This document shows positions 1-64,000 of a DNA stretch of 64,000 nucleotides, piece after piece (within the stretch, counting starts at the first letter, position 1; each line of letters begins with the position of its first letter). The position numbers and the translations under genes were made by a program. The stretch comes from Promethearchaeota archaeon (lineage in GTDB: Archaea; Asgardarchaeota; Lokiarchaeia; Sigyniarchaeales; SOKP01), in NCBI GenBank assembly GCA_016840085.1, contig JAEOTA010000086.1:128001-192000 (forward strand). Direction: 5' to 3'. The notes under the pieces are model-generated. The model searched no databases. It saw only the letters and a program-made list of their open reading frames with translations, and was not told where the DNA came from.

Positions 1-123
1 AGTTGGTACCTGCATCATACACCACGATGTCCAATATGTAATGAACCGATGATAGAGCTAAGTGGGTATGATGTGGTGTTTGGGGAGTTAATTTGTCCTC
101 GGTGTGGGTATAGGAAAAGGTGA
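1..123 (+). CDS. 3' fragment of a gene ending in a zinc ribbon (cut by window edge)
   Basis: Frame 1 is open from base 1 to TGA at 121-123: SWYLHHTPRCPICNEPMIELSGYDVVFGELICPRCGYRKR, with two CxxC pairs. Confidence 0.7.
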   Translation, partial: SWYLHHTPRCPICNEPMIELSGYDVVFGELICPRCGYRKR

Positions 124-135
124 TCTGATTGTGAC

Positions 136-203
136 TTTCGTATAATGTTACAAAGATACAGAGGGATTTTCGTGTCACGTTAACGGGGTTTCGTGATACG
201 TTA
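136..203. repeat. Three phased 15-bp direct repeats TTTCGT-N4-YGTTA
   Basis: TTTCGTATAATGTTA (136-150), TTTCGTGTCACGTTA (168-182), TTTCGTGATACGTTA (189-203); start-to-start spacing 32 and 21 bp. Confidence 0.7.
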
Positions 204-275
204 TTCTGGATGAATTTTAGATTATTGAAGACCTTTTTAAATTTGAGTGTTAAACTATTGTTATAGTTATTCTTT

Positions 276-699
276 TTTATACCTTAGGACATTTTGTGAG
301 CAGACCTCATGGGGAGAAAGAAAAAATTCGGGGAAGAATCGGGCTTTGTGAGTGTTCGTGTTCCCAAAAGCAAAAGAGGAGAATACAGAAACGCAATTAA
401 AAAATTCGTAGAGGCTAAATTTGCTAGGAATAATCACCATCGAGAACAGAAATCAGAATAGTTAGGTTAGCACGCTTTCTTGTTTATATTTTTTTCTGTA
501 ATAGTTCCTAATTTTTTCCACAGGATTGCCGTAGCATTTATTTATATATTTGTTTTGGTCATTTCACGTATTTTATTATACCTTATTAGTTAGTAATTTT
601 CTATATTGGGGCAGAGGGCTGTCCTCGTTGTGGATATAAAAAGATCAAATAATGATTGGATGCAAACTTCAGTGATAAGAAAAAATGTCCTAGTATAAA
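276..699. repeat. Imperfect inverted repeat pair enclosing the small ORF
   Basis: TTTATACCTTAGGACATTTT (276-295) versus AAAATGTCCTAGTATAAA (682-699): perfect 11-bp core plus 7 bp after a 2-nt indel. Confidence 0.55.
309..461 (+). CDS. Small basic protein (50 aa), probable ribbon-helix-helix DNA-binding protein
   Basis: Not in the ORF track. MGRKKKFGEESGFVSVRVPKSKRGEYRNAIKKFVEAKF...; an alternating VSVRVP strand followed by an amphipathic helix. Confidence 0.6.
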   Translation: MGRKKKFGEESGFVSVRVPKSKRGEYRNAIKKFVEAKFARNNHHREQKSE

Positions 700-841
700 T
701 TTGATAAGTTTGACAAAAAATATAAAAATACTTCCATCTTAACTTACTAAGACATAAAATTGTCGACATTGAAATTTCAATGCCTAAGCCTCAATTACTT
801 TGTAGGCATAGTAATTACAATATTTATTGGCTAAATAAGAG

Positions 842-2410
842 TTGAATAAAAAAATGAGACATAAAGTTAGATTCATAACTATTTTAATATATCTAATCTT
901 TATTTATGGAGTCTTTTCGACAATTAAACTTGATATATCGGAACCTACATATAGTTATGATGGTTGCAGTGAAGTCTTTACTGTTAACACAAGTTCTTCG
1001 AAGTATGCCAATGCTACAGTGATTTCGGATGGATTTAGTGGTGTCTATTGGAATGATGATTATAGTGGGGAGCCTTCAATTGCCATTGATAATGGGGGAA
1101 CTGTCCATGTGGTATGGTGTGATGGAACTGATGGTCCATGGGGAACTGATTACGAGATAATGTATGCGAACTATTCTTCTTCAGGAGGGTGGTCTAATGC
1201 TACAGTGATTTCAGATGGATTTGGGGGAATCTATTGGAATGATGGTTATAGTGATTGGCCTTCAATTGCCATAGATATTATGGGCACTATCCATGTGGTA
1301 TGGTGTGATGGAACTGATGGTTCATGGGGATATGATGAGGAGATAATGTATGTGAACTATTCTTCTTCAGCGGGGTGGTCTAATGTGACAGTAATTTCGG
1401 ATGGATTTGGGGGAATCTATTGGAATGATGGGCCTAGTGAATTTCCTTCAATTGCCATAGATAATGATGGAAACGTTCATGTGGTATGGTATGATGGAAC
1501 TAATGGTTTATGGGGATATGATAGGGAGATAATGTATGTGAACTATTCTTCTTCAGCGGGGTGGTCTAACGTTACTGTGATTTCGGATGGATTTGGGGGA
1601 ATCTATTGGAATGATGGGCCTAGTGAATACCCTCAAATTGCCATAGATAATGATGGAAACGTTCATGTGGTGTGGGATGATTGGACTGAAGGTCCTTGGG
1701 GAACTGATAGCGAGATAATGTATACTTTCATCGATGATATAGCCCCATCTATTATCATAAATACGCCTTCTCCAAATGAATTTATTGGAAATGTAGCCCC
1801 TGACTTCAATATTTCCATTGTTGAACCGAAATTATACACTACATGGTATACTTTAGATGACGGAATAACCACTATTGTATTTAGCGGATTAACGGGAACA
1901 ATCAATCAAACAGAATGGGACAAGAAAGGAAATGGTACGGTGACCATTAGATTCTATGGGAGTGATACCTTAGGTAACGAGGGGTATGATGAAGTAGCTG
2001 TTCGTAAAGATACTATTGCGCCAAATTCATCGATATCATACATAGTCCATAAAGAACCTAATATGGTGAATAAATCGACTACATTTACATTAACCGCCGA
2101 TGATTGGAGTGGAGCTGGTGTGTCTGAGATTAAATATAAAATAGATGATTCGGAGTGGTTTGAGTATAGCACCCCCTTTGACTTAGCTCAATATACACAT
2201 GGTGATATTCTTATCTCGTATCAAGCAATCGATGAAGTAGGTAATATTGAGACAGCAAACACAGAACTGGTGAAATTGGTGCGACCTCCTTCTGAAGGCC
2301 CTCTCGTCATAATCCTTATTGCAATCTTGTCAACCGTAGCGGGAATAGCAGTAGTGACAGTTACAATAGTTCTATTGCGTAAAAAGAAACGAGCAATTCC
2401 AGAGGAATAA
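842..2410 (+). CDS. Membrane-anchored surface protein with four 62-aa repeats, Ig-like domains and a C-terminal TM anchor
   Basis: N-terminal hydrophobic signal; four propeller-blade-like units (PSIAIDxxGxVHVVWxDG); Ig-like repeats (WYTLDDG, KYKIDD, DxxGN); TM helix followed by RKKKR. Confidence 0.85.
   Translation: MNKKMRHKVRFITILIYLIFIYGVFSTIKLDISEPTYSYDGCSEVFTVNTSSSKYANATVISDGFSGVYWNDDYSGEPSIAIDNGGTVHVVWCDGTDGPWGTDYEIMYANYSSSGGWSNATVISDGFGGIYWNDGYSDWPSIAIDIMGTIHVVWCDGTDGSWGYDEEIMYVNYSSSAGWSNVTVISDGFGGIYWNDGPSEFPSIAIDNDGNVHVVWYDGTNGLWGYDREIMYVNYSSSAGWSNVTVISDGFGGIYWNDGPSEYPQIAIDNDGNVHVVWDDWTEGPWGTDSEIMYTFIDDIAPSIIINTPSPNEFIGNVAPDFNISIVEPKLYTTWYTLDDGITTIVFSGLTGTINQTEWDKKGNGTVTIRFYGSDTLGNEGYDEVAVRKDTIAPNSSISYIVHKEPNMVNKSTTFTLTADDWSGAGVSEIKYKIDDSEWFEYSTPFDLAQYTHGDILISYQAIDEVGNIETANTELVKLVRPPSEGPLVIILIAILSTVAGIAVVTVTIVLLRKKKRAIPEE
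1010..1730 (+). repeat. Intragenic tandem repeat, 186-bp unit, about 4 copies
   Basis: Units start at 1010, 1196, 1382 and 1568; near-identical at DNA level. Confidence 0.95.
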
Positions 2411-2676
2411 ATATCTTATAAAATTCCAAGAATTAATTTAAATTAAACTTCATTTTTTTCTTTTTATCATCTCAAGGATTAATTTTCTTTCAGTATAATT
2501 ATTTTCATTCAAGCTATAATTAAGGTTTATAGAGGGAAAATTCGCATTCACCATTCCTTAGTATCACTTAACTTTGTAAGCACCCTAAATAATCTTTAAA
2601 TATGAACAATGTACTTTATTAAGACTTATAACCTTACTTTTAATATCAAACTCAATTATTAAGAGATTAAATAGAA

Positions 2677-4203
2677 ATGTTTGTTGCTGCATTAGATTTA
2701 GGAACTACAGGTTGTAGGACGTATATTTTTGATTTGACTGGCGCAATAATCGCCAGTGATTACCAAGAATGGCAAAGCTTTTATCCTTCACCATCATTTG
2801 TCGAGCAGGATGCTGATGTATGGTGGGAATCTATTAAAAAAACAATAGAAATAGCAATTAAAAAGAGTGGAATTGATAAGACGGAGATTGTAAGTCTTTC
2901 TGTCACCAATCAACGAGAAACAATAGTACCTGTAGATAAAGAAGGAAATCCTCTTCATAATGCTTTAGTCTGGCAAGATAGAAGAACTATAGATCAAGTA
3001 GAATATATAAAGAACAAGATTGGAATTGATAAAATTTATAAAACCACAGGATTAACTATTGATCCTTATTTCTCAGCAACAAAAATCTTATGGTTTAAAG
3101 ATAAAAAACCAGAGATCTATCAAAAAGCTCATAAATTTCTACTTGTTTCTGACTTTATAATCTATAAATTAACAGGGAAATTTTGTACAGATTATTCAAA
3201 TGCTTCACGCACAATGTTATTTGATATTAAGAAGTTAAGGTATTCGGATGAAATTGCTGCTGATTTAGAAATTGATTTAGATAAAATGCCAGAAACTATT
3301 GAGAGCGGAGTCGAAATTGGAGAGATTTTAACTGATGATACTTTATTTGACAAAAAAACTTTGGTTGTTTCAGGTGCGGGAGATCAACAAGCTGCAGCTT
3401 TAGGTGTAGGTGTAGTTTCTCCTGGAGAGATAAAATGCACAACAGGAACCGGAAGTTTCATTCTTGCCTACTTAGCTGAGCCAAATTTTGATCCTGGCAA
3501 ACGAGTATTATGTAGTTGCCACGCAGTACCAGGAACTTGGGTTCAAGAAGCAAGTATTTTTACAACTGGAGCAGTATTAAGGTGGTTTCGAGATCAAGTG
3601 GGAAATGCTGAATGTTCTATAGCAGAAACAAAAGGTCAAGATCCTTATGATATAATTACCACTGAAGCAGAGAAATCACCTATTGGAGCAAATGGATTAC
3701 TTCTTATTCCCCATTTCGTTGGTTCTGGCGCACCTCATTGGAATCCACTTGCAAAGGGAATAATTTTTGGATTAGCATTGGGACATGAACGCAAGGATCT
3801 TTATAGAGCTGTGCTTGAGGGAGTAGCCTTCGAAATACGAAAAAATATTGAAGTGTTTAAAGAATTGGGAATTGAACCAAAAGAATTAATGCTAACTGGT
3901 GGAGGATCTCGTTCTGATTTTTGGAATCAGATTTATGCTGACGTGTTAGGAATTACATGTGTTAGGAATATTATTGAAGAATCAGCGTCATTAGGAGCTG
4001 CGATATTAGCTGCTTCAGGAGCTGGAATTTTTTCGGACATTACAAAAGCAGCTGAGAATTTATGTAAAGTAGATAAAAAATGGCTTCCTAATAATGATCG
4101 ACATATACTTTATGAAAAACTATATAATTTTTCGTATGAAATGTATGAATATATTAAAAGTAAAAATTTGTATCAAAAATTCAATGATATAATTTTAAAA
4201 TAA
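2677..4203 (+). CDS. FGGY-family carbohydrate kinase (xylulokinase/glycerol kinase-like)
   Basis: DLGTTG, TNQRET, WQDRR, TDYSNASRT, GDQQAA, TGGGSRS motifs. Confidence 0.93.
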   Translation: MFVAALDLGTTGCRTYIFDLTGAIIASDYQEWQSFYPSPSFVEQDADVWWESIKKTIEIAIKKSGIDKTEIVSLSVTNQRETIVPVDKEGNPLHNALVWQDRRTIDQVEYIKNKIGIDKIYKTTGLTIDPYFSATKILWFKDKKPEIYQKAHKFLLVSDFIIYKLTGKFCTDYSNASRTMLFDIKKLRYSDEIAADLEIDLDKMPETIESGVEIGEILTDDTLFDKKTLVVSGAGDQQAAALGVGVVSPGEIKCTTGTGSFILAYLAEPNFDPGKRVLCSCHAVPGTWVQEASIFTTGAVLRWFRDQVGNAECSIAETKGQDPYDIITTEAEKSPIGANGLLLIPHFVGSGAPHWNPLAKGIIFGLALGHERKDLYRAVLEGVAFEIRKNIEVFKELGIEPKELMLTGGGSRSDFWNQIYADVLGITCVRNIIEESASLGAAILAASGAGIFSDITKAAENLCKVDKKWLPNNDRHILYEKLYNFSYEMYEYIKSKNLYQKFNDIILK

Positions 4204-4353
4204 AGATTGTAAATGAGGATAAGACATTCCTCAAAATAATCAATTTTATATATTTTAAATGTTATGTTTTCTATAATTAAAACTTCTTGGTACTATTTGG
4301 AGTAAAAGTGCTTTTGTAATACGGAAAGCAATAGAGAAGAAATTGAAAATAGT

Positions 4354-4971
4354 GTGAAAAAAATGGAAGATGATTCTGCAACTAGAGTTAAAGAGTTTAG
4401 TAAAAATCAAAAAATAATTTCTGCGATATTTTACGTATTTATAGTTATTGCTAGTTTAATTACAATAGGAGGCGTAGTCTGGACGCTAGCAGATATTTTC
4501 ATTAGTCCAACAGAAAAACTTGATTTATTTATACAATTGAATCTAGGATGGCAAATTGCAATAGTTGGTGGGTTTTTAGCAGGTTTATTTTTTTTATTAG
4601 TAGTCTTTTTTGGTTTATTCAAAAAAACATCTCGTTCTTTAATAAAATTTATTTATCGAAAGAGAGAACTTGAAGAAAAATATAAAAATCGTACTGATGT
4701 GAAAATTGCAGCTGGGGGATTATTAATCAGTTTAATTGTTATAATTGGTGGGGTTATATTTGCAATTTTCTATAATATTTTTACTAGTCCTTCAGGAGAT
4801 ACAACTAACCTAAGCAATCTTTTAGGAAGCACAGGTCCTTTGGTATTATTTATTGGACTTGCACTCTTTTTGATTGTTGGTATCGCTCTTTTTATGATTT
4901 ACTTTTGGAAAAATGGATATTATTTATTGTTAAAAATATTTGGTATCTTGGAAAAAGAAGAAAAAAATTAA
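4354..4971 (+). CDS. Hypothetical 4-TM membrane protein with apparent internal duplication
   Basis: Two similar TM-hairpin halves separated by a basic loop; start may be the ATG at 4363. Confidence 0.75.
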   Translation: MKKMEDDSATRVKEFSKNQKIISAIFYVFIVIASLITIGGVVWTLADIFISPTEKLDLFIQLNLGWQIAIVGGFLAGLFFLLVVFFGLFKKTSRSLIKFIYRKRELEEKYKNRTDVKIAAGGLLISLIVIIGGVIFAIFYNIFTSPSGDTTNLSNLLGSTGPLVLFIGLALFLIVGIALFMIYFWKNGYYLLLKIFGILEKEEKN

Positions 4972-5093
4972 TATCCTCAATTTTTTTTGATTAAATCAGA
5001 AATTTTATGCTCTTATATTTTTTTTATGCCTAATTATTCTCTACTTAATTCAAACCGTTATTTTAATCGATTTAATAATTTCTATTTGAAAAT

Positions 5094-6611
5094 ATGGCAA
5101 TAAAGATCGGAACTGTATTCAATTACTTACAATTACCTGATGTATCAAATTTCCCTTTTGTTATTAAGAGAAGAAAAGACGGAATATTCGTGCAAAAAGG
5201 TTTGTTTGTTTATACGGAATCTATTGAGGGATATTTAATTGGAATTATTGAAAAAATAATACTACTAAATGAATATTTTACTGACGCATTGACGATTAAA
5301 GCTTATAATAACAATAATCCAAACATTTTAAAGGGACTTTTTCCAAGTGATGACTTTGAATTTGCAATAGCTATTGTAAAATGTTTGGGTGTGATAAGAT
5401 TCAACGATAAAAATAAGAAAAAAATTGATAGAATCCAAAGAATGACCTATCCAGCTAGTCCTGGAAGAGAGGTATACGTGGTAGATGAAGATGTTCTATA
5501 TAAATTTTTAGGATTTGATACTGAATTTGGGTTGAATGTAGGCGCCGTTAAGGTGACTAACGTGGAAGCGAAAATTAACATGAATCGATTGCTGAATAAA
5601 CATTTTGCGATTCTTTCAATTTCAGGAGGTGGAAAAAGTTATCTCACTTCAATTCTTATCGAGGAATTACTTACAAGAAGAGAGGAGTGTGGAACACCTG
5701 CTATTATATTATTTGATGTTCATGGAGAATACTCTTATTTGCAAAATATACCAGAGTTAAAAAATAAAGTTAAAATATTTGATATCTCGTATTTTCAGAT
5801 AGCTGTTCCGAAAATTTCTCTTTATTCTTTTAAAAAGTATCAAGATCAAATCTCAAATGTTCAAGTAAGAGAATTATCAAAGTATATTAAAAGATTAAAA
5901 AAGGAGAAAAAGAACCTTTATACTTTAAATGATGTTATTGAGTCAATTGAAAATGAATCTGATGGAAATAGAAATACAAAACAAGCATTAATTGGATGGT
6001 TGTCTGAACTAGAGCGTTTAACATTATTTGGTCCTCAAGAAAATCCTGTATTAGATAAGATGATAACTAAACAAGAGATAACTATTTTTAATCTTCAAAA
6101 AGAAATAAGCATTAGAAAAAAACAAATAATTTTAGATTATATAAGTAATCGTTTATTTAATCTTAGGAGATTAAATAAAATTCCACCATTTTTATTAATT
6201 ATTGAAGAAGCTCACCAATTTTCTCCTGAAGCAGCTCATTCTAAAGCTATTTCTAAGCCAATTATTGAAATGCTTGCAAGAGAAGGAAGAAAATTCATGG
6301 CATGTTTATGCTTGATTAGTCAAAGGCCAAAGAGATTAAGCACAACAGCTCTTTCCCAGTGTAATTCTAAAATGATTTTAAACATAAAAAATCCGTATGA
6401 TTTAAAACACCTTATGGATAGTTCTGAAGCTATCACGAAGGAATATGCAAATATGATATCTAGTTTGGGTGTTGGAGAAATGTTATTAATGGGAACAGTA
6501 GTAAATTATCCTGTATTTATAGATATAAGAGAAAGGAAATTTCAATCGAATATTGAAGAACTTTCTTTAGCACAAGTATGTATTGATTGGCAGAAAAAGC
6601 TATTAAGTTAA
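5094..6611 (+). CDS. herA: HerA-family ATPase (DUF87 / HAS-barrel)
   Basis: KHFAIL-SISGGGKS Walker A, FDVHGEY, IIEEAH Walker B, AREGRKF, SQRP. Confidence 0.9.
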   Translation: MAIKIGTVFNYLQLPDVSNFPFVIKRRKDGIFVQKGLFVYTESIEGYLIGIIEKIILLNEYFTDALTIKAYNNNNPNILKGLFPSDDFEFAIAIVKCLGVIRFNDKNKKKIDRIQRMTYPASPGREVYVVDEDVLYKFLGFDTEFGLNVGAVKVTNVEAKINMNRLLNKHFAILSISGGGKSYLTSILIEELLTRREECGTPAIILFDVHGEYSYLQNIPELKNKVKIFDISYFQIAVPKISLYSFKKYQDQISNVQVRELSKYIKRLKKEKKNLYTLNDVIESIENESDGNRNTKQALIGWLSELERLTLFGPQENPVLDKMITKQEITIFNLQKEISIRKKQIILDYISNRLFNLRRLNKIPPFLLIIEEAHQFSPEAAHSKAISKPIIEMLAREGRKFMACLCLISQRPKRLSTTALSQCNSKMILNIKNPYDLKHLMDSSEAITKEYANMISSLGVGEMLLMGTVVNYPVFIDIRERKFQSNIEELSLAQVCIDWQKKLLS

Positions 6612-6875
6612 ATCAGTAATTACACCATTTCTAATGGATTGGGTATTTTTTTTAAAAACTATCATTTTCTTATTTTTTGAGACTCGAAAAACGTTAATAA
6701 TATTCATACTTTCTAATTTCATAAATATTTCTTCTAAAATCAAGGAGTTAACGAAAGGAAATTCCTTTTTTAAAAGTTCTTCAAGCCTTTTATCCAAAAT
6801 TTCTCCCTTATTTTTAATAAGTATATCGATAATTGAATTAATTACAGGTTTTTTATTCCAACGATGAGATTCTAT
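6603..6875 (-). CDS. Small winged-helix-like protein downstream of cdc48, probable ATA start
   Basis: The frame is open upstream of the track's TTG (6797) to a TGA at 6882-6884; GGTGA Shine-Dalgarno lies 6 nt before an ATA at 6875; helix-helix-strand pattern (LEEIFMKLESMNIINV). Confidence 0.65.
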   Translation of the reverse strand: MESHRWNKKPVINSIIDILIKNKGEILDKRLEELLKKEFPFVNSLILEEIFMKLESMNIINVFRVSKNKKMIVFKKNTQSIRNGVITDLT

Positions 6876-6961
6876 ATTATATCACCAAATATAACAATTG
6901 AGGATTAGAGATTTATTAACTAAAATAAATAATTTTTAATTTCTAAATAATCTTTTGGATT

Positions 6962-9205
6962 TCATACAAACAACCTATCTTCCTTTGATTCTTCTATTCT
7001 CCGACTTTTAAGTCTTTCACCAAATTTTTCATACCAATTAATTACTTCTGTAGTTAAAGTAGGATAAACAAGTTTTCTGGCTTCTTCAAAGTGAACCCGT
7101 GATACTTTTCTAGCTCTAATGTTCTCTCGTAATGCAATCATAGCGGCTTCACGACATAATGTTTCAATATCTGCTCCAGAAAAACCATCTATTAACTCCT
7201 TCAAAGATTCAAGTTCTATATTATTAGCTAAAGGCATATCTTTTGTAAATATTTTTAATATCTCCAATCTACCTTGTTCATCGGGAGATGTCACTAATAA
7301 TATTCTATCAATCCTCCCAGGTCTTATTAAAGCGGGATCTAAAATATCGGGACGATTTGTTGCAGCAATTACTACAATATCCTTATTTATTTCTAATCCA
7401 TCCAACTCCGTTAAAAACTGAGAAAGTACTTTTTCAGACACTCCAGAATCTGTCGTATGGCGACCTCTACTTGGAGCTATTGAATCAAATTCATCAAAAA
7501 AGATGATACAAGGAGCTGCCATTTTGGCTTTACGAAATACTTCTCTTATTGCCTTTTCACTCTCTCCAACCCACTTTGATAGAAGCTCTGGCCCTTTAAT
7601 TGAAATAAAGTTAGCTTTACTTTCAGTTGCTACTGCTCTTGCTAATAAAGTCTTACCGCATCCGGGAGGACCATAAAGTAAAATTCCTCTTGGAGGTCTT
7701 ATTCCCATACGTTTAAATATTGTTGGATGAGACAGCGGCCATTCTACTGCTTCGATCAATTTCTGTTTTAACTCATCTAATCCCCCTACTTGATCCCATT
7801 TCACATTTGGTACTTCTACAAACACTTCTCTTATTCCAGAAGGTAATACTTCTTTTAAAGCCTCACTAAAGTCGTTTCTATTCACTTCAATTTGTTCAAG
7901 TAATTCTGGATCAATTATTTCTGACTCCAAATCTATTTTAGGTAAATATCTTCGTAATGCAGACATTGCAGCTTCTCGGCATACAGCAGAAATATCAGCC
8001 CCTACAAATCCATGAGTTATTTGTGCATATTCCTTTAAGGATATCTTTTTATCAAGGGGCATATTTCGAGTATGTATTTGAAGAACTTCTAACCTACCTT
8101 TCTCATTCGGAACTTTTATCTCGATTTCACGGTCAAACCTTCCCGGTCTTCTTAAAGCGGGATCTAAACTGTTTGGTCGATTAGTAGCACCAATAACAAT
8201 AACTTTTCCTCTGCCATGTAATCCATCCATTAATGCTAGTAATTGAGCAACAACTCTACGTTCCACTTCTCCGGTAACAGTTTCTCTCTTTGGAGCAATT
8301 GCATCTATTTCATCTATAAAAATGATTGATGGACTTTTTTCATCGGCTTCCACAAAAAGCTTACGTAATTTTTTCTCGGATTCTCCATAAAATTTACTCA
8401 TAACTTCTGGTCCGTTAATCGAAATAAAATGTGCTTCACTCTCATTCGCAACAGCTTTGGCTAATAATGTTTTTCCGCAACCTGGAGGGCCTCTTAGTAA
8501 AACACCTTTTGGAGGATCAATTCCTAAACGTTTAAATAAAGAAGGATGACGTAAAGGTAATTCAACCATCTCTCTCACTCTTTGAATTTCTCTATCTAAC
8601 CCTCCAACATCTTCATAAGTTATATAATCCGCTCCTGTTTCGATATCTTCAGTAACTTTATCACTAATGTTAAGAACAGTCTCTTGTTTTATCATGCAAA
8701 CTCCGTTTGGTCTCATATTAATAACTTTAAAAGTAATTTCTCTACTGATGCCTATAGAAATAAAAATATAATCGTCAATTGTAATTGGGTAATTATTTAG
8801 TTTTCTTTTAACAAAACTTTCAAACCGTGGATTATTTCGTATTTTAACACTTGAAGGTGCTAAAACAACATTCTGAGCAACTTCTGCTTTAACTTTACGA
8901 ATTTCAAGAGTATCATCAATCCGAGTTCCAGTATTTTTTTGCAATCTGGAATCTACACGTACTATCCCTAGACCATTATCTTGAGGATAACTTGGCCAGG
9001 CAATTCCGGCACTTTGTTTCTTACCAATAACTTCAATAACGTCACCAGTTTCAATATTTAACTTTTCCATTGTATTTGGATCTATCCGAATGATATTACG
9101 CCCAATATCCCTTTTCTTAGCTTTTTGAACACGTAAAGTTACATTAGATATATTATTTTCGCGTTTATCATCAGTTTCTTTATCTTTATTGTCTTTCAAT
9201 GACAT
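6962..9205 (-). CDS. cdc48: CDC48/VCP AAA+ ATPase
   Basis: N domain plus two AAA modules (GPPGCGKT twice, IDEID/FDEFD, RPGR). Confidence 0.97.
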
Positions 9206-9294
9206 AATAATTCGATGATTTGCAACTATTCTTTCTTTAATATTTAAAAAAATTAACTTTGTAAAAATTTTTGCTTTTTTTCTTTAATACAAGT

Positions 9295-10350
9295 TTAATT
9301 TTTTTTGAAAAAATTATCCAACGAAACTTGAACTTTTCCATCTTTTAATTTCCTCAATCTTTCTAAAGCGTTTTCTACCCTTTGTTTTGAGAAATTGTGC
9401 TGCTCTATTAATAGTTCTTCTATTTTTTCCAAGTCAATTTTCTTGGATTTTGTTAGATGATAATCCTTATTAATATTAGGATTTAGAAAGATATTTTTAA
9501 TATTATTAGCTATCTCTAAATCCAGTGAAATCTCCTTACCTCCAACCTTAACCTTATTCTTTATAATATTTTCTATTGAGTCGTATTTCTTGATTAGATT
9601 TAAAGCTATTTTTTGACCAATGCCCTTGACGCCAGAGAAGAAATCTGTACCTATTAAAACACCCATCTCTATCAATTGTTCTCGGGTGATATCAAGATTT
9701 TTCAGAAATTTAGCTAATGAGACATATTCAATATCTAAAGTAACAGTAGTATCTTTTACTTTTTTACTCCTGCTAATGGCAAAATTTCGGATTAAACGCT
9801 TACCACCAAATAATAAGGTGTCATAATCTTGAGAAGCACATGCCCATGCATCCCCTCGATCAACCATGTAGGCTGCCTGAGCTTCTCCTTCAGTACTTGC
9901 TTGAACTATTGGAATTCCCATATATTTTATCAATTTCTTACTTTCTTCAATCATTCCAGCATCTAATTTTGAAGTTAACTGAGCATATTTTTTAGCTTGT
10001 TTAAAATCTTCAGCATCCTGAGCTTCAACCATTTTTTTAGTAGCATCATCTTTAATTTTTTTCCTTTCTCTTATTGTCTCTAATTTTAATTCTAAAGGTT
10101 CACCATCAAATACATAAATAGGTTTAATATCATGCTCTAAGAAGTTTATATTCCTATAGAACAATCCAGATAGATGAGAAGTTATATTTCCTTGATAATC
10201 TTTTAATGGAGTACCATCTCTTTGGCGAATTATTGCTAAAAATTGATAAATCGTATTAAATGCATCAATAGCTATGTTTTTTTTAAAAAGGTTTTCAAAA
10301 GTTATAGTTCTTTTAACTTCCTTTACTAATTCATTTATTTTTACGCCCAT
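9295..10350 (-). CDS. fen: Flap endonuclease 1
   Basis: IDAFNTIYQFL, EGEAQAA, SQDYD, GTDF; C-terminal PIP box QVSLDNFF. Confidence 0.97.
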   Translation of the reverse strand: MGVKINELVKEVKRTITFENLFKKNIAIDAFNTIYQFLAIIRQRDGTPLKDYQGNITSHLSGLFYRNINFLEHDIKPIYVFDGEPLELKLETIRERKKIKDDATKKMVEAQDAEDFKQAKKYAQLTSKLDAGMIEESKKLIKYMGIPIVQASTEGEAQAAYMVDRGDAWACASQDYDTLLFGGKRLIRNFAISRSKKVKDTTVTLDIEYVSLAKFLKNLDITREQLIEMGVLIGTDFFSGVKGIGQKIALNLIKKYDSIENIIKNKVKVGGKEISLDLEIANNIKNIFLNPNINKDYHLTKSKKIDLEKIEELLIEQHNFSKQRVENALERLRKLKDGKVQVSLDNFFKKN

Positions 10351-10416
10351 TTTCTCTTATATATCATTTTTTTGCCGTATCCACTAATATATATGATACA
10401 ACTTATATAATTTCCA

Positions 10417-10992
10417 CTAATATATGATATTATTTTTTGGGCGTCTTTTCAATTTAAGACCACAAATTTCACAAATTTTATTAAAATCTTCAGTTTTATG
10501 AATAGTTTTGCAATTTGGGCAATAAATTTCCCATATTATCTTTTTCTCAATCCCATCTTTATATAATGAAGTATATGGTATATTTAATTCAGAACATACA
10601 TTCTCAATTGAATAATCATTAGTATAAAGGTTTACTTTTTGATGATAATTCACAGATAATTCTAATGTTAATGCTATTAATCCTTTATCAACATTTGATA
10701 AAGCATTTAAATCACCTGTTATTTTAGATTTTTTATTTACATCTCGGATGTATTTAATACTAGGGATTTTTATCCTTAATTTTTCACTCTCGATAGCAGC
10801 GTAAATTTTATTTAATATATGTCTATTTTTTTCCATGTATTTACTGACTTTTACTTCTTCAATTACATATGGGGTGGTATATATGATGCTTTTAAATAGA
10901 TTAAAATCAATTCCCGTAAGGAATATATTTGTATCAAAAACAGCAATTTGATCTTTATCTTTTATATCGTCATTCTTCAGGTGAGTCATCAA
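10417..10992 (-). CDS. nob1: Nob1 rRNA-processing endonuclease (PIN domain plus zinc ribbon)
   Basis: VFDTN, TGDLNALSNVD, TNDYSIEN, CPNC...CEICG. Confidence 0.9.
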   Translation of the reverse strand: MMTHLKNDDIKDKDQIAVFDTNIFLTGIDFNLFKSIIYTTPYVIEEVKVSKYMEKNRHILNKIYAAIESEKLRIKIPSIKYIRDVNKKSKITGDLNALSNVDKGLIALTLELSVNYHQKVNLYTNDYSIENVCSELNIPYTSLYKDGIEKKIIWEIYCPNCKTIHKTEDFNKICEICGLKLKRRPKNNIIY

Positions 10993-11866
10993 TGGGTACT
11001 CTCAATGTTCCTATAATTTTCTTCCTTAAACGAGAATAATAACTTCTACTAAATCGAATGAATTTTGTTTGAGATTTGGATTTACGAATTCTAATTTTAG
11101 TATTAGGAGGAATTTCTTTAATGGTTCTCTGACCATCTATAACAATTTTAGCATTTAATCGTGGTCGTAAAAGCTGGATCTCAATTTCTGAGTCTATCGG
11201 AACTATTATTGGTTTTAACCCAGATCCAGCAAAACTATTTAATGGAGTGATTTGCATAATTTCCAAATTTGGATTAACTATTGCCCCACCAGCACTTAAG
11301 TTATAAGCTGTAGATCCAACAGATGTAGAAATTATTACACCATCTAAATAGGATCGGTTTAAAAAGGCACCATTAATTTTTATTGATACTTGTAAAACTT
11401 TAGAGCTTTTAGAAGATACAATTAAAACTTCATTTAATGCACTGTTAAGTTTTACTTCTTCAGAGTTCTTAACTATATATGGTGTAATTTTCGAACATAC
11501 TTCACAATCATATTCACCACTTGAAGCTTTTATTAAATCTTTAAATACAGTTCTTTCATTTGATTCGTCTAAAAAGCCTATGGAACCAACATTGACTCCC
11601 AAAATAGGTGGTGGGTTTTTTTGAGATAAACCATTTGCCACTCTTAATATTGATCCATCACCACCTATTATAACAATAAATTCTATATTCTCAGTGGTCA
11701 TTTCTGCTAAATCCATACCATTATGTGCGAATATTTTAGGAGCGATCCTCGTTTCTAAATACACAACTTCTCCTTTTTGAATTAAAAATTCAAATATTCT
11801 CTTTGCTACTTTAATTGCTCTTTCAGAATCCAATCTGCAAGCTATAGCAATAGGTTTTTTTTCCAT
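10970..11866 (-). CDS. nadK: NAD(+) kinase
   Basis: GGDGS, GVNVGSIGFL, ALNE, GSTAYNLSAGG. Confidence 0.95.
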   Translation of the reverse strand: MEKKPIAIACRLDSERAIKVAKRIFEFLIQKGEVVYLETRIAPKIFAHNGMDLAEMTTENIEFIVIIGGDGSILRVANGLSQKNPPPILGVNVGSIGFLDESNERTVFKDLIKASSGEYDCEVCSKITPYIVKNSEEVKLNSALNEVLIVSSKSSKVLQVSIKINGAFLNRSYLDGVIISTSVGSTAYNLSAGGAIVNPNLEIMQITPLNSFAGSGLKPIIVPIDSEIEIQLLRPRLNAKIVIDGQRTIKEIPPNTKIRIRKSKSQTKFIRFSRSYYSRLRKKIIGTLRVPIDDSPEE

Positions 11867-11986
11867 GGTTATATGTCATTCTTTAATAAGATCCTAACTA
11901 ATTAAATATTGTTTATTACAAAAATAAATAATTATATAAAAAATATAATTAATGATTAATGAAGCCGTAAAATGATTTAGGTGTGC

Positions 11987-12415
11987 CTAGTTTGTAAAAA
12001 CCCTATTAATAAGAGTTTTACCGGCTAATTGCCAAAATTCTACTTGCGTAGCTGAAATTTTATCAGGATTTGTTTGAAGATCTTTCAGTTTTTTAATTAA
12101 AACCTCATCACTGGGCCAATCAACATCAATTGATTCATAAGATTCTAAATTCATTATGTTGATCGAAGCAACTTCGATAAAATTAATTTGAGCATTTCCT
12201 TTGATAATTTCAGGAATTTCTACCATCGAACCACTTGGAAATGTTAAACTTCTCTTATTATTATCAAATACTCCTACACAAACGACTCTTACTTTTGCAT
12301 GACCATGCTTTCCACTCTTAGAACGCTCAGTGCTTTTAATAATGCAAGGTTCTTCATCATCCATAATATATTGCCCTGATTTTAACTTTTGTATCTCTGT
12401 TCTTCTAATAGACAA
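11987..12415 (-). CDS. eif5a: Translation factor aIF5A/eIF5A
   Basis: Hypusine loop SKSGKHGHAK; TTG start with GGTGG upstream. Confidence 0.95.
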   Translation of the reverse strand: MSIRRTEIQKLKSGQYIMDDEEPCIIKSTERSKSGKHGHAKVRVVCVGVFDNNKRSLTFPSGSMVEIPEIIKGNAQINFIEVASINIMNLESYESIDVDWPSDEVLIKKLKDLQTNPDKISATQVEFWQLAGKTLINRVFTN

Positions 12416-12567
12416 TTACTTTTCCACCTTAGTTTATCAATTTTTATCCAAATATTTTTAATTTTGATATTTCTTTTAATTTATAATATAATATATTTAT
12501 TCAAAAAAAAATATTAGTTTTTGATTATTATCTCAAATAATTCAACTAAATCTTTAGCTGGGATTTA

Positions 12568-13941
12568 ATGGTTTTATCACAACTTGGTAGATCTTTAGAT
12601 AATGCAATTCGAAAAATTAGACGACTTCCTATCGTGGATAAAGATGCAATAAATGCTCTTATTCAGGACTTACAACGAAGTCTACTTAGTTCGGATGTAA
12701 AAGTGGAATTAGTCTTCCAGATGACAGAAAATATTAGAAAAGAAGCGACACGTACTAAACTTCAAAAAGCAAGAAGGAAAGATTTTGTAATTAAATTAGT
12801 ACATGATGAGCTAATAAATCTTTTAGGAGGGAAACCAGCTCCGATACGTATAAAACCAGGAAAGAAGAATGTAATTCTACTTGTTGGTATTCAAGGTTCA
12901 GGTAAGACAACCACAATTGCAAAATTAGCAAAGTATTATAAAAGTAAAGGATTTAAGGTTGCCACATTGACTACTGATACTTGGCGACCTGGAGCTTATG
13001 AACAACTTGTCCAATTGTCAGAGCAAGTGGGAATAAAATGTTATGGTAATCCTAATGAAAAAAATGCTATTAAGATTGCTATTCAAGAAACAAAAAGAGC
13101 AATAAATGATGGGAATGATCTTATTATCGCAGATACTGCAGGTAGACATAAAGAAGAAAAAGAACTAATGAAAGAAATGTCAGTTCTTGAAGAAAAATTA
13201 AAACCAAATGAAATTATTTTAGTAATTGATGGTACCTTAGGTCAACAAGCATTTAAACAAGCAGAGGCTTTTGCTCAGACAACTAATTTAGGCTCAATTA
13301 TAGTCACTAAATTAGATGGAACTGCTAAAGGTGGTGGTGCTTTATCAGCTTGTGCAGCAGCAAAGGTAGGTATTCGTTTCATAGGGACAGGAGAAAAAAT
13401 AGAAAATCTCGAAGAGTTTGAATCATCTAAATTTGTTGGAACATTACTTGGTATCCCTGATATCGAAAGTTTAATCCAAAAAGTACAAGAAGCAGAAGTC
13501 GTTCCAGATGATGAAACAGTCAGAAGGATGATGATGGGGAAATTTACTCTTGAAGATTTATATATACAACTTACGAATATAAAAAAAGTTGGAAAATTTA
13601 AACAGATTTTATCTATGATGGGTGGAGGTAATATCCCAGATGTATTAAAGGAAGATGCTGAAAGGAATCTCGAAAAATGGAGGATTGTGTTAGATTCGAT
13701 GACCCATGAAGAGAAGATCAATCCCAAAATCATTAAAAAAACACGAAAAAGAAGAATTGCTATTGGAAGTGGGACAGAATATGCAGTGATTAATCGAATG
13801 CTTGAACAATATTCACAAATGAAAAAATTTATGCGAAGATTCCTCCAAATGCAGAAAAAAGGGAAAGGAGTCCCGGGGTTGCCGGGAATTCCTGGGGGAA
13901 AAGCGGCAGCAGATTTTATGAAAAAATTAGGTAAGTTTTAG
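12568..13941 (+). CDS. srp54: Signal recognition particle protein SRP54
   Basis: GIQGSGKTT, DTAGRH, TKLDGTAKGGG; Met-rich M domain with RIAIGSG. Confidence 0.97.
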   Translation: MVLSQLGRSLDNAIRKIRRLPIVDKDAINALIQDLQRSLLSSDVKVELVFQMTENIRKEATRTKLQKARRKDFVIKLVHDELINLLGGKPAPIRIKPGKKNVILLVGIQGSGKTTTIAKLAKYYKSKGFKVATLTTDTWRPGAYEQLVQLSEQVGIKCYGNPNEKNAIKIAIQETKRAINDGNDLIIADTAGRHKEEKELMKEMSVLEEKLKPNEIILVIDGTLGQQAFKQAEAFAQTTNLGSIIVTKLDGTAKGGGALSACAAAKVGIRFIGTGEKIENLEEFESSKFVGTLLGIPDIESLIQKVQEAEVVPDDETVRRMMMGKFTLEDLYIQLTNIKKVGKFKQILSMMGGGNIPDVLKEDAERNLEKWRIVLDSMTHEEKINPKIIKKTRKRRIAIGSGTEYAVINRMLEQYSQMKKFMRRFLQMQKKGKGVPGLPGIPGGKAAADFMKKLGKF

Positions 13942-13963
13942 ATCAACAATTAGAGCCTTTTAT

Positions 13964-14620
13964 TTGATTAAATTGGTAAATTTTCTACTTCTATTAAAAA
14001 AGATTACCGACTATAGTAAAAAGGATATTGATAAAGGAAATATTCCTATTATTATTTATGAATTATGTTCATGTATAAGAGAGGCCTTCTGTTTATCTTA
14101 TTCTATAAGAAAGGATAATAATTTATACTTATATTTTGAAAAAGAGTATGTTTTAATTAGATTTAAAGGAAAAAGATTAAGATATTTAGGTCCTGATGAG
14201 AGATCTCAAGCAATACTTTTAGATAAGGCCTTAAATAAAGCAAGACAGATCATCTCTCCAGAAAGTGAAAGATGGGAGAAATCAACTCCAGGAATATATA
14301 TAAAAAAATACTCTGATAATAATTCTTTTATGAATTCTTTTTTTTCAAATAAAAAAGGAAAGATATATCTCATTTTAGATAATTTTAAAGAAAATAATAA
14401 AAAAATAGATATTCTTTCATTAGATAAGGACTTCTTAGCTATTTTGGATAATGATTTTTATATTATTCCGACTTATAATACTTTAAATGAAAATATGGAA
14501 TTTTTAGAATTATTCAAAACCTTAAAAAATATATTGAGATTATCCATTCCAAAAGCTAAAACAATAGAAAATAAAATTCTATATTTAAATTTTCGTAAGG
14601 ATCAACAAACAAATCTATAA
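13964..14620 (+). CDS. Divergent TrmY-like (SPOUT, tRNA m1Psi54 methyltransferase family) protein
   Basis: AFCLSYSIRKD, LRYLGPDERS and STPGIY match the TrmY pattern; the C-terminal SAM-binding motif is not recognisable. Confidence 0.65.
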   Translation: MIKLVNFLLLLKKITDYSKKDIDKGNIPIIIYELCSCIREAFCLSYSIRKDNNLYLYFEKEYVLIRFKGKRLRYLGPDERSQAILLDKALNKARQIISPESERWEKSTPGIYIKKYSDNNSFMNSFFSNKKGKIYLILDNFKENNKKIDILSLDKDFLAILDNDFYIIPTYNTLNENMEFLELFKTLKNILRLSIPKAKTIENKILYLNFRKDQQTNL

Positions 14621-14635
14621 TATTAAAACATAGAT

Positions 14636-16030
14636 ATGATTTTAAAAAACGCAAGAGTTTATTCTGATGGTTTAATTCATAATGGAGCTATTCTCATCAA
14701 TAATGGTATTATAAGTCAAATTAAATTTACCTCTAAAGCAGAAGAATTTAAAGAATTAACTGAAAAAAATCAAGATGGTAAAGAAATTGATTGTCAAAAT
14801 AAATTAATCTTGCCAGGGATAATCGATATTCATTCTCATTTGCGTGATATGGGACAAAAAGAAAAAGAAACATTCCTAACTGGTACGATGGCAGCTGCTT
14901 TTTCAGGGATAACAACCATATTTAATATGCCAAACACAAAACCACCAGCTATTACTGAAAAACAAGTTAAATCATGGATTAGAGAAGCCGAAAAAAATAT
15001 TTATGTAGATGTAGGATTTATAGCAGGGGTTCCTAATGAAATAAATGAAGCTGAAATAGAAAAAATCATTAATTTAGGCATTTTTGGTTTCAAGATTTAC
15101 CCTCTTAGTCCTTTAAATGATATAGATTGGAATAATGGTGTAAATATTCAAAAAATCCTAATTATCTCTTCTAAATACCAAGTTCCGATATTTATTCATG
15201 CTGCATTTCCTATCTCTGATTTTGAAAGAGAACAAATTACTGAAGAATTTAAAATTCAAAAAATTCCAATATTAGAATTTCATAATAGATTAAATCCAGT
15301 TAAAACAGAGGAAGAGTATATTAGCTTTATAATTGAAAGCTATAAAAAGCTTATTATAGAAGAGGAATTTAATCCAAAGAAATATCCAATCATTCATTTT
15401 TGTCATGTGAGTTGTATCGAAAGCTATTTAACTATTCAAAGAGCCTTAAAATCAGATGACGATTTAAAAATATCTTACGAGGTCACACCACATCATCTAC
15501 TATTGTCAAATAATCTAACTTTAACAAATGTTAATTATGGAAAAGTATTACCTCCTTTAAGAAAACTGGAGCATCAAAAATTCTTATTCAATGAGTTAAA
15601 AGAAGGGAAAATTGAAATAATAGGCACTGATCATGCACCCCACACAATAGAGGAAAAATCGTTAGAATATCTCAAAGCACCATCAGGGTTCCCCGGTTTT
15701 GAAACATATCCATTATTAATTCTTGATAAAATATTTAATTTCGAACTTCCATTAGAGAATTTTGTTAAGGCATCCTCTGAGAATCCCGCTAAGAAATTCA
15801 ATTTAAAAAGTAAAGGTTTTATTAAAGAAGGTTATGATGCTGATTTATTAATTGTTGATAAAGTACCCAAATACCAACTAAATCTAAACAATTTTAGGAC
15901 CAAAGCTAAATTTTCTCCTTTTGAAAATTTTAAAACTAGTGTTCAGATTTGGAAAGTATTTTTAAGGGGAATTGAAATAAATTATAATAATATTAACCCA
16001 AATGGAAAAATAATATATAGAAAGTTATAA
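14636..16030 (+). CDS. pyrC: Dihydroorotase
   Basis: PGIIDIHSHLR, MPNTKP, CHVS, EVTPHHL, PPLR, TDHAPH. Confidence 0.9.
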   Translation: MILKNARVYSDGLIHNGAILINNGIISQIKFTSKAEEFKELTEKNQDGKEIDCQNKLILPGIIDIHSHLRDMGQKEKETFLTGTMAAAFSGITTIFNMPNTKPPAITEKQVKSWIREAEKNIYVDVGFIAGVPNEINEAEIEKIINLGIFGFKIYPLSPLNDIDWNNGVNIQKILIISSKYQVPIFIHAAFPISDFEREQITEEFKIQKIPILEFHNRLNPVKTEEEYISFIIESYKKLIIEEEFNPKKYPIIHFCHVSCIESYLTIQRALKSDDDLKISYEVTPHHLLLSNNLTLTNVNYGKVLPPLRKLEHQKFLFNELKEGKIEIIGTDHAPHTIEEKSLEYLKAPSGFPGFETYPLLILDKIFNFELPLENFVKASSENPAKKFNLKSKGFIKEGYDADLLIVDKVPKYQLNLNNFRTKAKFSPFENFKTSVQIWKVFLRGIEINYNNINPNGKIIYRKL

Positions 16031-16090
16031 AGTATATATGCTAAAACAGTATAATTATATATAACTCATTTGAATGATAGGAGCTATAAC

Positions 16091-16720
16091 ATGTCTAAAA
16101 ATGATGAATTTAATTTAGAAGAAGGGAGAATACTATTAGAATTCGCTCGAAAAAATATTGAATTTTTTTTAGAAAACAATAGGAGAATTCCAGTACCAGA
16201 AGAAATAAAAGAAAAATTTCAAAGTAAATATGGTGCTTTTGTTACTTTAAATAAATTTAATGTTACAGGAAATCAATTAAGAGGATGTATTGGTTATATT
16301 GAACCTACATATCCATTGTATGACGTTATACACAGAGTCTCTATCAGTTCAGCTATAGAAGATCCACGATTTCCCTCCGTTTTACTAGAAGAAATGGATG
16401 AAATAATCATTGAATTATCGATATTAACACCACCCAAATTAATTAAAGTGGAAAATACAAATGGTTACTTCAATAAAATTGTAATTGGGAGAGATGGGCT
16501 TATAGCAGAGAGAGGGATGAGAAGAGGTTTACTTCTTCCTCAAGTACCTGTTGATCATGACAGAAATTGGGATGTAGAAACGTTTCTTTCACATACATGT
16601 AAAAAAGCGTGGTTACCAAAAGATGCATGGAAAGAAAAAGAGACAAAAATTTATTCTTTTCAAGCAATTCTATTTGAAGAGAAGACACCAAGAGGAGAAG
16701 TAATAAGAAAATATTTATGA
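16091..16720 (+). CDS. AMMECR1-domain protein
   Basis: GAFVTL, LRGCIG, EDPRF, GLLLPQV; ATG at 16091 preceded by AGGAG. Confidence 0.93.
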   Translation: MSKNDEFNLEEGRILLEFARKNIEFFLENNRRIPVPEEIKEKFQSKYGAFVTLNKFNVTGNQLRGCIGYIEPTYPLYDVIHRVSISSAIEDPRFPSVLLEEMDEIIIELSILTPPKLIKVENTNGYFNKIVIGRDGLIAERGMRRGLLLPQVPVDHDRNWDVETFLSHTCKKAWLPKDAWKEKETKIYSFQAILFEEKTPRGEVIRKYL

Positions 16721-16829
16721 AAATAATTAATCTTTACTTTTAAGAAGGGAACTTAAAAAGATTTTACAAATTACTTTATCATTGAATTTAGATAAATTAG
16801 AAAATTAAAAAATAAGGATTACCTATTAA

Positions 16830-18338
16830 ATGGAAAGTTCTGATAATAAAATCCTAACAATTGATATATCTTCCAATAATATAAAAGTAGGTTTAGTTTC
16901 AGAAAAATTAGAATTAGAAGCTTACTCACTTCAACCTTATGAAATAATTAATGAAGATATCGATGGATTTGCAAAATCAATTGATATGACCAACCTTTGG
17001 AAACAAATTAATACAGGTATTAAAAATGTATTAAAAAGGGGAAAATTTGAAAGATTACTAGGAATATCTTCATGCGGACAAAGGATGGCAGTTGTTTTCT
17101 TAGATAAAGCAGGTAATGAAATTTATGGTGGTCCTAATACAGATATTAGGGGTATTGATTCTGCCTATCTTATAGAAGACCACTTCTCTGAAGAGGAATT
17201 ATTTAAAATTACTGGTCATAGCCCTTCTGTGATGTTTGTATTAGCTCGCTTATTATGGTTTCAAGAAGAAGAGGAGGATAAATTTAAACAAATTAGTAAA
17301 ATATTGATGCTTGATGATTGGATTGTATATAAACTCACTGGAGAATGTTATACTGACTATACATCTGTTGGTGAATCTCAACTTTTTGACGTGAATAAAA
17401 AAACATGGAGTTCAGAAATTATAGACGCATTTAATTTTGACAATGAAATATTTCCTGAAATTGTGAAATCTGGAACAGTTATAGGTAATTTGAAATCGGA
17501 ATTAATCAAAAAGTATGGAATAAAACAGATCGAGATTCCTGTTATCAAAGGTTGTGGGGATACCCAAGCAAATTTAATAGGTATGGGAGTAATTGAAGAT
17601 GGAAATATAGGAATAACTTTAGGTACAACAGCTCCAGTTCATTTAGTTGTAAATAAACCTATATTTGACACTGAATTAAATTTTTGGACAGAATGTCATA
17701 TAATTGATGATAAATGGCTAATTGAGGCAAATACTGGAAGTGCAGGTAGAGTCTATGATTGGTTTAAAGATGCATTTCTACATAATACCATAATAAATGG
17801 CGATGACTTAATGCAATCCTATTTGCATAAAAGTAAACCTGGAGCAGATTCAACTTATGCGTTTTTAGGACCTGAACTTATGGCAATTAAAGATATGACT
17901 TCAATTAAGAGGGGAGTCTTCACTTTTCAGCCTCCAAGCATGATTGGTGAAAGATTGCCAAAAATAGAAAACTTTGCTAGAAGTTCTATTGAAAATATAT
18001 GTTTTGGAGTATTAGAAAATGTTCAAGCTTTATGTAAATTTACCGATTCAGATGTGAAAATATTTACTTCAGGTGGAATGTCAAAGTCAAAGGAATTATG
18101 TAAAATTTTAGCAAATGTTTTGAATAAAAATTTGCATGTACCTTTGGTTAAAGAATCAGCATTTATAGGATGTGCTATGAACGTATTAGTAGGTTTGAAA
18201 TTATATTCTAATTATAAAATAATTTTAGATAAATTGGTAAATTTTGAAAAATTCCATGTTGATTCTTCTATTTCAGAGGATTACAAAAATATATATACTG
18301 AGTGGAAGAATTTAAAAAATAAATTAGATGATTTATAA
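16830..18338 (+). CDS. Divergent FGGY-family carbohydrate kinase
   Basis: SSCGQR, LLWF, GDTQANLIGMG, LGTT, SGGMSKS; N-terminal motif is DISSN rather than DxGT. Confidence 0.85.
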   Translation: MESSDNKILTIDISSNNIKVGLVSEKLELEAYSLQPYEIINEDIDGFAKSIDMTNLWKQINTGIKNVLKRGKFERLLGISSCGQRMAVVFLDKAGNEIYGGPNTDIRGIDSAYLIEDHFSEEELFKITGHSPSVMFVLARLLWFQEEEEDKFKQISKILMLDDWIVYKLTGECYTDYTSVGESQLFDVNKKTWSSEIIDAFNFDNEIFPEIVKSGTVIGNLKSELIKKYGIKQIEIPVIKGCGDTQANLIGMGVIEDGNIGITLGTTAPVHLVVNKPIFDTELNFWTECHIIDDKWLIEANTGSAGRVYDWFKDAFLHNTIINGDDLMQSYLHKSKPGADSTYAFLGPELMAIKDMTSIKRGVFTFQPPSMIGERLPKIENFARSSIENICFGVLENVQALCKFTDSDVKIFTSGGMSKSKELCKILANVLNKNLHVPLVKESAFIGCAMNVLVGLKLYSNYKIILDKLVNFEKFHVDSSISEDYKNIYTEWKNLKNKLDDL

Positions 18339-18347
18339 ATACTTGTT

Positions 18348-19127
18348 TCATTTCTTTATAAACGGTTTTAGTTCTTTACCTTTTTTCCAATACCATTCAA
18401 ACAATTCCATAGACCATTTTATAAAAGTTTCAATGTTATCAAATAAACATTCACTATAGTCAATTTTTCCCTCTCTTCTTAAAAAAAGAATCGCTCCTTT
18501 ATCAGAAACTAAGAGAGAGAAATCAATTTGTGTCAAAACTCTAATATTCTCTGTTATATTTAACTTTTGGTAAAAAGCATGACGATCTTCTAATTTCTCA
18601 TAGCTTTTTGACTTTAAAACAGTTTCATCTACTAACGCTCGGATATCAAATGATATATTATTAATTTTTTTTTCTACTACAGGTAGAATTGAATCTTGAA
18701 ACTGATCTGAAATTGCTAAGATGTATTTTTCTGAATCTTTAATTAGATGCAACCATAATTCTATATTTTGCATTGTACCCTTGTTTATTCTGAGAGTTTT
18801 TAAATTTCCTAATTGCAAAATTAAATTCAATGGGAGATCATATATATTATGGTTATTAAAATAATTCTCATACTTTAATGATATTTTAAAAATATCTAAT
18901 GTTTGTAGGAAAAATCTACCTATATTTGTAATCTCATATTTATTATCTCTATCTTTTTTAACTAAATTTTTCGCGATAAGTCTCTTTAAATGACGGGAAA
19001 CTTCAGATCCTCGTATATCCAATTCTTTTTCTATTTGACTGTGTCGCTTACTTTCATTAAATAGACATTTAAATACCTTAAATCTCCCTTCATTTGAAAA
19101 TTCAAAAAACAATTCATTAATTCTCAA
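18348..19127 (-). CDS. ArsR-type wHTH transcriptional regulator with archaeal DUF1724-like C-terminal domain
   Basis: EVSRHLKRL...YEITNIG HTH; C-terminal WSMELFEWYW. Confidence 0.85.
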   Translation of the reverse strand: MRINELFFEFSNEGRFKVFKCLFNESKRHSQIEKELDIRGSEVSRHLKRLIAKNLVKKDRDNKYEITNIGRFFLQTLDIFKISLKYENYFNNHNIYDLPLNLILQLGNLKTLRINKGTMQNIELWLHLIKDSEKYILAISDQFQDSILPVVEKKINNISFDIRALVDETVLKSKSYEKLEDRHAFYQKLNITENIRVLTQIDFSLLVSDKGAILFLRREGKIDYSECLFDNIETFIKWSMELFEWYWKKGKELKPFIKK

Positions 19128-19353
19128 AAGTATTCACTACGACAGTTTTTTTTGAAAATATAAGCTTAAAATCTTTAATATTATATTTGTTTAAATTAAT
19201 TAAAAATTATTTTCAATATTCAAAATATTTTTAGAACGAAAAAACAATTTTTAAAGTCATTAGAGGGTTTCTTTATTACATTTTATTCATTTATAATAAT
19301 TAACAAAATGAATTTAATATTGATTCATGAACAATTAAGAAAATGTGAAACTC

Positions 19354-19704
19354 ATGTCACAATTTGAAATAATAAATAATTGTTTAGAAGAAATCAAAAA
19401 TCGTTATAATAATAACGAAAAAATAAGAAAAAAATTAGCTAAGTATGAAGAACCTATTCAATTAACATTTCTAGATACCAATAGAAAAGTACTTATCCTA
19501 ATTAATAAAGATCAAGGGATTGAAATAAAAGATAACACCGGAGATGATACTGCAAATGTAAAAATTGAATTTGCAGGAGAACGAGTAATGATCAACTTAT
19601 TCAATAAGGAATTAGGAGCTGTTAAAGCATACTCTGATGGTAAAATTAAAGTTATTGAGGGTAATATACGAAGCTTAATAAAACTTCGAAGTTTAATATT
19701 CTAA
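19354..19704 (+). CDS. SCP2 sterol-carrier-like protein
   Basis: AVKAYSDGKIKVIEGNIRSLIKL C-terminal SCP2 signature; alternative GTG start at 19345. Confidence 0.75.
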   Translation: MSQFEIINNCLEEIKNRYNNNEKIRKKLAKYEEPIQLTFLDTNRKVLILINKDQGIEIKDNTGDDTANVKIEFAGERVMINLFNKELGAVKAYSDGKIKVIEGNIRSLIKLRSLIF

Positions 19705-19819
19705 CTAACTTCTTTAAAATAAGATTTTATGCAATTACATTTTTTAAATTTTAAATTACTACTACATTGGTGTAGTGTATAATAATAAAGATCTAATTAT
19801 TAAAAAAGGAATGGATGTA

Positions 19820-21502
19820 ATGAAAACTTTAATAACTGCAAAAATTACAGAAGAATGTTTGAAAGAGTTAAAGAAATTAATGGATATCACATATGAACCT
19901 TGGAGAGAAACGGGAGTTATATATTTTGATGTGAAAGAATTTGTAGAAAAATTAAAGGGTTATGATATTCTTATTACTGAAGTTGATGATATTAAAAAAT
20001 CAGAAATTTTTGGTCAAACAGAGCTAAAACTGATTGTATCCTGTAGAGGTGATCCATTTAATATTGATTTAACAACTGCAACTAAAAACAGAATACCAGT
20101 AATAAATACTCCATTAAGAAATGTTGATGCTGTTGCTGAAGCAACAATAGGTTTCATACTATCTTTAGCTAGAAAATTACATAAAGTTGATAGAGTACTG
20201 CATTCGGAAGATTTTGAAGTTTTTGATTTTGAAGATTGGGTGAAATACTTTAATCGATTTGAAGGTGTAGAATTAAAAGGAAAAACTATTGGAATAATAG
20301 GATTTGGACAAATTGGAAAAAGAGTTGCTGATAGATTAAAACCTTTTGGAGTCAATTTTCTTATATATGATCCTTATATTCCAGATGAAAACGCTGACGA
20401 TTACGGTAAGAAAGTAGATATTGATTTCCTAATGAGAGAATCTGATTTTATAACGATACATGCTGTAGCTACTGATGATAATGATAATCTTATTAATAAA
20501 GAACGTATTGATATGATGAAAAAAACTGCTTATATTATAAATACAGCTAAAGGAAGCCTAATTGATTATGATGCATTACATCAAGCTTTAGAAAAAAACA
20601 AAATTGCTGGAGCAGCACTTGATGTTTTCCCAATGGAACCTATTGATGAAGATAATATATTTTTAGAATTAGATAATGTTATTGTGTCTCCTCATATTGG
20701 AGGAAATACAATAGAAATCATAGAGCGCCAATCAAGGATGTTATTAGAAGATATAACATTATGGTTAAATGATAAGATACCAAAGCATATTTTAAATCCA
20801 GAAGTGTTCAAAGATAAAAAAAACTTAGATGTCATATCTAATGTGAGAATCAATAAGATGAGGGCTGAAATTGTTATGCTTTGTGAAAACCTACTAAAAG
20901 AAGGGCATGTAATCAGCTCAGCTGGAAATGTTAGCTTCAGAATGAAGAATAAGGAAAAAGAGATTGTATTAATCACTCCAAGCAATGTAAAATATGATGA
21001 AATGAGTTCTGATGATATCCTTATTATAGATATGGAAGGTAAAGTATTAGAGGGAAAAAGAAATCCTTCTGTAGAAAAAAAAATGCATTTAAGTATATAC
21101 AAAGAAAGGGAAGATGTAAATGCGATAATCCATGCTCATAGTATCTACTCAACTGTGCTAAGTGCTCTTAATCTCTCACTACCACCAATAATGGAAGAAT
21201 TAGTACCATATATAGGTGGAGAAGTTCTGTGTGCGGCATATGGAGAAGCGGGAACTGAAGAATTAGCAGAGGGTGTTATTGCGGCTTTGGAAGAGAGAAA
21301 TGCTGTTTTACTTGCTAACCATGGCAATCTGTGCTGTGGAAGCCACCTAGAAGGAGCATTCACTGTTTTACAATATCTTGAAAGAGGAGCAAAAACGTAT
21401 TATCTAGCCAAACTCATAAAAGATCCAAATCTATTACCCGAAGATACGATAGATTATGAAATGGAGATTTTTGACATATTCAAGGAATCTAAAAAGATTT
21501 AA
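19820..21502 (+). CDS. Fusion of D-2-hydroxyacid dehydrogenase and class II (FucA-like) aldolase
   Basis: GIIGFGQIG, INTAKG, LDVFPMEP, SPHIGG; then GNVS, ITPS, PSVEKKMH, HAHS, LANHG. Confidence 0.9.
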   Translation: MKTLITAKITEECLKELKKLMDITYEPWRETGVIYFDVKEFVEKLKGYDILITEVDDIKKSEIFGQTELKLIVSCRGDPFNIDLTTATKNRIPVINTPLRNVDAVAEATIGFILSLARKLHKVDRVLHSEDFEVFDFEDWVKYFNRFEGVELKGKTIGIIGFGQIGKRVADRLKPFGVNFLIYDPYIPDENADDYGKKVDIDFLMRESDFITIHAVATDDNDNLINKERIDMMKKTAYIINTAKGSLIDYDALHQALEKNKIAGAALDVFPMEPIDEDNIFLELDNVIVSPHIGGNTIEIIERQSRMLLEDITLWLNDKIPKHILNPEVFKDKKNLDVISNVRINKMRAEIVMLCENLLKEGHVISSAGNVSFRMKNKEKEIVLITPSNVKYDEMSSDDILIIDMEGKVLEGKRNPSVEKKMHLSIYKEREDVNAIIHAHSIYSTVLSALNLSLPPIMEELVPYIGGEVLCAAYGEAGTEELAEGVIAALEERNAVLLANHGNLCCGSHLEGAFTVLQYLERGAKTYYLAKLIKDPNLLPEDTIDYEMEIFDIFKESKKI

Positions 21503-22254
21503 TCATACATTTCAAGACTTTTATTTTTTGAAGCAAAAGCGTTTAATGCGACTTTTGTAGAAATTTTAGCCTCCTCCTTAGTAACCATCCCTATTGTTAC
21601 AGCACTTATATTATGTTTTGAAATATATTCAAAAGCTTCTACTGGATCAAGATTTCCAGCTGCCAAAGTTTTCATGCCTATAAAATAATAACTACTTGGT
21701 TTATCAACTATATGTTCTAAACTCTTAACATTGCCCATGAATACACCAACTGCGTTAAAGGGAATTAGAAATGCTTTAACATTTAATGATTTATCAATAG
21801 TATATTTAATTGTAGGAATAGGTTCATGAGTTGCAATACCAGGAATTATTCCGTGAGAAACAATATCATCAAGAAGTCTTGACAATTCCTTTCCCTTATT
21901 GTCAGCTATCATCCCGTGCACAAATATTATTTTTGCTTCTGCTTTTATTAATAAGTCTATACTTGAATCCTTTCCAGGATAAGTTGATCCAGTTACAATA
22001 TAATCACTATGAATTTCACTCATTATACGAGAAGCATCCATAATTTTTCCTATTGGAATTGCTTCTATACCTCTTGCTCCGTATTGGTAACTAGTTTCTA
22101 AAATCTCAACCATTTTATCTGGATTATTTAAAAACTTTCTTCGCCATTCAAATGCTTTGAATCCAAATTGACCAGCGCCTATAAAAGGCGATGTACCGTT
22201 AGAAACTAATGGTAATTTCACATTTTCAATATAAAAAAATTTTTTAACCACCAT
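21499..22254 (-). CDS. Aldo/keto-reductase-like TIM-barrel protein of unknown function
   Basis: PGIATH, IPFN, IGMKTLAAG, VTIGM motifs. Confidence 0.65.
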   Translation of the reverse strand: MVVKKFFYIENVKLPLVSNGTSPFIGAGQFGFKAFEWRRKFLNNPDKMVEILETSYQYGARGIEAIPIGKIMDASRIMSEIHSDYIVTGSTYPGKDSSIDLLIKAEAKIIFVHGMIADNKGKELSRLLDDIVSHGIIPGIATHEPIPTIKYTIDKSLNVKAFLIPFNAVGVFMGNVKSLEHIVDKPSSYYFIGMKTLAAGNLDPVEAFEYISKHNISAVTIGMVTKEEAKISTKVALNAFASKNKSLEMYD

Positions 22255-22426
22255 TATACCAATCTATCGAATTAATTTAAATTCCATAAGTGATTATTTA
22301 ATAAGAAAATTATAAAATTTTAAGTCTATTAAAATAATATTGTTCTATAAGAATATCCGAAATCGTAATAATTAGTATATCGCAGAAATTGGAGTTACCC
22401 CTTTTTTATTTAAAGAGGAAATAAAG

Positions 22427-24508
22427 ATGACACATGTTAACGGAGTTATTTGCAACACACTAACATTCTATAATAAGAACTATGAAATTGATAAAGAACT
22501 AAATTCATTATTAATCCGTCACATCCTTACGAATGATATTAATTCACTTCTTCTTTTTGGAAACACAGGGGAAGGCCAGATTTTTTCTGATAAAATTGAA
22601 GAAAAAATAAAACTCATTGATTTATCGTTTGAAATTACAAAACAAAAAACTCCTATTATTATTGGAATATATGGTGATGATGCAGATGATATTTTAAATC
22701 AGATAGAGACATTGGCGAAAAAATTTACTGCTCTTAATTTTATGATTACACCCCCAATTACTAAAAAACTGTCTAGCCAAGATATTAAATCCTATTTTGA
22801 AAATATTTTAAGTTCTATAGATCCTAAAAATCAGATTTATCTACATAATAACCCCGGACTGTTCGCTGGAAATGAAATTACACCAAATTTAATAGAAGAA
22901 TTATTAGAATTTTCCAATCTAAAAGGATTGAACGATTCTTTTTATAATATAAAGAATTGCAAATCTTTTATCCAATTATTAAACAAAAATTTCTCAGTTT
23001 GTTGTGGAATGGAGGAAAATTCTCAAGTATTTTTCCAATTAGTCCCAATAGAACAAAGAAAATATAGCGGAATTGTATCTAGCATAAGTAATTTAGTGAA
23101 TATGTTTTCTAAATTATTTCGATACGCATTAGAGGATAATATTTTAGAACTTCTTCAACTACAAGAGCAAATTAATGATATTAGAAATAAAATTTATTTT
23201 AAGCAAAATGAAAACTGTGAAAGTTTAAGTCTGAAATATGCATTTTTATATCTCTACAAAGACCTAATATCGAATTCTATAGAACATATTAATTTTATTA
23301 CTACAAAAGCACAAGACGATTTTGATTCTATAGTTAAAGAAAGAATTGAAGCTACTATGAATTATCTGGTTAACCAAAAACATATATACCACTTATATTC
23401 ATTAGGTAAAAAAGATATTTATCAATTCCATGATATTATTAAAACCTTTTCTAATATTGATATTTTAGTCAAACAAGGAAAGGTAAAAAAAATAAAGGGA
23501 CCTTATAAAGCTGATATAAATACACTTTATAAGGTAATTTTTGAAAATAGCAAATTAGTTTTCAGATTTCGAACAAGTGTATTTCTTCAATTAGAAAATA
23601 TAATCAATGAGAAACTTTTATTTCCATTTTTAGATAAGACTCTAAATCCTGAAGAGCTTGATTTAAGAAAGAAAGTAAAGCAAATCATCAATTCAAAAAC
23701 AGGTTCTTACATATTCAAGAAAGAAAACCCTTCAATTATTCCAGTAAGAAACTTAATTTATTATGATGAGACTAAAGAAATAATCCCTTATATATTCTCA
23801 GTACAAGAATATATTAGAGGAAAACCTTTATTTCAATTAATAAATCAGTATATTAATGAAGGTAAAAACTTAAATACCAGTAAATTTCTAAATTTATTTG
23901 AAAATTTAGGAGAACATTTAGGACATTTACATAGTATAAAATTTGACTCTTTTTATAGAAAAATTAGAGACATTGGGGGGAATAAAAAAATATCTCCTTC
24001 TGCATTTTTTACTAATGAATTAGAAAATAAGATACAAGAAGCAAAAAAAAATGGAGTGGATTTTGGAAATCAAATAAGGGCTTACTTCAACAATAATAAG
24101 ACATTAATTGAAGATGACAAAGAATATGTTTTAATACATAATGATTTTCAAAGTCAAAATATTATAGTTAAAGAAGAACTAGGCACCATTCAAATTAATG
24201 GATTTGTAGGCTTTGATAAATGGTGTGTTGGACACAGAGCTCAAGATTTTGTTAAAATGGATTATTGGATTTTAAAACCTCTGAATATTTCCTCATTTTA
24301 TGATGCTTTTTATAAGGCTTATTCAAAATATCATAAAGTTAATAATGATTTTAGAAAAAAAATTGAATTATATAAATTGTTATGGCTTTTAAATGAATAT
24401 AATTTTGAATCAGATTTAATAAGAAAGTCTAAGCAAATACCTATTATAAATACTGTTCCATCTTCATTGGAAAATTATTTATTTGAAATAAAAGCCATAA
24501 TTAGGTAA
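22427..24508 (+). CDS. Fusion of DHDPS/NAL-like TIM barrel and APH/choline-kinase-like domain
   Basis: FGNTGEG, TPIIIG, HNNP in the N-terminal half; QEYIRG, HLHSI, IHNDFQSQNIIV in the C-terminal half. Confidence 0.85.
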   Translation: MTHVNGVICNTLTFYNKNYEIDKELNSLLIRHILTNDINSLLLFGNTGEGQIFSDKIEEKIKLIDLSFEITKQKTPIIIGIYGDDADDILNQIETLAKKFTALNFMITPPITKKLSSQDIKSYFENILSSIDPKNQIYLHNNPGLFAGNEITPNLIEELLEFSNLKGLNDSFYNIKNCKSFIQLLNKNFSVCCGMEENSQVFFQLVPIEQRKYSGIVSSISNLVNMFSKLFRYALEDNILELLQLQEQINDIRNKIYFKQNENCESLSLKYAFLYLYKDLISNSIEHINFITTKAQDDFDSIVKERIEATMNYLVNQKHIYHLYSLGKKDIYQFHDIIKTFSNIDILVKQGKVKKIKGPYKADINTLYKVIFENSKLVFRFRTSVFLQLENIINEKLLFPFLDKTLNPEELDLRKKVKQIINSKTGSYIFKKENPSIIPVRNLIYYDETKEIIPYIFSVQEYIRGKPLFQLINQYINEGKNLNTSKFLNLFENLGEHLGHLHSIKFDSFYRKIRDIGGNKKISPSAFFTNELENKIQEAKKNGVDFGNQIRAYFNNNKTLIEDDKEYVLIHNDFQSQNIIVKEELGTIQINGFVGFDKWCVGHRAQDFVKMDYWILKPLNISSFYDAFYKAYSKYHKVNNDFRKKIELYKLLWLLNEYNFESDLIRKSKQIPIINTVPSSLENYLFEIKAIIR

Positions 24509-25598
24509 GAGAGACAGAAGCATAACTTAAAAGATTTGTTTGACGAGATTTAATATTTAATTCCAGGTTTGACAATTTAATCCCAACAAGTCTTATCTTT
24601 TTATTTATATCTGAGAATTCCCCATATAACTTTAAAATTTCATCCATTACAATATTTTTGTCCTGAATATGATATAAAAGCGTTATTGAGCGATTATATG
24701 TTAGATAACCTTCGAATCTTATTTTCAACGTTATAGTTTTGTAAGTTATATTCTTTTTTGTAACCGATTTATGTATTTTATTATTTATATCTTCCAGTTT
24801 TGATAATACCTCTTGAAAATCATCTGTATCCGCAAAGAATGTTCTTTCTGCACTAATGGATTTCCTCCCTTCATGAAATTCCTTTACTTTCCTATTATCA
24901 AGACCATTCACAACTTTCCAAATCCATTCTCCATTCTTACCAAATAAATTTATAAAATTAAATAAGGGTATTTTTAAAATGTCCCCTATCTTTTTAATGC
25001 CCTTTTTATTTAGATATGTTTTAGATTTTTTACCAATACCGGGGATTTTTGTAATATCTAAATCTTTCAGTTTTTCTTTAAAATTATTTGGTGTAAAAAC
25101 TGTTATTCCGTTTGGTTTATTAAAATCAGAAGCAATTTTGGCTAAAGATTTTGTTGGAGCACACCCAATTGAAATTGTTACCCCTAAGTTTTTATATATA
25201 TTATCTTGAATAATTTCTGCAATTTCTTTAACCGCTTCAAAATCTGAGCAAATTTCTGTAAGATCCAAATATGCCTCATCGGTTCCTGCTTGTTGGAAAT
25301 TATCCGAATATTTTTTTAGAATTTGCATAACCTGTTTAGACACTTTTCTATATTTTTCACCAGTTGGTCTTAAGTAAATCCCATGAGGGCATCTCTGGTA
25401 AGCTTGAGAGATGGGCATTCCCGAACAAAGACCAAATTCTCTTGCTTCATATGAACAAGTTGACACAACACCTCGACCCTTACCTTTTTTTGGGTCAGCA
25501 CCAATAATAACAGGCTTTCCTCTATATTGGGGATTATCTCTTATTTCAACTGCTGCATAAAAACAATCCAAATCACAGTGTATTATCAATCTTGTCAT
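24501..25598 (-). CDS. dinB: Y-family DNA polymerase IV
   Basis: HCDLDCFYAAVE, SYEAR, TDEAYLD, AKIASD, KPNG; C-terminal QTNLLSY PIP-like motif. Confidence 0.95.
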   Translation of the reverse strand: MTRLIIHCDLDCFYAAVEIRDNPQYRGKPVIIGADPKKGKGRGVVSTCSYEAREFGLCSGMPISQAYQRCPHGIYLRPTGEKYRKVSKQVMQILKKYSDNFQQAGTDEAYLDLTEICSDFEAVKEIAEIIQDNIYKNLGVTISIGCAPTKSLAKIASDFNKPNGITVFTPNNFKEKLKDLDITKIPGIGKKSKTYLNKKGIKKIGDILKIPLFNFINLFGKNGEWIWKVVNGLDNRKVKEFHEGRKSISAERTFFADTDDFQEVLSKLEDINNKIHKSVTKKNITYKTITLKIRFEGYLTYNRSITLLYHIQDKNIVMDEILKLYGEFSDINKKIRLVGIKLSNLELNIKSRQTNLLSYASVSLT

Positions 25599-25770
25599 TA
25601 TTGAGATTTATTTTTACTAAAGAGGGGTATAATATGTGGTACTTATGATATTTTTTATCTTAATTTAAAAAATGGGACTAATTAAAATTTTTAATAAATC
25701 TTGAATTGATAGTTCTTTTCTTATAAAAATTACATACTATATTTTTAATATACTCTTAATTATTTATACT

Positions 25771-26454
25771 ATGTCAATGAATAAAGAAGAACAACTTCGA
25801 TTAGAAGTAGTTAAAGCAGCAAAAGCTATTTTTGCAAAAGGATTAGTAGAAGCTGGAGAGGGTAATGTTAGTATAAGAAATGGTAAAAAAGAGGAACTTT
25901 TCATCACTCCTTCATTCAACCAATATACTACTTTAAAGAAAGACGAAATTGTCCATATGAATTTTGATGGTACTTCTTTAAGTAGTGGAAAATTGCCTTC
26001 GACAGAAGTAAAAATGCATATTGCTATTTACCAATCAAGACCAAAGGTACAAGCAGTAATTCATACTCATTCAATATATGCAACATTACTCTCAGTTGTC
26101 CAAAAAAATATTCCAATATTAATGGAAGAAATGTACATTTTCATAGGAGGTTCTATTGATGTATCTAGATTTGGAAAGGCTCACACAGAAGAAATAGGCA
26201 ATGTGGCTCTTAATGCATTAGGAATTAAAAATGCAGCTTTATTAGAAAATCATGGTGTTATTGTGTGTGGGAAATCCATAGATCATGCAGTAAAATTTGC
26301 AGAATTAGTGGAAAAATTAGCAAAAATTTATTGGGGAGCTTTACAGATAGGAGAACCAAAAGTTATTTCAGAAGAACATCTTGATAGATTTAAAAAACTC
26401 CATGAAAGCTTATTTGCTAATTATCCTCGAAGTATGCGAAAGAAAAAATTGTAA
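25771..26454 (+). CDS. Class II aldolase/adducin family (fuculose-phosphate aldolase-like)
   Basis: EGNVS, PSTEVKMH, HTHS, LENHG. Confidence 0.92.
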   Translation: MSMNKEEQLRLEVVKAAKAIFAKGLVEAGEGNVSIRNGKKEELFITPSFNQYTTLKKDEIVHMNFDGTSLSSGKLPSTEVKMHIAIYQSRPKVQAVIHTHSIYATLLSVVQKNIPILMEEMYIFIGGSIDVSRFGKAHTEEIGNVALNALGIKNAALLENHGVIVCGKSIDHAVKFAELVEKLAKIYWGALQIGEPKVISEEHLDRFKKLHESLFANYPRSMRKKKL

Positions 26455-26472
26455 TATAATAGTACATTTTAA

Positions 26473-27318
26473 GTGAAAAAAATGGAGATAGGTATAAGTT
26501 CTCTTGGACATCTTATAGATCTTGGGATTTCAGGTAATTTCAAAAGCTTAGACGACTTATTAATCAAAGCTACAAATAATTGTCTCAATTTTGCAGAAAA
26601 AAATGATATTAATGTCGTTGAGATAGTAATAGATCCTCCAACGATATTAAAAAGTGATAATTGGCAGCAATTCATTGATTTAATAAGGTCTTATTCAATT
26701 AAAATACAAATTCATGGTCCTTTTATTAATGTTAGTTTATGTTCTAACAATAAACTTATTTCAGAAGCGTCAATTAAATCTTATATTGAAGCAGCTAAAA
26801 TATCTAGAGAATTAGGGGCTAAAATTTTAACAATTCATCCAGGAGTTGGAGATTTTCTAATTAAATCTTTAAGAGAATTTAATAAAATCAATTTAATTGA
26901 TGCGCTTAATAAATTATTAGATTTTACTAACACTTTGGAAATAGCTCTTTGCATTGAGAATATGCCAAGTAAGACATATATGCTTTTAGATGAAAATGAA
27001 ATAGAAAGTTTATTTAATAGAATAAATCGCTCGGAATTATTCCTTACTTATGATACTAGTCACTTTTATACAACAGATGGAGATGTTACACTATTATGGG
27101 AAAAAATGTATAAAAAAATAAGAAACATTCATATAGTAGATAATTTTAGTAAAGAAACCGATACACACCCCCCTTTAGGAACCGGAAAAATAGGTTTCAA
27201 TGAAATCTTTAGTTTAATAGACCAATACAGCTATAATGGTGCATTGATCATTGAATTATCATCATCTAAACATTTAATTCAAAGTATTGATTTTGTCAAA
27301 AATTTTATTTGTAAATAA
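26473..27318 (+). CDS. Sugar-phosphate isomerase/epimerase (xylose isomerase-like TIM barrel)
   Basis: HGPF, TIHPG, IENMP, YDTSH, HIVDN, HPPLGTG, IIE. Confidence 0.88.
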   Translation: MKKMEIGISSLGHLIDLGISGNFKSLDDLLIKATNNCLNFAEKNDINVVEIVIDPPTILKSDNWQQFIDLIRSYSIKIQIHGPFINVSLCSNNKLISEASIKSYIEAAKISRELGAKILTIHPGVGDFLIKSLREFNKINLIDALNKLLDFTNTLEIALCIENMPSKTYMLLDENEIESLFNRINRSELFLTYDTSHFYTTDGDVTLLWEKMYKKIRNIHIVDNFSKETDTHPPLGTGKIGFNEIFSLIDQYSYNGALIIELSSSKHLIQSIDFVKNFICK

Positions 27319-27388
27319 AAATAAAAAGCATTATTAAAATTAGTTTGAAAATAAATATTTAATTTAAAAAGCCAATTCAGAAGTTATT

Positions 27389-27781
27389 ATGCCAATAATA
27401 TCATTACAATTAACTGACGATCTACTAGAACGATTTGAAAAAGTTCGAAATTTAAGTGGGTTTACCTCTAAAAGTGAAGCTTTAAGAGATTCAATTGTAA
27501 GTTTTATTGAAAAACATGAGAAATTTGAAAAATTAGAAGGATATAAAATAATGACTATTAGTCTAGTCTATCCTTTTAAAGATATAATAATAGACCAGAT
27601 CTCTGATTTATATTCACAATTTCACCATATTATTAAAACAATTACGGATTGGCGGATTGCAGAAAAAAAAATAGAAATAATTCTTTTAGTCGGTGAAATT
27701 GAGGTTATAAAAGACCTTTATAAAAAATTAGCTAAGATTAAAGATATAATATGCTCAATTCGAGAAATTATAATTGACTAA
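27389..27781 (+). CDS. NikR-like RHH-ACT transcriptional regulator
   Basis: IISLQL strand and SKSEALRD helix followed by an ACT-like domain. Confidence 0.8.
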   Translation: MPIISLQLTDDLLERFEKVRNLSGFTSKSEALRDSIVSFIEKHEKFEKLEGYKIMTISLVYPFKDIIIDQISDLYSQFHHIIKTITDWRIAEKKIEIILLVGEIEVIKDLYKKLAKIKDIICSIREIIID

Positions 27782-27788
27782 ACCATTT

Positions 27789-28649
27789 TTAATCAAATCT
27801 AAGTGAAAAATCCATAAATTCAGTAGGTCGTTGGGTTAATAATCCTAAACTTATAATATCTGGTTCTGCAATCAAAAAGTCAATTATGTTATCTTCAGAT
27901 ATACCTCCAGATATCTCAATAATTACTTGATCTCTCAAACTATTTTTTTTTAATAAATTAATGGCATCCTCAACCTTATCAGGACTAAAATTATCTAACA
28001 TGATAATATCTGCTCCATTCTTTGCAGCAATCAACACGTCGCTGACTTTTTCTACTTCAATTTCAATTTTTTTTGTAAAGCTCGCTTTTTTATTTATATT
28101 TTTTAAAAGTAATTCTACATCTCCATCATAATATTTCAAATGAGTGTCTTTCAAGAGAATCTCATCAAGTGAATATCGATGTGTGTCAGCTCCACCTAGT
28201 TCTACTGCTTTTTTTTCGAATATTCTGATACCTGGTGTTGTTTTACGAGTACAAGCGATCTTTACATTTTTTCCTGAATTTTTTATTATTTTTACGAATC
28301 TTTTAGTTGTTGAAGTTATATTACTCATATGTGTTATTAGATTCAGCCCTACCCTTTCTCCAAGTAAAATATCTCTTGCATTCCCTTTTAATTCTGCTAT
28401 AATATCTCCTTCTTTTACTTCTTCTCCATCTCTTTTTATAAAATTAGTTGAAACACCTAATATATCGAATAGAATTTTCAACTCTTCAAGTCCAGAAATG
28501 TATCCATTACTTTTCGTAGAAATCCTAGCTGATACTTTAGTATTTTGAGGTATACATACAGAACTAACATCAGCAAAACTACAATCTTCTTCTAAAAACT
28601 CACGTAATTTCTTCTCAATAATAATTTTATTATAACTCATTATTTGCAC
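27789..28649 (-). CDS. nadC: Quinolinate phosphoribosyltransferase
   Basis: TRKTTPG, HRYSL, LKDTH, EIEVE, IMLDNF; start may be the ATG at 28640. Confidence 0.95.
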   Translation of the reverse strand: MQIMSYNKIIIEKKLREFLEEDCSFADVSSVCIPQNTKVSARISTKSNGYISGLEELKILFDILGVSTNFIKRDGEEVKEGDIIAELKGNARDILLGERVGLNLITHMSNITSTTKRFVKIIKNSGKNVKIACTRKTTPGIRIFEKKAVELGGADTHRYSLDEILLKDTHLKYYDGDVELLLKNINKKASFTKKIEIEVEKVSDVLIAAKNGADIIMLDNFSPDKVEDAINLLKKNSLRDQVIIEISGGISEDNIIDFLIAEPDIISLGLLTQRPTEFMDFSLRFD

Positions 28650-28695
28650 AAATGTCTATAGTATAATTATTATAGGTTAAATATTAAATAAAATT

Positions 28696-29334
28696 ATGGT
28701 AGAAATTGATATACTATTCATTAATAATAATGAAATTAAGCTGGAAGCGGAATATTACCAATCAAGTTTACGTAATACAAGGCCATCTGTTTTAATTTGT
28801 CATCCGCATCCACAATTTGGTGGTAATATGCATAATAATATTGTTTCTGCGGTATTTAACAAATTAATCAATAGCAATATCTCTTGTTTAAGATTCAATT
28901 TTAGAGGTGTTGGAAGATCTTCTGGAAATCATTCAGATGGAATGGGTGAATTAAGTGATGTTAAGGCATCTGTAGATTTTTTAATTAATAATAAAAAATG
29001 TGAGAAAATCATTATTTGTGGCTATTCATATGGTGCTGTAATAGGGTGTTCAGCAGTTAATTATTCAGATAAGATAATTGGTTTTATCTCCATATCTTTT
29101 CCATGGGATTTTATGGGAGCGAAATTCAAAGAATTATCTCAAACTTCGAAAAAAAAACTATTTATTCAAGGAAATCGTGATACCGTTGCTCGTTATGAAA
29201 ATTTCTATGAAAATTTTAATTTATACTTAAATCCAAAAATAAGCAAAATTATCGATGGCGCAGATCACTTTTATGGGGGTTACGAAGAACAAGTTGCTAA
29301 TGCAATTCTAGATTTTTATTATTCCATTGTCTAA
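28696..29334 (+). CDS. Alpha/beta hydrolase
   Basis: CHPHPQFGGNM, RFNFRGVG, GYSYG nucleophile, GADHFY. Confidence 0.9.
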   Translation: MVEIDILFINNNEIKLEAEYYQSSLRNTRPSVLICHPHPQFGGNMHNNIVSAVFNKLINSNISCLRFNFRGVGRSSGNHSDGMGELSDVKASVDFLINNKKCEKIIICGYSYGAVIGCSAVNYSDKIIGFISISFPWDFMGAKFKELSQTSKKKLFIQGNRDTVARYENFYENFNLYLNPKISKIIDGADHFYGGYEEQVANAILDFYYSIV

Positions 29335-29411
29335 GAGATTTGAAGTAAGATTTTACCAAATAGAAGTCTTGAAGGAAAAACTGATAAATAAAAAATAAGT
29401 AATAAATAATT

Positions 29412-29819
29412 TTAGAGTGATGAAAGTTTTTCTAGATCGGCTTTACTATTTTCTTCTGCCCAATCTAGAAGTTGATCCACATATTTCTCAATTTCTCCGG
29501 ATTCTGGTAATTTTGTTAATACTGCTAAAAGGAATTGGGTATTAGGATTAATAATTATATTTCTCATTATTATAAAGTCTTCTTTATATTTAATTTTCAT
29601 ACTCCTAACTTCTGATAAACCTATTTCTTCTGCTGCTTTATATGCTGCATCGCTCAGTAAAGATCCCATAGCTGCTACTGCACGTTCGTCAATCTTTTCC
29701 TCCTTTTGGGACGCTAATACTAATCCAGTTGATGTTGCAAAAAGTGATGCGCGAAAATTTCCATTATCATTAAGTTCTTTCAGTACTAATCCGAGTCTAC
29801 TAACCAAATTAACGCACAC
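29412..29819 (-). CDS. Roadblock/LC7 domain protein
   Basis: STGLVLAS, RAVAAMGS; roadblock secondary-structure pattern; start uncertain. Confidence 0.85.
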   Translation of the reverse strand: MCVNLVSRLGLVLKELNDNGNFRASLFATSTGLVLASQKEEKIDERAVAAMGSLLSDAAYKAAEEIGLSEVRSMKIKYKEDFIIMRNIIINPNTQFLLAVLTKLPESGEIEKYVDQLLDWAEENSKADLEKLSSL

Positions 29820-30027
29820 TCTTATATAATTAATTTATAAATATCTTAAAGGAAATTTCCATATTATTTTATATCAATATTATTAAATTTAGATTCTTTA
29901 GCATAAAATTTCCTTGTATTTATTATATGAGTTAAATAATATTTAAAATTATTTGAAGTAGAATATTCAAAATATCTCATTTTTTCACTACTATTTCATC
30001 ATAATCAATTAAAAATTCAAAACCTCT

Positions 30028-30540
30028 CTAAATCTTTAGATTTATAATAAAAGTTGATAAAATATTATCCTCATCAATATTTAAAGTCATAACACTAGGT
30101 CTTGCTATAGGTGTTTTAAATCCAGGTTTTTTAAATGGGGCTTTTGGTTTTGTAGGAGAACCAGGATTTAAAAGAAGAACATTATACTCTGTTCCTTTTA
30201 TAAGTGGTCTATGAGTATGGCCATGAATTAATATATTTAAGTTATGCTTCTTTACAAATTCTTCAACATTCTCAGGTAATTTATGGATTACTCCTATATT
30301 ATAACGCCCTACTATGAATTTAATGAAATCTTCTAAATCTCTAATCTCATCAAAATATCCTTTTACACATCGAGTAGGAGCTATTTTATTTAGTTCATTT
30401 AGGAATATTTGAGAACAAACATCGCCAGCATGAATTATTTCATCAACATCTTTAAAAACATTCTTTAATTTTACGATAAATTTATTTATTTTATCCTCCT
30501 CTTCATTAAAATGGGTATCTGATATAATTCCGATTTTCAT
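30028..30540 (-). CDS. YfcE/Vps29-family metallophosphoesterase
   Basis: ISDTH, HAGD, HGHTH, NPGS. Confidence 0.88.
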   Translation of the reverse strand: MKIGIISDTHFNEEEDKINKFIVKLKNVFKDVDEIIHAGDVCSQIFLNELNKIAPTRCVKGYFDEIRDLEDFIKFIVGRYNIGVIHKLPENVEEFVKKHNLNILIHGHTHRPLIKGTEYNVLLLNPGSPTKPKAPFKKPGFKTPIARPSVMTLNIDEDNILSTFIINLKI

Positions 30541-30555
30541 TTAAATAACACACCG

Positions 30556-31629
30556 TTATATAGCAACCAACATACTCATTAAAAAAATTAGGATACCCAT
30601 TATAATATCAATAAAATAACGGAAATATTTATCACCTTTAGTTTTCTCACTAGCTTCATCAATTTTAAAATAAGTTTTAAAAATTTGAAATCCTGTGTTA
30701 ACGCCATCTTTTATCTTGGGAAATTGCCAAACTAGTAGCACAATACCAATGACCAATAACGGACAATAAAGATAAAGTGCAACAAGAGTAAAATCATTCT
30801 CTTGAATAAAACTCCAGATTGTATGAGCAGCAACTATATTATTTAATGTATGGGCGATTATAGCAGGAAAAATCCACTTTTTTTTTAATATAAATAACGA
30901 GAGAATTATTCCTATTAATAAAGCTTGTAAAAACCAAACAAATGGATACCAAAAGGGATACAATCTACTTACAGGATCAAGAAAATAAGCAAAGTGCCCT
31001 AATCCAAAAAAAATTGATGATATCATCACTGCTGACATTATAAAAAAATATTCGCTACCTCTTTTTGCTATAAGGCCTCTGGAAATTGATTCTTCAGCAA
31101 TAGATACTGAAATCTGGATAATGATTACAGAAATTAAAAATACAAAATAATTACTGGACACCAGATATATATTAGTGTTTTTTAGACTTAAAGCCAATGC
31201 TTGATATTCAATCATTTCTGGAATTAATAAATAAGTAAAAAAGTCTATAGGTAGAAAAACTAAAAAGAAAATTAATAATCCATATAAAATTTGATATTTA
31301 TAATTTTTTTTTGTCATTTTAAATAACCTTAAATGCCCTATCGAAGGGGGGATATCTTCATCAATGATAACTTGCTTTTTTTGAGACTCAAATATTAAAT
31401 TTGATAAATATAAGGTAAGTGGAATACCTATGAAAATGAATATTGCCCTCAAACCATAAAATAAAATTCCATATAAAACTGATTCTTTATTTATAAGTAA
31501 GGGAACAACGAATATTGGAATAATTAACAGTAAAAATACAAAAATAAACATAAGCGCAACTTCATATATGAAAAATCTCAATCTATCAACTGCAATCTTT
31601 TTCTTTCCATAATAAACTCTAGAAACCAT
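30556..31629 (-). CDS. CPBP (Rce1/Abi) intramembrane glutamic protease
   Basis: Multi-TM; EESISRG, FGLGH, AHTLNN. Confidence 0.88.
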   Translation of the reverse strand: MVSRVYYGKKKIAVDRLRFFIYEVALMFIFVFLLLIIPIFVVPLLINKESVLYGILFYGLRAIFIFIGIPLTLYLSNLIFESQKKQVIIDEDIPPSIGHLRLFKMTKKNYKYQILYGLLIFFLVFLPIDFFTYLLIPEMIEYQALALSLKNTNIYLVSSNYFVFLISVIIIQISVSIAEESISRGLIAKRGSEYFFIMSAVMISSIFFGLGHFAYFLDPVSRLYPFWYPFVWFLQALLIGIILSLFILKKKWIFPAIIAHTLNNIVAAHTIWSFIQENDFTLVALYLYCPLLVIGIVLLVWQFPKIKDGVNTGFQIFKTYFKIDEASEKTKGDKYFRYFIDIIMGILIFLMSMLVAI

Positions 31630-31689
31630 TAATATTCACCTAAATTTGAATAAAAAATTATAAAATTGAAAAATTATAAACTTTTTTAT

Positions 31690-32652
31690 TTAAAAATTTG
31701 AAATAGCTTCTTTTAATTCTTTAATATTAGGAATACCATTTCTTGCCCCTAACTCTTGAATACATTTACCAGCAACAAAATTTCCAATTTTTGTATTATA
31801 CCTAAGATTATTAAAATCGTACTTTAGGTTTTGTAAAAAACCATAAATAAATCCGGCGGAAAAAACATCTCCCGCTCCTGTTGTATCTACTATATTCTCA
31901 ATTTTAATTGAAGGAATTAACACAGAATTTGATCGAGTAAATAATGATGCCCCGCATTCTCCTCTCGTTACTACAATAACCTTTATTCCTAAATTAGTAA
32001 GATTTTTCATTTGTGCTTCAATAATTTTTGAATCAAATTTTTTGATTTTAATCTTCATAAGTGTTGAGAATTCTCTTTGAGATAATATTAGAATATCGGT
32101 ATTTTCAAGTAATTGTATAATATTATCAAAACCATAGTTAATTATTAACATTCCGGGGTTTAAAATAACTGGAATTCTATTTTTTCTTCCATATTTTGCA
32201 GCTTCTATGAATGGTTCTAGATTTTTCAAACTACTTAAAAATATAACTTTTGTATGCATCAGTTCTTTTTCTAAAATATCTTTTTTTGATAAGTAATTAG
32301 CTGCTCCGCTATGTGCATAAATTCTCCGATCCCCTTCTTTATTTAGAGCCACATAAGCACAACCTGTCTCTTTTTCTTTAGAATATTTAATTAATTCAGT
32401 GGATACTCGAAATTCTTTAAAATCTTGGATGATTTTAGCTCTAAATGAATCTTCAAAACCCAATTTACCTAAAAAAGCAGAGGATAAACCTAATTTGGCG
32501 CAAACACATGCTGTATTAGCAGCAGCCCCTCCTGAAAATAAATTTAAATCAGATACAAAAACCTCATCATCATCTTCGGGATGTCTCTCAACTTGAGCGA
32601 CAATATCAACTAAAGCTGCTCCTATGCAAATAACGTCAAAATATTCAATCAT
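31690..32652 (-). CDS. PfkB/ribokinase-family kinase
   Basis: GGAAANTA, VTRGECGA, DTTGAGDVFSAG. Confidence 0.93.
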   Translation of the reverse strand: MIEYFDVICIGAALVDIVAQVERHPEDDDEVFVSDLNLFSGGAAANTACVCAKLGLSSAFLGKLGFEDSFRAKIIQDFKEFRVSTELIKYSKEKETGCAYVALNKEGDRRIYAHSGAANYLSKKDILEKELMHTKVIFLSSLKNLEPFIEAAKYGRKNRIPVILNPGMLIINYGFDNIIQLLENTDILILSQREFSTLMKIKIKKFDSKIIEAQMKNLTNLGIKVIVVTRGECGASLFTRSNSVLIPSIKIENIVDTTGAGDVFSAGFIYGFLQNLKYDFNNLRYNTKIGNFVAGKCIQELGARNGIPNIKELKEAISNF

Positions 32653-32663
32653 TTTATATTTTT

Positions 32664-33845
32664 CTAATTATATTTGAAAGAACCAAATTCTGAATTTATT
32701 TCAACAAGGTTTTTATTCTTAGATGCTGATTTCTCGCAATGTCCGATAATTTTAGACTCTACATTGAACTTTTTAGCTATTCTTTGGATATCCTTAGCAA
32801 TTGATTCTTCACAAAATAATTCCATTCTGTGCCCCATATTAAATACACTATACATTTCTTTCCATTGAGTTTCGGAAGAATTTTGTATTATTTCAAAAAT
32901 TTTAGGAAGGGAAAATAAATTATTTTTAACATAATTTATACCTTTACCATAATTCACGTTCTTAGTTTGCCCCCCTCCTGTATTATGTATTATTCCATGG
33001 ATTTCTTTTCTATATCTTTTTAAAATCTCTGTTAAAATTGGGGCATATGTTCTCGTTGGTGATAATAGTGCTTTTCCAACCGATAAATTGATTTCTTTTA
33101 TCATATCTGTCAGTTTATATTTACCAAAAAATACAAGCTTTTCATCAAGATTTTGATCATAGCATTCGGGATATTTTTCAAAATATTCGTGAGAGAGAGT
33201 GCCATGTCTTGCTAGTGTTAACCCATTACTTCCAATTCCACTATTATATTCATCTTCATATAATGCCTTTCCAAAACTAGCAATACCAACAATCACATCA
33301 TTACTTTTGATGTTTTTTACGTCAATTACATCTGATCTTTTCATGTTAGTGAATACAGAAGCATCTACCATGACGGTTTTGACGATATCTCCAACATCTG
33401 CAGTTTCGCCTCCACACATAATAACATTTAAGCCTAATTCACTCAATTTTTTACTATACTCATAATATTCATCAATAATCGTTGCTATAACTTCGCCAGA
33501 AATAAATTTACTATTCCTTCCAAGATTATTAGATAAAAACATACATCCTGTCGCACCAACGCATAATATATCATCAATATTCATTATGATTGCATCTCGG
33601 ACGACTCCTCTAAAAATGTCCATATCACCAGTTTCTCTAAAATACATATAGGCTAAACTTGATTTAGTTCCTGCTCCATCTGCATGGAAGATAGAACAAT
33701 AATCCTTCCTGTCGTTTACATCTTCTACAATCTTACAAAATGATCCTGGAAAAATTCCTTTATCAAACTTTTCAATTGCTTTATGAACATCTTTTTTTTT
33801 AGATGATACACCCAATTGAGAATAAATATTATCGTTTTCGCCCAT
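32664..33845 (-). CDS. purM: AIR synthetase (long PurM form)
   Basis: YSQLGVS, HADGAGTK, GGETAD, SNGLTLARH, HNTGGG, VFNMG. Confidence 0.92.
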   Translation of the reverse strand: MGENDNIYSQLGVSSKKKDVHKAIEKFDKGIFPGSFCKIVEDVNDRKDYCSIFHADGAGTKSSLAYMYFRETGDMDIFRGVVRDAIIMNIDDILCVGATGCMFLSNNLGRNSKFISGEVIATIIDEYYEYSKKLSELGLNVIMCGGETADVGDIVKTVMVDASVFTNMKRSDVIDVKNIKSNDVIVGIASFGKALYEDEYNSGIGSNGLTLARHGTLSHEYFEKYPECYDQNLDEKLVFFGKYKLTDMIKEINLSVGKALLSPTRTYAPILTEILKRYRKEIHGIIHNTGGGQTKNVNYGKGINYVKNNLFSLPKIFEIIQNSSETQWKEMYSVFNMGHRMELFCEESIAKDIQRIAKKFNVESKIIGHCEKSASKNKNLVEINSEFGSFKYN

Positions 33846-33853
33846 AATTTCAA

Positions 33854-35212
33854 TTATAATTTATGTTTCTCTTTTAAATTTTTAAGTAAATTTTCAGTTT
33901 GCTCAAGTGCTTTTCCAATATAGTTATAAGGATTGAATAGCTCTTCTAATTCTTTTTTTGAAAATAACTTTTTAATTTGCTCATTCTCAAATAAAATATC
34001 TTTCATAAATCTATTTTCATTCCTGGCTTTTATTGCAGCTTGTCTTAAAATTTCATGCCCTTCCTGTCTTCCTATCCCTTTATTTACTAATTTTATCATC
34101 GCTTTTTCAGTTAAGCATGCACCTTTAGTAAGATTAAGATTTTCCTCGATATTATCTTCATTGAATTCAATTCCTCTAAGATTTTGGGTTAATTGGTTAA
34201 TCATATAATCTAATAATATGAAATTTTCTGCAAAAATTATTCTTTCCGATGCCGAATTTGTTATATCCCTTTCATCTTCTAAAATTATATTATCTAAAGC
34301 AGGAATAACGTTAGATTTCAGGATCCTTGCTAAACTACATATTCTTTCTGATTTATGGGGATTTCTTTTATGAGGCATTGTTGAGCTACCTACTTGATCT
34401 TTTTTAAAAGGCTCAAACATTTCTGCTATTTCATTTCTTTGTAAAACTCTATTTTCTCTCGCGATTTTTGCTAATGACTGTCCGATTAATGCAGTTACGA
34501 GAATTACTTCAGCATGTCTATCTCTTTGAATAATTTGATTTGCAATCAGTACAGGATTTAAGTTAAGAGTCTTCATTAATTTTTTTTGTATTTGAATTCC
34601 TTTATCATCAAAGCTAGCCATAGTTCCAACAGCTCCTGACATTTTACCAAATGATATGCGATCTAATACTTCAGAAATTCTATCAAGATGTCTATCTATT
34701 TCATATGCCCATACCCCAAACCTCATACCGTATGTAGTAGGAACTGCATGTTGCCCATGTGTTCTCCCAATACAAACTAATTTCTTTTTTTCTTCAGTAA
34801 TCTTTATTAATTCAGCTAATAAATCCATTAATGATTCTTTAATATGAAGTAATGCCTCTTTTAATTGTAAAGCTGTGGCAGTATCTTCAATATCATAACT
34901 GGTTGCTCCAAGATGAACATATTTACCAGCATCACCCTCACATTGTTCTGACAAAGCTTTAACCATTGCCATTAAATCATGATGAATTTCAAGATCAATT
35001 TCTTTTACTCTTTCTAATTTTACATAATTAATATTAGCTTTTTTAGTGATCTCCTGAGCAATTTTTTCAGGGAAATTTCCCAAATCTGCATGAACTTGAG
35101 CTAATGCTGCTTCTACTTTCATCCAGTTTTCTAGCTTCTTCTCCTCAGTGAATAGAGTCGCTATACCAGTTCGATAACGTGTTTCTATAGGGTGAATAAA
35201 TTTATGATCCAT
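33854..35212 (-). CDS. purB: Adenylosuccinate lyase
   Basis: HLGATSYD, GRTHGQHA, GSSTMPHKRNP. Confidence 0.96.
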   Translation of the reverse strand: MDHKFIHPIETRYRTGIATLFTEEKKLENWMKVEAALAQVHADLGNFPEKIAQEITKKANINYVKLERVKEIDLEIHHDLMAMVKALSEQCEGDAGKYVHLGATSYDIEDTATALQLKEALLHIKESLMDLLAELIKITEEKKKLVCIGRTHGQHAVPTTYGMRFGVWAYEIDRHLDRISEVLDRISFGKMSGAVGTMASFDDKGIQIQKKLMKTLNLNPVLIANQIIQRDRHAEVILVTALIGQSLAKIARENRVLQRNEIAEMFEPFKKDQVGSSTMPHKRNPHKSERICSLARILKSNVIPALDNIILEDERDITNSASERIIFAENFILLDYMINQLTQNLRGIEFNEDNIEENLNLTKGACLTEKAMIKLVNKGIGRQEGHEILRQAAIKARNENRFMKDILFENEQIKKLFSKKELEELFNPYNYIGKALEQTENLLKNLKEKHKL

Positions 35213-35478
35213 ATTATCTTTCTTCTTCTTTTAATTAATACTTAAAATAATGATTCATCAAAACATATATCTTATTTTATTAGGGAAAAAATAATTTCAA
35301 TTTGGTTTAAACAAATTTTTTCATGTTATAATTAGATATAATTAATGAAACCGTTCAAATTGGTTTTTTCCTTTTTCATCAATATATTTTTTTTTCAAAT
35401 CTAATAAATTAATAAAAAAATTAGAAAATTTTTTGACCACTATGAATTATATCATTAAGGTGATTTATTAGTTGTTGT

Positions 35479-35676
35479 ATGAGTACTGGGCAAAAATTCT
35501 TCTTTTTTAGATGCTCCCATTGCGGTGAATGGTATTATACGAATCGAATAATTAAGGTTAAGAAATGCTGGAAGTGCAATCATTCCTTCTTATTTAAAAA
35601 CGCCTCTAAATTCTCTAAGATATGCTCTATGAATGGTGCAATCGCAATTATTAAACAGCTTAAGAATAGACTATAA
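35479..35676 (+). CDS. Small zinc-ribbon protein (DUF1922-like)
   Basis: FRCSHCG...KKCWKC. Confidence 0.75.
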   Translation: MSTGQKFFFFRCSHCGEWYYTNRIIKVKKCWKCNHSFLFKNASKFSKICSMNGAIAIIKQLKNRL

Positions 35677-35822
35677 ATATTTATTTTGAAATTAAGTGGC
35701 AATTTAGAAATTTATTTAAAAAACAAAAGTATTTAGCTATTCTTCCACAATTCTTTTATGGTAAATTATTAAACAATACACTATTCCTTTATAAATAAAT
35801 AATAAATTGAAAAAAAATCAAA

Positions 35823-37274
35823 ATGGAGATAACTGATAATCTAAATGAAATAGATGAAACACTAATTAAAGATTTAAATAATATTGCTCACGATAAAGTT
35901 GATTATTGGGATATTAGAGCAGGCGTACATCAAGGAATCACATTAGATTTTACAGATCAAAGAAGTAAAGAAATCTCCTCTTATGAAATAACTGAATGTG
36001 GGTTAAGAGCTTTCTATAATGGGGGTTGGGGTTTTTATGTTTTAAAAGATCTGAATAGAAAAACTATAACTGATGGATTTTTAAAAGTAACAAAATTAGC
36101 TAGATTATCAGAATCTCTATGTAAGAATAAATTTAAAATAAAGAATTGTGATCCCTTAATTCAGAATTTTAAAATCGATTGTAAAAAGAAATTAGAAGAT
36201 ATCGATATTAAAGATAAAATAAAGCTTGTAAAATATCACGAAAAAACTGCTGTTGGCCATTCTTCAAAAATAAAAAATACACATACTATATATCTTGATG
36301 GTCATACTCTAAACAAGTTTATTAATTCCTATGGAAGTGATATTTCACAAGATTTATCTTTTATTAGGATTTTTTGTTCTGTTTATGCACAAGAGAAGGG
36401 AATTATCCAAAGGTCCATAAATTCTACAGGAGGAATAGGAGGTTTTGAAATAACCCAGACAGAAAAAGCTGAAAATTTGAGTTTAAAGACAGCCCAAGAA
36501 GCAGTTGATTTATTAAAGGCAAAATCGCCAATTGGAGGTAAATTTACCATTATAACTGATCCCAAATTAACAGGAACCATAATGCATGAAGCATTCGGTC
36601 ATGCATGTGAGGCAGATTTAGTTTTAAACAATGAGAGTATACTAAAAGATAAACTTGGTGAAAAAGTTGCTTCTGAAGAAGTTACATTTGTAGATGATCC
36701 TACAATGGGCTATGGAAAAAAATTCAATCTACCCTATGAATTGTTTGGAAGTTACTATATAGATGATGAGGGAATTCCATCCCAAAAGACTTTTATTATC
36801 GAAAATGGAGTATTACAAAATTTTTTACATAATTTGGAAACATCTTCAAGAATGAAAGTAATCCCAAATGGACATGGAAGGGCTTCTTCAAATTCTTCAA
36901 GACCCCAAGTAAGGATGGGTTTTACATTTTTAGAGCCAAGAGACTGGAATGTTGAAGAAATAATTGAAGATACTAAAAATGGGATTCTTTGCGAAGATTT
37001 TCAATATGGTTATACAGACCCATCAACAGGAAATTTTCAATTTAAATGTAAATTTTCATATAAGATTAAAAATGGTGAAAAGAAAGAACTGATGAGAGAT
37101 GTCGCGCTAGCGGGAATGATTCTTGAAGCTCTAAATAACATTTCAGCAATAGGTAATAAACAATCTTTTAATTACTCTGATGGCATGTGTGGAAAAGGAG
37201 GTCAAAGTGTAAGGGTATGTGATGGTGGACCTTATATTCGTATAGATGATGTTACAGTTGGAGGTTTAAACTGA
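35823..37274 (+). CDS. tldD: TldD metalloprotease
   Basis: HEAFGHACEAD, DDEG, NGHGR, CGKGGQ. Confidence 0.93.
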   Translation: MEITDNLNEIDETLIKDLNNIAHDKVDYWDIRAGVHQGITLDFTDQRSKEISSYEITECGLRAFYNGGWGFYVLKDLNRKTITDGFLKVTKLARLSESLCKNKFKIKNCDPLIQNFKIDCKKKLEDIDIKDKIKLVKYHEKTAVGHSSKIKNTHTIYLDGHTLNKFINSYGSDISQDLSFIRIFCSVYAQEKGIIQRSINSTGGIGGFEITQTEKAENLSLKTAQEAVDLLKAKSPIGGKFTIITDPKLTGTIMHEAFGHACEADLVLNNESILKDKLGEKVASEEVTFVDDPTMGYGKKFNLPYELFGSYYIDDEGIPSQKTFIIENGVLQNFLHNLETSSRMKVIPNGHGRASSNSSRPQVRMGFTFLEPRDWNVEEIIEDTKNGILCEDFQYGYTDPSTGNFQFKCKFSYKIKNGEKKELMRDVALAGMILEALNNISAIGNKQSFNYSDGMCGKGGQSVRVCDGGPYIRIDDVTVGGLN

Positions 37275-38651
37275 ATGGAACAGAATTCTGATCCATACCA
37301 ACTAGCTCATTATGGGTTGAAATTAATTGGAAAAAAATCATCAGAGATTAAATGTGCGGAAATTTTCTTTGAGAAAAATAGATATGTTAATATTGAAATT
37401 GAAGAGAATTCAATAAAAAATAGTGAACTCGGAGAAGATTTTGGATTTTCAATTAGAGTTATCAATACAAAAGGCTCATTGGGATTTGCTTTTACTAATA
37501 AAATTGAGAAAAAAGCTATGGAGAAAATTTTAGATTTTTCAATTAAGATGATGAGAGCCGGGACGGTGGATCCTGATTTTCGGAATTTGCCTGATTCTAT
37601 AAATAAATATCCCGTCATTAAGGATTTGTTTGATAAAAATATAAAGAATTTACAAATAAAAGACTCAATAAACTTTGTTAAAGATTTAATAAAAGTATGT
37701 GAAGAAGATCAATTAGCTATATCTCAGACTGGCAGTTTTATATCAAATTATTCAAAGACTTATATTTTTAATTCTAATGGTTTAGAAGTATCTGGAAAGG
37801 ATACAAGCTGTTCAGTGTCTTCACATATTATTGTTAAAGATAAAATAAGTAAAGACACTTCATTTGGGTATGAATGGCAATCAGAAAGAAATCTTAAAAA
37901 CATAAATTCTACTGAAACAGCAAAAAATGCTTTAGAAGATGCGAAAAAAAACCTAAATCGGAAAAAAATAAGAAATATGAAAGTTCCCTTAATTTTAACT
38001 CCTAAAGGCACAATAAATTTAATTTTAAGACCAATAGCTTCAGCTTTAAATGCAGAAACTTTTCAACATAAAAGATGTTTTCTCTTTGACAAAAGAGATG
38101 AAATTATAGGTTCACAATACTTAAATATTGAAGATAATGGATTAATAGATGGAGCTATTGGATCATCTATTTTTGATGGTGAAGGAGTTCCCTGTAAAAA
38201 TAAAAAAATTTTCACTGAAGGAAAACTATTAAAGACTGGATTATTACATAATAGTTATACTGCTGGAAAAGAATCTGTTGAAAGTACGGGTAATGCCTCT
38301 CGAAATTCTTATAGCTCTATTCCCTCTATTGGGATATCAAATTTCATTATGAAAATGGGTGATATAAGTATTAAGGAAATAATCGGAGATTTAAAAGAAG
38401 CAATTATTTTAGACTATACTGGAGATTCACCTAATATAACTACTGGTGATTTTTCTGGCTTGATACTTCATGGAAACATAATTAAAAATGGAGAAATTAA
38501 GAACCCTTTAAATGAGACTATGATAGGGATTAATCTAATGGATTTATTTCAAAAAATAGATGCTGTTTCTAAAGAAATGAAGATATATGGCTCCTTTCAA
38601 GCCCCATATGTTAAAGTAAAAGATGTGCAAATTATTGGTGGAGCAAACTGA
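37275..38651 (+). CDS. pmbA: TldE/PmbA
   Basis: FDGEG, STGNA, TGDFS; no HExxH; abuts tldD. Confidence 0.92.
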   Translation: MEQNSDPYQLAHYGLKLIGKKSSEIKCAEIFFEKNRYVNIEIEENSIKNSELGEDFGFSIRVINTKGSLGFAFTNKIEKKAMEKILDFSIKMMRAGTVDPDFRNLPDSINKYPVIKDLFDKNIKNLQIKDSINFVKDLIKVCEEDQLAISQTGSFISNYSKTYIFNSNGLEVSGKDTSCSVSSHIIVKDKISKDTSFGYEWQSERNLKNINSTETAKNALEDAKKNLNRKKIRNMKVPLILTPKGTINLILRPIASALNAETFQHKRCFLFDKRDEIIGSQYLNIEDNGLIDGAIGSSIFDGEGVPCKNKKIFTEGKLLKTGLLHNSYTAGKESVESTGNASRNSYSSIPSIGISNFIMKMGDISIKEIIGDLKEAIILDYTGDSPNITTGDFSGLILHGNIIKNGEIKNPLNETMIGINLMDLFQKIDAVSKEMKIYGSFQAPYVKVKDVQIIGGAN

Positions 38652-38708
38652 AGAAAAAGCAAAATAAAGAAAACAAGTTCACAGAAAGCAAATAAAATAT
38701 CTAGGAAA

Positions 38709-39251
38709 TTAAGCAGTAATATTTAATCTGAGATAGACATTATTATAGAATTTTATTAAACTTTCCTTACTAATTTGCCATAATTCAGTAATTATTAATT
38801 GATTTTCACCTATTTCTGAGAACGAGATGTTTAATTGTTCAGAAATCCAATTATCCTTATTTTTTAATGTAAAATTACCAATTATAAAGGCTAATGTACC
38901 ATTTGACTCCGTTGAGCTAGTTAATATGGTATTGTTATTACCTTTTTTAATTCTAAATTGAAATAAAAAATCTCTATTTAAGTGATTTCCAACAGAAACA
39001 TAAAAAAAAATAGTCTCATTAACAGATGCTTTAGTTGGATAGTTTTCTGCTCGTTTGTTTTCATTTAATATCCCCAATGTGACATAACCTGGTTCAGGAT
39101 TTAAAACATAGTAAATAATAAAACCTGAAACAATTGTTATTCCCAGAATTAAAGAAATTTTAAGCAATGCATCAAAATGTCTATAACTAGCATTTTGGTT
39201 AGTCTGTTTCTTATAATTATAAATTTTCGTCATTATCTTTAAACCACGCAA
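38709..39251 (-). CDS. DUF1616-like membrane-anchored protein
   Basis: One TM helix then LNENKRAENYP and VGNH, Ig-like; the true start is probably slightly downstream (MTKIY). Confidence 0.7.
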   Translation of the reverse strand: MRGLKIMTKIYNYKKQTNQNASYRHFDALLKISLILGITIVSGFIIYYVLNPEPGYVTLGILNENKRAENYPTKASVNETIFFYVSVGNHLNRDFLFQFRIKKGNNNTILTSSTESNGTLAFIIGNFTLKNKDNWISEQLNISFSEIGENQLIITELWQISKESLIKFYNNVYLRLNITA

Positions 39252-40287
39252 TAGTTTTTTTTAATCCTTCCTCTAGTGGTGTTGTTGGTTCCCAATTTAA
39301 TATTTCCTTTGCCAATGTTATATCTGGGCATCTACGTGAAGGATCATCAATAGGTAGCGATTTAAATACTATTTTTGAATTAGAATTTGTAAGTTTTTTT
39401 ATTATATTCGCCAATTCTAATACTGTATATTCGTTATTATTACCTAAATTTATTACTTCTCCAATTGCTTGATCCTTATATACTGTCTTAAGAATTCCTT
39501 CAATCTCATCCACAACATAGGTAAATGATCTAGTTTGAGAACCATCTCCAAAAACAGTTATATCTTCATCATGGAGAGCTTGGTGTATAAAGTTAGGAAT
39601 CACTCTTCCAAATTCAGGACCATGACGTATTCTAGGTCCTGAAGTATTGAAAATTCTTAAAATTTTTGTTCTTAATTTGTGTTGAAGCTCATATGCTTTT
39701 ACAAATGCCTCTCCAGCTCTTTTAGACTCATCATAGCAGCTTCTGGGTCCAACAGGATTTACATACCCAAAATAACTTTCCGGTGTAGGTACAACGTCCC
39801 TTGGGGGATTTCCATATACTTCAGACGTACTTGTATAAAAGAAGATTGCATTATGATGTTTTGCAATCCCTAAAGAATTTAATGTGCCTAATGTGTTACT
39901 TCTTAAAATATCTATAGGGTTATCCCTAAATTCAAAAGGAGAAGCTCTACTTGCCATATGCATAACTATATCAATTTTTTTAACATCACCTACACATATG
40001 CCTAAGGGATGATAGCTCATTCCCCAATATATTGGGTAGGATATGTCATGATTAATAAATCGAAAATTATCCCTGTCCATTAAATGCAAGATATTTTCAA
40101 AACGACCAGATGAGAGATTATCTAAACACACACAGTATGCATTTTGTTCTATCAAAACATCACAGATCCATGAACCAAGAAAACCTGCTCCTCCTGTCAC
40201 CAAAATTGTTTTCTCTTCAAAAGAAATACCTTCTTTTTTGAGGCGTGATTCAATCTCTTTAACATCCTCAAGCAAATTGTAATGCAT
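39217..40287 (-). CDS. UDP-glucuronate decarboxylase-like NAD-dependent epimerase/dehydratase
   Basis: TGGAGFLG, STSEVYG, GPRSCYDESKR, GSQTRSF, DDPSRRCPDI. Confidence 0.92.
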   Translation of the reverse strand: MHYNLLEDVKEIESRLKKEGISFEEKTILVTGGAGFLGSWICDVLIEQNAYCVCLDNLSSGRFENILHLMDRDNFRFINHDISYPIYWGMSYHPLGICVGDVKKIDIVMHMASRASPFEFRDNPIDILRSNTLGTLNSLGIAKHHNAIFFYTSTSEVYGNPPRDVVPTPESYFGYVNPVGPRSCYDESKRAGEAFVKAYELQHKLRTKILRIFNTSGPRIRHGPEFGRVIPNFIHQALHDEDITVFGDGSQTRSFTYVVDEIEGILKTVYKDQAIGEVINLGNNNEYTVLELANIIKKLTNSNSKIVFKSLPIDDPSRRCPDITLAKEILNWEPTTPLEEGLKKTIAWFKDNDENL

Positions 40288-40452
40288 TTATAATACCTAT
40301 TGGTGTTTATCAGTATATTTCTTCTTATTTACTTTTTTAAATAAAGTTTTCTTTAAGATTAACTCTTTTTTCAAAAATCAAAATATAAGAAATAATCTTA
40401 ACTTTAGAATTAGAAAAGAGGACATATTAGAAAATATAAATTATTGAATTAA

Positions 40453-41037
40453 TTAATCAGTTTTGGATCCACAATATTGACAAAATTTTAATTCTAATGG
40501 ATAATGTTTTCCGCAATTAGGGCATTTTTTTAGTGAATTCTTAAGAATTTCCCTCCCTAACATTTCAAAAGCTTTTTCTACATTTTCACCTGTTTTTGAG
40601 GATGTACCAAGCATATCTCCTTTAAATTTAAACTTTTCAAATATTTCTAAAGCATCTTCTCTTTTCACTTTTCTTTTTAAATCAATTTTAGCTTCAATTA
40701 ATATTTTTGTTTTAGGAGAATTTGGAACAGAAGAGATAACGTTTATCCAATCATAGAGATCATTTAAAGAATCTTTATTTGACACATCGTATAACATTAA
40801 AGCTCCAGACGCACCAGATACATAAGAAGGGAATAAAAGTCGGAATTTCTTTTCTCCAGCAAAATCCCAAATATTTAGAAGTATTTCTGTATCATCAACC
40901 ACTACTTTTTTCGTTTCAAAATCAACACCAATAGTTGATAATGTAGATATTTCGAATTTACCTGTTGCATACCGGCGGATTAAACTTGTCTTGCCTACAT
41001 TTTTAGCTCCAGCAACAACAACTTTAAATTTTATCAT
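40453..41037 (-). CDS. Rab-like small GTPase with C-terminal zinc ribbon
   Basis: GAKNVGKT, TIGVDF, WDFAGE, SSKTGENV, CPNC...CQYC. Confidence 0.93.
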   Translation of the reverse strand: MIKFKVVVAGAKNVGKTSLIRRYATGKFEISTLSTIGVDFETKKVVVDDTEILLNIWDFAGEKKFRLLFPSYVSGASGALMLYDVSNKDSLNDLYDWINVISSVPNSPKTKILIEAKIDLKRKVKREDALEIFEKFKFKGDMLGTSSKTGENVEKAFEMLGREILKNSLKKCPNCGKHYPLELKFCQYCGSKTD

Positions 41038-41122
41038 AACTCTGTTTTAAAATTATATAGAAAAATTATATCTCAATAAATTCAATAATATTATTAATTA
41101 TTGAAATGGTTAAAAATCTTTT

Positions 41123-43432
41123 TTATTGATTTGGTTTGTACTTATATCTACTTATTTTATAAATCTCTTGAGCAATTTTTTTACCAATACTCTCAATTTT
41201 AATTAAATCAGGAATGTCTGCTAAAACTAATTTCTGTAAAGTCTTAAATTCATTCAATAAATTTTTAGCTCGAAGATTATTTACACCTGGAATTCCAGCA
41301 ACAATATATTCTAAAAGATGCGAAGTTTCAATAGGTGCTTTATCAAACCGTATAGAAATTTTATTCTTAGATTCGGACTGTTCTTTTTTTGCCAGTTGAT
41401 ATAAAAACATAGCAGTTTCTTCAGAATTCTCCGTTTTATATACACTTATGCCTAAATTTAGAATAATTGTAGTAATCGCTCCATATAGCGCATTTTCGTT
41501 AATAGTAGATTCATTAAATGGATCACCTTCTAAGATTAATATAGAGCTTTCAAACCTATTCTTTAGATCAAATAATTCATTGAATAATCTTCCATCCTTT
41601 ATTGAATCGATAAAGTCTTGAGCCGTCTTTCTTTCAATACCGACTCTATTTGAAAGCACATAATCCGCAATAGGTAATTGCTCTAATTTTAAGGTTACAC
41701 CCATTAATGAAAGTGTTCTAACAACAGACGATGCTGTCTCTCGATTATCACATATAATTTGGTACTTATTAGCGTCATCTATTTTTTGATTTAGCATTAT
41801 CCCACTTTCTTTTGTCACAAAATCTAAAAGATTTGATTGTCCTGATTTCTCTAATTGTTCCGATTGTTTTATCTTTCCTAAACTATCTCTCATATTTCTT
41901 TCTTTAACTTTTTCTGCCCAATAATATCCCTCATCCCTTGTATCTTCTGCCATTAAGATGTAAACTTTTCCCTCTTTTTTACGCCCAGTACGACCTCGGC
42001 GCTGAATTGCTCGTATAGCACTTGGCACCACATCATAAAAAACAACTAGATCACATTCTGCTATATCTAATCCTTCCTCCGCGACACTTGTTCCTATAAG
42101 AGTGTTATATATCCCTTTTTTAAATTCTTCCAGGATTCTAATTTGCTCTTTCTGAGTTAAACCTTTATCAGAACCTTTTTTAGCTTGCCCTACAAATTTG
42201 TGAGCATTTATTATCTCATCTTTCTCAAAATATCTTACAATGTTATTCACTGAGTCTCTAAAATGACAGAAGACTAATATTCTTGAATTTTTATGATCTT
42301 TAAGTTGAGACCTTAGAATTTTTTTTAATTTCTCAAGTTTGGGATGAACTATACCCTTCGATTGGATTTGATATGTTAGCTCTATTACCCGTTTGATATC
42401 ATTATCTAAAAACAATTCTTTCAAAGATTTATTAGCTAAATTATTTTTTACTTTTTCTTCATTTTTCACGATATAATCTTTTAGAGCATTAATTCCTTGA
42501 GTTTCAAGAAGTTCAAGCATATGAGAGATTCGAATAGCATTAGCCTGTAGTTTTTTAGCGTAAAACATCTCAAACTTTTCACTATCATCTCGTAAGAATG
42601 AAATCTTTCTATTAATAACTGTATTAAGCTGTAAAAGATCTTTCCTCGTTACTTTATTCACATCATAGGAATTGAGTAATTCCTTTTCTTTTAACCATTT
42701 ATAAATATTTTTTAGTTTTTCTTCTAAAATTTTTTTAATCTCTATGAATTCATTAGGAAGCTTAATTTTTATCCATTTATTATCCACATCTTGGATATAT
42801 GGTTTAACATCAACATCATTTTCAGTTCTTATTTCTACATGGTTGATAAATAAATTTTGTTTTATTTCGTTAATTTTTTCTTGAGTAGAACCCGGGCTTG
42901 CTGTTAAACCTAAAATCTGAGGAGTTATTGCACTTTCAATATATTTTTTGGCAATAAAACAATAAGCATAATCACCTATGGCTCTATGACACTCATCAAA
43001 AATGATCAAAGAGACATCTTTTATCGAATAATTTTTAGATATAATATCATTTTGTAATACTTGGGGTGTCATAAAAGCCACACGGAGTTTTTCCCATAAT
43101 ATTTTTCTTTTCACCGGTGGCGTGGTACCTGTTATTGATACTAGTTCATCAGGATTAATCTCGGTTAAACTTAAAAAAGAGTTATAATGTTGCTCTACTA
43201 AAGGTTTTGTTGGAGCTAATAAAATGACTTTAGAATCTGGTATATCAGTTAATTTTTGAACTGTTAGCATTAATGCTATAATTGTTTTCCCTAAACCTGT
43301 AGGAATAACCACTAAACAATTTTTATTTAGGCAATTTATAAAAATGTTTTCTTGATATTTCCGTCGAGAAATTAAATTACTCTTAATTAGGGGATGTGAA
43401 ATGAAATCATTTTTTATTGAGACTGAAATCAC
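41123..43432 (-). CDS. hef: Hef/FANCM-like helicase with ERCC4 nuclease
   Basis: PTGLGKT, DECH, TASPG, QRRGRTGR, DNRE...IERK, HhH. Confidence 0.95.
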   Translation of the reverse strand: MISVSIKNDFISHPLIKSNLISRRKYQENIFINCLNKNCLVVIPTGLGKTIIALMLTVQKLTDIPDSKVILLAPTKPLVEQHYNSFLSLTEINPDELVSITGTTPPVKRKILWEKLRVAFMTPQVLQNDIISKNYSIKDVSLIIFDECHRAIGDYAYCFIAKKYIESAITPQILGLTASPGSTQEKINEIKQNLFINHVEIRTENDVDVKPYIQDVDNKWIKIKLPNEFIEIKKILEEKLKNIYKWLKEKELLNSYDVNKVTRKDLLQLNTVINRKISFLRDDSEKFEMFYAKKLQANAIRISHMLELLETQGINALKDYIVKNEEKVKNNLANKSLKELFLDNDIKRVIELTYQIQSKGIVHPKLEKLKKILRSQLKDHKNSRILVFCHFRDSVNNIVRYFEKDEIINAHKFVGQAKKGSDKGLTQKEQIRILEEFKKGIYNTLIGTSVAEEGLDIAECDLVVFYDVVPSAIRAIQRRGRTGRKKEGKVYILMAEDTRDEGYYWAEKVKERNMRDSLGKIKQSEQLEKSGQSNLLDFVTKESGIMLNQKIDDANKYQIICDNRETASSVVRTLSLMGVTLKLEQLPIADYVLSNRVGIERKTAQDFIDSIKDGRLFNELFDLKNRFESSILILEGDPFNESTINENALYGAITTIILNLGISVYKTENSEETAMFLYQLAKKEQSESKNKISIRFDKAPIETSHLLEYIVAGIPGVNNLRAKNLLNEFKTLQKLVLADIPDLIKIESIGKKIAQEIYKISRYKYKPNQ

Positions 43433-43623
43433 CAGCGTCTCTCATTCTCTATCGGTTCATTATTACATAATTTGAGAAATATATATAAACTAACAGACTT
43501 TATTGGATCTTTAAAAAATTCTTAAATTCTTAAATTAATTTACTAATAATTTAATAAATCATTTTTAGCAATTCAATAAAGTAAAATTTATTTCATATTA
43601 GTCATTAATTTTAATGTCAGTAA

Positions 43624-43727
43624 GCGCGAGTGGTTTAGTGGTTATAACAACACGCTCACACCGTGTATTTCTGTGAAAATTGCTTTATAGATAACGAAGG
43701 TCGGGGGTTCAAATCCCCCCTTGCGCA
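43624..43727 (+). tRNA. tRNA-Val(CAC) with a 31-nt non-canonical intron at the anticodon-stem/variable-loop junction
   Basis: Acceptor GCGCGAG/CTTGCGC; anticodon arm ACACG-CTCACAC-CGTGT; variable loop AGGTC; T arm GGGGG-TTCAAAT-CCCCC; discriminator A; insert 43667-43697 (or 43668-43698) with hairpin TCTGTGAA/TTTATAGA. Confidence 0.92.
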
Positions 43728-43818
43728 TTTTTCAATCTTGTTAAAAATTCTTTACTCTCTATTAATTTTAAATTTAAATTAACCATTTAATTTTAAATAT
43801 CATTACTTAAAACTAAAA

Positions 43819-44673
43819 TTGAAGAAAACCTGCACTAAATGCCAGAGAACCTTGGATTTAACGCATTTTCGGATATCAAAAGGATATAATAGTAATATCT
43901 GTAGAAAATGTGAATTAAAACAAAAAAATATAAGAAATTTTCAGATTAAGTATAAGATTATTAAAAATTATTTTAATGGAAAATGCAGAGATTGTGAAAC
44001 TAATTATTTGAACCTTCCAGCTTTAGAATTTCACCATCCTGATTTGAGCAAAAAAACTACAACATGGAGGAAACTCAAAGGGCAAAGTTATTCAAATATT
44101 CTTAGCAGACTTTTATATGATAAAGTCCAACTTTTATGCAGAAATTGCCATACTTTAGCAGGAGCCACTACATTTAAATTTTATAAGGAAATTATTCTAA
44201 AATATGATTTTCCTTTAAATGATATTAATAAAAACAATATTCTTGATTCAATAAATAATGAGTTACATCAGTTCCATTTAGATGAGAAATTCAATAACAA
44301 AACTAAATATCACATTTTAAAATGGATTAAGAAAAAATCATTAATTGAACTACTCTATAAGGGTAGTTGTGTTGGGTGTGAAAAAACCAATATTGAAAAC
44401 AATCTACCCGCTTTAATTTTTCATCATTTAGATCAGTTTAAAAAAGATAAAATCTCAAGATGGCAAAAAATCTCAAATTTGAGCATACAAGAAATTATAA
44501 ATTTATTAAAAAAAGAAAAATGTGTTTGTCTATGTGCTAATTGTCATAAATTTATTGAATCAATACAATTTTTAGAACAACAAAACTTAATTATAGGTGA
44601 AAGGAATGCTTTAGAAGTGAAAAGAACGTTTAATCTAATTATCTCAAGAATAGAAAATTTTAATATAATTTAG
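43819..44673 (+). CDS. Tandem HNH-like endonuclease with N-terminal zinc finger
   Basis: CTKC...CRKC, then two copies of CxxC...LPALxFHH...LCxNCH. Confidence 0.85.
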   Translation: MKKTCTKCQRTLDLTHFRISKGYNSNICRKCELKQKNIRNFQIKYKIIKNYFNGKCRDCETNYLNLPALEFHHPDLSKKTTTWRKLKGQSYSNILSRLLYDKVQLLCRNCHTLAGATTFKFYKEIILKYDFPLNDINKNNILDSINNELHQFHLDEKFNNKTKYHILKWIKKKSLIELLYKGSCVGCEKTNIENNLPALIFHHLDQFKKDKISRWQKISNLSIQEIINLLKKEKCVCLCANCHKFIESIQFLEQQNLIIGERNALEVKRTFNLIISRIENFNII

Positions 44674-44676
44674 ACA

Positions 44677-44730
44677 GGGGTTCAAAATTCTGAAAATCTA
44701 TTTTGGTGTGAATTGTTCCCTCCTCGCGCA
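44677..44730 (+). pseudogene. Orphan tRNA-Val 3' fragment (T arm plus acceptor strand) with a 30-nt insert in the T loop
   Basis: CTCGCGC-A is perfectly complementary to the tRNA 5' GCGCGAG; GGGG/CCCT T-stem; the insert region has AATTC/GAATT complementarity. Confidence 0.7.
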
Positions 44731-44803
44731 TTTACTTTATTGCCTTTAAAAATCGAAAAAGTTATATGATATTTTGCATTTTTTAAATCTAATTACTGAT
44801 TTT

Positions 44804-45121
44804 ATGGTTAATTCAACCATGTCTAGTTTCTTAGAATCTCGAGAATTACGTAAACTCTATAAGAAAGTAAGAAAAAATATTAAAATTGGATCAATTTTTT
44901 TAACTAGATACGAGAAAGCAAGGATTGTAGGGGCCAGAGCTCTACAAATATCATTTGGGGCTCCAATCTTAGTGGAAAAACCAGTAGATATGATAGATCC
45001 TATTAAAATTGCTCAATTAGAATTAAAATCAAAAATCTTACCTTTAACTATTAGACGAGAAAATCCCAGTGGAGAATACCAAGATATCCCAATAAATAAA
45101 CTAATTTTAAAAAAAGATTAG
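44804..45121 (+). CDS. rpoK: RNA polymerase subunit Rpo6/K
   Basis: LTRYEKARIVGARALQISFGAP, LPLTIRR; start at 44804 or 44819. Confidence 0.95.
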   Translation: MVNSTMSSFLESRELRKLYKKVRKNIKIGSIFLTRYEKARIVGARALQISFGAPILVEKPVDMIDPIKIAQLELKSKILPLTIRRENPSGEYQDIPINKLILKKD

Positions 45122-45133
45122 TTATTCTATAAC

Positions 45134-45580
45134 TTATTGAACCCGGTATTTACCTCTCTCAGTTAGGATATAAACACATTTATCCCCAACCATTTCTGAC
45201 TCAATATAACCTTTAGAAATTAAATGATTAAGAATTTCTTCTAATTCTGATTTTTTAAAGCCTGGAATTCCTAATGGTATCCTTGACTGGTTGGCGATTA
45301 TAGCAATTCGTTCTAAAAATAATCTTTTACCCATGAAAGTTTCAAGAATTGTAATTTCATCATTAGAAAGCCTTTCAAATTGATCATGCTCTATAAATCG
45401 TTCTTTTAAAGTCTGAGCAAGATTTCTTGTCTCTGGACTTAATTCTTGTTTTTTAACTTCTACATGTTTAAGTTGAACTAGATCTTTTGCAACTGGTTGT
45501 TTTTGTCCTTCCTCTTTTTCTTGTTCTTTTTCATTCGACAACTGTTCATTTTTATTTTCCATAATATTACCATAAGGCAT
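45134..45580 (-). CDS. Hypothetical protein with C-terminal winged helix
   Basis: Acidic N-terminus; LEEILNHLISKGYI...YILTERG. Confidence 0.75.
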   Translation of the reverse strand: MPYGNIMENKNEQLSNEKEQEKEEGQKQPVAKDLVQLKHVEVKKQELSPETRNLAQTLKERFIEHDQFERLSNDEITILETFMGKRLFLERIAIIANQSRIPLGIPGFKKSELEEILNHLISKGYIESEMVGDKCVYILTERGKYRVQ

Positions 45581-45607
45581 ATAATTATAAAAATTTATAT
45601 TTAAATA

Positions 45608-46180
45608 ATGAGGAAGGTTTTAACCCTTAGAACTGGGGAAGAAATAATTATAAGACATCTGAAAAAATCAGATGTAGAGGGAGTCTGGAATAATTTTAAT
45701 GAAGTAATAGATGAAGGATTATATTTACCTGTTCTATTTCCTGTCAGAACTCAACTTGAAAAAGAATCATGGTATCATTATATTAAAAAAGAAAATGAAA
45801 TTTGCATTATAGCAGAAAATCCTAAATTGAAACCTCCATTTAATATAATTGGACAATGCGAAATTTCAAATTCCGATTGGGATGCTGCTACTCATGTAGG
45901 TGTCTTAGGTATTATTGTAAAAAAAAAATATCGAGATTTTGGCATTGGTCGAGAAATAATTCAAATAGCTATTAAAGAATCTAAAAAATTAAATAATAAG
46001 GAAAAAATCACTTTAAGTTGTTTTTCAACAAATCAGAGAGCAATATATCTTTATAAAAAATTAGGCTTTAAAATCGTAGGCACAAAAAAAAAACAATTTT
46101 ACATGGAGTCAAACTATTATGATGAAGTTCTCATGGAACTCTGGATTGATGACTTTTTGAGTCACAATATAGAGTCATAA
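45608..46180 (+). CDS. GNAT acetyltransferase
   Basis: YRDFGIG, NQRAIYLYKKLGF. Confidence 0.92.
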   Translation: MRKVLTLRTGEEIIIRHLKKSDVEGVWNNFNEVIDEGLYLPVLFPVRTQLEKESWYHYIKKENEICIIAENPKLKPPFNIIGQCEISNSDWDAATHVGVLGIIVKKKYRDFGIGREIIQIAIKESKKLNNKEKITLSCFSTNQRAIYLYKKLGFKIVGTKKKQFYMESNYYDEVLMELWIDDFLSHNIES

Positions 46181-46193
46181 TATCATTTTAAAT

Positions 46194-47636
46194 CTAAGGG
46201 AACCTAAACCTCTTTTTATATTGATCCCAACTCTTCTTATCTAAAGGATTTTCGTTCAAAAATAGAAAATTCAAATTAGTCAAACTTCTAATACTTTCAT
46301 TTCTAAATTTTGATAAATTATTTCTCCCAATATGAAATATAATTAAATTCTTTAAACCGTCAAAGCCTTCCAGTTCTTCTATGTTGTTGCCATCTAAATA
46401 CAGTTCTTGCAATTCACCTAAAGTATCTAACCCTTCTAATTTTTTAATTCTGTTATTAGACAGTTCTAACTTCTTTAAATTTGTCAAATTGTCAAGAAAT
46501 TCAATTTTTACTATGCAATTATTTGAAAGATATAATCCCTTTAATTTATCACACATCTCCAATCCTTCAATTTGAGAAAGTCTATTATCATTAAAATATA
46601 ACCAAAATAAATTATTTAGTTCTACAAGCCCCCTTATCTTTTCTATGTGGTTGAATGAAAGGTTTAACCTTTTTAAATTCACGAGTGCTTCTAAATTCCT
46701 TATAATTTTTATCAAATTATGACTTAGGTTTAAATCCTCTAACGATACTAAAGAATTCAAATTATCAATTTCTTTTATTAGATTATTATTTAAAGAGAGT
46801 TTTTTTAACTTATTCAAAGATTCTAAGTTTTCTATTATTCTAATTTTGTTATTTGATAAACCTAAGACTTCTAAATCACCTAAATTATTTAGATTCTCTA
46901 TCTTTTCTATTTTATTATTAGATAAATCTAAAGTTTTTAAATTATTTAAAAGATGCAAATTAAGACAACTCGTAAGACTATTTCTTTGCATTACAAGATG
47001 TTCTAAATTACATAGATTACTTAGCCCCTTAATCTCTTTTAGATTCTTTATATTTGAACTCTCACAATTTAATGATATTATCTTTCCTTTTCGTATAGTA
47101 ACAAGAAACCCACATTCATTTTTATAATAATCACTTAAGATTAAATTAATGCAAATCTCAAGAATATTGTCAGGAATAGCATTATTACAATTATAACTAA
47201 AGATCTCTTCAGGAAACTGTTTAACCTTATCTTTAAACCTTTTTTTTATGAAATCTTTCAGGTATTCTATTATAATTCTTCGAGTTTTAAAATTATCAAT
47301 TGAGTTTAAAGTGTGTATTGCATAAATTTTCTGGTCTATATTAATAATTTTTTTTAATGTGTATTCTAAAAGAGGTATAAGCTTTTTATAATCTGAATAT
47401 TTATCCCTTAAAATATTTCCAGCAACTAATTTAATATGGGGATCCTCATCTGAGAGGAATAGCTGTTCTAAAAATTTAAAGTTTTTACAATTATCAATTG
47501 TTCCATAAATTTTTAGTGACTTTTTTCTTATCTTAGGATCATTTGAACCATCAATAAGCTCTCTTAAAAGAGCCAAGCCCTCTTTTGTTCCAATTTGTTT
47601 TAAATTTTCTTTTATATAATCGGGATTAGATAACAT
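46194..47636 (-). CDS. HEAT-like plus Sds22-type leucine-rich repeat protein
   Basis: Roughly a dozen 22-aa repeats LxxLxLxxNxIxxIxxL. Confidence 0.92.
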   Translation of the reverse strand: MLSNPDYIKENLKQIGTKEGLALLRELIDGSNDPKIRKKSLKIYGTIDNCKNFKFLEQLFLSDEDPHIKLVAGNILRDKYSDYKKLIPLLEYTLKKIINIDQKIYAIHTLNSIDNFKTRRIIIEYLKDFIKKRFKDKVKQFPEEIFSYNCNNAIPDNILEICINLILSDYYKNECGFLVTIRKGKIISLNCESSNIKNLKEIKGLSNLCNLEHLVMQRNSLTSCLNLHLLNNLKTLDLSNNKIEKIENLNNLGDLEVLGLSNNKIRIIENLESLNKLKKLSLNNNLIKEIDNLNSLVSLEDLNLSHNLIKIIRNLEALVNLKRLNLSFNHIEKIRGLVELNNLFWLYFNDNRLSQIEGLEMCDKLKGLYLSNNCIVKIEFLDNLTNLKKLELSNNRIKKLEGLDTLGELQELYLDGNNIEELEGFDGLKNLIIFHIGRNNLSKFRNESIRSLTNLNFLFLNENPLDKKSWDQYKKRFRFP

Positions 47637-48165
47637 TTGAGCGGAACTAGTTTTAAATCCTAAAAAATTGATAAAAATTTAATATTAAATTCAATACTAT
47701 TAATTTGTAAATTAATACAAATGTCTATACATAAAAAATAATTCAATTCAATTAAATATCTCCAACACATTTAATCCTTCAGTTTTAGTTCTTAAAAATC
47801 CCTTTTTTTATAACAATCTTTTACAAATTCTAAATTTTTGATAATAATTTGTTATCAAACCATTATCAAATGGAATTAAATGATATCTCTGATGGACTTA
47901 TTTGCAAATCCGAAATAATTAGAAATTTTAATTTCGTTTATATATTGCTTATGTAAACAATACATTTTCTTTAAGGTTTAAAAAAATTTATAAATACATA
48001 ATTTATTAGATTATTAAATTTTGTATTTTACACATTAATTGTACCTTAAAAATACAATTTTTTGATAAAACATAAAAATTAAAATTACCACATGTAATAT
48101 AAAATATACATCTAAAAATAAAATCCAAATAAATCAAAATTAAAAATATAGGCTGATAATAAAAT

Positions 48166-49311
48166 ATGGCAGAAGAAGAAAGCTTTCTGAATGCAAAAGC
48201 ATTAGTAGTAGACAATGGTACAGGTATCTCAAAAAATGGTTTTGCCGGAGAAGATCAACCTCGTTCTGTCTTTCCCACTCTTATTGGTTATCCTAAATAT
48301 GAATCTATCATGACAGATGTTGAGCATTATACACGGGAATACTATATTGGGGAAGAAGCCATGCAGCTTAAAGGTGTTCTAAAACTCATGTTCCCTGTTG
48401 AACATGGTATTATTGAAGATTGGACTGCCATGGAGAAAATCTGGCACTATACATTCTATACGGATCTAAGAATCGATCCAAGCGAACATCCAGTACTTTT
48501 AACAGAAGCGCCATTAAATCCACGGCCCAACCGTGAAAAAATGGCCGAAATTATGTTTGAGACCTTTAATACTCCTGCTCTTTATGTCGCAATGCAGGCA
48601 GTTTTATCTCTCTATGCTTCTGGTCGTACTACGGGGTGTGTTATAGATATTGGTGATGGAGTATCCCACGTTGTACCAATCTTCGAAGGATTCGCCTTAA
48701 GTCATGCTATTCAGAGAATTGATCTTGCGGGTAGAGACATAACCACTTATTTACAACGATTACTCAGACAAAAAGGATATTCTTTTACAACATCAGCTGA
48801 AAAGCAAATTGTGAGAGATATAAAGGAGAAACTATGCTACGTCGCAATTGATCCCGAGAAAGAGATGATGTTGAGTAAGAAAGTTGCTGGAATGGAAAAA
48901 AGCTACATGCTACCTGATGGTGAAACCATCAATGTTGGTGTAGAAAGATTTTTAGCTCCTGAATGCTTTTTTAATCCATCAGTAATCGGGAAAGAGCTTG
49001 AACCCTTAGATGACGTAATAGTTGGTTCCATTTCCGAGTGTGATGTTGATCTCCGCCGAGATCTTTATAGCAACATCGTTTTATCTGGCGGGAGCACTAT
49101 GTTCCCTGGTATAAAGGAACGGTTAACGAAAGAGATAAAAGAGCAAATCCCGGAGAGCGTCGATGTTAAAATAATTGCTCCACCTGAGCGTATGTATTCA
49201 GTCTGGATCGGTGGATCAATTTTAAGCTCACTTAAAACATTCCATCGTATGTGGGTCACCAGACGAGAATATAAAGAGATGGGTCCCCAAGTTATTCACA
49301 GATGCTTTTAA
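48166..49311 (+). CDS. Actin (lokiactin)
   Basis: [62 protein letters not shown]-terminal HRCF. Confidence 0.98.
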
Positions 49312-49327
49312 GCCAAGTAAACTCCTT

Positions 49328-49365
49328 TAATTTTATTTGATTTTTTTTTATTAACTTTTTTTTTA
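49328..49365 (+). terminator. T-rich putative terminator after actin
   Basis: Long T runs shortly after the stop codon. Confidence 0.5.
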
Positions 49366-49468
49366 TTAATAATTTTAACAACAAAATAGTATCAGTTATA
49401 ATTATTTTAATAAAGATCCTCACTTAGAGATACTGATTTTTTAATGAGGAATTGATATTATTTTATCT

Positions 49469-49894
49469 CTAAGATTCGTGGATAAACAAATACCACATCC
49501 ATTTTGACAAACTGACTTTTATTTTATTTAATTTAATGATGTAAGAAATCAACATTCGTTCATAGTCTTTTGAATCCAACTTCTTATCTTCAACAATACT
49601 ACAAAGGATTACATCATCCATTTTTACGGACTTTAAATTACGTAATATTTGTTGAGATTGTGTAATATCTTTTATCCCCCATTTTTCCATTATTCGGTTT
49701 CCATACCATAATTCAATCAGATCTTTTAAAGAAATTATGTCAGATTTTAAACGATTTACTTCAGCTAATAGTGGATTTTCATATCCTTTAATTATAAAAG
49801 GAATATCTGGAAATTCATATTGATCTAATATCTTTAATACCTCTCTTGTGATATCCTGAACCGTTCTTCCTAATGTGAATATAGAACACATCAT
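49469..49894 (-). CDS. Hypothetical protein
   Basis: 141-aa ORF with genome-like composition; no motif recognised. Confidence 0.7.
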   Translation of the reverse strand: MMCSIFTLGRTVQDITREVLKILDQYEFPDIPFIIKGYENPLLAEVNRLKSDIISLKDLIELWYGNRIMEKWGIKDITQSQQILRNLKSVKMDDVILCSIVEDKKLDSKDYERMLISYIIKLNKIKVSLSKWMWYLFIHES

Positions 49895-49917
49895 TTTTTA
49901 TTTCTACTTATAATTAA

Positions 49918-50196
49918 TTACTCTAAATTCATAGCAATATCTTTAAAGAGATGATATGTGACTATTAGGATTTCATCAAAATCTTTTTCTTGCATGTCAG
50001 AGCTATGGTATTTTAACTTATTCAAAAGATCCCCTAACTTTTCTAATGCATATTTAAGATGATATGAATCATCCCTGTTTTTAGCTTTATTAAAATTTGC
50101 TTTTAAAAATATAATCTCACTAACAAGTACATTAATTAGTTTAACTTTCCTCGATTGGATAAACTCATTATATTGCAATATTAATGTTTCACTCAT
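49918..50196 (-). CDS. Hypothetical small helical protein
   Basis: 92-aa ORF 23 nt upstream of the previous gene, same strand. Confidence 0.65.
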   Translation of the reverse strand: MSETLILQYNEFIQSRKVKLINVLVSEIIFLKANFNKAKNRDDSYHLKYALEKLGDLLNKLKYHSSDMQEKDFDEILIVTYHLFKDIAMNLE

Positions 50197-50436
50197 TTGT
50201 ATAGCCTTTATTATTATTTTTTTCCTAAATAAAATTAAAATAAAGATAAATTAATTTTTTTAAGAGTCCAATTATTGAGAATAATTTCAGTGTTAGTGAT
50301 TCAATATTAATATAATTTAAAATTCTTGGATAAAGATATCTGGCTCGATTTTCAAAAATTGGTTTAGTAAAATAATTAATAGTTTGATATTCATAATTAA
50401 TTCAAATAAATATAAAGTAGAATGTAAGCCTGTAAA

Positions 50437-50592
50437 ATGAAAGATGAGAAAATAGAAATAAAGCGGGATGTATGGAACTATTTTCGCAGCTACAGAATAG
50501 CACCTATTCAGAAAAGATATTTAGAAAAAGGAAGAATAAGAGAAATAATTGAAATTAAAAGACAATATCATCAACATAAAGTTAATCATTAG
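50437..50592 (+). CDS. Possible small basic protein (51 aa)
   Basis: Not in the track. MKDEKIEIKRDVWNYFRSYRIAPIQKRYLEKGRIREIIEIKRQYHQHKVNH; purine-rich, coding-like composition. Confidence 0.4.
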   Translation: MKDEKIEIKRDVWNYFRSYRIAPIQKRYLEKGRIREIIEIKRQYHQHKVNH

Positions 50593-50789
50593 GCGGAACA
50601 CGCATCTTAATCGACAAAATAAAAGTTATAAATATGTTATTTATAATATAGAATTACTTCATTCTATATAGTAAATTTTAATTTACATGATTGGATATTT
50701 GTTTTTATAAAAGATATCTAAAATTTTTGAATTCAATGTGATTTTAATTTCCTTAATCATTATAGTTAGTTAAAAGGAGGATATAATAT

Positions 50790-51764
50790 ATGCCTGAAAG
50801 TGGGACTATTTTATATGATTTAAATACAGTATTTATTCCATGTCGAACTGTGTTGGAAATAGAGGCATTGACTTCTTTATTTTTAGAGTATTATAACTAT
50901 GATGAAATTAAAGAGTTACCCCAAAGTCAGCCAACAAGTCAAAAACTTATAGAAAAATTTCGAGTAATCGAATGTGAACCCCTTGAACACATTATTGCAT
51001 ATTTTATAGATGTTGTTGTAAACAAATTAAAACCCATTGTTATGTATGAGAGAGATCATCATGATAGATTTAGAATGGGTAATGTGGAAGCTTATACTAA
51101 GACAAGATTATGTTTATTTTTTGCATTACATCGATTAAAGTTAAAATTTTTAGTCATAAAGAATTTTATGGATAAATTCAAAAAAAATACTTATAAATTA
51201 GATCTCTCAAAAAACCAAGAAAATCTGGGGATTCATACATTTCTTTCTGCTTTTTATAGGGATTACTATAAAAAGAATAAAATGAATCTTAAATTAATGC
51301 TATCTTCAAAAAGAATGTCAGAAAGAGTTAGTGAATTAATGGATACTTCAAATACTATTACTAATGAAGATATTATTAATGCTATAACATTTAAGAAATT
51401 TTTAGATGATAAAAATAGAATCAAGTTTATCATGAAAGAAATTAAGGCATCTCTATTTGTGTGTAGAATAATGTTTGCAAAAATGGATGTATATAATCCA
51501 TTCACTATAGGAAAAGAAACTATGATTGATGCAGAAGAAATGATGATTAGCCAAGATTTTATTCCTGAGCTAATTCCCGCAATATCAAGATGTTATGCAG
51601 AGGGTATTATGACCCAACTTGAAGACTGCTTCAGAGCATATGAATTTATGATGAATAGAGTTTTAGAAGGGATCAACTACGCAGTCGAAATAGCATCTGG
51701 AGGACAGATTACTCTTGATTTAGATACAACTATATATAATACTGGAAATATCTTTGAAATTTAA
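50790..51764 (+). CDS. Hypothetical alpha-helical protein
   Basis: 324-aa ORF with strong AGGAGG Shine-Dalgarno. Confidence 0.8.
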   Translation: MPESGTILYDLNTVFIPCRTVLEIEALTSLFLEYYNYDEIKELPQSQPTSQKLIEKFRVIECEPLEHIIAYFIDVVVNKLKPIVMYERDHHDRFRMGNVEAYTKTRLCLFFALHRLKLKFLVIKNFMDKFKKNTYKLDLSKNQENLGIHTFLSAFYRDYYKKNKMNLKLMLSSKRMSERVSELMDTSNTITNEDIINAITFKKFLDDKNRIKFIMKEIKASLFVCRIMFAKMDVYNPFTIGKETMIDAEEMMISQDFIPELIPAISRCYAEGIMTQLEDCFRAYEFMMNRVLEGINYAVEIASGGQITLDLDTTIYNTGNIFEI

Positions 51765-51849
51765 TGTTTCACTCTTTATTTTGTTAGTACAAAAAAGTAA
51801 GTCTCTTCCTTTCTAAAACCATAAATTTAAACAATAATTTCAGAATTTA

Positions 51850-53136
51850 ATGAGATTTAGATTATTTAAAATAGATGAAAGTCGATTTTCGCACGATTAT
51901 AATCAAATGTTAAAGATTATTATATTAAATAGTCTAGGTTTCTTTTTTATCGGATTTTGGATTCCCATTGTTGCACGAATGAATATGGGTGCATCTGCTT
52001 TTCAAATTAGTCTTGTTGTAATATCTAATGTTATAGGTCGAATGATAAGCGGTTTTATTACAGGTTTTATCACTGATCGAATCAAATCAAGAACCTCACT
52101 CGTTTTAATAGGTTCATTTGGAAGGACAATTTCTTATTTTATTATTTATGCGGCTTTTATTATAAATCAAATTTTTCTTTTAGGGATAGGGTATTTTACC
52201 TTGGGATTTATGGCAGGAGTATTTTGGATCCCTTTCAATATTTTTGTAGCAGAGAAATCAAGTAAAGATCATCGTTCTCAAGCTTATGGAAAGAGAGATT
52301 CCACTAATGCGATAGGTCAAATTATTGGAGCCGTATTTGGATTTACTCTCTTGATGATTGCAAGTGTTTATACAGATAATCCTTTCATTATTTATATCGC
52401 CATTCCAATTTACGGGATCTCAAATATTGTAGCAGGAATTATTTTTTATCGAAGAGTAGACGAATCAATTAAATTTTCAGAATTCACGAATGTTAATTCA
52501 GATGAAACAACTGAAAAGAGAAAAGTATTAACGTCTATATCAATGTTTATTGGTGCTATCTTTTTGATTTCTGTTCTCTTTTTAGGTAGTATTAATGCGA
52601 ACATAGCTAGACCTTTTTTAAACATTTATATTATTGAAAACATTGAAAGTAATTTAAATTTAGTTGTTTGGGCATATCTCCCAGCAGGTCTTCTAGCGAC
52701 TCTTTTAGCCCCTAAATTAGGTGCTTTTGTCGATAAGCTCCCACCGTTAGTAGGTATCACAATAACAAGTTCATTAGGAGCTTTAATGACTTGGTTATTA
52801 ATTAATTCGGCTAACATATGGATTTTTTCACTTCTTTTATTATTTGATTTAGCTATTGGAATGTCTGCAGGCTTGATTTTTCAAAACTTAGTAAGCAGAA
52901 TTTCAACTGAACATAGAGGTAAGATTTTTGGAATAGGTGATTTTTTTGCTTTTTTAGGAAGCGTAATCGGTCCGCTTGTAGGAGGTATAGTATGGGATAT
53001 TATAAGCCCTCAATTTCCATTTATAATATCAATTTTTGTAGAATTATCGTTGATTCCATTATATTTAGCTGCAGTATACCTTTTAATGCCACATTTAGCG
53101 GAAACTTATGACATAGAAAAAAAAAGTAAGGATTAA
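51850..53136 (+). CDS. MFS transporter
   Basis: About 12 TM; GFITDRIKSR and GAFVDKL motif-A-like loops; HRGKIFG. Confidence 0.92.
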   Translation: MRFRLFKIDESRFSHDYNQMLKIIILNSLGFFFIGFWIPIVARMNMGASAFQISLVVISNVIGRMISGFITGFITDRIKSRTSLVLIGSFGRTISYFIIYAAFIINQIFLLGIGYFTLGFMAGVFWIPFNIFVAEKSSKDHRSQAYGKRDSTNAIGQIIGAVFGFTLLMIASVYTDNPFIIYIAIPIYGISNIVAGIIFYRRVDESIKFSEFTNVNSDETTEKRKVLTSISMFIGAIFLISVLFLGSINANIARPFLNIYIIENIESNLNLVVWAYLPAGLLATLLAPKLGAFVDKLPPLVGITITSSLGALMTWLLINSANIWIFSLLLLFDLAIGMSAGLIFQNLVSRISTEHRGKIFGIGDFFAFLGSVIGPLVGGIVWDIISPQFPFIISIFVELSLIPLYLAAVYLLMPHLAETYDIEKKSKD

Positions 53137-53164
53137 AAATTTAAAATATTTAATATTTTTCAAT

Positions 53165-54280
53165 TTATAGGTTTTTATTTTGTAAAGTTGTTTCTGCCCT
53201 TTCAATTTTTTTCTTGCTAAAATCCTTTACTTTTTCTAATATTTCTGATTTTTTAGCTGCTGTGTTAAATTCAGCAGGTTCTTGGATATAACCTTTATTT
53301 AAGGCGTTTTTATAGATCTTTTCTCCTATTTTGGTCCGAATTATTGTTGTGGTAAGTTTTTCTTCAGATCCAAGACCTCCAAAAGAGATATCCGCATAAA
53401 TATTTGAAAAATCTGAGCATGCAAAACAAGCAGGCCGGGCTATCTCCTTTAAATCTGAAAATTCTATGTGTAATGCATCTTTATTTTTAAAGTATAAGAT
53501 AAGATCCTCTCGAATGTTCATACTTTCTACATCTTCAAATTTAAAATTGAATTTCTCCTCCAGTTTTTTCCTATCTTCATCGTTAAATGAAAAGTTTAGA
53601 TAACAAAATAAACCTAAGGTATACTTAACAATATGTGCGGGAAGTATACTTAACTCTTGCATTTTTCTAATTGAGTTTATTTGGCAAGGTGTCCCAACAA
53701 CAGCTATATTTAGTAAGTCTGGCCCCATTACTTTTTTTAATGCTATATTGGTAGCAATGAAAGTGTTATACTTTTCCAATCCAACTACTTGGCTGGAGAA
53801 ATCATAATGAGAACCTGCAGCTTCTACTAATTCTTCATTAGTTGTCGCAAAAAAAGATATACGATTAAACGGACCTTTTCTTTTGCAGACAATTGCCCCA
53901 TCTATTAATTTATTATCTAATAAATAACCTAAAATAGCAGTAACCGCTCCACCATCAGTTGCTCTATTTCGAATTTCTTCAGAAGTAGCATGACATGAAG
54001 TAATTTTTATCTGGTTCCCAAGAGGTGGTCCATATTTGAATTTTTTATTTAATTGGTCGTTTAATACATGCGTTTGCGGACAGATAAAATAACATATACC
54101 GCATTTAAGACATTTATCTTCGTTAACATATTTAGGAGGTCCTGATTCTGACATTTCAATAGCTTTTAATTCTCCAGCTGAACAAAAACTAACACATCCT
54201 CCACATTCTCCACAAAGTCCTGGTTCATGAACTTCTTTTATTAAATCTTCAAATGTCTTTATGATTTCACTTTTAGCCAA
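53165..54280 (-). CDS. FrhB-family F420-binding subunit with N-terminal ferredoxin domain
   Basis: Two CxxCxxCxxxC motifs, DGGAVT, VVGTPCQ, GLFC, CFAC, ADISFG. Confidence 0.9.
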   Translation of the reverse strand: MAKSEIIKTFEDLIKEVHEPGLCGECGGCVSFCSAGELKAIEMSESGPPKYVNEDKCLKCGICYFICPQTHVLNDQLNKKFKYGPPLGNQIKITSCHATSEEIRNRATDGGAVTAILGYLLDNKLIDGAIVCKRKGPFNRISFFATTNEELVEAAGSHYDFSSQVVGLEKYNTFIATNIALKKVMGPDLLNIAVVGTPCQINSIRKMQELSILPAHIVKYTLGLFCYLNFSFNDEDRKKLEEKFNFKFEDVESMNIREDLILYFKNKDALHIEFSDLKEIARPACFACSDFSNIYADISFGGLGSEEKLTTTIIRTKIGEKIYKNALNKGYIQEPAEFNTAAKKSEILEKVKDFSKKKIERAETTLQNKNL

Positions 54281-54330
54281 TTATTTTCACCTATTTTTTA
54301 CTTAAAATTTAAAAAAATTCTTTTATTAAT

Positions 54331-55170
54331 TTAATATTCATCTGGTAATTCCTTAAGTTCGGCAAGAGAAAAAACAGGACCATCAACGCACACAAATTTA
54401 TTCCCGATATTACATCTTCCACATTTTCCAATTCCGCACTTCATTCGCATTTCTAAAGAGTTTAAAATTTGTTCATCTTTCCAGTTTAATTCTTCTAGAA
54501 CATTGATTGTTGTTTTAATCATTATTGGCGGTCCACAGACGACCGAGATAGCATTATCGGCACTTGGTGCCACTTTTTTAACAATAGGCGCAACAAATCC
54601 TACTTCTTCAATCCATCCCTCCGCTTCACGATCAATAGTTAACACAACTTTAATATCGTCTCGTTTTTTCCATTCATCTAACACATCTGTATATAATACC
54701 TCACCAGGATCCCGGTTTCCGTAGATTACAGTGATATCTCCATAATCTTTTCTATGCTTCTCATCGAGCAAATAGATTACTAGAGATCGTAATGTAGAAA
54801 ATGCGAAGCCTCCGCCAATTACTATAATATTTTTGCCCTTCATCTTCTCAACCGGCCAACCATTCCCACAGGGACCTCTAACTCCAACAGTATCACCAAT
54901 TTCACAATTGTGAAATCCGGAGGTTACCGTTCCCATCTTTTTTATTGTAAATTTTATAGTACCTTCTTCTGTAGGGGATGAAGCAATTCCTATAGGACAT
55001 TCTCCTTTTCCTATTAGACTAATTTCAGCAAATTGCCCTGGAATATAATTAAATTTCTTGTATTCTTCTTCTCTTTTAAACTCTAACTCGAAAGTTTTAA
55101 TATCATTAACCTTATTTTCTGATGCTATCGATTTAACTTTAGTAAGATATGGTATATAAGGATTAGGCAA
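54331..55170 (-). CDS. flxA: FAD/NAD(P)-binding subunit (FlxA/AsrB-like)
   Basis: PGQF, RGPCGNG, CGPPIM, MKCGIGKCGRC, CVDGPVF. Confidence 0.88.
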   Translation of the reverse strand: MPNPYIPYLTKVKSIASENKVNDIKTFELEFKREEEYKKFNYIPGQFAEISLIGKGECPIGIASSPTEEGTIKFTIKKMGTVTSGFHNCEIGDTVGVRGPCGNGWPVEKMKGKNIIVIGGGFAFSTLRSLVIYLLDEKHRKDYGDITVIYGNRDPGEVLYTDVLDEWKKRDDIKVVLTIDREAEGWIEEVGFVAPIVKKVAPSADNAISVVCGPPIMIKTTINVLEELNWKDEQILNSLEMRMKCGIGKCGRCNIGNKFVCVDGPVFSLAELKELPDEY

Positions 55171-56236
55171 CTACTTTCTCACCTTCTTTTTTTTCAATTT
55201 TAGTTACTTTATCTAATATTACTCGAAGATCATTATTAGCAGGGCATACAATAATACATCTACCACATCCAACACAGCCCAACAAACCATAGTTTATTGG
55301 ATAATAACTAAATTTATGCATGATACGATTTCGACATCGTTCTATTTTAGTCGGACGAGGATTGTGTCCACTGGTTTCAAGTGTGTAATAACATGATTGA
55401 CATGTATCCCAAATTCTAATTCTTCTACCTCGATTATTATATTGATCTGTTTCATCTATCACGTCGAAACATGTACAGGTTGGGCATAAATAGGCACAAG
55501 AACCGCATCCTATACAAGATTCACTGATCTCTTCCCATATAGGGTGGTCAAAAGATGTTTCTAAGTTTTTTACGATTTTATCAGCGTCTATCTTAGTAAC
55601 TATTGATTCTTCTGCTTGTTTAGCTATTTCTTCCGCTTTCTTCACATCTTTTTCGGTAGCATTCGAAAGCCAGGATAATTTCTTTACTAGGTCTTTGCCT
55701 TTATCATTAATGCTTTCAACTAAATATGTTTCACCTAAATCTGTTAAAAATACATCCATATTATCCTTTTTGAAAGGATTTCCGCCTACGGATGTACAAA
55801 AACATGTAGTTCTTGGAGTATTACATCCAATACCTATGAGTGTTGTATTCTCTTTTTTCTTTAAATAGATCTCATCCTTCCAGTCTCCGTGAAATGAAAA
55901 GAAATTAGCAAACAATTCAAAACTGTAAGCATCACATGGTCTAATTCCAAATATCAAGATTTTTTGGTCCAGATCCTGTCTATCAGTAATTTCTACATCT
56001 TTTTCGTCTAAAGAATATTCAAATAATACTTCTTCTTGAGGAAATAAAACTGATTTTGGTGGAATCTTTGAATTCAGGTAATCAAGGACAATATCATCAG
56101 GATTTTCGATCTTCTCGAAAACTATGTTTCCCTTTTTATTAATCGGGGCAAAAAAGTTATAGTCACTCACTAGTTCGTTATATAATTTTCCAATTTGGTC
56201 TTTCTTTAATATTTTTTGATCCATTTTTTTATTCAC
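55163..56236 (-). CDS. flxB: 4Fe-4S protein (FlxB/AsrA-like)
   Basis: GIRPCD, CFC, CIGCGSCAYLCPTCTC, CVGCGRCIIVCP. Confidence 0.85.
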   Translation of the reverse strand: MNKKMDQKILKKDQIGKLYNELVSDYNFFAPINKKGNIVFEKIENPDDIVLDYLNSKIPPKSVLFPQEEVLFEYSLDEKDVEITDRQDLDQKILIFGIRPCDAYSFELFANFFSFHGDWKDEIYLKKKENTTLIGIGCNTPRTTCFCTSVGGNPFKKDNMDVFLTDLGETYLVESINDKGKDLVKKLSWLSNATEKDVKKAEEIAKQAEESIVTKIDADKIVKNLETSFDHPIWEEISESCIGCGSCAYLCPTCTCFDVIDETDQYNNRGRRIRIWDTCQSCYYTLETSGHNPRPTKIERCRNRIMHKFSYYPINYGLLGCVGCGRCIIVCPANNDLRVILDKVTKIEKKEGEKVVA

Positions 56237-56241
56237 CTTTT

Positions 56242-57252
56242 TTAATCTTCCTCTAACATAAATTCTTGTGCATCCTCCATCTTGAAATCCATCATTGGGG
56301 GAAGGGTTTCTGCGTTAAGACCTGACGTGTAATCAAATCGTTCTTTCACAATTTTTTCCAATTTCCTATTGATAAAATTCAGGTCAATACCAACTGGACA
56401 TACTGATGAACACGCCCCACACGCCACACATCTCCCTGCTAAATGCATTGAGCGAACTAAATGAAATACAAGTATATCGTTAAATTCAGTAGTTTTGTTA
56501 AACCATATAGGTGCATTTTGATCTACAAAACAGAGATTGCAATAACACATAGGACAAGCCTGGCGACAACTATAACATAAAGTACACACTTCTAAAGTAT
56601 CTTTAATATATGCCCATTTCTCAGCAGTAGATTTCGATTCATAATCATCAATATCTGTAAATTCATCATGTATAGATTCTAATTCTTGACATTCACCTAC
56701 ACATGTCTTCTCTGGTGCAGAAGGGGATTTTATTTTACAAACTTTGCATAATTCGTTAATATACTGATCATAAGGAAATTTCTTCTCCCAATCCTTTCCC
56801 TTTACAATAATATCGTTCCCAGATATAGATACATCAAGAATCTCTTTTTCCCCAATTTTCATATCTATTTTACTTTTGTTAACATTTCCATTGCAATTAA
56901 TCCCTATCATCTTGATATTTTCTAGATTAACTTGCTTCTCCACCGCTAAAAGGTTTATTGCCCTAGCAACACAACCTTTAGCAACAATCCCAATTCTCAA
57001 AGATTTTCCCTCAGAATCACAAAGCTGGGGCATTAAGGGGGCTAAATATCTAGCTAAATTAATATAGCACAAATTATTCCAAATTAACCTGTCTACATCT
57101 TCTACTTTCCTAATAATAACTGGAGTAGAACTTAAAGGTACAGAACCTTCAGCATATCCAAGGATTACATCTACTTGATTTTCATTGAATAATTTTTTAG
57201 CCAATTCTCTTATTGAATTTTCAATTTCTTTGTTTTCTATCTCAATACTCAT
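56242..57252 (-). CDS. flxC: 4Fe-4S protein (FlxC/FdhB-like)
   Basis: AKGC, CTLCYSCRQACPMCYC, HLAGRCVACGACSSVCP. Confidence 0.82.
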   Translation of the reverse strand: MSIEIENKEIENSIRELAKKLFNENQVDVILGYAEGSVPLSSTPVIIRKVEDVDRLIWNNLCYINLARYLAPLMPQLCDSEGKSLRIGIVAKGCVARAINLLAVEKQVNLENIKMIGINCNGNVNKSKIDMKIGEKEILDVSISGNDIIVKGKDWEKKFPYDQYINELCKVCKIKSPSAPEKTCVGECQELESIHDEFTDIDDYESKSTAEKWAYIKDTLEVCTLCYSCRQACPMCYCNLCFVDQNAPIWFNKTTEFNDILVFHLVRSMHLAGRCVACGACSSVCPVGIDLNFINRKLEKIVKERFDYTSGLNAETLPPMMDFKMEDAQEFMLEED

Positions 57253-57256
57253 TTTA

Positions 57257-57709
57257 TTACCACTCTCTTTGAAATTTTTTATTTGGTCCCAATTCTTTTA
57301 CTATTTTTGTAGCCTTCTTTACTAGGTTTGCAAATCGCTCTCCTTCAGCAGCAGAAGCCCACATAAAATTAACCCTCCCGGGTTCAATCCCAAAGAATTC
57401 CAAAATTTCTTTCAGCATTGCAAAACGTCTTCGCGCTACTAAGTTTCCACTAATATAATGACAATCACCAGGATGACACCCTGAAACAATAACACCGTCC
57501 CACCCATCTATTAAACTCTTTATAATAAAATAGGGATTGACCCTTCCAGAACAGGGAACTCTCACGATTCTGATACTTGGTGGATATTGGATTCTACTTA
57601 CTCCAGCTAAATCTGCTCCGGCATAAGAACACCAATTACATAAGAAAGCAATGATCTTTGGTTCCCATTTCTCATCTATTTTTTTTTCTTCCAAAACTGT
57701 TTCTGTCAT
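57257..57709 (-). CDS. mvhD: MvhD/FlxD [2Fe-2S] subunit
   Basis: FLCNWCSYAGAD, PCSGR, GCHPGDCHY. Confidence 0.93.
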   Translation of the reverse strand: MTETVLEEKKIDEKWEPKIIAFLCNWCSYAGADLAGVSRIQYPPSIRIVRVPCSGRVNPYFIIKSLIDGWDGVIVSGCHPGDCHYISGNLVARRRFAMLKEILEFFGIEPGRVNFMWASAAEGERFANLVKKATKIVKELGPNKKFQREW

Positions 57710-57730
57710 TTCTTTAAAACCTCATTATTG

Positions 57731-60700
57731 TTATATTCTTGCAGTGATCATCGAATAAATCTGTTCGGCTGTAAAGCCTAAAATATCAATGGCACTACAT
57801 CGACAATTCCCACTACAAGCTCCGCAACCTTTACAAAGGGCTTGATTAATTGACGCTACTATCCCAAATCTTCTATTATCTATTAACTCTATCGCATTAT
57901 AAGCACAATTCTCTATGCACATACCACATCCGATACAACGAGACATATTAATTACTGCTGTTTTACCTTCTGCTTCAATTTCATCTTTAGAGAGAATTGT
58001 GCAAGCTCTTGAAACTGCAGCATTAGCTTGTGATATCGAATCTTCTATAGTTTTTGGACAGTGTGCTAATCCTGCAACAAACACTCCTTCAGTTGCAAAA
58101 TCAACTGGACGAAGCTTAACGTGGGCTTCTAAATAAAAATTATCATCATTTAAAGGAACTTTTAACATTTTAGCAAGTTCTTCATTTTCCTCGTACGATG
58201 CAACTATACCTGCACTTAATACTAATAAATCTGTAGGGATTGATAAATTTCCTGCTTTTGGAGTTTTAACTTTTACGTTTAATGATGAATCCTCTGAAAT
58301 TATTTCAGGTGGATTGTTTTCATCATATCGGAGGAAAATGACTCCTGCTTCTCTTGCTTTTCTATAATATTTTTCTTTAAATCCATATGTTCTAATATCT
58401 CGAAATAGAATAGTAACTTCTGTTGATGGATTTAACTTTTTAACTAACAATGCGTTTTTTATAGCTTCTGCACAACACATTTTGCTACAATATGGATGTT
58501 CGTCATTTCTTGAACCCACGCATTGAATCATAACAACTGATTTTTTATTTTTAATAACACTATCTGTATTTAATAATTCTTCGAACTCGGATTGCAAAAT
58601 AACATTTTTATTTTGCCCATAAAGAAATTCTTTTGGTTTATATTCTTTTGCTCCTGTAGCTAAGATGACAACTCCATGCTCAAATTCAGCTTTTTCCTTT
58701 TTGGAGCCATGAATAACTGTAGTTTTAAAGTTACCAATATATCCATCTAGACTTTCTATTTCAGCATTAGTATATAAATGAATAAATTTGTTGGATTTAA
58801 TCTTTTCAATTAAGTCTTTTAAATAAGCTTGAACATCTCCTCCTTCAAGAGTATGATATATTTTTCTTGCAAAACCTCCTAATTCTGCTGCTTTTTCAAC
58901 TAAATAAGTCTCAATTTCTTGACTAGCAAAGTTAAGAGCGGCGACCATACCACTTATTCCTCCACCTATTACCATTGCCTTCCTTGTCACACCTAGCTTT
59001 ATTCTTTCTATAGGTATTAATCGCCTAGCTTTATTAACAGCCATTCTTACAAGGTCTTTTGCTTTTTGAGTAGCCTCCTTAGGTTGGTTCATGTGAACCC
59101 AAGAACATTGATCACGGATATTTGCCATTTGAAATAGATATCGATTTAAACCTGCTTCTCTAATAGTTTCTTGGAATAGAGGTTCATGAGTTCGAGGAGT
59201 ACATGATGCAACAATAACTCGATTAAGATGATATTCTTCTATTTTTTCTTTTATTATCCCTTGAGTATCAGCAGAACATGTATATAAATTTCGATCTGCC
59301 ATAACAACATTTGGAAGCGTACCTGCATATCTAGTTACCTCTGGAACATCTACATACCCACCTATATTTATACCACAGTGGCAAATAAATACTCCGATAC
59401 GCGGTGGCTGTCCTGCCACAAAAATTTCTGGAGGTAATGTCTTTTCTGTTATTAAGGTGCCTCTCGATTCATATAAGAGCTGATCAACACAGCCAGCAGC
59501 CGCACTCGCCTGAGTGACAGTCTCAGGAATATCTTTAGGTTGAGAAAAAGCGCCACATGCAAATATTCCCAGTCTTGAGGTTTGTACTGGATTAAAAATA
59601 TCGGTTTTTGCAAAACCAAATTCATTTAATTCGATCCCAAATTTTTGAGCAAGGTATTTAGCATCATCGGGAGGATTTAATCCAACACTCAAAACTACCA
59701 TATTATAGTCTTCTTCAATAACTTTCCCATCTTCTGTTTCATAGCGGAGTCTTAAATCTTTTGTCTCAGGAACTTCTGTTACTGAAGATATTCTACTTCT
59801 AATATATCGGATACCATATTCTTCTTGAGCTCTAATAATATATTTATCAAAATCTTTCCCATACGCCCTTATGTCCATGCTGAAAATGGTAGGTTTTACT
59901 TCATGCTGATGTTCATGAGCAATTACCGCCTCCTTCGCTGTATACATACAACACACTGAAGAACAATATGGTTGTCCCTCTCCCGTATAGTCTCGAGATC
60001 CTATGCATTGAAGGAAAGCCAGCTTCTCTGGAATATCCCCATCAGAAGGTCTGAGAACTCTTCCAGCATATGGACCACTTGCGCTTAATATTCGTTCAAA
60101 TTCAATACTGGTTACTACATTCTTATATTTACCATAACCAAATTTGTTAGCTTCTTGAGGGACAAATTCATCAAAACCAGGAGCAAGAACAATTGCTCCC
60201 ACATTAATATTTACTTCTTCATCTTCTCGATCATATTCTACTGCTTTTGCTTTACATACACCTGCGCACACTCCGCATCCTATACAATAATCCTTATTGA
60301 TTGCATATACGAGTGGAACTGCCTGTGGATATTTTACAGATGTGGCAGCATATCGAGCTAATCCCTCATTGAATAAATCAATTGCCTCAACTGGGCAATT
60401 TCGTCCACAAACACCGCAACCAGTGCATATATCTGGATTTATAAATAGAGAATTCTTTTTCACCTTAACTGTGTAATTTCCTGCTTCTCCTGAGACATCT
60501 AAAATCTTACAATTGATACTCAAATCAATATTTTGATGACGTCCCGTTTCCACTAACTTTGGACTTACTATACACATTGCACAATCATTAGTCGGAAACG
60601 TTTTATCTAATTGTGCCATAACACCGCCAATACTGGTTGTTGATTCGATTAAATAGACTTTAAAACCTGAATCTCCCAGATCGAGCGCTGTTTGGGACCC

Positions 60701-60745
60701 CCCGATTCCAGCGCCTACAACCATTACTGCTCCTACTTTTTCCAT
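57731..60745 (-). CDS. hdrA: Large HdrA-like flavoprotein with two FAD modules
   Basis: VGAGIGG, LDKTFPTNDC, QCIGSR, YCSSVCCM, SCTPRTHE, EAHVKLRP, C-terminal ferredoxin. Confidence 0.95.
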   Translation of the reverse strand: MEKVGAVMVVGAGIGGSQTALDLGDSGFKVYLIESTTSIGGVMAQLDKTFPTNDCAMCIVSPKLVETGRHQNIDLSINCKILDVSGEAGNYTVKVKKNSLFINPDICTGCGVCGRNCPVEAIDLFNEGLARYAATSVKYPQAVPLVYAINKDYCIGCGVCAGVCKAKAVEYDREDEEVNINVGAIVLAPGFDEFVPQEANKFGYGKYKNVVTSIEFERILSASGPYAGRVLRPSDGDIPEKLAFLQCIGSRDYTGEGQPYCSSVCCMYTAKEAVIAHEHQHEVKPTIFSMDIRAYGKDFDKYIIRAQEEYGIRYIRSRISSVTEVPETKDLRLRYETEDGKVIEEDYNMVVLSVGLNPPDDAKYLAQKFGIELNEFGFAKTDIFNPVQTSRLGIFACGAFSQPKDIPETVTQASAAAGCVDQLLYESRGTLITEKTLPPEIFVAGQPPRIGVFICHCGINIGGYVDVPEVTRYAGTLPNVVMADRNLYTCSADTQGIIKEKIEEYHLNRVIVASCTPRTHEPLFQETIREAGLNRYLFQMANIRDQCSWVHMNQPKEATQKAKDLVRMAVNKARRLIPIERIKLGVTRKAMVIGGGISGMVAALNFASQEIETYLVEKAAELGGFARKIYHTLEGGDVQAYLKDLIEKIKSNKFIHLYTNAEIESLDGYIGNFKTTVIHGSKKEKAEFEHGVVILATGAKEYKPKEFLYGQNKNVILQSEFEELLNTDSVIKNKKSVVMIQCVGSRNDEHPYCSKMCCAEAIKNALLVKKLNPSTEVTILFRDIRTYGFKEKYYRKAREAGVIFLRYDENNPPEIISEDSSLNVKVKTPKAGNLSIPTDLLVLSAGIVASYEENEELAKMLKVPLNDDNFYLEAHVKLRPVDFATEGVFVAGLAHCPKTIEDSISQANAAVSRACTILSKDEIEAEGKTAVINMSRCIGCGMCIENCAYNAIELIDNRRFGIVASINQALCKGCGACSGNCRCSAIDILGFTAEQIYSMITARI

Positions 60746-60757
60746 ATTTTATCCTCT

Positions 60758-61519
60758 TTATATTTTATGAAACATTGGTGTTATTCCAACCAATTCTCCG
60801 AAGTCTACTTTACCTCGACTTTTTAAAATTACCATGTGTTCTAAAACAACACTTGGATCTATTTTTAATTCAATTGCTAAATCTTTTACGGATTTAGAAT
60901 CCTTATCTAACGAAACTAAAATTCGATGTCGGTTATACTCATCTATAATTGCTGAATCGAAAATTTCATTAAATTTTTCTAGTGAAACTTTTTCACCATA
61001 GACATTTTCTTGTTCTATAATTTTTCTTTCTCTTCCTACAAGTGCTCTCATTCGATCACTTGCCGCAGCTTCTTCAATAGCCCTCAATTCCTCAAGGATT
61101 TCTTTATCTGGCTTATCTCCACCTACAGGAGATGGTCCTAGTGATTTAATATGATCAGTAAATTCCTTTACAATTGCAGCATATCGAGTACCTTCGGATG
61201 CTGATACCCAATCTAACCGTACCCTATTATCAAAATCAATAAGTTTAAGAAATCGTGTTACCATATCAAATTTTTTCTCAGCTTCATAATTCCCTTCAAG
61301 ATAATGACAATCTCCTGGATGGCATCCTAAGACAATGACTCCATCAGCTCCAACTCGGAGCGCTTCAAAAATAAACTTTGGATCAACTCTACCACTACAC
61401 ATAACTCTTATGACTCTAATATTAGGAGGGTACTGCATTCTACTAACTCCAGCTAAATCAGCTCCCGCATATGAGCACCAATTACATAAAAATCCTAAAA
61501 TTTTTGGTTCAAAACTCAT
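60758..61519 (-). CDS. mvhD: MvhD-like protein with C-terminal extension (wHTH-like)
   Basis: FLCNWCSYAGAD, MCSGR, GCHPGDCHY; extension KSVKDLAIELKIDPSVVLEHMVILKSRGKV. Confidence 0.88.
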   Translation of the reverse strand: MSFEPKILGFLCNWCSYAGADLAGVSRMQYPPNIRVIRVMCSGRVDPKFIFEALRVGADGVIVLGCHPGDCHYLEGNYEAEKKFDMVTRFLKLIDFDNRVRLDWVSASEGTRYAAIVKEFTDHIKSLGPSPVGGDKPDKEILEELRAIEEAAASDRMRALVGRERKIIEQENVYGEKVSLEKFNEIFDSAIIDEYNRHRILVSLDKDSKSVKDLAIELKIDPSVVLEHMVILKSRGKVDFGELVGITPMFHKI

Positions 61520-61524
61520 AATTC

Positions 61525-63213
61525 TTATCTACCTCCAAATGCATATATTTCAGATAAAATCTGCTCATCTGTAAAGTGTCTAATAACAATCGCATGATTA
61601 GTACAAGTTGCACCACATAGTCCACACCCCTTACAAAGTACCTGAGTTATTTCAATTTCATCATCTTCATTCTTATTTATGGCTTTATATGGACAAACAG
61701 TTATACATACTTCACAACCAGTACATAAATTCTTGTTATATTCAGGTAAAAACGAAGTGGCGCCCTCTACTTCTATAGTATCATGGGATATAATTCTACT
61801 TGCCCTTGCGGCAGCAGCATATCCTTGAGTTATGGATTCTGTAATATCTACAGGCCATTTTGCTGCACCACATATGAACACTCCATCTGTAGCAAAATCC
61901 ATGGGGCGTAATTTTACATGAGCTTCTAAAAAGAAATTATTTTCTTCTAAAGGAACTTTTAGCAATTGAGCAAGATCCTTATTATCATCATTTGCAACTA
62001 AGGGAGTTGATAAAACAAGAAGATCATAGGGTATAATCATCTCTTCTCCAATATATTCATTAAATACTTTTATGTTTTTATCTTCTACTATTGGTTCTTT
62101 TTCAAGTTTATAGTCAATAAAGATAACTCCTGCCTCTCTCGCTCTTCTATAATATTCTTCATAATAAGTCCCAGGAGTATATAAATCTCTAAATAATATT
62201 GTTATATTTGTCTCAGGATTTTCTTCTTTAATAAGTAATGCATTTTTCAAGGCACTCATACAACACACATTTGAACAGTATACTCTTTCATCATTGCGAG
62301 CTCCTACACATTGTATCATTACGACATCTTTTGCCTTTACTTCATTATTTGCTAATTTATTTTCTAATTCATGTTGAGTAATTCTTATTTTACCGTCATA
62401 ACCAAATAATCCAGTTGGTGTAAAGAGAGAAGCACCTACTGCTACAATAATTACTCCTATAGTTAAATCAATATTTTTACCCTTTTGCTCAATTTCAATC
62501 TCATAATTCCCAACAAAACCTTCTATACTTTTTACTCCTGCTGAAGTATACACAGTTAAATTCGGATTACTCTCAACTCTTTTATTTAGACTTTCTAAAA
62601 GCTCAGAGGCATCTTGACCTGTAGGGAATAATTTATTTAAAGTATTCAACCTGCCACCTAACTGATTTTCTTTTTCAATTAAATGTGTTTCAAATCCTTG
62701 ATTTGCTAAGCTCAAAGCAGCAGTCATTCCTGCAACACCTCCACCAATCACTAATGCAGTTGGAGTAGCACCAACAATAATATTTTCAAGTGCTTCAAGT
62801 TTAGCGACTTTTGCTGTACCCATTCTTATTAAGTCTTTAGCTTTTTCAAAAGCTTCTTTTGGATGTTTTTGATGTACCCAGGTGTCCTGATCTCTTATAT
62901 TTACGAATTGGAAGAGATATCTGTTAACTCCTTCTTCAGAGATACAATTTCGGAATAATGGTTCGTGAGTTCTTGGAGTACAAGATGCAACAACTACACG
63001 ATTTAAATTGTGTTCTCTAATCCCCTTTTTAATCTGTGCTAAACCTGTTTCTGAGCATGTATAGAGATTATCCTCTGAAAAAACTACATTAGGTAAGGTA
63101 TTAGCATATTTAGCTAATTCTTTAACATCTATTAAACCACCTATATTTGTACCACAAGAGCATACGAACACGCCAATTCTTATTTCCTCCTCATTTTCGT
63201 TATTCTCCGGCAT
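61525..63213 (-). CDS. hdrA: HdrA-like protein (equivalent to the C-terminal half of the large HdrA)
   Basis: RIGVFVCSCG, SCTPRTHE, GGGVAG, EAHVKLRP; ATG at 63213 follows AGGAGGG. Confidence 0.93.
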   Translation of the reverse strand: MPENNENEEEIRIGVFVCSCGTNIGGLIDVKELAKYANTLPNVVFSEDNLYTCSETGLAQIKKGIREHNLNRVVVASCTPRTHEPLFRNCISEEGVNRYLFQFVNIRDQDTWVHQKHPKEAFEKAKDLIRMGTAKVAKLEALENIIVGATPTALVIGGGVAGMTAALSLANQGFETHLIEKENQLGGRLNTLNKLFPTGQDASELLESLNKRVESNPNLTVYTSAGVKSIEGFVGNYEIEIEQKGKNIDLTIGVIIVAVGASLFTPTGLFGYDGKIRITQHELENKLANNEVKAKDVVMIQCVGARNDERVYCSNVCCMSALKNALLIKEENPETNITILFRDLYTPGTYYEEYYRRAREAGVIFIDYKLEKEPIVEDKNIKVFNEYIGEEMIIPYDLLVLSTPLVANDDNKDLAQLLKVPLEENNFFLEAHVKLRPMDFATDGVFICGAAKWPVDITESITQGYAAAARASRIISHDTIEVEGATSFLPEYNKNLCTGCEVCITVCPYKAINKNEDDEIEITQVLCKGCGLCGATCTNHAIVIRHFTDEQILSEIYAFGGR

Positions 63214-63277
63214 GCTAGTATATCCCTCCTTCATTTAAATTAATATTCAATTTTCGATAAATTACAATCATGTCAAA

Positions 63278-63313
63278 ACCAATTCTTATATCTTCACTTT
63301 CTTTTTCAGACAT
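63278..63313 (-). pseudogene. Relic 5' start of another hdrA-like gene
   Basis: An ATG 7 nt after the upstream stop reads MSEKESEDIRIG, matching MPENNENEEEIRIG of the next gene, then loses similarity. Confidence 0.5.
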
Positions 63314-63320
63314 TTTCTCT

Positions 63321-64000
63321 TTAACCTCCTCTAATAACTTCTGCAGCTCTTGCTGCTGCTCCACTGGCTTCAGCAACAGAACGAGGTATATCCATTGGTT
63401 CACGAGCACAACCACATGTAAAAATCCCTTCTGCACTTGTCTCTACTGGTAAAAATGGATTTGTTTTTACAAAATTATATTCATTTAATTCAATCCCTAA
63501 TACATCTGCTAATTTCTCAATTCCTTTTGATGGAATTATACATGTTGCTAAAACGGCTAAATCTACCGTTAATTGTTTTATTTCAGATGTATCATAATCT
63601 TCATAAGTAATAATAGGACTTTCCTCATCATTAATATCAATATGCGAAATTTTACTTTTAATATATTTTATATTATAATCATTTTTGCCTCTACGAAGAA
63701 AGGATTGAAAACCTTTACCTCCCGCTCTCATATCAATATAAAAAACATATGATTCTAAATCATTATTATGTTCATAAGCTATCATAGCAGCTTTACTACT
63801 ATACATACAACAAATAGAAGAGCAATATTTATGATCTCTATCTGACCGTGAACCTATACATTGTAAAAACGCAATTCTTTTAGGATCTCTACCATCAGAT
63901 AATCTTTTTAAGTGACCTTCAAGAGGTCCTGAGGCACATATTAATCTTTCAAATTCTAAGGCAGTTACTACATTTTTATATTCTTTATAACCATAGTTTG
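63321..64000 (-). CDS. hdrA: HdrA-like protein (N-terminal-half type), 5' end beyond window
   Basis: Frame is open to the edge: NVVTALEFERLICASGP...IAFLQCIGSR...YCSSICCMY...PMDIPRSVAEASGAAA. Confidence 0.92.
   Translation of the reverse strand, partial: NYGYKEYKNVVTALEFERLICASGPLEGHLKRLSDGRDPKRIAFLQCIGSRSDRDHKYCSSICCMYSSKAAMIAYEHNNDLESYVFYIDMRAGGKGFQSFLRRGKNDYNIKYIKSKISHIDINDEESPIITYEDYDTSEIKQLTVDLAVLATCIIPSKGIEKLADVLGIELNEYNFVKTNPFLPVETSAEGIFTCGCAREPMDIPRSVAEASGAAARAAEVIRGG

Follow-up and report, generated by a model that had tools for sequence, protein, structure and literature searches.

A cassette of about 1 kb lies in the tRNA-Val(CAC) gene of a Promethearchaeota archaeon, between the working end of the gene and what is probably its stranded old end, and relatives of the cassette are placed likewise at about 10 other tRNA genes and several protein genes, sometimes together with short introns. 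We consider it probable that these are free-standing homing-endonuclease cassettes that replace the end of their target gene. The locus was analyzed within a 64,000-nt stretch of contig JAEOTA010000086.1 (here called the window), which belongs to genome G000, and was compared with relatives in public assemblies.

Anatomy of the tRNA-Val locus

The working tRNA-Val(CAC) gene occupies 43624..43727 on the forward strand (Rfam RF00005, 58.7 bits), and its exons are nearly invariant across all cassette alleles. It contains a 31-nt hairpin intron at position 44/45 (43668..43698, +), which the initial annotation had missed and whose spliced junction is given by the intron-less relatives L004 and L231; ARAGORN, run on the window without its intron mode, found no tRNA. 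The intron is followed by a 15-bp core (the G45-A58/59 exon block; 43699..43713, +), which is the first copy of the core and forms the left end of the duplication, and by the remainder of the working 3' end (43714..43727, +), which lacks a T-loop intron and was probably carried in by the cassette. Beyond it come an AT-rich spacer (43728..43818, +), common to cassette alleles and missing at empty sites, in which a sigma-70 scan gave no promoter signal beyond chance, and a gene with a TTG start and a TAG stop (43819..44673, +), predicted to encode a 284-aa nuclease with a zinc finger and tandem McrA-like HNH modules. The new 3' end, spacer, and nuclease gene together make up an insert of 973 bp.

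The TAG stop overlaps G45, the first exon base past the 44/45 intron, of a stranded and decaying tRNA-Val 3' half (the stump; 44673..44730, +). Three nucleotides (ACA) follow the stop, and then come GGGGTTCAAA at 44677-44686, a 30-nt intron in the T loop at 44687..44716 (+), and TCCCTCCTCGCGCA at 44717-44730, that is, the start of the T arm, the T-loop insert, and the acceptor strand in this order. The conserved flanks are hef (helicase-ERCC4; Pfam DEAD, Helicase_C, and ERCC4; 41123..43432, -) on the left and rpoK (Rpb6; Pfam PF01192; 44819..45121, +) on the right. No integrase gene lies between hef and rpoK, and the two PF00589 genes of the genome are located on other contigs. The initial annotation, made from the letters alone, had described a complete tRNA-Val(CAC) followed by one zinc-finger/two-HNH ORF, a second tRNA 3' end with a T-loop insert just past the ORF, and no integrase, and in all of this it was correct. 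The tRNA-Val 3'-end motif occurs twice in the 4.68-Mb genome, both times at this locus. Because the identical layout recurs in independent Logan and ENA assemblies (L331-L334 and L051), an assembly artefact is ruled out. Less than 4 kb from the cassette, the window also encodes a Rab-like GTPase with a C-terminal zinc ribbon (40453-41037) and a highly conserved actin (48166-49311).

The cassette protein

At the N terminus of the 284-aa protein, a CxxC...CxxC finger precedes two CxxC...HH...CxNCH modules that are 36% identical to each other, and the module residues C, C, H, C, N, C, and H are invariant in 91 aligned modules of the family. Searched alone, the window protein matched no family in Pfam and nothing in PADLOC. 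Pfam HNH was matched weakly by 8 of 11 homologues, and in a profile search McrA was the best sequence relative of solved structure (E 0.003; PDB 6GHC). The structure model (pLDDT 88.8) matched an HNH cluster of the Atlas with a TM of 0.84 over residues 1-118; the whole model yielded no clear match with Foldseek or VIA, and a single-module model had many HNH structures among its weak VIA matches (Z 2.3-3.9). The residues and the fold matches supply the catalytic His, the Asn/His metal ligands, and the fold that define HNH (beta-beta-alpha-metal) nucleases, and we therefore take the protein to be an HNH nuclease, with an activity predicted from sequence and model. Comparison of two intact alleles gave a dN/dS of 0.29, with no motif residue altered.

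The protein shares the CxxC...HH...CxNCH motif with the HNH domain of EcoKMcrA but differs from it in having two tandem modules behind a separate zinc finger and no recognized modification-reading domain. The McrA relationship, the dN/dS value, and weak matches of two homologues to PADLOC type IV restriction models would all suit a modification-dependent, McrA-like host defence nuclease that merely accumulates beside tRNAs. Such a nuclease would nevertheless leave unexplained why clades track target sites, why gene ends are stranded, why working ends are foreign, and why decay recurs (see below), and we regard this explanation as very improbable.

Some family members are much larger, with lengths of 900-1850 aa that are due to long N-terminal extensions of acidic or repetitive sequence (L049, L058, L070, L104, L113, and L114); several of these have a winged-helix-like C-terminal domain, and one has three HNH modules.

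Empty sites and allele decay

Alignment of the hef-tRNA-rpoK interval across relatives, as proposed in the initial annotation, revealed empty sites within the genus at which hef, tRNA-Val, and rpoK are contiguous, with tRNA-Val directly beside rpoK. Seven empty-site genomes (G018, G004, G013, G101, G094, G081, and G096) carry the allele of the stump, including a T-loop intron homologous to the one stranded in the window, and three further genomes of the genus have the acceptor end of the stump without a T-loop intron. The upstream 3' end was found only in G000 and G024 among the 54 genus genomes searched and is the native tRNA-Val end of genera g21 and g22. It is thus an ordinary allele of other genera and not a recoded end, as had been suggested. 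A derivation of this end from tRNA-Pro, which has the same T arm, was considered and dropped, since the identical end is native to the tRNA-Val of other genera.

The cassette is intact in G000 and L331-L333, frameshifted in L051, deleted in the 5' part of the ORF in L334, almost fully deleted in G024, and absent from L238, a series that matches a cycle of invasion, decay, and loss. What remains in G024 is the upstream end, a piece of about 25 bases from the end of the ORF, and a decayed stump. Allele L333 is the best preserved and carries the identical 15-bp core at both ends. The stump has different mutations in the T arm or acceptor in G000, G024, L051, L333, and L334, and the upstream copy is conserved, which indicates that this copy is in use. 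The nuclease gene lies outside any intron or intein and is missing at the same site in relatives, as is characteristic of free-standing homing endonucleases.

Archaeal rRNA introns can carry homing endonuclease genes, and the stump begins at the 3' splice junction of the 44/45 intron, so that the ORF might be pictured inside one giant intron, with the downstream end used in the mature tRNA. An intron-encoded homing endonuclease would require the ORF to lie within a spliceable intron; here, the distant junction forms no pairing resembling a bulge-helix-bulge, and the stump is mutated in every allele in its T arm or acceptor while the upstream copy stays conserved. We find the giant intron scarcely credible.

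Two side observations concern the same interval. In L279, a tRNA-Val with two introns and an upstream-type end falls in the clade of another allele and is possibly a replacement that left no cassette. In one genome (L326:737-1850), tRNA-Val and rpoK are separated by an unrelated gene of about 370 aa.

Distribution and targets of the cassette family

Homologues of the ORF are patchily distributed over 56 of 134 genomes of one Lokiarchaeia family. At an E value of 1e-10, they were found in 25 of 68 genomes versus 0 of 232 from other Asgard families, suggesting that the ORF family is restricted to this one Lokiarchaeia family among the sampled genomes. A metagenome scan with the single protein found nothing. 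Two IMG/VR viral contigs (L194 and L195) encode weak (32%) relatives of the HNH module; the Atlas neighbors are mostly viral, and a viral source of the family is possible.

Of 89 homologue loci, 41 lie at most 400 nt from a tRNA, compared with 20 of 2369 ORFs (0.8%) in the window genome, a background that is somewhat low because the tRNA detector found about 26 tRNAs in that genome. The 41 loci include non-independent kin and reflect about 10 distinct tRNA targets: Val, two Arg, Pro, two Gln, Asn, two Glu, and His. About half of the homologue loci adjoin protein genes, named here by sequence motifs only, either at their start or at their end. Clades in the family tree, a quick version of a tree search, track the target sites. 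The initial annotation had proposed to examine whether homologues sit just downstream of tRNAs with duplicated 3' ends. Many are near tRNAs, but the family is not tRNA specific, and most tRNA-adjacent members lie upstream of the tRNA or tail-to-tail with it rather than following it on its own strand.

At 15 of 76 testable loci (7 at tRNA genes and 8 at protein genes), a diverged copy of the neighbor's end is stranded beyond the ORF, a count that leaves out L067 (possibly tandem ABC paralogues) and L131 (a repeat of the ORF's own end); most tRNA-adjacent homologues have no stump. Stranded-end scores of at least 40 were reached at 12 of the 76 loci versus 4 of 200 random ORFs.

The restored tRNA 3' end and the duplicated 15-bp T-arm core of L333 are likenesses to classic tRNA-integrated islands, which have the same geometry, and the cassette could be pictured as what is left of a bigger island whose tyrosine integrase attached it at the T arm, with the HNH gene as residual cargo. 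The cassette differs from such islands in having no integrase, in its small size, and in belonging to a family that targets unrelated genes and both of their ends. No match to the two integrases of the genome turned up in 521 kb around 92 homologue loci, in a search whose positive control worked; serine recombinases and transposases were looked for by reading the ORFs at 15 loci rather than by profile. The span between the two end copies equals the ORF plus 0.1-1.3 kb in every case, and the only larger insert at the Val site in the relatives read is the unrelated gene in L326. Targets at the 5' and 3' ends of unrelated tRNA and protein genes, in both orientations, would be unexpected from a single integrase lineage. 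We therefore consider an island remnant improbable and retain the free-standing cassette as the preferred reading.

The gap between convergent tRNA-Glu and tRNA-Asn genes contains members of different clades in either orientation (L055, L065, L068, L077, L078, and L129) and looks like a hotspot invaded from both sides. One ABC-transporter gene is flanked at each end by a different family member (L067:2665-8217). Upstream of tRNA-Arg(CCT), two separate clades lie head-to-head without a stump in at least 10 genomes (L026, L028-L031, L053, L121, L122, and L124); these copies are possibly old or domesticated.

Direction of exchange

Two protein loci indicate which of the two ends is native. At the Zn-dehydrogenase gene of G075, the stump is 97.9 and 94.8% identical to the empty relatives (gene bodies, 92-93%), and the working N terminus is at most 79% identical to any relative. 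At lpdA (G023 and G076), the stump is about 91% identical to the empty relatives, and the working end is mostly about 80% identical. By these identities, the stump is native and the working end is foreign at both loci. At tRNA-Pro, genomes G008 and G103, which belong to different genera, share 87% identity in the ORF and 93% in the two-intron tRNA versus 69% in hef, a pattern indicating that one cassette crossed genera together with an intron-bearing tRNA-Pro. Horizontal spread with a co-converted flank is thus seen for both the tRNA-Pro and the Zn-dehydrogenase homologues. Extra stranded lpdA 3' fragments are present in G003 (two at C7:91311-94104, where the part read showed no family ORF) and in G012 (one at C59:33069-33264, about 24 kb away), and they suggest repeated invasions.

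At the tRNA-Val site, it is likely, although not proven, that the stump is native and the working end incoming; a donor of the Val cassette was not found. The initial annotation had likewise taken the downstream copy for the displaced original, a view supported by the seven empty-site genomes with the intron-bearing downstream end and challenged by L238. It had argued from a G-U pair in the upstream acceptor stem, but this carries no weight, as each allele has one G-U pair (the downstream one in the T stem). L238 is a close empty contig, 89-91% identical to the window on both sides, in which the upstream end runs directly into the native flank, the one found behind the stump in other alleles. 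It is therefore the kind of empty relative, with the upstream end, that the initial annotation had named as contrary evidence, unless it arose by precise excision; the other seven are not of this kind. Its placement received support of 81-86 one way and 57/44 the other, and two of three trees put it with the window inside the cassette clade. L238 appears to be a member of the cassette clade, with an order within it that varies among the trees, and may represent either a clean excision via the repeated ends or a pre-insertion allele. In the lpdA relative G085, the foreign end is followed by the flank of the stump, in the same layout as in L238 (the contig ends soon after), and this is what a clean excision would be expected to leave. 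Because of this parallel, excision seems the likelier reading of L238.

The opposite polarity, in which the working 3' end is native to the host clade and the cassette brought a foreign intron-bearing 3' half, joined via the last shared acceptor bases, would account directly for the upstream end in L238 and is compatible with the commonness of that end in other genera. It fits poorly with the stump intron, which shared changes set apart from the introns of all seven sister-clade genomes, as vertical descent predicts, and with the native stumps at both homologous loci where polarity is testable. The clean-excision layout of G085 and the moderately supported position of L238 in the cassette clade also argue against it. 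We consider this polarity unlikely and continue to favor a native stump.

Two further ideas about this site were not borne out. An exchange of the 44/45 intron by the cassette was not demonstrated, as the empty relatives have an intron at the same position that looks homologous. A mosaic host genome, divided between the hef side and the rpoK side, would have to rest on trees that differ only in weakly placed deep branches.

Proposed mechanism and comparison with known systems

Under the free-standing cassette model, cassette-bearing DNA would enter a cell with an empty allele, and the tandem-HNH protein would cut the T-arm region at a long site that covers the core and is present only in the empty allele. 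Repair would start on the homologous side and copy in the tRNA 3' end of the donor together with the nuclease gene, and rejoining to the recipient at the break would strand the old end behind the ORF. After the swap, neither copy of the 3' end would contain the whole cut site. The ORF would later decay, and recombination between the two ends could delete it cleanly, so that just a swapped end in another intron state would remain. Integration of a small circle by a single crossover would produce the same anatomy as break repair, and the two routes give no distinguishing mark here.

The closest described kind appears to be the gene-hybrid elements with mobile ORFs (mORFs) of fungal mitochondria, followed by SegB of phage T4 and the other seg and mob genes. 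In the part of the literature consulted, mORF gene hybrids are described for atp6 of Allomyces macrogynus (PMC3630166), and in Glomus they are known for atp6, atp9, cox2, and nad3 (PMC3630166). In them, too, a foreign gene end arrives with a nuclease ORF, the native end is displaced behind it, and the displaced end is nearer to empty relatives than the working end is. The same combination of a foreign working end and a native displaced end in a duplicated terminus is found in the cassette family at the Zn-dehydrogenase and lpdA loci and is likely, if challenged by L238, at the Val site. The mORF nucleases, however, are LAGLIDADG or GIY-YIG proteins in mitochondrial DNA, in contrast to the HNH protein of an archaeal chromosome described here, and the cassettes differ further in hitting both tRNA and protein targets, also at 5' ends and in both orientations, and in being tied to short bulge-helix-bulge introns. 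SegB is a GIY-YIG endonuclease that recognizes the T stem-loop of tRNA (PMC2330249, PMC2988022). Like the cassettes, the seg and mob genes are single nuclease genes beside a conserved target gene with a patchy distribution; SegB differs in its nuclease family, in its phage host as opposed to a cellular genome, and in that no stranded duplicate has been reported. The cassette thus works like the mORF elements and the seg/mob genes without being a member of either group, as it has another nuclease family, resides in an archaeal chromosome, and affects both ends of both gene classes.

In collaborative or trans homing, introns are moved by free-standing nucleases, the known cases being group I introns in phages (PMC2988022). 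The working alleles of Zn-dehydrogenase and tRNA-Pro resemble these cases in having an intron at or near the stump edge, but the introns here are archaeal ones of about 30 nt, and the incoming tRNA-Val end lacks the T-loop intron.

Association with short introns

In G075, the end of the stump coincides exactly with the site of a 29-nt mRNA intron in the working Zn-dehydrogenase allele. This intron occurs only in G075 among the 19 genus genomes read and has a similar counterpart in three genomes of another genus, one of them likewise with the cassette; this distribution suggests that another cassette brought the mRNA micro-intron. Overall, a hairpin intron of 29-30 nt is present in Zn-dehydrogenase-like mRNAs at the KRCGI/CGSD zinc motif in four genomes (L098 in G075, and L093, L202, L203, and L205), in two of which an HNH cassette lies just upstream. 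The Val stump begins at the 44/45 splice junction, and the Pro stump of G008 begins near an anticodon-loop intron. The nuclease could cut at intron sites, or introns could merely bound the recombining homology; introns are dense in these tRNAs, and the coincidence with stump edges is compatible with chance.

We tentatively propose that the cassettes act as a hit-and-run vehicle by which Lokiarchaeia gain and lose short bulge-helix-bulge introns: the nuclease would cut at or beside an intron site, the intron state of the donor would protect it and be copied in, and the cassette would later excise without a trace via its duplicated ends. If this possibility is true, it supplies a route of intron movement, which the consulted part of a 2026 preprint lists as open (10.64898/2026.10.13.758758), and it explains the spread of introns between lineages but not their first origin.

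Significance

In a literature search directed largely at freely accessible papers, we found none on such HNH-tRNA cassettes in archaea, and the cassette is not described in the passages covered of papers on the mobile elements and tRNA introns of Asgard archaea. The consulted part of a recent census of Asgard introns judges the mobile-element context from hallmark proteins and makes no mention of HNH or homing, so that cassettes of this kind were probably left uncounted. The family shows an Asgard chromosome hosting a selfish element that has no integrase and alters the termini of essential genes across the boundaries between genera. The stumps point to likely cut sites and so provide predicted targets, testable in vitro, for dozens of related nucleases. 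The cassettes may help to explain the gain and loss of tRNA introns in Lokiarchaeia, and they may make the arrival of Asgard tRNA introns a testable process.

Follow-up and report, generated by a model that had tools for sequence, protein, structure and literature searches.

Organization of the tRNA-Val(CAC) Locus

The window (the whole stretch of DNA that was analyzed, 64,000 nucleotides) belongs to a Lokiarchaeia-type Asgard genome. It carries, in this order, a hef gene on the minus strand, a tRNA-Val(CAC) gene, an open reading frame for a 284-aa protein, an orphan tRNA 3' piece and rpoK:

41123-43432, minus strand: Hef/XPF helicase-nuclease, the left synteny marker (Pfam DEAD, Helicase_C, ERCC4)
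43624-43727, plus strand: hybrid, functional tRNA-Val(CAC), mature length 73 nt (Rfam RF00005, 58.7 bits; genome scans; splice reconstruction)
43668-43698, plus strand: 31-nt intron at 44/45 with a relaxed bulge-helix-bulge (BHB), central helix 3/4 (splice reconstruction)
43699-43727, plus strand: new, intron-free 3' exon, positions 45-73, now used (five haplotypes identical except at position 57)
43728-43818, plus strand: T-tract and AT-rich spacer (strain comparison)
43819-44673, plus strand: predicted HNH endonuclease, 284 aa (phrog_2255, alignment, structure model)
44671-44730, plus strand: displaced original tRNA-Val 3' part (positions 43-73), almost certainly a relic (51/54 nt identical to L105; strain series)
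44686-44715, plus strand: 30-nt T-loop intron at 58/59 with a complete predicted BHB, central helix 4/4 and inner helix 8/9 (splice reconstruction; relatives)
44731-44760, plus strand: native downstream flank of the tRNA-Val gene, adjoining the orphan (matches the flanks of the empty alleles L105 and L310 and of the resolved allele L108)
44819-45121, plus strand: rpoK/Rpo6, the right synteny marker (PF01192)

Once the 31-nt intron is removed, the gene at 43624-43727 splices to 73 nt; it was the sole Val(CAC) gene found, and genome scans turned up no second one. The new 3' exon has a G-U pair at 5-68, a pair that is Watson-Crick in the orphan, and two independent deletions of the HNH gene begin ~20 nt into the spacer. 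Introns were located with a custom detector, since ARAGORN misses or misplaces the introns of such tRNAs. An assembly artefact is excluded, because two Logan contigs (L151 and L152, possibly the source sample itself) are identical to the window across the locus and further assemblies (L146, L276 and L305) share its layout. DNA contigs of related strains were found, none of which covers the whole stretch. Elsewhere on the window lie a Rab-like GTPase gene (40453-41037, minus strand) whose product has a WDFAGE motif and a C-terminal CxxC-x10-CxxC ribbon and, at 46194-49311, an actin gene divergent from a gene for an LRR protein.

The Orphan 3' Piece and Its T-loop Intron

The preliminary description of this DNA had recognized a tRNA 3' piece without a gene of its own, in which removal of 30 nt restores a T arm and an acceptor strand, and this proved correct. 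Allowing 0-1 mismatch, the 4.68-Mb genome contains just one copy of the 14-mer made up of T stem and acceptor strand, and the piece is identical at 51 of 54 nt to the 3' part of an intact tRNA-Val gene in a close relative (L105), so a chance resemblance can be set aside. The piece is indeed present at 44677-44730, as first described, but its true start is 44671, the TAG stop codon of the HNH gene being tRNA positions 43-45; strains L276 and L277 retain TAGGTCGGGG at the tRNA positions where the window has the HNH stop.

The insert had also rightly been likened to an archaeal intron, but in the wrong register (44687-44716, that is 59/60), and it had been said that no clean BHB could be drawn. 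In the correct register (44686-44715, 58/59) a complete BHB is obtained: the mature loop reads UUCAAUU, the central helix GUUC/GAAU forms 4/4 pairs (G53-C56 with the intron), each bulge measures 3 nt, and there are at least 3 pairs in the outer helix and 8 of 9 in the inner one, whereas the 59/60 register gives a central helix of 0/4. Among the T-loop introns compared, 24 of 32 reach a central helix of 4/4 at 58/59 and 1 of 32 does so at 59/60; pairing in the inner helix reaches 82%, compared with 29-57% in slid controls, and the helices carry compensatory C-G/U-A changes across the family.

A search of relatives for T-loop introns in tRNA-Val, as had been suggested, found a homologous 30-nt intron in 26 distinct intact alleles, which sit at the hef-rpoK locus or a rearranged form of it. 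The intron of the window orphan matches that of L105 at 26/30 nt and that of L310 at 28/30 nt. Other tRNAs of the window genome also have T-loop introns by the custom detector, so this position is normal for the organism. The 30-nt insert is thus a predicted BHB intron at 58/59; that reading was to have been given up if no relative had a T-loop intron here and the insert was not cleaved by the splicing endonuclease, and it stands because a BHB forms at 58/59 and intact genes of relatives carry the intron. Unrelated T-loop introns that fit 59/60 and not 58/59 were seen in the tRNA-Val genes of L010, L110, L063 and L140. Two tRNA-Ala(UGC) genes of the window genome, G000 (C83:212-313 and C85:34167-34299), share their exons but differ in their introns.

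Empty, Occupied, Decaying and Resolved Alleles

Four related alleles (L105, L302, L303 and L310) are "empty": each has a single tRNA-Val gene, the 3' part and downstream flank of which correspond to the orphan and the sequence that follows it, and the hef and rpoK genes of L105 are 93-94% identical in nucleotides to those of the window. This match identifies the orphan as the old 3' end, still at its native site, and the 3' end now in use as the newcomer.

The insert or its remnant is present in six haplotypes (the window, L276, L305, L146, L277 and G024), which together form a series. The HNH gene is intact in the window and in L276; it is broken by a nonsense codon and a frameshift in L305, by a frameshift in L146, and by a 576-nt deletion in L277 (a short contig that could be chimeric). 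A deletion of ~880 nt in G024 has left a 22-nt remnant with a 15-nt exact match, a match reached in 6 of 2000 random windows. Finally, in L108 the new end is joined straight to the native flank and the gene is intron-free and fully resolved; this layout is as expected after deletion between the new and old ends. Trees resolve the branching order of the closest strains poorly.

The orphan decays along with the nuclease gene, with G49A, T47A and one deletion in the window, G53T in L146, T60A in L276, G53A, C56T and C66A in L277, and acceptor-strand changes in G024. These lesions differ from haplotype to haplotype, while the used 3' exon varies solely at position 57. Since they hit conserved tRNA positions and are different in each haplotype, the orphan at 44671-44730 is almost certainly a relic of the original tRNA-Val 3' part. 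By comparison of the alleles, the resident gene is shown to have ended in the 58/59 intron and the acceptor strand of the orphan; ~1 kb that comprises a replacement 3' part for tRNA-Val and a single HNH gene now separates the resident 5' part from its old end. The same comparison shows that the orphan and HNH gene decay afterwards and that deletion can yield a clean intron-free gene.

A minor alternative raised in the preliminary description was that the orphan remains functional, serving as an alternative or trans-spliced 3' half, so that 43713-44715 (1,003 nt, including the HNH gene) would be removed as one intron. In its favor, the orphan could pair with the first T arm through a 4/4 central helix and an outer helix, the window still has positions 59-73 intact, and T-loop introns occur in other tRNAs of the genome. 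The inner helix, however, pairs at only 3 of 9 positions with its first pair mismatched, and a T-tract follows the upstream gene, which is itself complete. Moreover, L276, L277 and G024 have mutations in the orphan 3' exon, L108 lacks that exon altogether, and the genome holds no second 5' half: its one 5' end lies in a complete gene. As for a split tRNA, the would-be leader and trailer form 3 of 9 pairs and the lesions differ in five haplotypes. Given the strain-specific decay, the poor inner helix and the lack of another 5' half, we consider this alternative very unlikely.

A second, independent 3'-end replacement at tRNA-Val(CAC) was seen in G025 (L003, 1361-1530 region, minus strand), where a new intron-free 3' end is followed after 9 nt by a decayed copy of an intron-bearing end, with no HNH gene. 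The cassette locus of the window could likewise be read as a local event independent of the nuclease: an intron-free 3' end of foreign origin would have entered by recombination, or been duplicated, before an HNH gene inserted between the two ends. L106, which lost the T-loop intron and shows several T-arm changes with no trace of an element, fits the same reading. All six orphan haplotypes, however, have the HNH gene or a remnant of it, and the same pairing of orphan and HNH gene recurs at other tRNAs; the near-complete erasure of the HNH gene in G024 means that G025 may itself be a later stage. We therefore hold an HNH-independent origin to be improbable. Sister lineages (L106 versus L004; L009, L082 and L088 versus L005) differ in their whole tRNA-Val intron set without a visible element, which implies frequent allele swaps at this locus. 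A separate rearrangement is found in L124, L125 and L136 (G120, G121 and G151), where the tRNA-Val(CAC) gene is inverted relative to hef and rpoK.

Intron Loss or Intron Swap

The preliminary description proposed that the ancestral tRNA-Val had two non-canonical introns, one of which was lost through replacement of the 3' end. The loss of the T-loop intron by this route holds, because intact genes of relatives carry the intron and the resolved gene of L108 lies intron-free on the native flank. The ancestral intron set proposed there is probably wrong where the displaced allele is concerned. In the nearest empty alleles (L105, L302, L303 and L310) an anticodon-loop intron and the 58/59 intron are present and a 44/45 intron is lacking; both empty haplotypes of the clade thus pair an anticodon-loop with a T-loop intron, and L310 and the L146 orphan have identical T-loop introns. 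The orphans of L276 and L277, which start at positions 41-43, lack a 44/45 intron.

The 31-nt 44/45 intron of the used gene is unlike the 32-nt 44/45 family of other relatives. Among 400 genomes it was found in G000 and G024 only, and its other occurrences are in strains with the new 3' end, so it probably arrived with the cassette. With empty alleles that lack a 44/45 intron, and the 31-nt intron seen solely together with the new end, a swap of introns (two out and one in) is a likelier account of the event than a simple loss, and we favor it with reasonable confidence. The new 3' exon is also present in other genera, and the 31-nt intron was not found outside the clade. No donor allele was found in viral contigs, genome contigs, 154 genomes or 400 genomes.

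The HNH Protein and Its Family

The 284-aa protein combines an N-terminal CxxC-CxxC finger with two CxxC..FHH..LCxNCH (HNH) repeats. It matches the PHROG family phrog_2255 (HNH, E=5e-19), alignment places the catalytic motifs FHH and CxNCH in both repeats, and the structure model (pLDDT 88.7) has a beta-beta-alpha order in each. Pfam returned zero matches for the protein, and fold searches of the model against solved structures gave weak matches, none significant.

Homologs occur in 58 of 135 family genomes, and they keep company with tRNA genes: a tRNA lies within 300 nt of the HNH gene at 33 of 60 Lokiarchaeia-family loci (a lower bound, as the custom detector misses tRNA-His and four His loci were seen by eye), against 18 of 2162 long ORFs (0.8%) in G000. 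The loci are related and the counts non-independent, amounting to about eight independent tRNA associations. The protein clades follow tRNA isotype (Pro, Gln, Glu, Asn, Arg, His and Val). About 40% of the family loci have no tRNA nearby, and many of these are long fusions. Distant viral homologs (L212-L275) have a tRNA within 600 nt at 58 of 64 loci, with several matches overlapping the tRNA, and a flanking tRNA fragment of at least 14 nt at one locus only.

Pro(GGG), Arg(UCG) and Gln genes likewise have orphan 3' pieces on the far side of the HNH gene (in G100, G086, G108, G008, G132 and G032), and three of these orphan-flanked cassettes contain the HNH gene alone, just as the window cassette is a single ORF. 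In G100 (L155, 1672-4976), where three unknown genes accompany the HNH gene, a 30-nt T-loop intron survives in the orphan tRNA-Pro 3' piece and is missing from the used tRNA-Pro; on this comparison G100 is a second case of T-loop intron loss. Downstream of tRNA-Pro(GGG) in G086 (L156, 3929-8178) are three stacked 3' pieces that delimit small cassettes carrying two HNH genes, an unknown 231-aa protein and a PNPOx-like gene, and the stretch looks like a cassette array; its second and third orphan-flanked cassettes have no HNH gene. Depending on the locus, the orphan starts anywhere from about position 26 to 62, and no single junction rule covers all cases. A general rule by which the orphan starts at the intron position of the used gene was tried and rejected; it fits Val and one Pro case and fails elsewhere. 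No integrase was found in the 60 family loci (with one query) or among nine cassette proteins.

There are also signs that the genes may travel. Between G111 and G008, which belong to different genera, the synonymous difference is 0.34 for the HNH gene versus 0.69-0.77 in the flanks; identity is 84-93% across the HNH gene and its intron-bearing tRNA and 65-75% across the neighboring genes, apart from one segment at 81%. The tRNA-Pro D-arm introns of L173 (G111) and L177 (G008), beside sister HNH genes, are identical at 30/32 nt over the matched stretch, and it is likely that a D-arm intron and the HNH gene were transferred together. A D-arm intron is present in all seven matched HNH-adjacent Pro(GGG) genes and also in ~6/10 of all Pro(GGG) genes, which makes the association weak. 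At L277, the short and possibly chimeric contig, the HNH synonymous difference is 0.14 versus 0.41 and 0.80.

Proposed Mechanism

We suggest that the cassette arose by homing-type repair of a break made by the HNH protein, and put the probability of this at roughly 0.65. The protein would cut the resident allele near positions 41-45. The left break end would then be repaired by copying a donor tRNA-Val allele together with its HNH gene, and the right break end would be joined without long homology, which would strand the old 3' part. The conversion tract would also, quite probably, have removed the anticodon-loop intron and brought the 44/45 intron. Once formed, the cassette could spread by ordinary homing, with the orphan and its flank serving as right-hand homology. 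That the 44/45 intron may protect the occupied allele is attractive and fits some loci only; the 11-mer of the empty site is absent from G000, consistent with a spared occupied allele and no more.

Several observations weigh against a mechanism driven by the nuclease. The search for a donor was negative, the orphan starts follow no single rule, orphan-flanked cassettes without an HNH gene exist in G086, and the end replaced in G025 has no HNH gene beside it. In addition, the ~40% of family loci without a tRNA have to be accommodated, the loci are related, and the tree of the closest strains is poorly resolved.

The layout could also come from a Campbell-type integration, in which a circle with tRNA positions 41-73 and the HNH gene as cargo crossed over within the 12-bp block 45-56 of a host allele with two introns (44/45 and 58/59); such a circle would either be a minimal element relying on an integrase supplied in trans or what remains of a larger, eroded one. 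The two-intron history of the preliminary description corresponds to this reading. The layout fits a crossover in 45-56 exactly, L276 has a 12-bp direct repeat at 45-56, and many members of the genus have both introns. The three stacked tRNA-Pro ends of G086 with their non-nuclease cargo point the same way, as do an intact tyrosine recombinase gene elsewhere in the genome and the known targeting of tRNA genes by archaeal elements (PMC3293823). Set against this, no integrase was detected in any cassette, and no allele was found that joins the 31-nt 44/45 intron to a T-loop intron; the clade's two empty haplotypes have an anticodon-loop intron instead. A crossover with such a host would keep the anticodon-loop intron in one product, and neither product has one. 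Passive cargo would also leave the linkage between HNH clade and tRNA isotype unexplained. We consider this integration unlikely and retain HNH-driven break repair as the working explanation.

Comparison With Known Systems

The closest parallels are the mobile ORFs (mORFs) that make gene hybrids in fungal mitochondria, at atp6 of Allomyces macrogynus and at atp6, atp9, cox2 and nad3 of Glomus (PMC3630166). There too a foreign 3' part and an endonuclease ORF are inserted and the native 3' part, matching close relatives, lies ~1 kb downstream; the window likewise has an inserted 3' part, an ORF for a predicted endonuclease and a displaced native 3' part that matches relatives. Unlike the fungal hybrids, the gene here is a tRNA gene on an archaeal chromosome, the predicted nuclease is a tandem HNH protein (mORFs encode LAGLIDADG or GIY-YIG enzymes), and the intron set has changed. 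As in homing-endonuclease systems generally, occupied and empty alleles of one site occur together with decay.

The SegB nuclease of phages T4 and T6 is similar in that its gene has no intron or integrase and is enriched beside tRNA genes of many isotypes (PMC2988022, PMC13096335). It differs in being a phage GIY-YIG enzyme that cuts intergenic tRNA regions, and the portions of these accounts available to us do not describe a replaced tRNA end or an exchange of introns (PMC2988022, PMC13096335). Collaborative homing, the pairing of a free-standing endonuclease with an ORF-less intron, offers another likeness, as the 44/45 intron lies at the orphan start and could protect the occupied allele (PMC2988022). 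Such homing is described from group I introns of phages (PMC2988022), while the intron here is a protein-spliced BHB intron whose protective role would be a matter of conjecture.

Among archaea, the tRNA-Thr(GGU) locus of Caldiarchaeum subterraneum has a tRNA fragment and a full gene around a 1.8-kb insert, with a change in intron number (PMC3293823). In that case the fragment is a 5' one, the insert carries a recombinase gene, an intron was gained and a single locus is concerned (PMC3293823); in the present case the fragment comes from the 3' end, members of the nuclease family occur at about eight tRNAs, and the decay series is complete. The split tRNAs of Nanoarchaeum and Caldivirga also place a tRNA 3' piece beside a BHB-like motif (PMC4090602). 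Unlike these, the orphan has no separate 5' half and no complementary leader and trailer, and it is not conserved.

Significance for tRNA Intron Turnover

A 2026 preprint, whose focal classes are other Asgard lineages, reports that Asgard tRNA introns are continually gained and turned over and that copying, mobile elements and reverse transcription give no general route, and that the route is the central open problem (10.64898/2026.10.13.758758). Within incomplete coverage of the literature, no published account was found of an exchange of archaeal tRNA introns by an HNH cassette. The mORF-type layout was known before from fungal mitochondria; what appears new is its presence at an archaeal tRNA gene together with a probable intron exchange.

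More broadly, it is possible, though on balance doubtful, that tRNA-targeting HNH cassettes drive the turnover of tRNA introns in Lokiarchaeia by collaborative homing: the nuclease would cut an intron-less target, the BHB intron traveling with it would protect the occupied allele, repair would move introns across species and genera, and the nuclease would then decay without trace. The absence of any mobile-element trace from the resolved allele would account for negative neighborhood tests. The locus also bears on the idea that introns shield tRNA genes (PMC3293823, PMC4090602), since the T-loop intron of the resident allele failed to block the invasion. With empty, occupied, decaying and resolved alleles among close strains, the hef-rpoK locus catches one route of intron turnover underway, and invasion by such cassettes is one way in which these archaea lose tRNA introns and probably gain them as well.
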